Source of the DNA: Girardia tigrina
Taxonomy: Eukaryota
Direction: 5' to 3'
NCBI GenBank assembly: GCA_001938485.1
Contig: MQRK01218689.1
Span: 9,258 to 66,293 of the forward strand
Length of the DNA: 57,036 bases
Numbering within the stretch: the stretch's first letter is position 1; every line of letters begins with the position of its first letter. Of the stretch, positions 1 through 57,036 are shown piece after piece. Below the pieces are notes generated by a model. The model did no database searches. It saw nothing but the letters and a program-made list of their open reading frames with translations, and was not told the DNA's origin. The position numbers and the translations under genes were made by a program.

Positions 1-169
1 CATTCGTAAGAGTAGCTTCTACCATGTCTACCAGCAAAAATAAAATTATGTAATTATAACACACAAAAAGATATGGTGTCTATATTACGTGTTCTCAAAT
101 AGCTGCCGCACCCTGTAATATATTTAGTATAATAAAGAGAATAAAAATGTTATATAATTATTATTCCTG

Positions 170-3100
170 AGACACCTTCTTTAAAAGGCTTCAGCCTTTC
201 GATATTTCTGCGTATTATTCGACCAGTTTTATTCCGCATCTTCAAGAAAACAATCAGGTCCTTTATTAATGATTTCATACGGTCTCTCGTAACAATCCGA
301 AACATTTTGTCGATTTCCTATTTTCACTAATATCCAGTCTCCAACATGAAATTCCCGTTTTGTAGTAGTTGTCATTGGTTTTCGAATCTCTAATTTTAAT
401 TTTTTCAATGACATTCTTGTTATCCAAACGTAATGTTTAAAGCCATCAAGAAACAATCGTTTACCTAAAATTGGTTTTCGAATCTCTAATTTTAATTTTT
501 TCAATGACATTCTTGTTATCAAAACGTAATGTTTAAAGCCATCAAGAAACAATCGTTTACCTAAAATTATTTCCGCCATATTACTTTGTATTGATGCGTT
601 CATACTGAATTCTATTTTTGTTAATAAATCTACCGAATTTCTACTCCCGCTTTCTTTAGTGTCGCGTTTAAATGCATCTCGAACATTTCAGAATTTTCTT
701 TCTATTTTTCCTTTCGAACTATAGTGGTAAGGATTCGAAAATGCTATTTTAATCAATCGTGATTTCTTGAAATCTCTGAATAACGGAGATTAATATAATT
801 TCCCCTGGTCCACATGAATGCAAGCTGGGGCCCCAAACCTAAATATCCACGTCTATTGCACCATGTTTTGTCTTTTCATCTTGCATATTTACTGCTGTAA
901 GACTAACATGTCTACTGAACATGTTTATTATGCCAAGTACATACTTTTCCCGTTAATGGTTAGCATCGGTAAAAATAATCCATGTAAATATCATCCAAGG
1001 GTTAATCTGTTATCAGATTCATTGTTTGTTTTTGTTTTCTTTCCCGTGTAAGTTTTTGCATAACATGTTGTTTATGACCATATTTTCACCTTTCCAATTT
1101 TATAAAACTCTTCCAATTCATATTCTTCTTTCAAAAATAAGTACCTTTTATTTACCCATTACAAAGGGCTTTATAAAAAATAAAACACCATCCTTTTTGA
1201 ATTCTTTCTGTATCCAAATCTTGTTTTCTAGCGTTCTTATACATCCTCCATGTTGCTTAAATCTTGTTTCTTTCCCTTCTCTCATTGCATTAATAATTTC
1301 TCTAATATCCATACTATCTTGTTACCACGGGACTTAATGAGTATCTTCAGTTGTTGCTAACGTTTTCTATTTACCCTTTTTTAGCTTGTTCGTGATGTAT
1401 AAGACATTGCAAACATGTCATGCAATCTTTTCCAGATAATGTGTCTGAGTTTTTTTAGTAATTATCCCTTTTCAATAATATAATTTTATGTCCAGACTAC
1501 TCAAAAAATTCCTCCAATTCTCAAATTGTGGGGTGATTGGCTTTTTTTCCGTCATCCTAAACTCGATCGCTTTATGGTCTGTCCATAATTTGAACCGGGA
1601 CCCATACGTGTAATGCTGAAAATGTTATATAAAATTGAAGATAGCAAATATTTTTCCCTCGTTATGCAATATCTTATCTTGTGTTTCTACATTTATTTTG
1701 ATCTCTATGTAATCACCTGTTTTTCCCTTTCATCATTTTTCTCTGACAGTACTGCTCATATGGTGTTAAGGGACGCGTCTGTGTCTAAAATAAATGCTTT
1801 TTCAAAACTTGGATAACACAATATCGGAGCTGATTTTAATGCTTCCTTCATTTTATGAAAAGCTGCAGAGTGGGCTTCCGACCAATGCTTACCATCTTTG
1901 AACTTGCACATATTTCTTCTAATATTTTTGCATAGTTTCAGGAAACTACTTAATTTTTTCATATATTTTGGCTGTTCAAATTCCATAATTGATTTATATT
2001 TCCGTTGTCTGTCTTGATTCCATCTCTGTTTACTATATGACTTAAAAAGATCAACTCTTCCTTAAAGAATTCGCCTTCTTCGGGATTTATTCTCAGTCAC
2101 ACCGCTTCTATCCGTGTAAATAGTTTATCAAATCAATCTAAGTGTCGTCAAATAAGATGTCATCCAAATAAACAATGGCTTCCTTCCACAAAATTTCTTT
2201 CAAAAAGTCCGTCATCAGTTTCTGAAACGTCACCTGAGCTGCTGCAATACCAAATACAATATTGCCCCGTTTTAGTTGAAAATATCGTTTTTACCTTTGA
2301 GGACTTTTCTAATTCCACTTGGTAATAAGTATTCCCCAGATAAATGTAACTGAACTATTTCATATCCTTCAGTGAGTCCAATATCTCATCAATGTTCAGC
2401 ATAAGAAATGCAGGTCTCTCTGTAACTTGGTTCAATAACCTAAAATCCAAACATAAACGGATTTCCTATTCCTCATTCTTCAAAACACCGGAGAGAGTGT
2501 TCATATCTAAAATGCACACTATATCAGAATGGATATATGCGGTTTCTGAATACAAAAGTACAAAAGAAAAATTAAATTTATAGGAATGAATTAAGTTATA
2601 CGAATGAATCAACAAGTTTAAAAATATTTTATGGGTGGAAGATGGGATATAGGGAAGATGAGGCTGGTTAAACACAGAATTCACACATAAAGACAACAGA
2701 TTGTAGAAAAAACCGTTGAGACAGCCAAACCACCTGGAATGACATGTAAATGATGCTATCAGAAGTCTTGAAAGAAAAATGATAATAGAGAAATGCTTGT
2801 CACTATAGAATACACCAATACAACCTATAATACATCCTATCATTGTGAAGCAGAATTCACAAAGCGTTGGATTGTTCACCCACTAATAGGAAACGTGAGC
2901 TGCGTTTAGACCGTCGTGTGACAGTACGAGAGGAACCACAGATTCGGATCACTGGTAAATGTGCTTTACCCTGTGTAAAGTTGTCTAGAAATTCCCATTG
3001 AATATGTCTAGTTTTTCTACAATTGAAACATTCAATCACCTTATTCGCTGGCAGCTGGTATCTCTGTTGGTTTCTTTGATCATAAATTTCATTTTGTTTT

Positions 3101-3980
3101 ATTAATTCCGTTCGGAACTACCTTATTTGTTGGAAACGGGTTGATTTCCAGAAATTTGATTTCCCCCACAACACATTTGCAAAAAATTTTTTCTGGTGTA
3201 ATAATGCAATCTCGTTGGATTGTACTTCAAACTCGGAGTCCGGAACTTCTGCTTCTTGCATAAAAAATTGCGTCCTGATTTATACATCCTCGACACAGTG
3301 AGTGAGGTAATGGATGATTAATTCATGTTTGATTCACTTGTATATTAGTACTCTGTCCATTTTTTTGTCAATTTTGTTGATAATTACTGTCACTGAGTTA
3401 TTTTTTCTCTCTCTCCTGAGTTATTCTCCCTTATTATATGCTATTAACTCGTTGAGATCCTTGATTTGAGGCGATGACCGCTTTAAAGCTCTTCTCAATC
3501 AATCCTTGAAATCTGTGATTTTGATATCAACTGTTTCGTACGTGGTACATATATCTCTGTCCATGAAAGCTTTAACAACTGTCGCTTGTATAGTCTAATT
3601 ATAATTACTGAAGATATAATACAGAGACTAAAAAAGTGAAAGACAGATAATTTCTTCATCAAATTTATAAACCTTTTAATTTTCAAAATTAATTTAGAAA
3701 TTCTTAACATAAGGAATGAAGAAATATCGCCTTTGAAAAGTAAATTATTTGTTCTGTTGTTTGTATTTAGTGAAAAATTTGTTTTTTGTTATTTATAATT
3801 CAAAATATAATCTGAAAATATAAATATTAATTCTTGATTAAAAATGGAAATAACATCTCGAACAAAACCTTAGTTAAAAATAAAAAAAAGGAAAAGAGAA
3901 AGAAAACAACTAATTAGAGTAAAATTAAATGATGTATTCATATTTCAGTAATAAAATTTAATTATAAGCCACACTCTGAC
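170..3980 (-). mobile_element. Degenerate Ty3/Gypsy LTR retrotransposon (gag-RT-RNaseH-IN), internally rearranged
   Basis: Minus-strand motifs in Gypsy order: Zn knuckle (IECFNCRKTRH, ~3030), RT (EIRLCLDFRLLN...AIVYLDD, ~2150-2480), RNase H (APILCYP...FILDTDAS, 1756-1986), integrase and C-terminal (FHVGDWILVK...ERPYEII, 229-603). Many stops and frameshifts. LTR limits are approximate. Confidence 0.9.
2835..2966 (+). rRNA. 28S: 28S (LSU) rRNA fragment, pseudogenic, with internal deletion
   Basis: tcctatcattgtgaagcagaattcacaaagcgttggattgttcacccactaatagg...gtgagctgcgtttagaccgtcgtg matches the conserved eukaryotic LSU domain V core; agtacgagaggaac is the sarcin-ricin loop. Confidence 0.9.
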
Positions 3981-6009
3981 AATGTCTTCTATTAGCTGCC
4001 GCTAGTTTGTATTGATTTGTTGAGCTACTATGAGGTTCAGACATATTTCCCGAGGAAGTATCTGATTCAAACTCTTAGGTACACACAATTTTAAAATTTT
4101 ATTGTAATACAAATTTCTATTTACTATTCAGAAACCTTTATAAATAAATAAATTGTAATATAATAAATATGATTATGTTATAATTTTGGTTTAAATTTTT
4201 AGAACCTCACAATTTTAAAACTATAATAATCTGACAAGTTTGTGTTTGGTACGTGAGTAGTCCAATGCAATAATCCATTAGCAAAACTAAGCTATTTTTT
4301 TTCTTTTCATCTTACGACCTACCCTTTCATCTTTATCATGTACATTTCTATGACTTTTCACTCAGGGTATTTATCTGTATTTTATTTTATTGTTTTTTTA
4401 TTTTATTGTTTTTTTTATTTTATAATTTGTGTATTATTATTTTATGTAATATCAAGCGTCGATCTATGTGGCTGTGTCTGGTGTTATGCTTATTTATTTT
4501 ATTATTCTTTTTATCTTATTTTATTTATCTTATTTTTTTATTTAACAAGAAGAAGAAGGCGAAGAAGAAATAATTAAGAAGTTAGAAAGGTTAAAAAAGA
4601 AACTAGAATTATTTATATTAAATTATCATAAAATACATAGTTGTGATAATTTAATTATAAGGACAATTTTGAATTCAAAATTGTAATCGATGGAAATATC
4701 GATTTTCAGAAATAAAATTATTTAATAAAAAATTACCTGACGACGAATTATTGTTGTTAGTAAAGTTCAGCATATACTCTTGACTATTTTGACAAGTTCT
4801 ATTCCGATTATCTATCACAAATTATTTACTATTTTGAATCCAAATACGAAACCGAATTATTTATTATTTTTCCTGCCAAATCAGTAATTTGACAATTACA
4901 AAATTTATCATAAAAAAACAGCTGTATTATTTTTGATTAGTGACAATATTTTCAACAAGTACGGTATTTCTATTTCATTAATTGAATCGTTGTATTGTGT
5001 ATTAAAAGTGTTATATTAAAAATCGTTCGGATTCTGTCTGCAATTTAGTTTATAAAAAAATTACAACTAGGTTCACCAAACATCGCATTTTGGTTAACCT
5101 AGTTTGTTAGCTGAAGGATTATTACATTATCTGTAAATAAATAATATATCGTTGAATTGGTTGTTTTTATAAAAACATACAATTTCTAGTGTCGGGGTTC
5201 TTTTTGGTGATCTTTAAATTTTTGATATTTTTAAATTTTCGATATTTTTAAAAATCATATTTATATTTTAAATAAATCAAAAATAATATTCGATTAATTA
5301 AAATGAAATAATTCTCTAAATAAAAATCTTTTTAAATTCTTAAAAATTTAATTCCATAAATAATTGATAAAATATAGATATATAAATATATTAAAAATTT
5401 TATAAATTTGAAAATAATTAATTGTTATAAATAACCTCTAAAATAAATATTTAAAACCAAAAGTTTTAAAACAGTTATAAAAAATATATATCTTAATTAA
5501 TTTTAAAAAGTTAATTCCATAAAAAATTAATAAAATATAGATATATAAATATATTAAAAATTTTATAATTAAAATCTCTATTAAATAATAATAAATTTAA
5601 ATAGTGATTAATATTTGTGTATTTTAAAAAATCGTGATTTGTATTTCAAAAATAAAAATAACATTTTCTGTATTTCAAATTTGTGAATTGTATCTTAAAG
5701 TTGTAAATTGTTTTTGCAAATTTTTGTTAACAACAAATAAAATGTTTTATTAAAGAGAAATAATTTATAGTTTAAATTATTAATAATCACTATGTTTAAA
5801 TTGAATTTTCAAAAATATTTTTAAAAATCTAAATTTATGAAAAATTGAATAAAATAACATATTTATTTATTTATCGATATTATTATGTATATTTAGAATT
5901 TTTTAGATCTGGATTATGTAATTGAAATAGTTCCTCATAAATTTGTTTCAATAATGAAAATTGTAGTATAAATAAAGTTTGCAAAATTATGAATTCTGAT
6001 TTCAATCAC

Positions 6010-7000
6010 GAACCTAATATCTAGATTTTTCAGTTCTCTTTTTCTTCAGGATATTGGAACCCATTGATCTCAGCAACAAACAATTTCTAGTATTTAGAAG
6101 TGATTGTTCAGTGGAAATGTTTAACATGAGGGATAAGCTGTTCGAAAATATTAGTCGCTGTCTACCGCGACCTCTAGCGCTAACAATATTTCCCGTGGTA
6201 CTTACATTTTCTAATCCTTCTTTTATCATGAAGTGGTCAAAGAATTTCAATTATATTTTTCTCTTATGGCCATGATACATTTTCCTTTTTTTTAAGTGGA
6301 GAGTGTAAATACGTCTTCATCAGAAATATGACTGATCTTACTAATTGTAATCCTTTGATGTAAGAAATGGATCTCAGCTGCACTAATGATCTTCTCTATT
6401 TCTTGTAAAATCTCCAACATTCTGAGTTATATAAAAAAACATAAAAAGTCTAAAATTCTTGAAATCTTAGCTTTATTGTCGTTGTTAATTACTATTTATT
6501 CATAGAATTTTCATTTTGGAGCATTCAATGTTAACCTTCAATTTTAATTTGTTTGTTCTTTTGATAATATCTGCCATTAAAAGTGGTTGAACTTCCAAAA
6601 GAATTGCAACTGGTAAAATGTTTCACTTGTTGTCTAATGATAATGATAGTACAAACAAGGTGCTATCTTTTTATTACTCAGGACAATGTATATTTTTCTT
6701 GACATCGATTAACAGTCATCTTTGTTATGTTTTATTCAATATTTTGTCAACGATTGCTTGAAGTTTCTTAATAGATTCAGCCATGAGAGATGTATCATCA
6801 GGGGTAAATCTTAACAATACATCTTGTGTTGTTAATATTTACTCATCCAAAAGTTAATTTTCTGGTAAATCTATAATCATTTTCATAATAATTATACGAG
6901 TCTGATGAAAGCACATCCTTCCCTAACTTCTTTATTTATTTGCACAAAGCTCTTCAATGTGTCATCAACTCTTACTACTGCTTTCTGACTTCAGTAAAAA
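6010..7000 (-). mobile_element. 5'-truncated RTE-clade LINE (RT and C-terminus)
   Basis: Minus strand LRFTPDDTSLMAESIKKLQ (~6750-6815) and RTE-type tail KFFDHFMIKEGLEN...TGNIVSARGRGRQR (6014-6250). Confidence 0.8.
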
Positions 7001-7109
7001 CTGTTCAATATAAATATTTATCTAAACCTTTTATTAGTTATTCATGATATTTTTCATCGTTTTTATTTATTAGTTGAAAATTCTAAAAATATGTTAGTTA
7101 TAAAATTTT

Positions 7110-8390
7110 AAAACAAAAGATACGTCTTTTTAAAATATATTTTTTCATGATAATACACCTATCCCCCGATTTACACGGTACTTGTTTTACACGTTTTCGC
7201 TTTTACACGGTTTACTCGAATCTATCGAAGTATTTCAAGCACATAAAGCCTTTTTTCCCGAGTCGCTTTTGAAGCTAGATGTTTTGGAATAAATGTTATT
7301 TTAAAAAGGTCTTCTTTTTATTTAAATGTTAAAATCTCTTAAAAAATTAATATACATATTATTGAAATATAAAAAAATATTATATAACATAAAAAAATAA
7401 TTCTTACTTTACATAATAACACATTACAATTTCCATAAAATCGCTGCTTGGCTCAATATGAAGAAGTTTACAAAGATCTTACAAAAAATTCGAAGCAATT
7501 GTTAATAACCGATTTTATTACCATCTCTCATAATGTAAATATTTCTGCTTCAAACATCGAATCGACACAAATAACTTCGAGTGATGAAAGTGCATTCGAA
7601 CTTTCGATTCCGAAAAAAAGAATTAGAGTAATTTCTGACATTGATGAAGGATAATAAACACCTTTGGTTTTATTTTTTGTTCTTCTGTTTAATGTATTGT
7701 AATTAAATAAAAAAACAGTGTTTCCGTAATATATTACATATTTTAACTTGTCAATACATTTTATTTTTATTTCTGTGTACACCTAAAAATATTGAAAAAC
7801 ATCACAACTGGTAAATTGCAAAATTATACATTTTCTGCAAGCTTTTCGATTTATATGGTTTCGACTTGAAAATTTTTAATTTTCGATTTAAACGTTTTTC
7901 TCAGGGACGTATCTACCGTGTAAATTAGGGGATAGTTTTATATTAAATTGATGATTGTTTAATCTATTACATAAAGTTAATCGCAAACTCTTAGCAAATT
8001 GGTTGAGAGTGCCGTTTGAACATCAATTTTAAGGTCACGAGAATTTATTAACAAAGCTTCACCCGAAAATATCTCCCAAAAATAATTTTTGAATTGCTTG
8101 CACAAAATTTTGATGTCATTTATGTACCTTCAATATATATGGCTTTGTAACCATTGCACTGATAATAATAATAATAACCATTGCAATATACTGATAAACC
8201 ACGTCAAAACGTAAACTCAAGGGAGTATGTGATTTATTATAAAACATATTTTCCACTTTGAATGACTGATAAATAATTTTGAAATTTTAAAGATTATTTG
8301 TTGCTTTGATAATTGAATTCTTTAGATGTTTGAATACTTCAGAAAAAGGTAAACTCAATATAAAACCTGGAATGAAAGAATTTGCAATCT
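7110..8390 (-). mobile_element. Penelope-like element (PLE) fragment, GIY-YIG end, interrupted by a pogo element
   Basis: Minus strand QSFKVENMFYNKSHTPLSLRFDVVYQY / CNGYKAIYI. 7110-7155 plus 7940-8130 align with the reverse complement of 14985-15280. Confidence 0.7.
7156..7938 (+). mobile_element. pogo/Tigger-like internally deleted DNA transposon
   Basis: TIRs cacctatcccccgatttacacggta / taccgtgtaaattaggggatagttt flanked by TA. Residual transposase C-terminus YEEVYKDLTKNSKQLLITDF (7448-7654). Confidence 0.75.
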
Positions 8391-8429
8391 TAAGACCCTT
8401 CTTCACTTCCTCCTTCACTTGTTCATTTA

Positions 8430-8545
8430 TAGTTGAAATAAACTCTCATGTCTCAGTCATTTAAAGTTGAAAATGTATTGAAATAAATCACCTACCACTG
8501 AATTGGTATTCGGACGTGATTTAAAAGTATAAGTGTAATGGCTAC
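8430..8545 (+). mobile_element. PLE fragment (GIY-YIG N-part), cut by the Gypsy insertion
   Basis: Plus strand QSFKVENV...SDVI*KYKCNGY, homologous to the minus-strand copy at 8200-8280; ends at the Gypsy 5' LTR. Confidence 0.65.
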
Positions 8546-11500
8546 TGTAAGAGAAGGTTGTTGTTAATTTTTTAATTTTCAGATATAAGAATTTTGGTTT
8601 TTAAAAATTTCGAATTATAATCGAAATTAAAAAAATAATAGAAAATAGAATTAAAAAAAAAGAAAATAAAAAAAGAAAATTTGTTTAAATAACAAATTTA
8701 AACTGTTGTAGATTAATAAATTTTGCAAGTTTTTATTTTTTTTGATTTAGAATGGAAGATAATTCCCAACCTAACATGGTGGCAGCGGTAGCGGATTCAA
8801 TCACGAACCGACTGATTCCAGACATATTCCAGATCGGAGAAGACCTTGAGAAATTTATTTCTCGCTGCAGAAGATATTTTGAAGCAGGGGAAATTAATCA
8901 AAAGAAATGGCAAACATGTATTTATTCAATGATACATGAAGATCTCTTGGAAGCATATGAGAACACAGCTGGTAAAGCTGATAATTTTGAGGATCGGTGA
9001 AGACTAGCGCTTGGGAAGCCGAGAGCGGCCGCGACGGATTGGGAAAAAACTGTTGAATTATCGCAATAGTGCTGATAACGCACAAACCTTTTTCAAAAAA
9101 GTAGACCGTTTGGTAAAAAATGCGTTGTCGCAAATACTCGAGGAAGAAGAGCTAAAAGCTCAAATGTTAATTCATTGCTTTGATGATGAAGATGTTATTC
9201 GTGTAATTAAATTACGGAAACTAAAGAATGCTAAGTAAATATCTGAGTTCGTTGCACTCGAAGACGAAATAAACCACGAAAAGAAGAGCAGGATCAATGC
9301 TGTCCGAAGTTATCGAGATGTGGTTCAAAACAGCAGGGCTCCTGAGATAACTAAAAAAAATGATTAAATCAGACTCAGCCGTGAAAACAACTCTCAAGAG
9401 TGGAATCAACCGAGTCCAAATGCTATACTTGTCAGCAACCAGGACATTTCAGCAGAAATTGCCAAGAAAGCAGATCTGTGCAGTGTTGGAATTGTAAAGA
9501 GACTGGGTACATCAGTCGAAACTGTCCTAACAGACAGCCATTGGTTTTTTTCTTGTGCGGATAGAAGGGACATAGGCGAACTCAATGTCCAGAGATACGC
9601 TGTGGAAAATGTGGTCGGAATGGGCATCTAGCAGCGGCATGTTTAGTGAACTTTAGCATACAGAATAATGGTTACGACAATGGAAGATCGAGAATGCAGA
9701 ACAATGATCGAAAATTTAAAATCAACGCAATGAACGAAGATCAAGAACGCATATTTGATGATAATGAAGAAAAAAACGATAAGACGTACCCAAACTACTG
9801 GGCTCCACCAATTGGAGAGTTGGTGGGAGCCGAGTGCCACTGATCATAGAAGATAATTCCCACGTAGTCGCATGCGAGCTGGATGTGCGAACGATGAATT
9901 AGGTCTATGGATTTGTGAGAAGAATTTTGAGCAACTATTCTATGTTTACGCATTGATTGAGGATCAGAAATCAGAGATATGTTATAGTAAAATGCAGGGG
10001 CGTCCGAGTGTTACAGTGGAAATTCAGGAGAAACAGTGGAAGTGTTTGTTGGATACAAGAGCATTTGTTAATGTTATGAATAAGATGTATTATCGAGATT
10101 TGAATAATTTGGTGTTAAAAACTGCGATATCAATTTGAGAGGTACCAACGATGGAAAATTGAAAGTATTGGGTAAAACAGAGGTAGAAGTAGATATATGT
10201 CAGACAAGGAAAGCAGTACCATTCATAGATGTAGAGAGTGTGGTTCCGGAACTGATAGGAGGCATAGTATTCATGAAAATTTTCGGTTATTCCATACAAA
10301 GGAACGAATCTCAAGACAATAATGTATCAAGGGAAGCACGTGGAAGTGTGTGCAACATTGAGGTGAAATTCGGCAGGGTGATAAGGCCAGAAGAGAGATT
10401 AAAAAGAGCGTCAGATTGCATAGGTAAAATAGATTCAAAACTGTTAATGGTCATTCAGAATCAGGCAGAAGTATTCATGGCTGATAAATGGGATATCGGA
10501 TGTACCAGTTTACCAAAACCTCATATTTAGACGAATGGAGAGCCAATTAATTTAAAACCTTTTTGTCAACCAATGCATCTCGAAGAAAAAATCATGGAGA
10601 CTATAAAAAATTTGTGTGATAATAATATCATTCGGAAGTGTAATTCACCTTGGAACACACCATCAGATGTTGGCACACGTGAGTGTAAGAAAAGTTGAGT
10701 ATTATTTAAGAACTCTAAGGATTTTGACAAGCTGAAAGGTAAGATCAAAGAGATTGTACGGAGTTGTGAATCATGTCAAAAGTATAAAACATATACGGCA
10801 AAGACAAAAGAGAACACGATAAAATTAGAAGCTGTCGAGGTTTTCGAATGTATTTATGTAGATATTTTTGGACCGTTGAATGAGACTTCTGCGAAAAAGA
10901 AATATATTCTAGGCATCATTGATCAGTTCAGTAAATACATTATGTTATTAGCAATGTCGAAACAAGATGAGGAGTCGATAATAAAAGGAGTAATGCGGAA
11001 TTGGATACTGAAATTTGGTTTTCCCAAGGCGATGAATGTGGATTGCGGAGGTTTTTGAATCAAAAAAGATGAAAGAGTTCGCAGAGAAACAGAATTTTGA
11101 AATTAGATTCTTCAGCCAATATCATCATAACACAAACGGACAAATTGAACGACAATTCCGTACAGTGAGAGAATTGATTAATGCAACATTGCATGAAAGA
11201 AGAAGTTCCGACTGGGCTGTGATTCAACCGGAAATCGAGTTCTCATTAAATGCCACATTACAGATGACTATCAGGATGAGTCAAGTTGAAATCATTTTCG
11301 GAAGACGTATTAGCAGGGAGAAATGGGATGGAAAAAATAGCAAGACATTTCAATATGAGCGGGACCAGGAGCCTATCACACGAAGACAATTCTTCCCAGG
11401 AGATGATGTATTGGTAAAAGTAGAATCTAGAACAAAAGATCAAGGGAGATACGACATGCCATATAAAGTAGTTCGAAAACTACGTGATAGAAGATATGTT

Positions 11501-11770
11501 CTTGAAGATATGTCTGGTAAAACATGTGAAAGAAATGTGGAGAAAATTAAAAAATTCTTGCGTGCAGGGGTATCAGAGAGTGTTGTTATTAATTTTTTAA
11601 ATTTCAGAAATAAGAATTTTGGTTTTTAAAAATTTCGAATTATAATCGAAATTAAAAAATAATAGAAAATAGAATTACAAAAAAAGAAAATAAAAAAAAA
11701 GAAATTGTGTTTAAATAACTGTTTAAATAACTGTTGTAGATTAATAAATTTTGCAAGTTTTTTGCAAGTT
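8546..11770 (+). mobile_element. Gypsy LTR retrotransposon lacking RT/RNase H (gag-PR-IN)
   Basis: 5' LTR 8546-8776 (TG...CA). 3' LTR from 11571, truncated at ~11770 by the LINE. Gag with four CCHC-type knuckles (9420-9645), protease CLLDTRA (~10050), integrase core (GIIDQFSKY...NVDCG...NGQIERQFRT, 10876-11629). Confidence 0.92.
8777..8789 (+). promoter_or_regulatory. Primer-binding site complementary to tRNA-Leu 3' end
   Basis: tggtggcagcggt immediately after LTR ...ctaaca; complementary to the ...ACCGCUGCCA-CCA end of metazoan tRNA-Leu. Confidence 0.75.
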
Positions 11771-14700
11771 TCCACAAACATTGAAAAGACTGTCCATCAT
11801 CGTTGCAAACGAATCCAAAAAATGCTTATAGAGGTGTTAAGAGTAATATTGTGGAGCATGACGCGTGCAACTTACGAGTAGAGAACACCTTCTACAAACA
11901 TAAGTTGGCGCAGAGAACTAGCTGGATACACCCGTCAACGAGAAAAAGACTGCTACTGGACTTATTCCTGTCGCAAAAGAGCAGATGCAACAGGATAAGC
12001 AATGTCAAAAGCTACCCGAATTTTGACTGCGGCTCTGACCACGACTTAGTCGTGTTAACGATATGGATCATCAACAACAATAAGGTGCTCAAGTTGGCAA
12101 ATGATAGAAGAAAGAAAAGAAAAGGAAGAATTGACAGATTTTCCTTGCTGAACAACAAAGTGGCCATCAGTAGTGACATAGGACAGGCTTGTCCGAATGT
12201 TGTGAGATGGGATGATGTGGAGAAGGTCATTTTGAAGACCTCAGAAAGATACAGAAAGAAAAAAGTCCNNNNNNNNNNNNNNNNNNNNNNNNNNNNNNNN
12301 NNNNNNNNNNNNNNNNNNNNNNNNNNNNNNNNNNNNNNNNNNNNNNNNNNNNNNNNNNNNNNNNNNNNNNNNNNNNNNNNNNNNNNNNNNNNNNNNNNNN
12401 NNNNNNNNNNNNNNNNNNNNNNNNNNNNNNNNNNNNNNNNNNNNNNNNNNNNNNNNNNNNNNNNNNNNNNNNNNNNNNNNNNNNNNNNNNNNNNNNNNNN
12501 NNNNNNNNNNNNNNNNNNNNNNNNNNNNNNNNNNNNNNNNNNNNNNNNNNNNNNNNNNNNNNNNNNNNNNNNNNNNNNNNNNNNNNNNNNNNNNNNNNNN
12601 NNNNNNNNNNNNNNNNNNNNNNNNNNNNNNNNNNNNNNNNNNNNNNNNNNNNNNNNNNNNNNNNNNNNNNNNNNNNNNNNNNNNNNNNNNNNNNNNNNNN
12701 NNNNNNNNNNNNNNNNNNNNNNNNNNNNNNNNNNNNNNNNNNNNNNNNNNNNNNNNNNNNNNNNNNNNNNNNNNNNNNNNNNNNNNNNNNNNNNNNNNNN
12801 NNNNNNNNNNNNNNNNNNNNNNNNNNNNNNNNNNNNNNNNNNNNNNNNNNNNNNNNNNNNNNNNNNNNNNNNNNNNNNNNNNNNNNNNNNNNNNNNNNNN
12901 NNNNNNNNNNNNNNNNNNNNNNNNNNNNNNNNNNNNNNNNNNNNNNNNNNNNNNNNNNNNNNNNNNNNNNNNNNNNNNNNNNNNNNNNNNNNNNNNNNNN
13001 NNNNNNNNNNNNNNNNNNNNNNNNNNNNNNNNNNNNNNNNNNNNNNNNNNNNNNNNNNNNNNNNNNNNNNNNNNNNNNNNNNNNNNNNNNNNNNNNNNNN
13101 NNNNNNNNNNNNNNNNNNNNNNNNNNNNNNNNNNNNNNNNNNNNNNNNNNNNNNNNNNNNNNNNNNNNNNNNNNNNNNNNNNNNNNNNNNNNNNNNNNNN
13201 NNAAAGTTCTCTGGGATTGCCTTCAAGGAATTGGAATACAGGATCGGATGCTAAGTATCATCATGAAATTTCATGAAGGTTTCACGGGAAGCATTGGAAA
13301 GGATAAATTCAGTATGGACAATGGAGTCCGTCAGAGTTGCGTATTGGGTCCTCTACTATTCAACCTTGTCATAGATCATGCAATTAAGACCGCCATCAAG
13401 GAAGGACTATCAGGTGGTGTGAAACTAAAATACAATGGGGAAGAGCTGACCGTGAACAGACTTGCTTATGCAGACAACCTGTGCTTACTGGACGAAGACT
13501 ATGCAAATATCGAACGGAATATCACGTGTCTCAACACTGTGTTCTTGAATATGGGGCTCAAAATCAACATTGGGAAAACAAAGATCCTGAATCTCAATGG
13601 AGCAAAGTACATTACGGCAAGAGACGAGCTGAATGCCGGAATAGAATGGGTGGAGGAATTCTGCTACCTGGGATCGATAATTGAAAGGAGAGGAAGCTCA
13701 GGTACGGACATCAAAGCCAGAAATCAGAAAGGAGCAGCGAAATTACGGACGATCAGACCAGTGTTGAAGAACAACAAATTGTCTCTCCGGAATAAGAAGA
13801 ACATAATTAGCAGCTGTGTATTCCCGGTAATTTACTACAGCTGTGAAAATTGGAGGACAAATGAAGTACACGTGAAAAAGCTAAAAGCATTTCACATTCT
13901 ATGCACTCGGCGAACTTTGGGGATTTCGAAAGCCGAAAAGATTAAGATGGATGAGATATCAATTGGACTGCAAAGCCCAATGGATATCATCGCACGGAGA
14001 AGAATCGTACACAATACCAAGGTCGATTTAGGAGAATGCCCGGAGAACGTCAAGCAGATCAGTGGATGCGAACTCATCAGAGGAAGAAGATCAGCGGTCG
14101 GAGAAAGCAACATCTGGTAGAATGTCTCAGAGTGGATGCTCACTGGCTCTTTGGAGCCGAGTACAGTTTCGGTGAATTTAAAAGAGACGTTCTGCAGGAA
14201 AACTTACTGAAGATGGATGGAAAGATCGAGAAAGTATTCCGACTGAAGAGAATCCAAAGAAGCGGGGACGAGCAAACACTAAGACTGATGCTACCTCGTC
14301 TGAAAGAACAAAGCTGCCCGATGGATGCCTGTCATAGACAGTATGCAGAAGTGAAGGAATTGAACAGGCATCTCAGAATAGATCACAATGGAGCAGGCCC
14401 AATTCCGCGAAAACAAAGAGAAAAAAAAGCCCAGCCACGTCAGAAGAAAGGAAAATATCAATATCAACACTGCCCGAGGGAATACAAGGCCGCTGGTTTC
14501 TTAAGGATTCATATTCAGAAGAATTATCAAGAAGTTCCAACATCCAACGCCCAGAGAGAAGAAAACTTGGAAGAAGAGAACCAGGAAGAGCCGACATCAA
14601 ACCAATTCAATCCTCAGTTGCCGGACGCAACTGTGAGTATGCCGAGGATACAGCAGAACGACAATGCCGAAGAGACGCACCTACAATACCGACTGCCAGC

Positions 14701-14970
14701 CGATTACAAGACTGCAAGAGGACAATTCAAGTGCCCATTTCGCGGTTGTTACGCGTCCACCGTAACAGCCAACGGCATGTACGGCCATGGTACCAAGTTC
14801 TATGGTTGGTCGTTCATTACTGGCAAGCCGACTGCTCAGAGGCGGAAGGCCACTGACCCCATAGGAGGCCTATCGGGGGGCCCTTAAGGACTTTAGTTTG
14901 GGTGGACCCTCTAAAGAGCCTTAGGCTCAATACCATTACAGAGATGGGAGGCCCACATTGTGGAGCATAG
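11771..14970 (+). mobile_element. RTE-like non-LTR retrotransposon (APE-RT plus C-terminal C2H2 fingers), spans assembly gap
   Basis: APE C-terminal motifs (SWIHPST...LLDLFL...CGSDHDLV), RT (GVRQSCVLGPLLFN, LAYADN, GLKINIGKTK, FCYLGS), then a shifted ORF 14036-14887 with C2H2-like motifs. YADN instead of YADD suggests an inactive copy. Confidence 0.88.
12269..13202. other. Assembly gap (N run)
   Basis: Ns. Further gaps at 47311-47430 and 52347-52396. Confidence 1.
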
Positions 14971-14974
14971 AAAA

Positions 14975-15280
14975 ACTTGTTTACGTGATTAAAGTATAAA
15001 TGATTTCAAAATTCTGTGCAAGCATTTTAAAATTTATTGGGATAAAGTGTCGTGTAAAACTTTATTAATAAGGTTTCGTGACCTTAAAATAATTATTCAA
15101 ACTGCCCTCTCAACCAATTTTTTGATTATTTTTACGTATTAAGTTGAACAATCATCAATTTCATACATAAAAGCAGTAAAAAGCTAAAAATCAGTGATTC
15201 GAAGATGACGGTAAAACCGTCGAAATGTATTATCATGAAAAAATATAGTTTGAATGGCTGATCTTTTGTTTTATAAAAAA
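14975..15280 (+). mobile_element. PLE 3' fragment (GIY-YIG C-terminus plus hammerhead-bearing end)
   Basis: SINDFKILCKHFKIYWDKVSCKTLLIRFRDLK, similar to the 45365-45592 ORF; followed by a hammerhead-like motif. Confidence 0.7.
15191..15238 (+). ncRNA. Degenerate minimal type I hammerhead ribozyme
   Basis: Stem I tcagtgat/atca-tga; core tcgaaga (consensus CTGANGA); stem II gacgg-taaaa-ccgtc; GAAA; short stem III then UH. Confidence 0.6.
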
Positions 15281-16199
15281 ATGCTTTTTTTAAAATTTAT
15301 TCACAAAATTATAAAAAATTGAATTATTTAAAATATCGAAATAGGAGAAATGATTATTAAAATTAAACAGATTTTTTTGTTATCAAAACACTTGCTCTTT
15401 ATATTATATTTAATATTGTTATTTCAATAAATTTGAATCACAAATAACTTTTATTTAATTTAAGCCAAGATTGAAGTGATGTGTGTAATAATAAGTAAGT
15501 TTCTTTTAACAGAAAAACTTAAAAAAATATTCCAGTTTTTATAAATATAACCATGGCGGTGATACTTATTGTGGAAATCAGATTCAAATTAATAAGTAAG
15601 AGATATATTTATTAGTTAATGTTAGTTAAATGCTATTTTATTTTATATATTTTATAGTTTTATTTTTTAATCCTTATTTTTAATATTTATTTTCATTGAC
15701 AATCGAAGTATCGAGAGCACATATTTTGTTATCCTTCTTTTATTATTATTCATTTCCTAATATTACCAATAACATAATTCTTAATATTTTTGGTCATTAA
15801 ATTTAATATTTTAAAATTGCGTTTATTTCCTTTTTAATGTTATAAGGACTTGTCGACATTGAGACATCGATAATCGTATTACGCCGTTGCCAAGTACGAG
15901 TAGTCGCCTGTTGTGGCGGCGATTCGCGATTGCACGATCAGATATTTTCGATAATCGGGATCGACGGATTCCCGTTTGAATTCCTTGGCAAACGGACGTC
16001 TAACAAATCGATAAAACCAAGATCCATGATTCTGTTTTTCTTGCATTTTTTCGAGCATTTATTCTTTCAGAAAATTTCTTTATATATGATGTTAGAAAAA
16101 TAATTGTTTATCGCTTTTTGAAACAGAAAAATTCTTGTTAATAGAATGGTTTCAAATATTTAATTACAAAGAAAATAAATTTAATGAACGCGATAATAA

Positions 16200-16640
16200 T
16201 TCGAATATATTTAAACAATACAAAAATTAATTAAAGTCATCATCGTGATTGTTAGCTCAATTTAATTAATAAAAGTTTTAGCGCTATTAACAACATCAAT
16301 ATGAGGTTTGTAGCATTTATTAATATCACAAGCGCATTCACTATTTGACATCTCTCTTGATCAATATATTTCTGAGTTCAAACTAATTAAATTCAATAAA
16401 TGAAAATCTGTTAATAAAAATTAACATATTAAATTAATATATTAAAATTTTAAATTACATTAAAAATAAATAATACATTCAATAATTATTTAAAATTTTT
16501 TTACTTTAAAACTAAATTTAAGTATTTTTAATTAGTAGGAATCAAAGAAAATATCAATCATCCATCTGTGTAGGGGAGGCACAATCCTAATCAACATACA
16601 ACATGCACAATATCAACACACAATTCAAAACATTCCTCAC
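16200..16640 (+). repeat. Unclassified dispersed repeat with conserved core ATCAATCATCCATCTGGGTAGGAGAGGCACAATCC
   Basis: Five copies: 16200-16640 (+), 27145-27240 (-), ~39420-39540 (+), ~40150-40341 (+), 48004-48420 (-). Confidence 0.8.
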
Positions 16641-17389
16641 AAGCGCGAATTTGGTTTTCCGATTTTTCAAATAACCATTAACATTTTATTAGAATATATT
16701 AAGAATGAAACGAAAATCGATGGACAATTTAAAATTGTATTTTGAAGATATGCGAAATTTAAATTTTATTTCGGCCGAAAATTCCATTAAATTATTATCG
16801 ATTGACGAAAATTTTCCTCTTTTAATTGAATCATTAAATCAAATTTCAGGAATTTCGATACGGAAGAAACAAGCTGAGAGTTTCTCTGACGCCAAATTAC
16901 TTTCATTGGAATTGAGAAGTAGAAAGAAAATTTCGGACAATAAAACAATTTTTCGAGGATTTCTGATTTGTTTTTTCGTTTACTTTCGATTCTGATCAAT
17001 CTCCAATGCAATATGATCGTATTTTTCAGGCCCGTTTCCAATTTGAAACTCAAGTCGGGATTCAGAATCTCAGATAGTTTACCACAGTTAATTTATGCTA
17101 AAGACTCATTGAAACAAGAAATTGATACCGATAAAACAGAAATATTCTATCCAATTTTATCGACAATCACCCTAGAGATCGATTGTCTGATCAATTCGTT
17201 GGAAGCTCATGAAAAATGACAAATCTCAACTTTTTCATTCAACTTAATGAGTTAAAATCTGTCTTTAAAAACGATCAATACATGAAAAATTCATGTAATT
17301 CACGTGAGCTTCAAATTTTTTATTTGACCCCCGGACCTGACGATCGCTCCCCGCCGCCGGCGCACCTCAGCCACAAAAACGCTGCACCC

Positions 17390-17710
17390 GCTCTTGCATC
17401 ACCACATCCCTACCTGACACCTCTTTCCATGAGAAACTCACAATCTCCCACAGAGGCAATGAAGCTCTCATGGAACTCCTTGATCAGGTTGAGAATCAGG
17501 TTGTCGGTCAAGCCGAATCTTTTCAGGCAGGCCCCAGAACTCCACGTGAGACACTATCAAATACCTTTTCCAAATCGATGAATATCACAAATACCTTCTG
17601 GTTCTAATATTGACCTTCTTTCTGTATTCACTTGAGCATACTTATAGCTTGCATAGAACCTCTTTTCTCCGAAAACCAAACAACTAATGATCTAACCTTT
17701 CTTTTGAATA
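17390..17710 (-). mobile_element. LINE RT fragment, same type as the 11.8-15 kb element
   Basis: Minus strand FIDLEKVFDSV...LKRFGLTDNLILNLIKEFHESFIASVGDCEFLMERGVR*GC. Confidence 0.75.
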
Positions 17711-17923
17711 ATATTTGTTGCTACAACCGTTTATTGAGGGTTGTATGTATGTGGGTATGGTACATTTGAGTTGTTAAAGTACCGATTGGAGGAGGAAAAT
17801 GGTCACTAATCAGAGCAATTTGTCAGATCGATTGTTTGTTTTGTAACAATCATTTTTCATTAATAATTTTAAATAAATAATTTAGTTTTGGTTAATTATT
17901 AATAATTTTTGTACATCAATATA

Positions 17924-19159
17924 CAGGGTGATCATAAAGTAACTACCGGGTTTTAAACTGCATTAACTTTTTTTGGCAAAACATTATGAAAAAATTGTTT
18001 TAAATAACAAAAAAAGCATTTGTTAAAAATTTAATAATATTCAACAGAATAACCATCGAAATCAATACAATGTTTAAGGCGTCCATAAAAAGACTTAATG
18101 GCATTTTGGCACATTTCACCATCTACTTTTACCGCTTGGTGAATGATTGATACACTTCATTCTTTAAATACCCCCACACAAAAAATCGAGTTGTGATCAA
18201 ATCAGGTGACCTAGCCGGCCATACATATGAACCACATCGTCCCAGCCAACGTTGTAAATACACTTCAACCAGAAATTTTCGCACAATCAGTGAATAATGG
18301 GCAGGTGCTCTATCTTGCTGGAACACAGCTTTCCGTTTACATGTTCTTGATAATGATGGCATAAAGTAACTTTGTTAACATATCCAGGTAAAGCGCCGCT
18401 GTTCTGTTTCCTTCAACAAAAAGGGGCCCATAAACACGAGTTGAAGATAACCCCATCTAAACATTAACTTTTTCACTAGCCTGTGACATCTAATATGTTT
18501 TGGTTGGTGTTTCAGTGCCCCAAATGCAACAGTTATGTCTGTTTACAATGCGTTAAGATGGAAAGTTGACTCATCAGAGAATATCAGGTTACTAAGAAAA
18601 TCTTCATATGTATCTATCGATTGAATTAACGTTTCACACATAACACGTCTAAGAGCGCAATCTTCTTCATACAAAGGTTGCGTGGCTTGAATTCTGTAGG
18701 GGAACATTTTTAAGTCGTTGACAACGATTTCCTGATAGAAGACTGGGGTTCTTGCTTAAAATGTTCTGCTATCTCAATTTTCTTTTCATCATCAATTAGT
18801 GGTCTTCCAGATTTTTTGGAATTTAGAACACTTCCTGTTTCTTCAAACTTTTTGAAGATGCTTCTAATACTTTTTTTCGGGTGGAATATTTTTCCATTTA
18901 AGTCGTTGAAATTCTCTTCTTACTAAAGTCAATGACTCATGCTTCGCAAATAAAATAACAATTTTTACACGCTGATTTACATCCACTTTGAATCTTACGC
19001 TTAAAACAATAACAACAATTAATACATTGAAACAAAATGTACTTTTAATTAAATTTTAAGGAATAAGCTTCAAGATGCCTTTATAATTAAAAAGAAATAC
19101 AATATAATTCAAAATTTATTGCAGTTTAAAACCCGGTAGTAACTTTATGATCGATATTG
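17924..19159 (-). mobile_element. Tc1/mariner rosa-like (DD41D) DNA transposon, decayed, near full length
   Basis: TIRs cagggtgatcataaagtaactaccgggttttaaactgca and its inverse, TA flanks. FSDESTFHL, FQQDRAPAH, WPARSPDL...FFVWGYLK, with about 41 residues between the 2nd and 3rd catalytic positions. Confidence 0.88.
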
Positions 19160-19969
19160 TACAGAAGTGTTCTCAAGGCATAAATTATTTGTTCTTGAAA
19201 TACCTTTTGGTAATAAAATTTTAATTAAATATTAATAAATATTAAAAATTGATATACACTTACAAATACTTATTCTTTTCAGCTAAATTCATAGAGAATA
19301 AAAGTAATTATTTTTGTTTAAAGTTTGTATTGAAATAATTATATTTATTTTCATATATTCATAATAACAATATAATATTTTTCCTTTATTGATCCTTTTT
19401 TTTCTCGTGTTTTTAAGATTTTAATTGTTTAAATTTAAAAAAATTTTATAATAATATTTTAAGACACTAAAATGTTTTTAGTTTTTTGATTATTTTATTT
19501 TATATGAGTACTCAGTTATTTGATGAAAAATTTTTAAGTACGTTTTTTAGTTTATCAAAAAGAAATAAAGAATAACTTTTTGTAATCATCATAAAAAAGC
19601 TTTTCTAAACACCTTCTTTATGATGAATTCTAATGCAATTTCTCTTTTTTTAATTTATTCACATTTTTATAACAGTGGAAAGTATGCTTCGGTCTATTAC
19701 AATAAATGTAGAAGTAATATTTAAGACTAAGTTAGTGCTATATAACTGATATAAAGTAACGCAGCAAAAATTAAAAATATGAATTGTTAAAAAACTATAC
19801 ATTAATCATACATTTTCAGAAGAAAATTTCTTTGCATGCCGCAATCACAAATTTCACGATATTATGGTTGTGTTGAGGTCTCGAAAGGGGTCCGTGTGAA
19901 TCCTAGAAGTGCGTCACCTCTGAAAACAACCATTACCAATTTCATACAGAAAGGTGTAGCAGGGACGAT

Positions 19970-20202
19970 AGTAGATGGTAAAATACGAGTATGGAACAAA
20001 ATTTCATAAAAAAAACAATCATTATGAAAACATGTATAATATTATTATTTAATAATAATAAAAATAAATTAATTTAAAAAAAATAAATAAGTTTTTTTTT
20101 AAATTAATTTATTTCTATTATTATTAAATAATAATATTATATATGTTTTCAAAAATGTTTTTTCCATAAAATTTTTTCTATACCCGTATTTTACCATCTA
20201 CT
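19970..20202. repeat. 233-bp imperfect palindrome (AGTAGATGG...CCATCTACT)
   Basis: Arms pair almost to the centre (~20086). No clear TSD. Confidence 0.9.
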
Positions 20203-20359
20203 CTAAAATGAGAAAATAAATTTTCATAAAAATATTTTTACATAATTCAATTTTATCGATCAATAAGATTTTCAAAATTTTTTACAATTTTATTTTTTAA
20301 ATATTTTTTTATAAGCCAGAAATTATAAGTCAAAATTTAAAATAAAAAAAATTTAATAA

Positions 20360-20605
20360 AATTATTTCATCGGTAAAAATTATCAATTCCATTTTTATAA
20401 AAAAAATTTATTTAACAGTAGAAATAAAATTATAATAATAAATTTATTTTATCGGTAAAAAAATTTATATTAAAAAAATAATAAACTTTTTTTCATCAAT
20501 AAAATAATAAATATAAAATTTTTTTTATCAGTAAAAAAATAAATATAAAATGTTTTCATCAGTAAAAAAAATAAATATAATATTTTTTCATCAGTAAAAA
20601 TAATT
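20360..20605 (+). repeat. Degenerate tandem repeats of tttt(c)atc(a/g)gtaaaaa, about 31-32 bp period in the last copies
   Basis: About six copies between the palindrome and the ATPase. Confidence 0.65.
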
Positions 20606-20629
20606 ATCAATAAATTCAAATTATAAATA

Positions 20630-21470
20630 TAAAAAAAGGAAACAGAAAATTCCAAATCAGAAATATAATCAGTTTCAATCCAAAAATATTATATTATTAC
20701 AAATCAAATTTTAAAGATAAATTATTTCCACTGAATTTCAGATTACTGTTAATAGGAGAATCTGGATGTGGTAAAGATGCACTATCAATGGAAATGTTAA
20801 CGAAACCAGAATTTCTTGACTATTCAAATTTAATTTTGTACTCAACTACAATAAATCAACCTGAATTGTTAATATTAAAATATGCATTTGAAAATAAAAT
20901 AACAAAAGAAGGATTCAATGATATTTTTGATAATCAAGAATTATTATATAAATTGATTAAGAAACATTATCTATATCAAAATTCAATTGAAATTCTATCA
21001 CCAGAATTATTAGTAGATAAATATATTTCATTAATTCCTAGATTCAATGAACGAGATAAAAACACCGTAATTTCAGAAAAAAACAAAATATAAAAGTAAC
21101 ATTTTCAAATAATCCAGATGATATTCAATCTTGTGATGATTTACCAAGAAATGAAAAAAATTTAACAATATTTGACGATGTAAATTTAAAAAATTAAAAA
21201 TTATTGAAATCATATTTTACTAGAGGAAGACATAATAATTGTAATATTATATACATTTCACAATCTTTTTATGAATTAGATAAAAATTCAATACGTGCAA
21301 ATTCAAATTGTTTTATATTTTTTGAATTAAATAAAAGAGACCGTTCCTTAATTTTTATGATCTATTGCCATTTGAAAAAGAAATGGTTGAACAAAAAATA
21401 ATTTATCACTGGAAAAATAAAGAACATAATTATATATTTTATAATAAAAATATATAAAGATATATTTGAA
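20630..21470 (+). pseudogene. A32/FtsK-HerA-like genome-packaging ATPase
   Basis: Walker A LLLIGESGCGK (~20743-20775), Walker B LTIFDDV (~21165-21182), YFTRGRHNNCNIIYISQSFYEL...IRANSN; frameshifted. Confidence 0.88.
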
Positions 21471-21569
21471 GAAATTGTTATTAAAACGGATTGAATTCAA
21501 TTTCTTTCAAAAGTCGAAAATCTTAATTTTTATCTAAAAAATTGATTCAATATTAAAAAAAAATAAAAG

Positions 21570-23344
21570 ATGAAAATAAAATAAATACATTTTTTGTTAT
21601 GAATATTGTAAATGTAAAGGAATATGGAAAGATAGATCTAAAAATATTATATCTAAAAAACATGTTAAGAATATTGCAAAAACATATATTAGTGATAATA
21701 CTGATAATACAAATTCTGATAATACATATTCAAATAATAATACATATACAGGTTCCGATATTCAACAATCAGCATCCAAAATTGAAAAATTCATTCCTAA
21801 ATTTTTGAAAACTAAATATGGTGAATTACATCTTCCTAAAAAAAATTATGTGATCCATTAACAAAATTAGATATCAGATTAGATAAAAGTGATATTCCAC
21901 ATGATTGGAGTATTCCAGTTGATAGAGTTGATAATGCATGTCATAAACATGATTTAGTATCCAGATCAGATAATCTTGAAGATAGACATATTGCAGATGT
22001 CCTCCTAATTCATGAAATAAATGGTATCCAAAATCCAACTATAAGAGAAAAGATCGACCGATTATAAATTAAATTAGCTATGAAAGAGAAATTAATGTTT
22101 GGCGGCGTGATCGATAGCAGACCACTTGAAAGAGCAGCTAAATCCAAAGCAATGGAAAATTTATATAAGCAAGCGGATGAAGATGAAGATGAACCAATCG
22201 AAGATGAACAACTTGAATCTGAACTAGATAAACAGTCAAAAGCTTTCAAATTAGCAAATGAATTACATCATGAATATAAAAAACCAAAGAAATATTTAAA
22301 AGTAGAAGTAAGTAAAAAAGATGATATTTGGTCTGCAGATTTAATATTTTTACCAAATGGAACAAATAAACAAAAAGGTCCCCAAAAACAGACCGAAGGT
22401 CCACAAAAACAGATTCCCGTCCTAACAGTTATTGATTTAAATACAAGATTTGCATTTATTTATCCATTAGAAAATAAAAAAAACCCAAATTATTGAAGGA
22501 TTTGAAAATATAATAGAAGCTTCCAATAGAAAACCAAATTACTTATGGGTTGATCAAGGAACAGAATTTTATAATCGACCCTTTAGAGAATATTTAAAAG
22601 ATAATAATATTTGGTCTGCAGATTTAATATTTTTACCAAATGGAACAAATAAACAAAAAGATCCCCAAAAACAGACCGAACGTCCACAAAAACAGATTCC
22701 CGTCCTAACAGTTATTGATTTATATACAAGATTTGCATTTATTTATCCATTAGAAAATAAAAAAAACCCAAATTATTGAAGGATTTGAAAATATAATAGA
22801 ATCTTCCAATAGAAAACCAAATTACTTATGGGTTGATCAAGGAACAGAATTTTATAATCAACCCTTTAAAGAATATTTAAAAGATAATAATATTATCATG
22901 TATTCAACTTATAATGAAGGAAAAGCAGTAGTTATCGAAAGATGTAATAGAACACTAAAAAATAAATTATTTAAATATTTTACAATTCAAGGCAATCAAA
23001 AATTGGATATCACTCTATTAAATAAGTTGGTAGATGAATATAATAATACAATTTACTCAATTATTGGAATAACTTCAAAAGAAGCATCAGAAGATCTTAA
23101 TTTATCATTAGTCGGACATACTCCAAATTTACAAAGTCCAAAATTCAAAATTGGTACTCGAGTAAGAATTTATAGATATAAAAATAAATTTGAAAAAGGA
23201 TATACATATCAATTTAATAAAGAAATTTTTATTGTAAATAAAGTATACTACTCCGATCCGATAACTTATGGACTGTCCGATTTAAATGGTGAACAGATTT
23301 TAGGAAGATTTTATTCAAATGAATTGATAAAAACAGAGTTCTAA
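21570..23344 (+). pseudogene. Zn-finger / parvovirus-type PLA2 / rve integrase fusion
   Basis: EYCKC...SKKH; GELHLP...PVDRVDNACHKHDL...DRHIAD...NPTIRE; LANELH...IWSADL...VIDL.TRFA...LWVDQGTEFYN...KAVVIERCNRTLK...KFEKGY. No chromodomain. Contains a 283-bp duplication. Confidence 0.85.
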
Positions 23345-23412
23345 AAACTACATTTACACTGTGTCCCACTTTTTTCTAAAAAAATCAAAAATCATAATAT
23401 TATACTTAAAAA

Positions 23413-24763
23413 ATGGAAAAGATTTTTGAAAATGAATTCGAATCACATTTAAAAAGTACAAAATCACTAGATTTAGATTACAATAAACATTTTGATCATC
23501 TGATATACTAAACATTTTACCTTCAACAGGTTCAATAAATAATCTTAATAGTAATGGAGCACTTTTATTTCAAGTATTACAGACTTCCAATCCAATAGAT
23601 TTATGTAATTCTTATCTCTATTTTGAAATTGAAATATCAAATACTGATAAAAATGATATAACTTTAGAAAATAATTTTCTTCCTTCCTTATTTAATAGAA
23701 TGACATTAAAACTAGGACACTATTCAATTGAAAGTATTGAACATCCAGGAGTTTGTTCTTCAATATTAAATTTTATATGTAAAGATTCTCCATATTTGTG
23801 TAGTGGTGAAACATATGGATGGATTCCTGATCATGATATAATTGAACAAAAGATAACTCAAGCAGCAGATAAAACAGTTACAACATCATATATTCAAAAA
23901 AATATTGGATATGAAAAAAACGTTTATTTTATAAAATAGAAAATAATGGAAAATGTAAATTTGCATTAGGATTCCGTTTAAAACATTTATTTGGATTCTT
24001 ACAAGATTTCAAACAGAATAATTTTTAATACTCAAATTGAATTTAGTACTAAATAGAAATATTGATGATAAAATGATATTTTTTGGAAATGAAGATGCAA
24101 ATCCGAAATTAGAAATTAAAAATCTTGAAACATGTAATGTTTATGAAATTACATTAGAAGTAAATTCAGAAATTAGACAATTAGAAAGATTAAAATCAGG
24201 TAATCCAATTTACGTAGATTATTTAGAAAGGATTTCAGGACAAATTGATTTAACAGAAGGAACATCATATTCAACAAATCTATCAACATTAGATTATTCA
24301 CCAAGATTTATTTTCATCGGATTTAAAGACAGAAATTATATATAAAAAAAATAATTCACAATTAATATTAAAAGGTATTCAATCAAAAGGTATTCAATCA
24401 ATACAATTAAAATTAAATACAACAAATTACCCTTTTAAATCCAATTGAAATATCCAATTCTGAATTTCCCTTTTTCCATATCAAGAATATATTAAAATAT
24501 GTAGAAATTTTCAAGATAAATCTGGTTCACCGCAATTATCTTTACATGATTGGAAAACATATTATCCAATTTTCTATTCTGATGTTTCAAATACAGATTC
24601 AATACTCGATATTTCAAATATTAATATAACATTATTATTAAAAAAAGAATCAACTTTTAAACCAAGAATGAACTACTTAATATTACAAGAAACTCGAATT
24701 AAAATGAAATGTAATGGAGGACAAATAACAGTAATTGAAACTATTAAAGGTGAACGAAGTTGA
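23413..24763 (+). pseudogene. Polinton-type major capsid protein (double jelly roll)
   Basis: NSYLYFEIEI...ITLENNFLPSLF...IESIEHPG...GWIPD; PLKHLFGFLQDF...LVLNRN; PRFIFIGFK; SIQLKLN...YP; YQEY...LSLHDWKTYYPIF. Multiple frameshifts. Confidence 0.8.
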
Positions 24764-24849
24764 ACCATATCATAAATTTTTAATATATTATTTTATACAA
24801 TTAGGATTATACAATTCATATACAATTCATATATTATTTTATAAAAAAT

Positions 24850-25270
24850 AGATACAATAGAAAACCAAAATTCAATTGAATCTGAATTAAGAAAAAATAA
24901 TCCAATCTGAAAAACCAACAGTAATAAAAATTAGTAATAAAAATATTATATTAGTAAAAAAATAATAAATGATATAAAAAATAAAGAAGAACATGAAGGT
25001 GGTCTTTTACCATTAACTACCTTAATTCCATTAATTACTGGTGCAATTGCAGCAGCAGGAGGAACTGCAACCGGCATTGCAACAACTGTACCAAAAGCAA
25101 AAGAGGCAGTCAACAATTCAGCAGAGACTGATAAAATAAATTTAGAAAAGAAAAAATTGGAAAAAGAAATAGCATAGATGCAAACTTCTAAAGGAGATGG
25201 AAGCGTAGCTGGAGCCGTTGGATCTGGCCTGTACCTAAATCCTTATGAAGGAACTGGAATTCAAAAATAT
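24850..25270 (+). pseudogene. pX/cupiennin-like core or membrane-active virion protein
   Basis: EGGLLPLTTLIPLITGAIAAAGGTATGIA and GSGLYLNPYEGTGI: Gly-Gly maturation-type motif followed by a hydrophobic helix. Confidence 0.7.
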
Positions 25271-28200
25271 TTCAGATATTTCAGAAAATGATAAAACACA
25301 ATTATTTTCAAATTTAAAACTTCTCTCAAGATAATACGACCTTTTGACGGGTTATTGCCACGGGTGCTTCTCACTATATTCTATCTGAGGAGGAACGGAT
25401 ATTCATTTTCCTTCACCGGGTAAGTTTTTATTCAGCTTTGTCTGTTTTTTTCTTTATATCGTGTTTTAGTTTTGATACGGTATTCGCACTGCTCTGCCGA
25501 ACTACAAGGGTGTCGAGAACAATTTCCGGATTCAAACCATCATGTCAATTTGTCTTAATTTTTTAAATATATGTATTAAATATATTTGCCTTCTTCTTTT
25601 CTTTATATTTTATGTTCTGTACCGCATGTCTGTGTATATAGAAATGTGTCTAGTAAGGTATAAATGAGTTTCCGACCGCAACATTAGGCATGTAAATCCC
25701 TACATAGGGAGTGTGCCTTTAGAAGCCATAAGCATCTCAGAACCTTCTAAAAGGCCTCAGGCTTAATATCTTTATAGGATGAAAGGATCACAAATCAAAT
25801 TAAAATACAAATTAGAATGTTTAAAGAGTTTTTAATAGATTATTCCAGTTTTAATAATACAAAATACAATATTTCAAAAATAATAAAATTTACATTTAAT
25901 TAAACCATATATTTATATTTATATTTATTTTGATATGATTAATTTGTGCAAGAAAAATGAAAAAGTGTCTTTCACAAATTTACTTAAACACATCTTATTA
26001 TTTTATATTGTTGTTATTGAATAAAAGTTGTAAAAATATCTTCAATTGCGTTTTTATCGAAAAACAACCACGAACCCAACATGGCAACCAAAACCAGTCA
26101 TTCGGATCAACTGATATTACGATTAATATCCGAGCAATACAGAAAACAAGACGACAAGAAATTCATCGCATCTGCCCGCACATGGAATGGATATAAATTT
26201 TTTTTAATTTCCCTAGTTCATTTTAGTACAAATCTTAAGGTAGAAGTTAAACTATTTCAAAAAGTAATTGTGGTACTTAATGGGTTAAAACTTTTGTTGA
26301 TCTTAAGTATTTTAACAAGTTAACTTTTTATTCACTTAATTTATTTGTGTCATATTTTCAAATATTTTATGCATATTTTTTTGCGTATTCTATATATAAA
26401 TTTATAGTAAAATTATAAATGATAATTAAAAAATATGAACCATAATTATTAATGTTACAAAATTCTGGTTTTAATACTAATAACATTACAATTATATGAT
26501 AACAATAAGTGCTTATTATTATTACAAATGAATTTATTACTACTAAATATTATTAATAACTTTATTTAGATAGAAATAGAAGATATCAAATTTTAGGAAG
26601 TCGTAAGAAGGAAAGAGGTAGATATACAATTATTAAAGATTTAAACTAAAATGTAACTATAAATGTAATGTATATATATATATGTATATATAATGTATAT
26701 GTATGTATATATATATGTGTGTGTGTGTATATAATGTTGATATATATTATACAATATTGATAATCCGTTTTGTATTAAATGTAAGTAAAATAATATCATA
26801 ATAAATAGCAATCGTCACAAGAGATATATTGTTATGAATTGATTTTTTTTCTTAAAAAATACAATTTAGACTCTTAAAATATATTAAGTGATATTTTTAA
26901 ATATAAATTATTGGTGTTGTCTACACTTAGAACCCCGGAACCGGTCATTTTTAATATTTTAAAAATGACATTTATCATAGCGTCTGTCTGAGAGACTTTA
27001 GGGACTCCTTTTTTGTAAATTTATATTAGGGTTTGAAGTCAAAACTATAAAAGCGAAACTTTAAAAAAGTTTCTTTTTTTATATGAATAAAAATTTTATA
27101 CTCCAACACTGAAACCTGTCATTTATGACCAGTAAATTTAATTAGTGAGAGGAATATTTTTGAATGGTGTTTATTGTGTGTTGTTTGGTATGCTGTTTTA
27201 GGATTGTGTTTCTCCCACCCAGATGGAAGATTGATATTTTGAATATTTTAAAACGTCTGGTTGTTTAATCAATTATTAAAATTTAAATAACTAACTTTAA
27301 AATTAAACTAATATTTCATAAATAATATTTTAATAATATTTTCTTAAAATAAATAAAAATTATTTCACAATTAAAGTATAAATAATTTTTGTAATAATTA
27401 AAGTATAATTTAAATTAAAAATTATTTTAGTAATAATTAAATTGTATTTTAAATTTGTTTGAATAATAAGATGTTAAAGAATATTATTAAAGATTATCAA
27501 TCAAGAACGATGACGAGCTACGCAAATTTTACGGAGAATTGTTCTAGTGGCAATTCAAATTGTGATATAAATAAATGTAAAGAAAACCCAATTAATGTTC
27601 TTGATAAGTGAATACACTATAATTTGGCTAAGTTTTTTTCGAGATACTTGCACGAAATCTTCAAATTATCATTCCATCACATACAGAGGTATTTTTTTAC
27701 AATTATTTTGATTATAGTACAGCGTATTTTATTGATGTTTTTGTACGCAAACATAATTTCAGGGTAAAGTAATGCATTTATAACTATGACTAAAATTGAA
27801 AAAGAAGCAAATTACGATGTAAGCGAGAAAGACGACTGGTGGGGATAAAATTTGAAACTAAAAAATTATTTGGCAAATCGTTTTGTTGTTTTATCCGTGT
27901 ATCGCTTTGTCCTAGAATCCTTTTTTATAAACTTAAAATGGAGTTAAGAACCAAATCGACAATTAACCTACAGCAAACGGAGGCATCTTTGAAAGAAATG
28001 ATTGAAAAGAAGAGGTCCTTGATATAATGTAAAAGAACTTCATGCTAAATGTTTATTTCTGTTTGAAATGTTTAATTTTTTTAATACACTTGAAGCGTAT
28101 TGTATATGTTAAATTAATAAATAAAATGGCTTTAATGAAAATAATTTATTTTCCGACAAGAGCAAATCAAAATTATATCAACTTCCCTTTCACATTTCGC

Positions 28201-29505
28201 CTTCATAATACAGACTCCATGCCACTGTACATCGATCATATTCAAGTACAATTTAAATATATGGTCAATATACAATTTTAAAACAATATTTATTCACACT
28301 TTCTATTCTAAAAGCAAACAGACATCTACGTAAGTTTTCCATCTGAGTAAAAAGTAATTGCTGTATTTACTTCAAGTACTTGCAATAATTGAATAAAACT
28401 CTCTGTTAGGCTGCCACTCTTTGCCCTTAACGATGCTGGAAGTCAGCCATGAGGAGCTCCATTTCGCCGCCATTTTTACTACTGAAAAAACGATAAATTT
28501 ATTTTAATATTGATGATTTATATAAACTGAGATGAACACGACTAATTTCAGTGAAAGCCCGTAGGCCAAATCCGCTTTTAATAAGCCGCTTAAACTTTAG
28601 CACATGCGGTCCCTTGCGCAATTATTCACATTGAAAGGAAATCTGTCTACAGCTAAAAAATAGTAATCAATTTATATGAAAATCAAAGTATTTTAGAGAT
28701 TAACCATTTAATGCTTGTGGGTTTCTTTGAAATGAGCTCAAAAAAGCAGTCTTCTGTTTTAGTTTATAATATTGGCAAAGTAAAAGTCATAATATAAACT
28801 TAAAAAACCATGCCGATTTTGTTTGTTAGTATCATATGTTAATGAATTGAATACTTTAATAAATTTTATTTTAATTTAATGAAAATAACTTATTCAAAGT
28901 TTCTTTATTAAAGTTTCAAAAGTACTCTCAAAATGTGAAGAAAGTGGAAACCAGATTCAAAGATTTTCAGGTTAGTGCGTTATTGAAATGTGACTATAAT
29001 TTCAGAACATTCAGAATATGTTTTTGATTGTATTTTTATTTTTTTATATAGATTTTTTTTAATATTCCTATAATTTTTATTTATATAATAAAGTATTTGT
29101 CAAAATACTTAACAATTCACATAATGAAACTTGAAGAATCATCAGATTGAAACCATTGAGCCATTTGGCCGCTCAGGCAATCTTTTAATTATTTAAACCA
29201 AAAAAGAATCCACTGGCTGAAGAAGATTGATCAAATCACTTAGGATTATATAAAACAAAATCTTTCTTTTTGGCAAATGCTCTTTTGCCTCTTAGGAAAT
29301 ATGGCGTCGATCACCATCAAATATAAGAAGCAGTTCATTATGTCGTACAGTTACCATAAGGAACATGTAATTTATCCACATTTTGAACATTTTTTGTGTC
29401 GACCCAAGATTTTGGTGCTGTCATTTGAACAACTTCATTTTTTGTAGAGATTGATTTATTTTGATTCAAGGATTGATTTAAGTGGGGGATTATTAGAAGT
29501 TTTAG

Positions 29506-29535
<30 letters not shown>

Positions 29536-29539
<4 letters not shown>

Positions 29540-30805
29540 GTTGATCGAAAAATAATAGCGGTTTTTGAGCTTTATACTTTTATCTACTTTTATATGTATA
29601 TAAGTTTAAATGCATTAGTGTTAGATATTATTTGAAATCTTATACCTAGCTGTATATTCCTATAGCCATTATTAACATATTGTTGTTATATTTTAGAATA
29701 TGTACGCTGCTAAATTAATAATGGAAAAAAATTAAAATTCGAGCAATTTTTGTACGAATTTAAACTGGGTCGTAAAGCAGCAGAAACGGCTCGCAATATC
29801 AATAAAGCGTTTGGCAAGGGAACAGCTTCTGAGCGCACAGTGCAACGATGGTTCCGAAACTTTTCTGATTGAGATGAAAACTTTGAAGATGAAGAAGGTT
29901 GTGGTCGTCCAGTTGCTGTGAACAACGACAATTTGAGCACAATGGTGGAAACAGATCCCAGTACAACAATCAGAGAACTTGCAGATGGGTTTGGCATTAG
30001 TCATTCAACAGTCTTGGATCAAAAGCACTTAGAAAAATCAGGAAACTTGATAAATGGGTTCCACATATTTTGAATGAAAATCAAAAGAACCGACGCTATG
30101 AAATTTGTTCTGCCAATCTTCTTCGCAATAAAAACAATCCATTTCTTGATCGTATTGTTACCTGTGATGAGAAATGGATCCTGTATGATAACCGACGTTG
30201 ATCTACACAGTGATTGGACAAAGATGAAGTACCGAAACACTTTCCAAAACCGAAACTAACACCCCGAAAGTTTATGATGACAGTTTGGTAGTGTGATGTT
30301 GGAATCATCCACTATAGTTTCTTGAATCCAGGTGAAACAATCACAGCGGAGAGGTATTGTCATGAAATTGATGAAATGAATAAAAAATTGAAAACCCTTT
30401 GTCCGGGATTGGTCAATCGAAAAAGTCCTATCCTTCTTCATGATAATGCTAGACCTCATATTTCAAAATTGACTCTTCAAACGTTTAATGAGTTGGGCTA
30501 TGAAACCCTGCTTCATCCACCATATTCACCAGACCTCTCACCAACGGACTTCTACTTTTTCAGGCATTTGTACAACTTCCTACGTGAAAAAATTTCAAAA
30601 ACCAAAATGATTCACAAAATGCCTTCCAAGAATTCGTCGCTTCGAGAACCGATGCATTTTATGGTGATGGAATAAAACAACTTGTTTTTCGTTGGCAAAA
30701 ATGTATTGATGCCAACGGTTCATACTTTGATTAATAAACTTTTGTTTCTGTGAATTTTCACGTCTTTGAAGTTTGTGTCCCAAAACCGCCATTATTTTTT
30801 TTCAT
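29536..30805 (+). mobile_element. mariner (DD34D) element, decayed, inserted in a (TA)n tract
   Basis: TIR ttaggttgatcgaaaaataatagcggtttttg / caaaaccgccattatttt. Transposase 29721-30734: FLYEFKLGRKAAETARNIN, WVPH, VTCDEKW, HDNARPH, HPPYSPDLSPTDF. Confidence 0.95.
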
Positions 30806-31099
30806 TATTAGCAATTGTATTAACACCATAATGTTATTTTTTAAAAGGGAACAAGCTTATCATTTATTTCTTTAATTTATGATGTTTTGGATTATAATGG
30901 TAAAACGTTTTTACAAAATTTTAATTAAAGATTTTAAGATTTCACACAGTTTTACTTTGTCCATGTTTATTAATGGGTTAGTGTCTTCTTAATAATGATT
31001 ATTAATAATGAAAGATTCAAGTTGTATTTTACCGAGAAAAATAAGTGATAAATCGATATTATTTTGCATTTTTGAAATTATAATGGATAATAATTCGAA

Positions 31100-31280
31100 C
31101 AACACTGCGCGGCAGCGGCCTTAATCGTTTAGATCACATGCGCCATTGCTTCACACAATTTGGCGACGCATGGAGGATCCCAACAACGTCACCGACCACG
31201 CCCTCGGGCCACCTGGGAACCCTCCACTTTTCCGAGTGACATGGACATTCTAGGAGACGAGAATGCGGTCCGGGAAGATA
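31100..31280 (-). mobile_element. RTE LINE 3' fragment
   Basis: GC-rich island; minus strand SLGKVEGSQVARGRGR*RCWD. Confidence 0.5.
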
Positions 31281-32037
31281 AAGATAACATCAGTTTTATA
31301 ATTTTTATTTATCTAAAAAATGTACTAATACAATTTTTTTAAACAAATTTAAACAAAATTATATTTATTTATTTTTTTTAATTTTGAGAAACTATTTATT
31401 TCATAAATTTAAAATCGGTATAATAACATAAATATAGTATTAATAATTAATTTTACTTTTCTTTAATTTCCGAAGAGTAAATACTTTAATTTTCCTTAAA
31501 TAACTAACGAAAAATTTAATTTATTTACTCAAATTTATTTATTTCTAGATTTTTTTTAAATTTAAAATTATATTTTTTTTCAACTACTAATTCAAAATTT
31601 TTTAAAACATTTGCCAAAAATTTCTTACACTCAAGTTTTATTAAAATTATTCTTGAGCCATTATTATTTTTAATTTAATTTAGTTTATTTACAAATTATT
31701 ATTAAGTTATTAATTATATCTCACAGAGAAGTTAGATGAAATCGTCAAACAAGTCGGCAAAATATTCGGTAAGATATTATCAAGTTTTTTTAAATATTTT
31801 TTAATTATAAATATTTATAATTTTTGTAATATAATTAATAGATGAAAATCTTGAAATGACAACATTTTATTATTATTATTGTTTCTATAATTATGTGACA
31901 TAAAATAATATTGTTACGGTGATATAAGACATTGTATTAGTGTTTTCGAAAATTAGTTATAAAAAAATACATTTTCTTTAAATTCAATCAAAAATATATT
32001 AAATAATTACAACGAATCTGATGATAATATTCATATA

Positions 32038-32260
32038 TACACGAGGAAATTTCATTAAGTTACTTGTCAAGGCCAAAATTAAACAGATTTTGAAGGAAAT
32101 TTGATGTTATTTTTAGTGTCATCTCTATAATGCTAAATGCACTTGGTTCATTCGTCTTTTGATGGTCATAAACCTTTGAAGAAAATCTTCCGGTTGGTTG
32201 CGTAAACATTCTGTGACCGCAGCAACAACCTCGCCATCACTAGAATCTGTTGGCCTCGCA
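32038..32260 (-). mobile_element. mariner 3' fragment with TIR
   Basis: TIR-like tacacgagg...ttcattaagttacttgtcaaggcc; minus strand SSDGEVVAAVTECLRNQPEDF. Confidence 0.6.
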
Positions 32261-33789
32261 AGAATAAATAAATAATGCATGTTTATTTTAGTTCATGTTA
32301 AAGTGTTATTGTTTCCTTCCAAAGTTGATTCATTAATCGAGCGCTCTGGTAAACCAATATTGGGTCATTTGTTTTATTTAAGACAGGGAATATAAAAATA
32401 AAAAAATGATAAATTATAAGTATAATAATTAGAATTCTAATGTGAAATTGAACAATATTTCCCTAAATACTTTGATTGCTTGGAAAAATAAATAAATATC
32501 GTTGTCTTTATTCGAGAAATATCGCCAGAAATTATTTAGACGATTCGCCATTGCCGATCAATCATACAATTCGTCAAGCGAACTTTCATCCCGTGAACGC
32601 GGAGAGTTGTCTCCGAAATTATTAATTTCCAAAACAATTTTTCTATCATTTGAAAATCATTAAAATATTTTGTGAAAACGAATAAGTTTCATTCTGTAAC
32701 CATTTTTTATGTTTATTAATTCATTTTAACATTCGTTTTACAGCGATTCCGTTGCAATTCCTTAGGGGTTATAATTCCATCAATTCTTTCTACTAATACT
32801 AATTTTAGCCGGACTTTTGATTTCGTTTTTATTTAGTACTATCTTCCACTAATAATGTGTATTATTGTTAATATTATATATTTGTATCCATCATCTATTC
32901 GTACTATTTATATAAATAACATTTTGTACAAAGAAATAGTTTTTTTCTTGATCAATTACCCTAATCTGAGTCAGAAGGATGTCGATGAGTGTCCTGTCCT
33001 AAAATGTTGATTGATTCCTTAAACCTCAAGTGACTAGTAAATTACCTTCGCTGTGAACCTTTCGGATCAGGAGTCGTCTTTTTAATTCCAATAATAATAT
33101 ATAATTATAATATTCTCTAACAAAGTTTCAAAAATCAATAGCAGCCTCTCTCAACTTATTTTGTTAATGACCGTTAACCCCTGTGTAAAGACTTTGCACT
33201 GTTCTTCTATATTTATTTAATCGATATTATATCCTCAAATCGTTTTTAGTTCAACTATGATTCAGTTGTAGCTATTGTTTCATATTTCCTAGATTTTAGT
33301 TAATTTTGAACCAGTCATATTAGAAATACCTTACGTACTTTTTCGGTAGTTATTTGATTGATATGATTAGATGGCGCGATACTCTCATACCTCTGGAACA
33401 CTATACTGGTCTGACGGACTTCAAGCTTTATACTGATATGTGTCGAAAAACCGAGCAACGTATATTTTCGATTTATGTTTATACCGAGTTGTAAAACAAA
33501 TTTATTAGTTTTTAAATACTAAAAAATCAATTTCGAAAATTCTGAGAGTTTTATTTTTTTACTGAGCAAAAAAAAAGTCATTATTTGAATTTTATGTCCC
33601 AATAATAATATGTAACCAAATAAGATAAAAAAGACTTATGTTAACTTTATGTTCGGCATTAGAGTCCACAGTAATGGGACTAAGAAAAATGGATTAGGGA
33701 AATCGAATAAAAATGATACACATTCAATTTTCTCAAAATTTAGAAGCATATCGACAATTTTCAAATAAATTTTCAAATCAAAACTAATA

Positions 33790-33960
33790 AATTGCTAACA
33801 ACTCCTTCCGAGTTATGCTGTATCCTTTCTTGTGATTATTCTTCGTTTGTGAACCGTATGCAATAACTCTCTCATCATTCTTCTTGTCTTTCTGTGGTAG
33901 TACTGCGCTAATAGAGTCAAAACTGGAATCTGGGTCAAAATTATAATCTTTCTCAAGTTC
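33790..33960 (-). mobile_element. Gypsy RNase H fragment
   Basis: DPDSSFDSISAVLPQKD...ERVIAYGSQ...KGYSITRKELLA. Confidence 0.7.
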
Positions 33961-34949
33961 TTGTGTTGATGACGTGTGTTAATTTGAGTTTTAAAATTAG
34001 AATTATGATTTTCCCACAAATGTGTATAATTTTTGCTTTATTATTGTTGGGTTCTTGATCAATATTAGAATTCATAACACCAAAAATTTATTAATAACAC
34101 AATTAACAATTAGTCAAACAATTTTTTAATTAACAATTTTTTTGTAATAAAAATTGTTCTTTTTAATAAAAATTTTTGTAGAGGAACTTTCCTATCGTTT
34201 TCTTAATGACCAGATTCTTATATAAAAATATGAAATTATAAATATAAATAACTGATAAGTTATATTACAATTGAAAGTTTTTAATTCTATTTATTTTACA
34301 TTCCTTATTTTTAAATTAAAAACCAACAAAATTTTGTGATCATTTTTTTTACTAAATTAATCATAATGATATTTTATTATTTTAGAATTAGTTTAATGTT
34401 ATTTCTCTTTTTTTGAAACATTTCTAATTAATAAAGATTTTAACGTTTTATTTTTTTCAAAATTTACAAATTTTATTATTTTTATGATACGTTAATGATA
34501 AAAGTCTTAATTAAATTATTTTTACAAAACTATTTAGAATAACTTTTAAAATTATTACAACCTATTTTATCATTGTATTTATATATATTTCTTTTAATCA
34601 ATTATTTAAAAATCCATTATTTCCCAATTAATTTCATTTTAAGTTTTTTTTACTACAAATAAAACTCAATTATTCTCGAAAATAACTTTTTTAAATTAAA
34701 TACGATATTTTTTACATTATTAGAAAAACTTTTGATTTTAAATATTTACTTATTTCAAATATTATAAAAAAATATTTATTCAAAAATTTAAAGGATGAAC
34801 TTTTCACATGAGTCCTTCACAATTATAAAGAATGTTTCACAAAATACACAGTTTTTAAAAATGAAATAAATCAATCAAACTTGAATGAAAATTTAAAAAT
34901 TTTTATTTAATTTCATTCAAAATATACTTTGATTAAATAATTAAAAATC

Positions 34950-35560
34950 ATATCCAGCATATGTTCATCTTCACTTAGTGAATGGGTTTTTGTTACCCCA
35001 AATGTGACAGTTTTGTTTGTTAACATACTCGAGAGATAAAAATGTACTTTGAAGATTATTCTTTTTGAAACATTTTCGTCCGCTTGTTGTCTAGTCTCAA
35101 TCCAATTGGCGAATCTTTGCCAGATCTGCGTATTTCTGCTCGTTTGTCAACTGAATCATGTAGGAGTGCACAGGAAGATCTTTTTTAAGTATTTGACGCA
35201 CAGTCGATTTTGACATATGATGTATGTCACATATCCAGCTGTAGTGCATAACGGGAAATCAACTGCAAAGGGTTCACTTTCACACTGTCCTGATTTAATG
35301 CAATGTTTTGTTGTGTTCAAACAGTACGGTTTTGACTGGGCGATTTTCGGGATGCAACTGAACCAGATTTTATGCCTTTTTGTACCAACCTCGAACCTTT
35401 TGTTTGGGTAGGCGCATTGTAACATCCAATGATCATTCAAAGTTTAATTTTCCTACCTCTGAGCAAAATCTTAAAAATTGCAAATGCATCTACAATATGA
35501 AAAATTGGTCCTGCAACGAAGCCTTTATCATGGCAGTTCTCTAAAGGCAAATTAGATGAT
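34950..35560 (-). mobile_element. rosa/Tc1-like transposase N-terminal fragment
   Basis: APTQ...RLVQK...GSV; STVRQILKKDL.VHSYMIQLT; VNKQNCHIWGNKNP. Confidence 0.7.
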
Positions 35561-35865
35561 GTCGTACCAAAAATTATAATGTATTTAACATAATTACGTA
35601 ACGTTTTAAAATTTATTTGAAGTGAAATTATATATTATTTTTAACGATTTAAAGTTTTTAATGCTAAATTTTTAGAATTTTTAAAGATTATTTAAATATT
35701 AGAAATAATTGAGATTAATTGTTCGAGATGTTGATAAATATGATCCTTTTATTCTTGGATCAAATCTTTTTATTATTCAAAAGCATTATTACTTACGACT
35801 AGATTAAACTATAAACTGTATCGCATCAAAAAGATAATATAAATAAAATACATTTATAAATAAAG

Positions 35866-36275
35866 ATAAGGACTTTGAAGTTAAAATTAAATATGAAAGT
35901 AAAGAAATAAATCTCAAAGGGTAAAACGACTGTGTCGTTCAAATGAAGAAGAAGATTTGTTCTCAATTATCAAATACGAAATATAATAATTATAAAATAA
36001 TGAGACTGAAATATAATGGAAATATTCTCGATGATAATCGATATTTGCTGCCGTACATCACTGACGGAAATATCGCTGTCGAATGTGAGATCGATCATTC
36101 GATCAATGATCAGTTTATATTATTATTATTGATTATATTATTTATATTTATTATTAGTAAATAATTTGTGATTATTGAAGTGAAAGAAAATGTTAATGTT
36201 CCAAAGTTATTACAACTGTAAAAGCAAAACAAAGTCGGAGATAATAAAAATTATTTATCTCTTCATAAATCTTTC
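35866..36275 (+). pseudogene. Degenerate tandem duplicate of the first Ubl exons of the downstream pseudokinase gene
   Basis: Near-identical to 36560-36950, but with in-frame stops and a lost acceptor. Confidence 0.8.
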
Positions 36276-36530
36276 CGTCAAACACAAATTAATGGCAAAG
36301 CTTGTTAAAATTGCACAGTTCTTTGAGAGAAGGCACTCGGTGTGGACAGTTCCGTCTTAGCTACAACGCCGGAAATTCAAAAAAGACGGACTTATTTAAC
36401 CGACTTCGACTAAATATTTGATTATTAAAAATATTTTCCATTTCCTAATTACACTAATGTATTATCATATAAACTTTGTAACAAAGTTGACATAAGAATT
36501 TATTTTATTAAGAATATTTAAATGTTTTAG

Positions 36531-38312
36531 CAAATTTAGATCGAAATTTAAATGTTACATTTAAATATGGAAATAAAGAAATAAATCTCAAAGTGTACAA
36601 CAGCGACTGCGTTGTTCAAATGAAGAAGAAGATTTGTTCTCAATTACCAAATGCAAAATATAATGATTATAAAATAATGAGACTGAAATATAATGGAAAT
36701 ATTCTCGATGATAATCAATATTTGCTGCCGTACATCACTGACAGAAATACCCCTGTTCATTGTGAGATCGATCCTTCGATCAATGATCAGTTATATTATT
36801 ATCATTGATTATATTATTTATATTTATTATTTATAGTGACATCGTTATTATTAAAGTGGAAAGTGTTAATGTTCCAAAGTTATTACAACTGCAAAAGCAA
36901 AACACAATCGGAGATTTAAAAATAATTATTTCTCGATTTATAAATCTTTCAGAATGTTTTATCGTCAAAAAAGAGAAAGAATTAATAAATATTAATCAAA
37001 CATTAAAATTATTGAAAGACGAATTAACAATTGCAGATTATCAATTTAAAGATAAAGATTGTGTAAAAGTGATACAAAAGTAATTTTATATTTATTGCTA
37101 TATTTTTATTAATTATTTTAATATTTCAGACGAAATGGTAAATTGTACATCAGATCAATATTTCAAGATGGCGATCAATTAGTTATTGAATATACAAATT
37201 TAGATCTTGTTTCTACAATCATTCATAAAGCAGCAAATAAAGTTGCATCTGATTCGAACTATTTTGTTTTGTTTCTTGAGAATGAATATTTAGATGAAAA
37301 TAAATACATTTTTGAGTATAATATCGATGAGGAATCACCGATCAAATTTTATTGTTTGATGAGAATAAGTGAATCAAAACCTCATTTCAGACTGATCGGT
37401 GATCCGATTGACGAGGGAAGTGGTTCTCAGACTTATAAAGGACAACAAATATCGCCTAACAAAGATATAACAGTTATAAAATTTAATTTCAGTCTTGTTG
37501 GTGAACAAATAAAAAAAGATAAAATGTTTCTTAGTGGAATCGCAGAATATCAAATAACGAAATTGTGCAACAGATTTGTTCAATTTATAAATATGTACGA
37601 TGACGGAACATCACTATATGTCACAATGGATTATATGGCAAATGTATTCTTTGCTTGATATACAATGCTTCACAAATATCTTTCAGGGAACATTGACAAC
37701 CCTCTTGGACAGCGGCACGGATATAACGGAGGAAAAGATCGTCAAATGGTCGAAACAAATTCTTGAATGTCTCAAATATCAACAGGATCATAATATTTTT
37801 TATACTGAAATTAAATGTATAATTTCTTCAGATAGAAATACTTATATTATAAAATTCCTTTAGCAAATGTGATTTTGGCTGACGAAAATGAAGATTTGAA
37901 GCTGCGTAGCTTTAAAATACCGGGATTTGTTTCGAATTATAAAAGGAAATACGGAGATGATCTTAGTAAAGTCGCATTTGTATCACCAGAGAAGGAGAAT
38001 GAGAAAGAAGAAGGAAATGAAAGATCGATTGTTTGGTCTTTCGGGGTTTTACTACTTGATATTGTCAACAGTAATTGTTTATACATAAGTATTTTAATAA
38101 GCGAATAAAATCAATTTTACTCAGAAAAAGATTCTTTATTTATGATGGAAGAAGTGAAGAAAGTGGTAAAAGAAGGAATAATTACAGATAAATTACCGCC
38201 GTGGATATCGAATAATTTGAAAAATTTTATCGATTGTTGTTTGAAGATTGATCCAGATCAAAGATCAACAATCACTCAATTAACTGATCATATATTTTTA
38301 CAAGAGTCATAA
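36531..38312 (+). CDS. Three ubiquitin-like domains fused to a Ser/Thr kinase-fold pseudokinase (5' end not located)
   Basis: Exons 36531-36789, 36837-37079, 37130-37643, 37687-37816, 37864-38070, 38125-38312 join in frame across GT-AG introns of 47, 50, 43, 47 and 54 nt. Kinase motifs EGSGSQTY, TVIK, YVTMDYMANGTL, FVSPE, VWSFGVLL, CLKIDPDQR. AATAAA at ~38407. Confidence 0.82.
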
Positions 38313-39791
38313 CTGTTATAAAAAGCACATGAGAGAAATTCATAAAAATATTTTTGTTTGTTTTCAATTATTAATTTCAAAACATATCCTTTGACTACTT
38401 TTCATGAATAAATTTTTTTAATTAAAATTATAATATGAATACAAATTTTAATTTATAATTATAACTTTTAATTTACTGTAGTGTACCCACTATTTCAGAC
38501 ACCATAGTGACGCATATTGGTGTGCATGTCTGCTGGTGTCGCGCGTGTTCTTTTGTTTTTCTCGTGTGATTTGGGATTTTAGAGAGTTTTGTACCTATAT
38601 ACATACATGCGTCATGTATTTTTTTTGCTGTTCATTTCTCAATATTTCGTGAAAATTTTATTTTTTTTGATGAACATTTTTTTTGTAAATAACTATGGCA
38701 ATACTGATACACGAGTTATAAATTTTTTTGTAAAAATATGTTTCCTTATTAAGTAGCGATGCGATCGATTTTTTAATCATGACTTACGAAGCGTTTCATT
38801 CGATAATAATAAATAACAATCGATGAAATACAAAAGAATGAAAAATAAAGTTACGAAATAAACATCATCTTCAATATTGGGTTAGAGATAAGAAGATCAA
38901 GATTCATGTATTTTTAGTTAATATTTAATATTTTCAGTTTGCATAAACCAGATTTTAAAATTTTAAATATAAATATAAATATCGATATAAGTAATTTTTA
39001 CTTTGGAAAGTTTTGTATAAATTAAATTTATTTTTTTTACAATTTTTATTTAACTTAAATATGATTTTTAAACTTTTAATTATTTTTTTTAATTATTTTT
39101 TTAAACTTTTTGTTATCAAGAACACCAATTTGACTTTTAATATTTTTATTAACATAACAAGTTTAATTGTCCTCAAGACAATCTTTGTCAAAGCTGTCGT
39201 ATGATTACATTCTAACTAATTGATTAATAACCTTAATATAATTATCTGAGGAAATGGAAAATTAAATAAATTGTTAAAATATTTATTCTAAATTTTATTG
39301 CGTAAAATTTAAATGATTATTAATTATTTGAAAAATATTAATTAAATTTATTTATTTAAAAATAGTAAATAAAATTAATTAACTTATTAAAAAATTTACA
39401 ATTATTTTAAATTAGAAATAAATTTAAACATTACATATTTTCAGATAATTAGAATTAAAATATTAATCATCCATCTTGGTAGGAGAGACACAATTTCGAA
39501 TTAACACACAACATTCAAACACAAAATATCAAACATTTAAAATTTTCATCATAATAATGAAATAAATATATTACGAAAAGTAGATTTTCAGATTATGTGA
39601 AAATAAGATTTTCAAAACATAGCTTGAAAAATAGATTTATATAACAATAAATTTTAATGTAGATATCTAAGAGATTAACTCAAAATCCATAAACAGATTT
39701 ATTAATAAAGTAAATTTTTAATTTTATATAAAATGTCATATTTAAAATTTGTAATGAAAATATATTAAAAAATTATTTTGTAACTTTTATC

Positions 39792-41420
39792 GGATCAAGT
39801 AAATAAAATGATCCTTGGATAATTTTATTTACTAGTGTAATTTGGAAGATAATTTATTTACTTGTGTAATTTCCGATGTTAAGAGAACTCACACATTTGA
39901 CAGAACATTTATTACATTCACATTTCTTATCATCTTTATGATGATCAACAGTAAGGCTTTCACTTAGATCCATCAATCAATTTTCAATATCTCTCATTAT
40001 AATCTGAACTATATTTGGTAAGACCACTTTATTTAAAAATATTTAATTTAAATTTTATTGGCTGAAATAAAATATTTCTATAGTCATTTTTAAACATCAA
40101 TTTTATTTTAATTATTTAAAAATTTACAAAAATAAAATCATTAAAATTATTTAAAAGTTGCAATAATAAAAATTAAAAATTTGAATATCAAATCTAAATT
40201 TAAATAAATTAGTTTCAGATTATAAAAAATTAAATATTGATCATCCATCTGGTTAGGAGAGGCACAATCCAAAATCAACATAAATAATTTAAAACATGCA
40301 AAAACTACACAAAAACATCCACACACCAAATATTCCTCACATCCGATATTAAATTGTTTTTTATCTTTATATTTGGAAAGAGTTTTATTAAAAATGATTA
40401 CCGATTATGAATTAATCGTGAAGCCATTGATCAGTGGTTCAAATATGGATCTCATTATATTTTTTCAAAACCAAAGTGTTTTGAAATCATCAATGGTTTG
40501 TGCAACATATTTAACTGTCTTTGTCAACAGATTCAATGTTTCAGATAATACACATGAAGATTTCTAAACAAACACTGTGTTAAATACAAATTTTATATAC
40601 CTATAAGAAACTGCAGTTTTTTAGAAAATTATAAAATTTCGTTAACAAATTGGTTGAAAATTATTTTTGATGGTCAAAAGAAAAAACAAATCAAAAATTT
40701 TATGAAAAACCTATCAATATCTAAGCCAACAATTGTTAATATTTTTAAAATGTTCTGGAAATTATGTATAAAAAATCTTATTAAAAACCTTATTATGTTA
40801 AGTGGTAATGGAGGGATGTGTCAAAATGACGAATTTTTATTTTGTCACAAGCCAAAATATCACAGAAGTAGACCAAGTAAAAATCAGACACGGGTACTTT
40901 GAATCGTTGACCCTAGTTTCGTTCCTGCTCGGGGATTTTTGAAAATAGTTAACAATAGATCCGTTTCAACGTTATTGAAAATTATTAAAGAGGCTTGTCA
41001 AGCAAATACAATTATAAGATGCGACCAATGGCGAGTATATCGAGATGTCAAGAATGGATTTTCAAAATGATACAGTAAAGCATTTTGTAAGCTTCGTGGA
41101 GCCTAAAACAGGTGTTCATACTCAAAATACTGAGTCATATTGGGCCAAGATGAAAGCTAGAAGAAAATTCATGAAAGGATCAATTAGAAAGTTATCTTAA
41201 TTAATACATAAGGAAAGATAACTTTCCGGTTGATCCTTTTAAAAAAAATTTAGATTTAATAAAATATAACAAATAATTTTGTCATTCTATTTAATTTTAC
41301 TCAGTATTTATTTTCATATATTTTGAGTTTATTTGAAAGATTAATTTATTTACTTGTGTAATTTGAAGGATTTATTTATTTACTTCTGTGAATTTGAGGA
41401 TATTTTTATTTACTTGATCC
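39792..41420 (+). mobile_element. Merlin (IS1595/ISXO2-like) DNA transposon, decayed
   Basis: TIR ggatcaagtaaataaaa / ttttatttacttgatcc; imperfect 8-bp TSD cttttatc/cttttaat; CQNDE...KPKYHR, TIIRCDQWRVY, FVEPKTGVHTQNTESYW. Confidence 0.88.
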
Positions 41421-42189
41421 CTTTTAATTAAGTATATAACAATTATCATATGAATTCATCAATTTGAAAATTAATATATAGTTGTTTTGAGACAAAATGA
41501 AAATATAACTATCATTAAAAAATGTTAAAATCAAAATAAATGAAAATATATTTTTTATTTTTTGAAATGTAATTTTATTGAAATACAAATATAAGTTACA
41601 ATGCTAATTGAAAAGGTTATTGTGTTAAAATAAAAATGTAAAATAACATGGAAGTTTAGTTAAATATGAAATAAAATCTTGGGACAAACTTTTAATAAAA
41701 GACCTTTATAATTATAAAGACGATTATAAACTAAAATTTGTAATTAATAAAATAACAATATCAGAATTTATATTTACTTTTATTTATAATGGTTTGTGAG
41801 AAGTAGTTGTAACGTCAATATCAGAAATCCTTTTATTGTAAAACCTCTCTATAAGGAATTATTTAGGAACTGCAATTATCAAGGATTACAAGAATTTTTC
41901 TGTTTTTTTTAGAATAAGTTTTTGATTTAGTATATCAAAATAACGCTTTAATATGATTTTTGTCATCCATGCTGACGAGTTATAATCATAAAGTAATCTT
42001 TATAGAGAATTACATTTCACATAGAGACTACTTTATAGAGAGTTTTTACTGTAACTCAATTTATATTTATATTAATAAAAGTTATTCAAAAAATATCAAC
42101 TGTTTCCCAAATTTGTACTCAAGTCGACGATCTCTATTTTCTTATAATTTAAAATTTATTTTAAATCATAACAAAAATTATGCAAATGA

Positions 42190-42450
42190 CAAACAATGGT
42201 GCTTTGAGAATGGCCGAGCTTCTTGTACTACCTACAGGTGCTATAACAGGGCTGCTGCTGTACCAGGACACAAAACTTTTCTTTGTTCACCACTGATGGT
42301 CGACAAAAGTCGATTAAAGCGACGAAATCACCACTGAGCTGTATTTTCTTTGAGCACATCATTGCCTTCCACGTTGCAGATTTCTCGAGTAACAGCTGCT
42401 GCTTTTAGGGCTTTTTTCCAATAATGTCGTAATAAGACACGGATTAATGT
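42190..42450 (-). mobile_element. mariner N-terminal HTH fragment
   Basis: LIRVLLRHYWKKALKAAAVTREICNVEG...NTAQW*FRRF. Confidence 0.7.
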
Positions 42451-43341
42451 AGCGAATAAATTAAAAATAGTAAAATATAGTTTAAATATTTAATTTTTAA
42501 AATATAGTTCGATTTATCTTTTTATGGACTTTAAAATGATACCAAATGTCGCAAATGAATGCTAGATTTAAATGATTTGGTAAAACAAAAACTTTAATTC
42601 ACAAAAAACATGAATAACTTTTGAATCAACCTGGTATGTGCAATCCACGAGGAAAGTCAAATAACAAATGAATTTAGTTTAGTTGTCTTAATAAATGAGA
42701 AGGACTTAAACTGCTAGGCATAGTTGGTTTACTTTCTTTTTCTTTATTATGGTCTAAGCATTTATTACACAACTCAAAAGGAATAACCAGACGAACGTTG
42801 CCGATTCACGGAGCATCGAAATAAATGTATTGATTTTCTCTAATTTCAACGAGTCATTTTTGCTTTCTTGTTTGTCTTTCAAATCTAAAAAAAGTTTACG
42901 ATAGGATTACGAACTTATACTAGTTATAGGGATATCGGAGCACAAATGAGCTACATCATTTATGCCGTTCATTACTGAATGTCGACATTGAATTGTGTCA
43001 AAAATGAAGTTTGGTTCACTTTCCTTGGTCTTGGATCTTTCAATACCAAAACTTGAACAGAAAATACAAGACTTTATGTTCATCAACATTCTTTAATTGC
43101 ATGAACAACATTAAAAATTGAGTGAAACAAATATTTGTAGTGTAATAAATTTAGATGAAAATCGATCATAACAAATAATTCTTATGTGTTTTCAATGATC
43201 AATTTTAAGTGTTTCAAGATTTATATTCATTTTAACATTTGCTTGTATCACCATCAAAGTGTTTAAGGTTGAATGATTCTTTTTTATTTTTTTTGTGATA
43301 TCAATTGATTATTTTATTAATATAAATATTTATGAAAGTTT

Positions 43342-43991
43342 ATGGAAATAATTCAGTTGATAATTTTGCTCTTTTCCTGTTTTATTTGCCATTGTGAAAC
43401 GCCCGCCTCAATTTGTGGGGACCCAAGATTTCCATACAAAACGCCGGATAATTATTGTGCTAATTTTAGCGAAATTTGCTTTAAGAAAGGTTTGTAAGTT
43501 TCTTTTATTAAGTTTAAATGTTCATAAAAAATTCGTTTTAATAGATTTGTTAAAAGTTTTTTAATTATTGTTTATACAGATGATCCGACCTGTAATAATT
43601 TTCAAAATATCTGTAAACGTAAGTTAAATTAGGCTTTATTCATATAATAACTATAATGCTTACAGATTGTCCCCCCAGTAATTACAGTACAATAAGTAAT
43701 CAAATTATACTTATAATTAAATTATATTATTGTAACAAAAATCAGTGTTTAATGACCTGCAGAATCTTAAAAGTAAGATTAATTTTATTATTTCATAAAC
43801 TGTTTATCAATATAAATAAATAATTAATTATTTTTAGTAGAACTTTAATAAGTAACTTTTAAATAACATTTATTTGATAAATTATTATTTTTCAGTCACA
43901 ATTTTAAGTATTTATATCTCTTACTATGTTAACCAAACAACTAATCAAACATTGATTGTTACTAACGTTAGTTTCCGTCGTCTTATTTTAA
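43342..43991 (+). CDS. Putative micro-exon gene for a small Cys-rich secreted or membrane-anchored protein
   Basis: Exons 43342-43489, 43580-43618, 43666-43695, 43746-43772, 43896-43907, 43972-43991, all phase-1 GT-AG junctions. Translation MEIIQLIILLFSCFICHCETPASICGDPRFPYKTPDNYCANFSEICFKKDDPTCNNFQNICKHCPPSNYSTIMFNDLQNLKITILISVVLF*. Confidence 0.6.
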
Positions 43992-44049
43992 TGAAGTGTG
44001 TAATTACTATTAATGAATAAGTATAATCATACCAAAAATTTTTTTAGTG

Positions 44050-44393
44050 TACAAGCTTTTATAATTTATCATATTTTTGCGGTTCTGTATCTAATTCACC
44101 CACTATTATCAAAGCCTACTTGGCGAAAACCCGCTATCTATTTGCATTTAGATGTAGCAAATTTCAAAGCCTACTACTGAGGAAAATATGAGAACGACAC
44201 TTTAATTACTTTTTGCGGCCAAACTAAAGGCGGTAGATTAGCAGTGACAGTGAAAAAGTGTATTGTCACCTAGAATACATCAGTCCTGAAAGTTTTATGT
44301 CGCTAGGTGAACGAGAAGCGGGTGAATTTTCGACCGCAAGATTTGATACATCAGACAGACAAACAAACAAATGAAATGTAATAAAAGCTTGTA
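44050..44393. mobile_element. Non-autonomous element with short inverted ends (tacaagcttttat) and (acag/acaa)n microsatellite; second copy 47153-47512
   Basis: Two related copies with an internal caaagcctact repeat. DINE/HINE-like or MITE; family uncertain. Confidence 0.7.
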
Positions 44394-44481
44394 AAAATAG
44401 AATTTATGATATAAAAACGTTTTACAGATATTTTGATTCTTTTCATAGTTTAATTAGTTTTTATTAAATTGATTTCGTAAT

Positions 44482-44720
44482 TCAAATTTTTTTGGCAAAC
44501 AATTGGCAATGAAGACGCTTTTTAAGGTAGTTAAACAGAAAAAAAATGGAGATAGCTAAATCGGGGCTGTATAATGGGTGGTGGAGCAAGTTGAGCCCGC
44601 AACTTTCAATTGTGACCATTGAAACGCTGCTGATGTTGATAAGAGCAATGTCGAGTAAAAAAATAGATATCACAGTTGCTGCTCTTTTATCATGCTTTCC
44701 TTGCTTGCTGCAAGATGTTG
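44482..44720 (-). mobile_element. mariner catalytic-domain fragment
   Basis: CGLNLLHHPLYSPDLAISIFFLFNYLKKRL. Confidence 0.75.
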
Positions 44721-45364
44721 GAGTAGTAAGAACTATTGATCTTCACGCTGGATTGAGCAAAGTCAGTCACGTATATATTTTTACATTAAAGTAGGGAGAA
44801 CCAATAGTTCTTTCTGATGTTTTCAACAAATTAAAACGATTTTTAAACAAATAAAAAACTATCAGGTTTTAAAGTAAAGACGATTTAAATCAAAGGCTTG
44901 AATACATGCATCAGCAAGTTTAATTATACCACTGCAATATAATTCTTTGTTTTAGAGTTCAATGGTAACAAGATGTTTCATCTTTCATTGGGTTTGTCTG
45001 GTGATGTGTACTTTTGCGTTGTCTTCATGCAAAAAAGAGTTTACTTTTGATTGGTCAATGTGGTGTATTTTTTGTCAAGCGTTGCAGGCATCAAATCAAG
45101 TTTGATGAAATATAGGTCATTTTCGAGATTTAAAATATTTTTAAGTGACTCAACGTGAATTTCGCTTTCAAAATCAAACACACAAAAGTACCTTCCATTG
45201 AGATCGATCTCGTTTTGAAACCATTTTAACGATTTTATTGATAAAAACTTATTAATTTTTGTACAAAAAATCTTTGTTGTTTGTGAACTCGACTGTTCTA
45301 AATTTTAGTTGTTTTAGTTTTTGTTGCGTAGCAACAGGAAAAAATTGTTGTTAATTGATAAATA

Positions 45365-45760
45365 ATGGTAAAACTTGAGAAAAAACATTTTAAAAATTTT
45401 TTTTTCAAAAATCTCTGCAAACGATTCCAAGAACACAGTCGAACTTATGGTAATAGTAATATTGCTGATCATAGAAAGAAATGTAAAAGTAGTTTTGAGA
45501 TAAATAATTTTAAAGTTCTGTGTTCAAATTTTGCAAATTATTGGGAGAGAGTTGCGGGTGAGGCTTTATTAATCAGGACCCACAATCCTTAAATAAATTT
45601 TCAAGCGACAATCTCAACCAATTTATTAAAGTTATTTAATTAAATAGCAATTACTTTATTTGATTACATAATAATTGCTTCCATATATATACGTTATTTT
45701 GATCATTATTGGTTTTGTCTGACGATGATGGGTGATCCGTCGAAATTGATAAATGTTTTA
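45365..45760 (+). mobile_element. PLE 3' fragment (GIY-YIG C-terminus) with hammerhead core
   Basis: RFQEH...SNIADH...NFKVL...EALLIRTHNP*IN; ctgacga-t-gatgg-gtgat-ccgtc-gaaa at 45719-45745. Confidence 0.75.
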
Positions 45761-45964
45761 AAAATATCTGACTACAATTGCCTCCAATGGAGGAGCGAAT
45801 CCTTATGAGTCTGGTTGCATTTCAACCCTTTCTGAACATCAATTCTTTCAGTAAATAAACCAAATATGTCTACTTAAATATAGATGACTTTGGTACAGTT
45901 TTTGGGAATTCTAAATAAACTCTATTAAGTTTGTAATAACAAAATGTTTTTTAATTTAAAAATA

Positions 45965-46068
45965 TTAGGTGTACAACTAATTAATTTCGTATTTGTTATC
46001 ACTTTTATACTTAAATAAATGGTTTTTTTAACAAAAAAAAATACGAAATTAATTAGTTGTACACCCAA
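45965..46068. mobile_element. 104-bp mariner-derived MITE
   Basis: About 30-bp TIRs ttaggtgtacaactaattaatttcgtattt, TA on both sides. Confidence 0.85.
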
Positions 46069-48762
46069 TAATTATTATTTAGTAATAAGAAAAGAATATA
46101 TCGAATTAAAGTAAAGTTATAAGTTTGAAATAAAATAAATGTTATTTTTAAATTTTAAAGTAATTTGATAATAAAAATATGGAAAATAAACAAAATTAAA
46201 TATCGATTTTGAAAATTAAAATAAATGTCAGTGAAACGAGTACTAAAAATAAATCTGAAAATTCGTTTGTAATAAAAATTATTAATTTAAAATTATTAAT
46301 TTGTAAATATTGTGCTAATTTAAATGAATTTAACTTCGAATATCGAAAATGATTTCAACGCAACTAACATTATTTTTTTGGAGAATGACTTTAAGTATTA
46401 TTTACTCAGATTAGAGAAACAAGAATATAACTGTAAAAAAGTATAAATCTAAAGGAGATTATTGAGAGAAATAAATATTAATTTGAAGTAAAAATTGCCG
46501 TCTCATTGTGAAATAGGAAACTCTTCAGATAACAATAGCTTGAATCCTGCTACCCACTATACTTACATTTGGTCTGCATTCTCCAAAAATGAGATTCATA
46601 AAATATTATTTGTGAGAATATTTTTTATTTCTTCTAACATGCATAAAATTTTAGTTTTATCATGATTTGAGTATGCAATCTTTATTTATTTGTTCTTGAA
46701 CAATTTGTATCTTAAAAGTTTAAATATTTATCATTTATATTCTAGATCAAATGAACGTGGTTATGTCAAACGTTAAAAAATTTGAACAAATGATGAACAA
46801 TATAAGTAAAAGTCAAATTTGATCAATATTTCTTAATTGTTTTAAAATAATGACCAACTTAATACATATCATTAAGCCAGTGACATTTTCTTCTGAAATC
46901 TCTTTTACTAGCAGAATTGTCTTCTTGCTTCGTATTTACAAATCTGTGTAAATTCCCATTAATTACAGTCAACGAAAGCTATCATCAATTTAGATTATTA
47001 CCTAAATTAAGATTAAACCTAAAATTTTTATATCTGTGGGAAGTTTATTGCACTTTTTTAAAATTCAATCAATATATTAATTATATAAATAATTAAAAAT
47101 TTTAAAATGGTAATATGATTATCTAATAATCTTACCAAAAAAATTTTGGTTTAAAAGCTTTTATAATTTGTCCCATGTTTGCGGTTCTGTATCTATTTCA
47201 CCCACTTCCCACATTTTGTGACTGAATTATCAAAGCCTACTAGGCGAAAACCCGCTTTCTATTTACATTTAGATGTAGCAAATTTCAAAGCCTACTACTG
47301 AGGAAAACATNNNNNNNNNNNNNNNNNNNNNNNNNNNNNNNNNNNNNNNNNNNNNNNNNNNNNNNNNNNNNNNNNNNNNNNNNNNNNNNNNNNNNNNNNN
47401 NNNNNNNNNNNNNNNNNNNNNNNNNNNNNNNAACGGGAAGTGGTTGAATTTTCGATCGCAAGATTTGATGCATCCAGACAGACAAACAAATGAAACGTAA
47501 TAAAAGCTTGTAAAAATTGGCTAATCTTTATTAAGGTGTGGTAACTTTATTCTTTTCAAAATGTTATTTGTAGTAAACATTGTAAAATAAAACACACATT
47601 TTAAATTTTTATTATGAAAACGCCAAAAAGTTCTTATCTAAAATAAATCCATGTGACGGAACATCAGACACCCATACATCAAAGAAGAATTTTTAATTTG
47701 TAAATATTGAGTTAAATAAAAATGAATATTGAAAAATTGAATTCTTTACATCAGCTATTGAAGTAAATTTAAAATTCATTATTTGAAACTGTCGCAATTA
47801 TTTTTTATTCAATTTAAAACATATTCTACATTCAAAAGATTTATTTAATGTCCAGTTTTCCAAAATATTTTCTCACACAATCAATCTAACAAACAAAAAT
47901 ACAATTTTTTACTATATATCGATTTTTTTTTAAATTAACATAAAATTTTTTCAATGAATCAAATAAGTTTTATTGATCTTTATTTGTCAGTTTGATAGTC
48001 CAAATGAGGAATGTTTTGAATTGTGTGTTGATTCGGATTGTGCCTCTCCTACCCAGATGTATGATTGGTATTTTCTTTGATTCCTACTAATTAAAAATAA
48101 TTTAATTTAATTTTAAAGTAAAAAGATTTAAAATAATTTTTGCATGTAATATTTAATTTTTAATGTAATTTAAAATTTGTATATATTAATTTAATATGTA
48201 CATTTTTTTTAAATGTTTAGATTTAATTTTAACCAATTAGATTCTTTATAATTAATAATTTTTATTAAAAGATTTTTATTTATTGAAAATAATTAGTACG
48301 AATTCAGAAATATATTGATCAAGGAAAATGTCAAATAGTGAAGGAGTTTGTGATAATAATAAATGTTTAAATACTCATATTGATGTCGTTAATAGTCCAG
48401 ATTCGTCACAATTTTTGGTTAATCAATTTGACTCGACCAGATATAAATAATAAAAGATATAATAATAAAACTAAAGCACAGAATTTTTAAAAATTTTCAA
48501 AGTATATCATAAGTAAGGATTCATTACTTAGTTTTGATAAATATAAAAAAGAATGATCGTTCTGTTTCTCAAACTTAAATTTGTTGTAAATCAATCAACT
48601 TTACTTATTTATTTCAGAATAATATTTTAAATGTTCTAACGCTCACTAAATAATGAAAAATAATTCGTAAAAGATTATTTTTTAAAGATTTGTAAAGCAA
48701 ATTTTAAATTTTTTATGCAACAACTTTAGCTTGATGAAAGTAAAATATTCAACCTTTTAGGT

Positions 48763-51016
48763 CAGTGGTTCCTAACCTGGGGGTAATTACCACCAGGGGG
48801 GTAAAAACGTAATTCTTTAGGGGTAAAAAGGCATCCAATAAATTTTAGTGATGCCTTCTTTGTTAATAAAAAAATACAGTACAGTAACGCATTTGGTTCA
48901 TGTGCCATATACTCTTTATTGTTATCGAAACTGCGTGTATAAACCAGTTTGAACTGAGGGTGGTTGAGCATGTATTCCGACGCATTATCGCGTTTGAGCT
49001 CCACAATGCGCACACGCGATGCACAATGGGGATTCACGAATATTCTAGATAGGAATGTGGAAAAGCCTCAGTGTGTTCAATGTAATAAAGTGCTTAATAC
49101 AGAGAGCATGAAGCCGAGCAAATTAAAAGAACATTTCGAGAGAGTTCACAAAGAGTTTGCAGATAAAGATATAGATTTTTTTAAGAGAAAAGAGAGTTTT
49201 CTGAAGTCTGTGCGATTTGATTCAACAGGAAATATGCAAAAGGCAAGTGAATCATATCTTCAAGCTTCATATCAAATTTCTTATCGTATTGCTATGAACA
49301 AAAAACCGCACACTATAGGAGAGGATCTCACCAAACCTTGTTTGTGTGATGCAGTATTACTCGTCTTTGGTGAGAAACATGTGGCTGAGATCAAACAAAT
49401 ATCACTTTCAAATACTATAGGTCAAAGCCGCATTTCAGACTTGAGTAACGATATTATGGCAACCATTTTAATGAAATGAAATAAGTTCTATGTTTGCACT
49501 GCATTTAGATGAGTCTACAGATGTAGTTTTGTGTTCATAGCTACTGGCATTTACACGTTATATGAAAGATGACTGTGTAAAAGAGGAATACCTGTTCTGT
49601 AAATCATTATCCACCACTACCAGTGGAGAAGACATTTTCGAAACGCTGAAACAGTTTATTGAGGAAAACGGTCTGGACTGGTCAAAGCTGGTCGGTATTT
49701 GTACAGACCTTCCATGGTGGGCGTCCGCTCTGGATTTCAAGCACTCGTGAAACAAGTTGCTCCTCAAGTTTTATCCTATCATTGTCTCATTCATCGCTAC
49801 GCTTTGGCTGTTAAGACGCTTCCACCAGAATTACTAAGCACGCTGAATGACATAGTGAAAATTTTGAACCATGTTCGTGGCAATGCAACAAACACCAGAT
49901 TATTTAAAGTTTTATGTGATGAAGTTGGTGCTAAATTTAACTTTCTTTTGTACCACACAGATGTACGTTGGTTATCATGAGGCAGGGTTTTGAACAGGGT
50001 TTACGAGCTCCGTGAAGAAATAGGATTATTTTTTGAAAAACAGAAAACACAAAAAAGAAAAAGAGTATCTGTCAAAAATGAAAGACAAAACATTTGTTGA
50101 AAAGCTAGTGTATCTTACTGATTTCTCCAGTGAAATCAACAATCTTAATATTTCTTTGCAAGGAAAAATGACGAATATTTTGAGAGCTTAGGATAACGTT
50201 GCCGGTTTTGTACGTATATTAGAACTTTACCAACGCAGAGTGCAAACTGGCGATGTGTCGATGTTTACACAACTCTGTGAGCAATTATCAAATACCAAAG
50301 TCAGCAAAATCACATTTAGAAATGCGTGGCTCAACATTTATCTACAATAATAGAGTCACTGAAGCAATATTTTCCGGATTTGGATAATTGTCAGTCCAAT
50401 TCTTGGATATTAAGATCCTTTTCTACTGTTGATGACATTTTTAAAGACGAGGATGTAGCGGCCAAAGTAGAATGTCTAGGACTCCGCGAGAATAGTACTT
50501 TTAAAGTAGAATTTCAAAATTATGATCTCTGCACATTTTGAATTAAAGCAGGTACCGAATATTCTGTTATAGCCAACAAAGCTTTAAAAATGCTGTTACC
50601 CTTCACCACCTCTTATAGATGCGAGAGTAGTTTTTCAACTTTAGTTTCATTGAAAACAAAGCTCAGAAGCCGTCTCAATGTGGAACAATACTTGAGATGC
50701 GCTTTAAGTGACACTAAACCTAAAATAAAAAAACTTGTAAATTCAAAACAATTCCAACCTTCATACTGAATATTTTTAAATCATAGTTAAAATATAAAAC
50801 AAAGTAATATTGTAATACTGTTTTGCAATTTGTGTTTTTCTATTTATTCACAATGTATCCAGTTTTCTGAAGAACTACTGGCAATGACAAATTTGTAATT
50901 AATAAACATTTAAATTCGCTTGCATTGTGTGTTTTTATAGCATTTTTAAGTTGGGGTAAAATCAGTTTTCCTAACAGGTTACAGGGGTAGCAGCATAAAA
51001 AGGTTAGGAACCACTG
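48763..51016 (+). mobile_element. hAT Buster/Charlie-type DNA transposon, full length, decayed
   Basis: 16-bp TIRs cagtggttcctaacct, perfect 8-bp TSD ttttaggt. BED finger (PQCVQC...MKPSKLKEH), LDESTD, HCLIHR, HTDVRWLS, PFTTSYRCESSFS. Confidence 0.95.
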
Positions 51017-51953
51017 TTTTAGGTTTATCGTGTAAAAGAAGAAATTTTATAAATATATTTCAATTTAGATCAATTGAAAAACAATTTTCTATTGGTTGCA
51101 AATAAAACAGGTAAAAGAAAATGGAAAAATATTTATTTAATCAACTTTATTTTCAGTCCAATCAAACATAGAAATATCAGAAAATAAAAGTAAATTATTT
51201 TTAGTTTATATAATACTAAGAAATAGTAGAAGGTTCTGATTACAAATATGGCATACGTACAAGGTTGGCCAACATTAGGGCTACAGTTAACAATTTAACT
51301 TTTCTTTTAATAGAAAATTAGAGATTTGTTATAATTGGATTTAAATATTTAACATTTTTAAATATTTAATTTCTCAAGTATTAAAAATGCTTATGAGATA
51401 TTTCGACAAAGTCTGACGTATTTCTACAAAAATTTGGATCTTGATCATTATAAAATAATCCACGAAAAATGTAATTTTTCAGTTTTTTATTGTAAGTGGA
51501 TTAGTTAGTTTATTATATTTTTTAAGAGTTTAACAAAACTATTTTCATTGAAAAATTAATATAATTTGTTTTAAAATTACTATAAATTTGTACGTACAAA
51601 TTTGTAAAGGTGTGGAATGCAATAACATTTTAATAACTTTACTTACATTGAATTATACTTGGAAAAATATATATGTTCCGATGGTTTCTATGGACATGGA
51701 ATAAGTTAGAAATTGATCAAATTAATATATTCTATACTAAAATTGATGATGTATAAAATAGAAATGGTTCAAAGATATAAATTTTGGATTACTGAACTAA
51801 TTTCAACTAATATCAACAAAAAATAATAATTTCAACATAGGAATTAATTTCAACAAATATGTTTTATTAATTATTTTTCAAACTATTTGTGAGTGTTCTG
51901 ATTATGTTATATGAAATAAAAAAGATTTTATTCAAAAAAAATTACATATAAAA

Positions 51954-54709
51954 TGTGAACGAGAATAACTAAAATAAGGATTTATTTCAATAACAAGATG
52001 TACAAACCATTCACCGAATTCTGATTATTAAAACAAGTTTTCGACGTTTCCACTACAATCTCCCTTGCCTTCAAGGCACAAAGCAAACTCCTTCTGTGCA
52101 CTGTAGATTCTCGCTCGGATCTGGTTTTGTCACTCCTGTACACACATAATCTGCAAATCTTGCCGGCCGAAGGGTCGCTCGATTTGGCCTCGGTTGCCGC
52201 ACCTCGTCGGATTGAGTCTGACAGTTTTTAACAGCATCCCTTATGCTATTTAATGTCTGTTCGTCCTCTTCGTCTTAGCTGAATCCAATCTTGGTGGACA
52301 AAAGTTAGAAACAACATCCGATATTTAGACAAGATTGGATTTCAAANNNNNNNNNNNNNNNNNNNNNNNNNNNNNNNNNNNNNNNNNNNNNNNNNNAAGT
52401 CATCTAGTGAAAGTCTTACACTATCAGCCGCCGAAAAGAAAACACTGTCTTTCCAATTCCACAGGCTGTACCATCATAAAAAATTTGTGGACTGGTTAAA
52501 GCAGTCGAGTGCGAGAAAATCTGCTGATGCATTGTGCAAGGATAAAATGTCCAGCCAAGTGCTACATGATAGTAGCCTGACAGAAACAGAATGGCGATTT
52601 ATTCATCAGGCCCGAACGGGGAATCTTTCAGTTAACTACAAGCCGAAGAAACTTAAGGAAAAGACATTGTGCCGAGCTTGCCGACAATATGTTGAGACAC
52701 AATTACATGTCCTTTGTCGCTGCAAATCAAACATAGCACTTGTTACTGCACACCATAATTCCGTACTTGACCTGGTTGTCGAAGCAATAGACATTGAACC
52801 TCACTATTACGAGATACTAACGGATGAACAAAGTAACTTTTCATAATCAGTAGAAGAATCGATCTGCAAATCAAAAACACTGGCAGAAAGACTCTATGGC
52901 TAATCGATATCAAAACACCATATGATGAAACGCAGAATTTAAAGTCTACCAGATAGCTTAATGAGACAAAGTACGAATCACTTGAAGCTGAAGCAAAGGG
53001 AAAATTCCAAGGTTTGGGTGTCAATCTTAGGACAAAAGTAGTTGGATGTCTCGGCTCCTTGCAAAAGAAAAACGATGAAGTACTCCAAGACCTAAATTTG
53101 TCGGATATTGCCATCAACAACCTACGAAAAAAAATGCGTTATATCCCACATCAAATACTGCTCATCGACATGGGCGAAACACAATATCAACTGTTTCAAC
53201 CCATGCTCAAGTTCCATGGAAGCTCCAGTCAACTCAATGCTGGAACGGATTCTAACTATGGACACTTAATGACGCAGTAATCAAAAGTGATCCTCTTTCT
53301 TTGGTCCTTTGAGACCTATTTCTTGTTTTACTTTTTTATTGAAATAAAATTTAGTAAATCAACCTTTCCCCATTGCCTGCACCTGCTTCTCAGTTATTCA
53401 CCCTGGACCCCACAATTTCCTCGCAAAGAACATCATCCACTTCCCCCAAAATCGTGGATAGCATGGAGCGCCTGCAGACTATCTATCGGCTACCCCTCTC
53501 CCTTCATCGTTACTGCCGGCACATTCGGTCAATCCTTTGACGCTATCAGCCAGTCACTAGGTACGTGAGTGAGGCGATTTGCTAGCTTTTATGCTGAACT
53601 GACCAATTTCCACTCCACCCGAAGCGGCCCCTCTTCGATAGTCTGCTTGATTGTGCACATGCATCGCTTTACGAGCAGCTCGCTCATTCCCCTGGATCTA
53701 ACCGTTCATCGCCCCTCGTAGCGTTTGTCAACCACCGGAACACAGTGGAAGAGTTCGTTATAATCTTGATGTTTTTTAATCCCCATGCGACTGCTGCATT
53801 TATTGCCGTATTAGTCACTTCAAGTTCTGCCAGGTTGATATGAGCGGTGTCATCGTCCTTGCGAAGCCACGAAGCATCCTCGACCACCGCTCCCCTATCT
53901 CTACAAAGATACCGGTCGCGATCGAACTGGCATTATACCCCACTTGACCGTATTTTCGGTCGGGTACTTCCCACATGTAGTTCACCAGCATTTCAGCGCA
54001 GACCAGGCTTTCTACGGTGTGGTTGGACACGAACGCGTTTAAGGCTCTGTAGTCTAGCACCGATCGCATCTTTCTCTTGGTCACCTGAACCACCGCCATC
54101 AGAGGCAAAATTGCCTTTGCTTTCCAATTAAACGGGATGAGCCACCCGTTTTTCTTCCATTCAGAAAACCCCTAGCTCCCCTCTTCTTTGTACCGCTTTG
54201 CCGACGCATATGCAACCGCTCCCCCAAGCCAATCTGTTGGCTCCTCACCGCTCCTCCACTTCCATAATGCCGTCCACGAGCGGCTGTCAAACTCAGCTAT
54301 AAAATCAGAATCCTCAATCCTCGTGCGTGCTGGTTGCTTCGCTCTGCCCACCGCTACCTGATGTTCAATCGGTCCAAACTTTTGGACGCCGCCTCTGCTA
54401 GGCACCCACACGCCCCTAAATTAGTCACTGAATTCACGATATATGACTGACGCCTTGCCGTCAGTGCAAGCGGCAATATCACCAGCTTGTTCTCCTTAAG
54501 CGTATCCGCGCACTCGTGGTATCACTCGATTCAAATGGAAAAATCCCCACGCCCGTCATACGCCGGCACGATTTTTGGAGTCTTCATCACAAAGCCGCGA
54601 TAGCTTGTGAACGAGAATAACGAAAATAATGATTTATTTCAATAACAAGATTTACAAACCGTTCACCGAATTCTGATTATTTAAACAAGTTTTCGGCGTT
54701 TCCACTACA
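51954..54709 (-). mobile_element. Short-LTR retrotransposon (104-bp LTRs), internally deleted
   Basis: LTRs 51954-52057 and 54606-54709 (TG...CA, 6 mismatches), 5-bp TSD taaaa, PPT gaaggcaagggaga. Pol remnants DFIAEFDSRSWTALWKW, PLMAVVQ...VLDYRALN, VEDASWLR...HINLAELE. Confidence 0.9.
52210..53355 (+). mobile_element. NeSL/Utopia/R2-like non-LTR retrotransposon 3' fragment (restriction-like endonuclease)
   Basis: EWRFIHQAR, CRAC...ETQLHVLCRC (CCHC), HHNSVL, RRIDL...LIDIKTPYD, KYESL. 5' limit approximate because of a gap. Confidence 0.8.
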
Positions 54710-54939
54710 TAAAATTAAATAAATACTTTTAAATTATTTAATATAAAATAGTTCATTTTTTTGTTGAAATTAATTCTGCATTCCATGAATTTTTTCTCAA
54801 TAGCAATAACTACTTTATACGAAAATGCCTTTCTAAATTAATATCTAGAATTATTTTTTGACATATTTAATGTTTCTTATGGTTACATAACTAAAGTCAA
54901 ATCGACAAAATCCTAAAACCAAAGTCTCCATTGACCAAT

Positions 54940-55225
54940 TTCATGAGGACAAAAAGCCCATACAGACAAAAATTAAAGAGGAAAAAAGTGCATTACGACA
55001 ATGATAAAAATTTAAATTTTGAGACAACTGCAGAAGGAGGACCTAAAACAACTAATTGTTGTAAAAGGTTTTACAATTCGGTGAATTCACTATTTCTTTG
55101 TAGCCATCCGAGTGTATGTATTTTGCTTGATCGACTTAAAAATGAAATTTCTTGCCACCAATTAACATTACCTAATTTTGATTCTGGGATGAATGAAATT
55201 AAAAGAAGAAAATGTTTTTCTTCGA
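54940..55225 (+). mobile_element. MULE transposase C-terminal fragment
   Basis: PKTTNCCKRFYNSVNSLF.CSHPSV..LLDRLKNE. Confidence 0.5.
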
Positions 55226-55232
55226 TGTAGAG

Positions 55233-55563
55233 CAGGTTTTATCAACGGGGACCATTTGGCCCCCCAGTGGGTCACAATGTATTTTAAAGGGGCCATTGAA
55301 AAAAAGTAAAATTGGGGAGCCATGGAAACTTCTTTAGGGGCCCAGAAAAAAATTTTCAAATACCATTGTTAATTTTTGAAATACGATTTTTCAAGATTGC
55401 CTGTTTCAACAACTTTGCAGTGAAAATGATGACTGCATATTTTTGTTTTTCTATGTATATTGTATAAAAAATTATAAAATAAATTTTTTAAAATAGGAAG
55501 GGGCGACGAGTACAAATATATTTTTTGGGGGGACACAAGTAAAAAAAGGGTTTAGAACCTCTA
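55233..55563. mobile_element. Non-autonomous hAT (Buster-type) MITE
   Basis: 8-bp TSD atgtagag on both sides; degenerate TIRs caggttttatcaac / ggtttagaacctcta. Confidence 0.75.
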
Positions 55564-56631
55564 ATGTAGAGTTCGAAATTTTGTAAGCAGATATTGTGAC
55601 GAAAATGATAAATTGAAATACTTAAGAAATAATAGTTATCTTTAATAAATGATTTTAAATAATTGAATTTCATATTTTTCTACTTTTAATTTTTATGTGA
55701 TTGTTGAAGTTTTAAATTATCATACTTTTTAAGTGTGATAATTTTTTATAGTCTTTCAAGCGGTTAATTGTTACTGAAAATTATTATGATAATTAATAAT
55801 AATAATGTTTAGTAATATTTCAAGTAACCTATGTATCTCTAAAAGATAATATTAGATCATATAAATCATTCAACAATTTATTAATATTATAAATTATTCA
55901 TAAGATTTGAAGGAAAGTCTTTTGTTTAAGAATACCAATTGATTCCCCCAAAGAACCCACATGAATCATAATTTTGGATTCCTCGATTGCACATTACTTT
56001 TATTTTAAATTATTTTTTTCTTTCATTGTTTTCTTCTGTTTATGGGATTCACAATCGAGAACGTTTAGCTGTTCTTTGACAAAATTAATAATCAATTCAC
56101 AAAAGGAAGACGCTTTTAATTCAATTTTTTTACTTTTCAAAGCTTCTATTTATTTTGCGATAAACGCATTTTATTTTCATTAACCTTGAGACAATTTTTT
56201 TTCTTTCCAACATTAAAAACCCAACACAATTACAAGTAGCCATTCAAGACATTTGTGAAGGACAGGTTCACTCTTAAAATTTTTGAAACAATTAATTTTT
56301 ATAAAGAATTTCTAAAATAAGGAAATATGTAAAATAAAAGTTTTTTAAGCAATTATAATTAAAAAAAATATATCTAATTAATTTTAAAAAGTTATTCTAA
56401 AAATAAAATAACTTTGTTGCCAGAGATGTAAAGTAAAAAAACAGATAATTTTAGATTTTAAAGTTAGTTTGGAATTCTACAAAATAAAGATTTAACAAAT
56501 ACTTAATTCTAAACAGTTTTCGTAAAAGAAATAAATATTAAAACTTTTATCATTAATGTATCGTAATAATAATAAAAATTTGAATACTGTAAATTATTTT
56601 TTGTATTTAAATTGTATTTAAAATTTGTATT

Positions 56632-57036
56632 TGTTGTGACAGAGAATATCCAACTAAGAAAAATATATATTTGAATTAACAGTTTACAATAATGAATATT
56701 AAAACAACACACATTAAAATACAATAATATTTACATAATTATTCCACACTCGCCCTGTTCGACAACTTAATTTCTGTATCTTTTAGGCTTCTGTCGGTCT
56801 CGAACTGGATTGCGTCTCACTCTTATTTCATTAATATTCCGTCGATCTTCCTCTGGCATCTGGTCTTCTTCATGTACATCATGATAATCATTTTTGATAC
56901 TTTTTGACATAATTGTTGTAGCCTTTTCTGAATTTCTCGTGTCATTTTGTGGTGTTCTCAATCTTCTGATATCTACCACATTTCTCTCAATTATTCTTCC
57001 ATCACTAATCCTTTTTAATCTGTACGCATGCTTCCC
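56632..57036 (-). mobile_element. 3' end of a Gypsy element (integrase tail, PPT, short LTR), runs off the window
   Basis: HAYRLKRISDGRIIERNV...RRNPVRDRQKPKRY*, purine tract gaacagggcgag, then TGTGG LTR start at ~56749. Confidence 0.7.

What the first reader, a model, noticed from the sequence alone, without database searches (positions are those of the whole stretch)
43342..43991. Hidden micro-exon gene: signal peptide, Cys-rich repeat and symmetric phase-1 exons of 39, 30, 27 and 12 nt
Seen: absent from the ORF track. Exon 1 encodes a signal-peptide-like stretch. Internal exons are all multiples of 3 and phase 1, so each can be skipped in frame. CANFSEIC (exon 1) recurs as CNNFQNIC (exon 2). 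Exon 3 has three in-phase GT donors (12, 21, 30 nt), the last intron has a TACTAAC branch point, and the protein ends in hydrophobic ITILISVVLF. An optional 14-nt exon (43838-43851) would stop it at KIEL*, removing the tail. Known: schistosome micro-exon genes diversify secreted proteins by skipping symmetric exons. Inference: an analogous combinatorial surface or secreted protein system with a soluble versus anchored switch.
Basis: partly seen in the sequence, partly recalled or inferred. Interest (0 to 1): 0.78.

Follow-up and report, generated by a model that had tools for sequence, protein, structure and literature searches.

The report
Expressed micro-exon gene, hidden flatworm family

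Summary
The 5' two thirds of the finding are confirmed. Spliced contigs from four public runs (three studies) join exon 1 (ATG 43342 to 43489), exon 2 (43580-43618, 39 nt), exon 3 (43666-43695, 30 nt) and exon 4 (43746-43772, 27 nt) at GT..AG borders.

The exon-1 peptide has at least 86 six-frame matches in its own 1.43-Gb genome. Of 67 distinct loci examined, 47 keep a 39-nt and a 30-nt phase-1 exon, usually followed by a 27- or 30-nt exon.

The 3' third is not supported. After exon 4 the transcript reads ATC, which fits neither the 12-nt exon, nor the 14-nt exon, nor the short last exon. No contig lies on 43858-44005. The true 3' end is unresolved; my best candidate is a 60-nt phase-1 exon at 46746-46805.

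Only one splice form was seen. Exons 2 and 3 carry structural cysteines and the exon sizes are fixed across paralogues, so the micro-exons look constitutive rather than combinatorial.

Only two relatives exist among 1.84 billion representative proteins, and both have a transmembrane helix. A resemblance to single-domain TNF-receptor modules is a lead only.

The scan's notes describe a similar family on other DNA of this genome (s1-716890); I could not show that it is the same one.

The parts
43306..43341 (+). 5' untranslated part of the transcript. It contains an out-of-frame upstream ATG at 43332.
   Evidence: Contigs of X1 and X6 begin at 43307 and 43306. The ATG at 43332 opens a 21-codon ORF.
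43342..43489 (+). Exon 1 coding part (148 nt, ends in phase 1). It encodes the signal peptide plus ETPASICGDPRFPYKTPDNYCANFSEICFKK.
   Evidence: Contigs of four runs cover it without differences. The joint 43489>43580 has GT..AG ends. It is homologous to at least 86 loci of the same genome.
43490..43579 (+). Intron 1 (90 nt)
   Evidence: Skipped in X1, X2, X6 and X5, with GT..AG ends.
43580..43618 (+). Exon 2, 39 nt, phase 1 to phase 1, encoding DDPTCNNFQNICK
   Evidence: The 39-nt size and the C-x6-C motif are kept in 47 of 67 paralogues.
43619..43665 (+). Intron 2 (47 nt)
   Evidence: Skipped in X1, X2 and X6, with GT..AG ends.
43666..43695 (+). Exon 3, 30 nt, encoding HCPPSNYSTI (sixth Cys and an N-x-S sequon)
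   Evidence: The 30-nt size is kept in 47 of 67 paralogues. In X5 the exon differs by two synonymous AGT>AGC changes (table 7).
43696..43745 (+). Intron 3 (50 nt)
   Evidence: Skipped in X6, with GT..AG ends. X1 and X2 carry an exon-4 variant directly after exon 3.
43746..43772 (+). Exon 4, 27 nt, encoding MFNDLQNLK
   Evidence: X6 matches exactly; X1 and X2 carry a variant with one codon changed from CTG to ATA (L to I). A 27-nt exon with the F.D.QN.K pattern recurs in paralogues.
43838..43851 (+). Not supported.
   Evidence: The AG..GT string is present. No joint leads to it, and the contig reads ATC, not TAG, after exon 4.
43896..43907 (+). Not supported.
   Evidence: The string is present. 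Depth is zero in all four runs, and it starts with TC, not ATC.
43972..43991 (+). Not supported.
   Evidence: Depth is zero in all four runs. No counterpart was found in paralogues.
44035..44400 (.). High-copy interspersed repeat inside the stretch downstream of exon 4. A second copy lies at 47137-47517 and is interrupted by N.
   Evidence: More than 2000 first-look candidates at 85-92% identity in the genome. Direct copies shown. Very high contig depth.
46746..46805 (+). Best candidate for the true exon 5 (60 nt, phase 1 to phase 1, encoding NQMNVVMSNVKKFEQMMNNI). Inferred, not shown.
   Evidence: It is one of three AG|ATC sites in 43773-50000. It has a pyrimidine-rich acceptor, an open frame and a GTAAAA donor.
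45203..45255 (+). Weaker alternative continuation after exon 4 (AG|ATC, then 17 codons and a stop)
   Evidence: The acceptor is poorer and no AATAAA lies nearby.

Best explanation
The locus is a real, transcribed gene of a large lineage-restricted family. The scan's own notes call the genome a planarian flatworm.

SHOWN
- Exon 1 and three constitutive symmetric micro-exons (39, 30 and 27 nt, all phase 1, separated by introns of 47-90 nt) are spliced together in RNA-type contigs.
- The same exon sizes and phases recur in dozens of paralogues that are only 40-55% identical in protein.

INFERRED
- The product enters the secretory pathway.
- The signal peptide is cut before the conserved Glu (C-x-[GAC]|E).
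- The six cysteines (C-x13-C-x6-C-x7-C-x6-C-x2-C) form three disulfides in a beta-hairpin followed by two short helices. Each helix carries one C-x6-C pair. The two pairs are the repeated CANFSEIC and CNNFQNIC, so exon 2 looks like a duplicate of the end of exon 1.
- The N-Y-S site of exon 3 is glycosylated.
- The module works outside the cell as a binding domain, either soluble or tethered, depending on 3' exons that are still unknown.
- The micro-exons are fixed structural pieces, not optional cassettes.

The transcript continues with ATC after exon 4, most likely from a 60-nt exon about 3 kb downstream, beyond a transposon-filled intron.
For: -: joints 43489>43580, 43618>43666 and 43695>43746, all GT..AG, in contigs of X1, X2, X6 and X5 (three studies). 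There are no differences over exon 1. X5 has two synonymous changes in exon 3, and X1/X2 have one conservative codon change in exon 4. These differences fit purifying selection.
- 86 six-frame matches of the exon-1 peptide in the genome.
- of 67 distinct exon-1 loci, 47 have a 39-nt exon with C-x6-C and a 30-nt exon starting xC. These are followed by a 27-nt exon in the subfamily of this gene, or a 30-nt exon in a second subfamily. Introns are 41-100 nt.
- invariant C25, P31, C39 and F42.
- the only true relatives among 1.84 billion representatives, P0004 and P0008, have the same signal peptide and six-Cys layout, followed by a hydrophobic helix.
- AlphaFold model of P0004, mean pLDDT 80.6, with a hairpin at 31-39 and helices at 41-47 and 50-61.
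Against: - The runs are only guessed to be RNA. The removal of three GT..AG introns is the argument that they are.
- The 3' end, the stop codon and the poly(A) site were not found.
- No transmembrane-type exon lies within 9 kb downstream or within 1.2 kb in 40 paralogues. So secreted versus tethered is open.
- Recent paralogue pairs share only about 100-120 nt beyond exon 4. This could mean very short 3' exons or truncated copies.
- Disulfide pairing, glycosylation and signal-peptide cleavage are inferred, not tested.
- The joined exon 1-4 protein was not searched or folded.
Confidence: 0.8

Rival explanations
1. This is a schistosome-MEG-like diversification system: the symmetric micro-exons are skipped in combinations to vary a secreted protein, and an optional 14-nt exon switches between a soluble form (KIEL*) and a form with a hydrophobic tail (ITILISVVLF).
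For: - All internal exons are multiples of three in phase 1, so skipping would keep the frame.
- In-phase GT sites exist inside exon 3.
- Contigs of three runs stop at or just after exon 4, which could reflect a branch in the assembly graph.
Against: - Only the full 1-2-3-4 form is seen in four runs.
- After exon 4 the contig reads ATC, which matches neither the 14-nt nor the 12-nt exon. Depth is zero on 43858-44005.
- Exon 2 holds two cysteines and exon 3 one cysteine of a six-Cys module. Skipping exon 3 leaves an odd number.
- Exon sizes are invariant in paralogues, unlike variable cassettes.
- The inner GTs of exon 3 are simply AGT serine codons, one of them in the sequon.
- Ten hydrophobic residues are too few for a membrane span.
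Confidence: 0.06
2. It is a transcribed but decaying copy. Exons 1-4 are an intact 5' cassette whose original 3' exons were lost or displaced by transposon insertions, so the transcript ends in fortuitous sequence and makes no stable protein.
For: - The 3 kb after exon 4 holds high-copy repeats.
- No conserved 3' exon could be found.
- Young paralogue pairs share only the 5' cassette plus about 110 nt.
- An upstream out-of-frame ATG lies in the leader.
Against: - The reading frame of exons 1-4 is intact.
- Differences between organisms A, B and C are synonymous or conservative.
- All family-invariant residues are kept.
- Expression is seen in three studies.
Confidence: 0.1

Closest known systems
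Schistosome micro-exon genes (MEGs)
   Same: - It is a flatworm gene, and a signal peptide sits in a longer first exon.
- A run of very short symmetric exons (multiples of three, same phase) follows.
- The gene is missed by gene finders.
- It belongs to a multigene, lineage-restricted family. The MEG description I used is from the abstract of bioRxiv 10.1101/2023.06.21.545858 and from my own knowledge of DeMarco et al. 2010.
   Different: - Only 96 nt of the known coding sequence lie in micro-exons, against 148 nt in exon 1.
- Introns are tiny (47-90 nt), not long.
- The micro-exons encode a conserved disulfide-bonded module rather than variable, mostly Cys-free peptides.
- No exon skipping was seen.
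- No sequence similarity to any described family was found.
- By the scan's notes, the animal is free-living.
Single-domain TNF receptors (Drosophila Grindelwald, Fn14, BCMA, TACI CRD2)
   Same: - The relative P0008 is a 244-residue protein with a signal peptide, one small Cys-rich domain, a stalk, a membrane helix and an approximately 80-residue tail. That is the Grindelwald layout.
- The predicted hairpin plus two antiparallel helices matches the description of the Grnd ectodomain in PMC8024323.
- Language-model look-alikes are Grindelwald, TACI/BCMA and TNFRSF12A clusters.
   Different: - Cysteine spacing is C-x6-C on each helix, not the C-x3-C of the C2 module or the C-x2-C of BCMA and TACI.
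- No Pfam or PDB sequence match was found.
- Foldseek found no TNFR.
- Atlas scores of 0.76-0.82 lie in the range that shuffled proteins often reach.
- For the window's own gene, no membrane or cytoplasmic exon was found.
Pneumocystis major surface glycoprotein Cys repeat (Pfam PF02349 MSG)
   Same: P0004 residues 35-63 match the repeat at E = 3.6e-4, 21.1 bits.
   Different: - The score is below the curated cut-off of 22 bits.
- Only one of 20 family members matches.
- This is most likely a shared cysteine spacing and nothing more.

Membership tests
Schistosome micro-exon gene (MEG) class | Most of the coding sequence is made of symmetric micro-exons (about 6-36 nt, up to 81 in a recent re-annotation) flanked by longer end exons | tested here: inconclusive
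   Three symmetric exons of 39, 30 and 27 nt are confirmed. They make up 96 of the 244 known coding bases. The 3' part of the gene is unknown.
Schistosome micro-exon gene (MEG) class | Signal peptide in the first exon | tested here: met
   The hydrophobic N-terminus is followed by a conserved C-x-[GAC]|E site across 28 paralogues. No SignalP tool was available.
Schistosome micro-exon gene (MEG) class | Protein variation by skipping of micro-exons | tested here: not met
   Only one joined form appears in contigs of four runs. Contigs drop rare variants, so a minor isoform is not excluded.
Schistosome micro-exon gene (MEG) class | Sequence relation to a described MEG family | tested here: not met
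   The profile of 28 exon-1 peptides found only P0004 and P0008. Pfam gave no MEG family.
TNF receptor superfamily, single-CRD type | Cysteine-rich domain with canonical module spacing, recognised by family profiles | tested here: not met
   The spacing is C-x12/13-C-x6-C-x7-C-x6-C-x2-C. There is no hit to PF09305, PF09257 or PF12191. The PDB sequence search found nothing.
TNF receptor superfamily, single-CRD type | Fold of a beta-hairpin followed by a disulfide-nested helix-loop-helix | tested here: inconclusive
   The model of P0004 has that order of elements. Foldseek against the PDB gave no match with E below 2. The wide search was swamped by the long helix. An ectodomain-only model could not be made under the input rules.
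TNF receptor superfamily, single-CRD type | Type I membrane protein with a cytoplasmic tail that binds TRAF adaptors | tested here: inconclusive
   P0008 has a membrane helix and a tail. For the window's gene and 40 paralogues no such exon was found. TRAF binding cannot be tested with these tools.
Pfam PF02349 MSG repeat | Score at or above the curated cut-off | tested here: not met
   21.1 bits against a cut-off of 22, in one member of 20.

The most novel reading that the evidence does not exclude
The family is a flatworm-specific expansion of single-domain TNF-receptor-like proteins of the Grindelwald/Fn14/BCMA type. Its ligand-binding domain would be encoded by a fixed set of micro-exons and would be invisible to gene finders. 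These proteins would be the missing cell-surface (or decoy) partners of the greatly expanded planarian TRAF adaptor repertoire reported in PMC6109357.
Probability: 0.18. Interest if true: 0.8.

Novelty: new variant of a known kind. Interest (0 to 1): 0.6.

Why it matters
- **Annotation.** A family of at least 67 loci encoding secretory-pathway proteins is represented by only two sequences among 1.84 billion protein clusters. Standard annotation of this genome, and probably of other flatworm genomes, therefore misses a sizeable part of the extracellular proteome.
- **Origin of MEGs.** The gene shows that chains of symmetric phase-1 micro-exons are not peculiar to parasitic flatworms. Here they encode a rigid disulfide module instead of variable peptides. 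This bears on how schistosome micro-exon genes arose.
- **Signalling.** If the TNF-receptor-like reading held, it would give testable candidates for the receptors upstream of the expanded planarian TRAF family.

Tried and rejected
1. **Word-based protein searches.** I tried the exon-1 ORF, P0004, and a mixed alignment. They found nothing beyond P0004 and P0008.
2. **Source of the two relatives.** P0008 is not on record in the contig collection. It is not encoded in this genome; the best match is 47% identity over exon 1 only.
3. **A downstream block shared with three paralogues.** Translated comparison pointed to 47986-48412. It turned out to be a high-copy repeat with 2382 candidates at 91-94% identity, so I rejected it as an exon.
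4. **Transmembrane exon.** No convincing hydrophobic stretch lies in any forward frame of 43773-53000. None lies in phase within 1.2 kb of exon 4 in 40 paralogues. Mapping P0004 and P0008 onto eight extended loci gave only exons 1-3.
5. **Paralogues of the candidate 60-nt exon.** Only the exon itself was found.
6. **Apparent intron-less copies ('3 TAA inside').** These are ordinary genes whose in-frame first intron was read through by the search.
7. **Fold searches.** Foldseek gave only weak LDL-receptor class A rows with E above 2. The wide search returned coiled coils because of the long helix.
8. **Rfam.** Nothing in the window.
9. **Similarity of the 43896-44020 open frame to the C-terminus of P0004.** I saw it by eye, but it did not appear among the tblastn hits. 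I dropped it as an effect of AT-rich composition.

The exons were handled one by one by reference.

Full report
**What is in the sequence**

The window is AT-rich (18-43% G+C). At 43342 an ATG opens MEIIQLIILLFSCFICHCETPASICGDPRFPYKTPDNYCANFSEICFKK, followed by G|GT.
- AG|39 nt|GT at 43580-43618.
- AG|30 nt|GT at 43666-43695, with further GTs after 12 and 21 nt.
- AG|27 nt|GT at 43746-43772.
- A 14-nt piece at 43838-43851 and a 12-nt piece at 43896-43907.
- TACTAAC at 43960-43966, and a short open piece ending with TAA at 43991.

**Transcript evidence**

One search for public runs returned nine runs. Six hold part of the stretch, none holds more than a quarter of its words, and none is on record as DNA. 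A share of a fifth to a quarter is what a spliced message would give.

I laid four of the runs (X1, X2, X6, X5; three studies, three organism labels) on 42600-44800. Contigs run from 43306/43307 through exon 1 without a difference. They then skip 43490-43579 (all four runs), 43619-43665 (X1, X2, X6) and 43696-43745 (X6). Each skipped stretch has GT..AG ends.

In X5 the contig continues after exon 2 with exon 3 carrying two synonymous AGT>AGC changes. In X1 and X2 it continues after exon 3 with exon 4 carrying one codon changed (CTG>ATA, Leu>Ile), followed by 35 more letters that begin ATC.

Removal of three canonical introns is also the argument that these runs are RNA.

- ATC after exon 4 fits neither the 14-nt exon (TAGAAC...) nor the 12-nt exon (TCACAA...).
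- No contig of any run lies on 43858-44005.

Only three AG|ATC sites exist between 43773 and 50000.
- The site at 46746 has a pyrimidine-rich acceptor. It opens a 60-nt stop-free exon in phase 1 that ends at a GTAAAA donor. This is my best candidate, but it rests on three letters plus splice-site quality.
- The site at 45203 is a weaker alternative.

I could not lay reads there because the tool's single call was used. The roughly 3 kb between exon 4 and 46746 contains a high-copy interspersed repeat at 44035-44400. A second copy lies at 47137-47517.

**A large family with the same architecture**

The exon-1 peptide has 86 six-frame matches in the 1.43-Gb assembly, and the best paralogues are 55% identical. 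I fetched about 90 loci and traced exon chains by script.

Of 67 distinct exon-1 peptides, 47 are followed by a 39-nt phase-1 exon with C-x6-C and then a 30-nt exon beginning xC. Three that one search lists as 36 nt were 39 nt; the difference comes from where my script placed the exon-1 donor. Introns are 41-100 nt, apart from a few longer first introns.

Two subfamilies appear:
- This gene's subfamily (P[YF]KT...CANF.[ED]IC) has a 27-nt fourth exon with the pattern x[FL]x[DE][IL]QN[LV]K.
- A second subfamily (PFR.SDS.C) has a 30-nt fourth exon such as ILNRILDTLK.

In five young copies of the second subfamily, a 33-nt phase-1 fifth exon (DNKVKEDEQFR) is also visible.

Invariant residues are C25, P31, C39 and F42. 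The repeat CANFSEIC/CNNFQNIC is a family feature. Some genes lie in pairs, either inverted or tandem.

**Why the micro-exons look constitutive**

- Only the full form is seen.
- Exon 2 carries two cysteines and exon 3 one cysteine of a six-Cys module, so skipping exon 3 leaves an odd number.
- Exon sizes do not vary among paralogues that have diverged to 40-55% identity.
- The inner GT sites of exon 3 are AGT serine codons, one of them in the N-Y-S sequon.

Contigs cannot exclude rare isoforms.

**Relatives elsewhere**

A profile of 28 exon-1 peptides against 1.84 billion representative proteins gave nine hits. Two of them, P0004 (120 aa) and P0008 (244 aa), align from the signal peptide across the whole profile. 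I read two of the other seven (P0001, P0009): both are repeat proteins that match the profile only over short stretches. The remaining five I did not read; they match about 25-30 profile positions, repeatedly, inside proteins of 1,063-3,189 residues.

Each of the two relatives is a singleton known only by a UniParc number. Three word-based searches added nothing. P0008 is not encoded in this genome.

Both relatives have the signal peptide, the same cysteine layout and the equivalents of exons 2-4, followed by a hydrophobic helix. P0008 also has a stalk and an approximately 80-residue tail. At least some members elsewhere are therefore predicted type I membrane proteins, although these are unverified gene models.

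In this genome I found no membrane-type exon downstream of the window's gene or of 40 paralogues. Young duplicates share only about 100-120 nt or about 570 nt beyond exon 4. Several paralogues have a good acceptor soon after exon 4, followed within a few codons by a stop and AATAAA. Secreted versus tethered therefore stays open for this genome.

**Fold and the TNF-receptor lead**

AlphaFold on P0004 with a shallow alignment gave mean pLDDT 80.6. The model has a hairpin at 31-39, helices at 41-47 and 50-61 (each carrying one C-x6-C pair), and then one long helix.

- Foldseek against the PDB gave nothing below E = 2.
- The wide search was dominated by the long helix.
- Pfam gave only a sub-threshold MSG hit for one member.
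- The PDB sequence search gave nothing.

The protein-language-model atlas placed P0008 next to Grindelwald, TACI/BCMA-like and TNFRSF12A clusters (scores 0.77-0.80). It placed its ectodomain alone next to TACI-CRD2 and BCMA clusters (0.76-0.82). The tool itself says that shuffled proteins often reach these scores.

The Grindelwald ectodomain is described as a hairpin followed by two antiparallel helices with nested disulfides (PMC8024323). That is the same order of elements, but the cysteine spacing differs. TRAF adaptors are greatly expanded in planarians (PMC6109357). I treat this as an untested lead with a probability of about 0.18.

**Organism and earlier notes**

I did not establish the organism myself. 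The scan's notes call it a planarian flatworm. One follow-up (s1-716890) describes about 55-60 hidden genes for small surface proteins built from very short pieces, possibly receptors. That may be this family. The look-up by sequence was blank. Another note (s1-691890) reports a micro-exon mucin with only one spliced form.

**Limits**

Exons were handled by reference one at a time.
- N runs (47312-47431) were left untouched.

**Verdict**

It is a new variant of a known kind, of moderate to good interest.

Noticed in passing
window 43332-43397: An out-of-frame upstream ATG lies ten bases before the main ATG. It is inside the transcribed leader (contigs start at 43306/7) and opens a 21-codon ORF that overlaps the start of the gene. 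Translation of the main frame would need leaky scanning.
   Followed up: no
window 44035-44400 and 47137-47517: Two direct copies of an approximately 380-nt interspersed repeat with short inverted ends (TACAAGCTTTTA... / ...AAAGCTTGTA). The genome holds more than 2000 first-look candidates at 85-92% identity. Contig depth in the RNA-type runs is very high (up to about 1300).
   Followed up: partly
window 47986-48412: Another high-copy repeat (2382 first-look candidates, 91-94% identity). It contains exon-like open pieces rich in Cys (FDSPNEECFELCVDSDCASPTQMYDW). It lies downstream of three other family genes in the same orientation.
   Followed up: partly
window 45952-46081: A 46-nt inverted repeat with a 38-nt spacer, looking like a miniature transposon. 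A near-identical element sits downstream of a paralogue (L055:3260-3360).
   Followed up: no
L050-L054 (G000 contigs C104759, C249061, C65244, C155386, C180535): Five copies of one subfamily-B gene are 91-94% identical from upstream of the ATG to a common end point about 570 nt after exon 4. The shared 3' boundary suggests that they spread as a defined unit.
   Followed up: partly
L018 / L043-L044 (G000:C239698) and L055 (G000:C218527): Family genes occur as a divergent inverted pair about 2.1 kb apart and as a tandem pair about 2.2 kb apart. The family is thus partly clustered.
   Followed up: partly
window 13248-14120: An ORF with a reverse-transcriptase domain (PF00078, E = 2.5e-9), part of a retroelement spanning about 11000-14900.
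   Followed up: no
L009:2280-2480 (G000:C218462): A tandem array with a unit of about 22 nt (CCCTAGCAACGGTCGCGATCAC-like), inserted after exon 1 of a paralogue.
   Followed up: no
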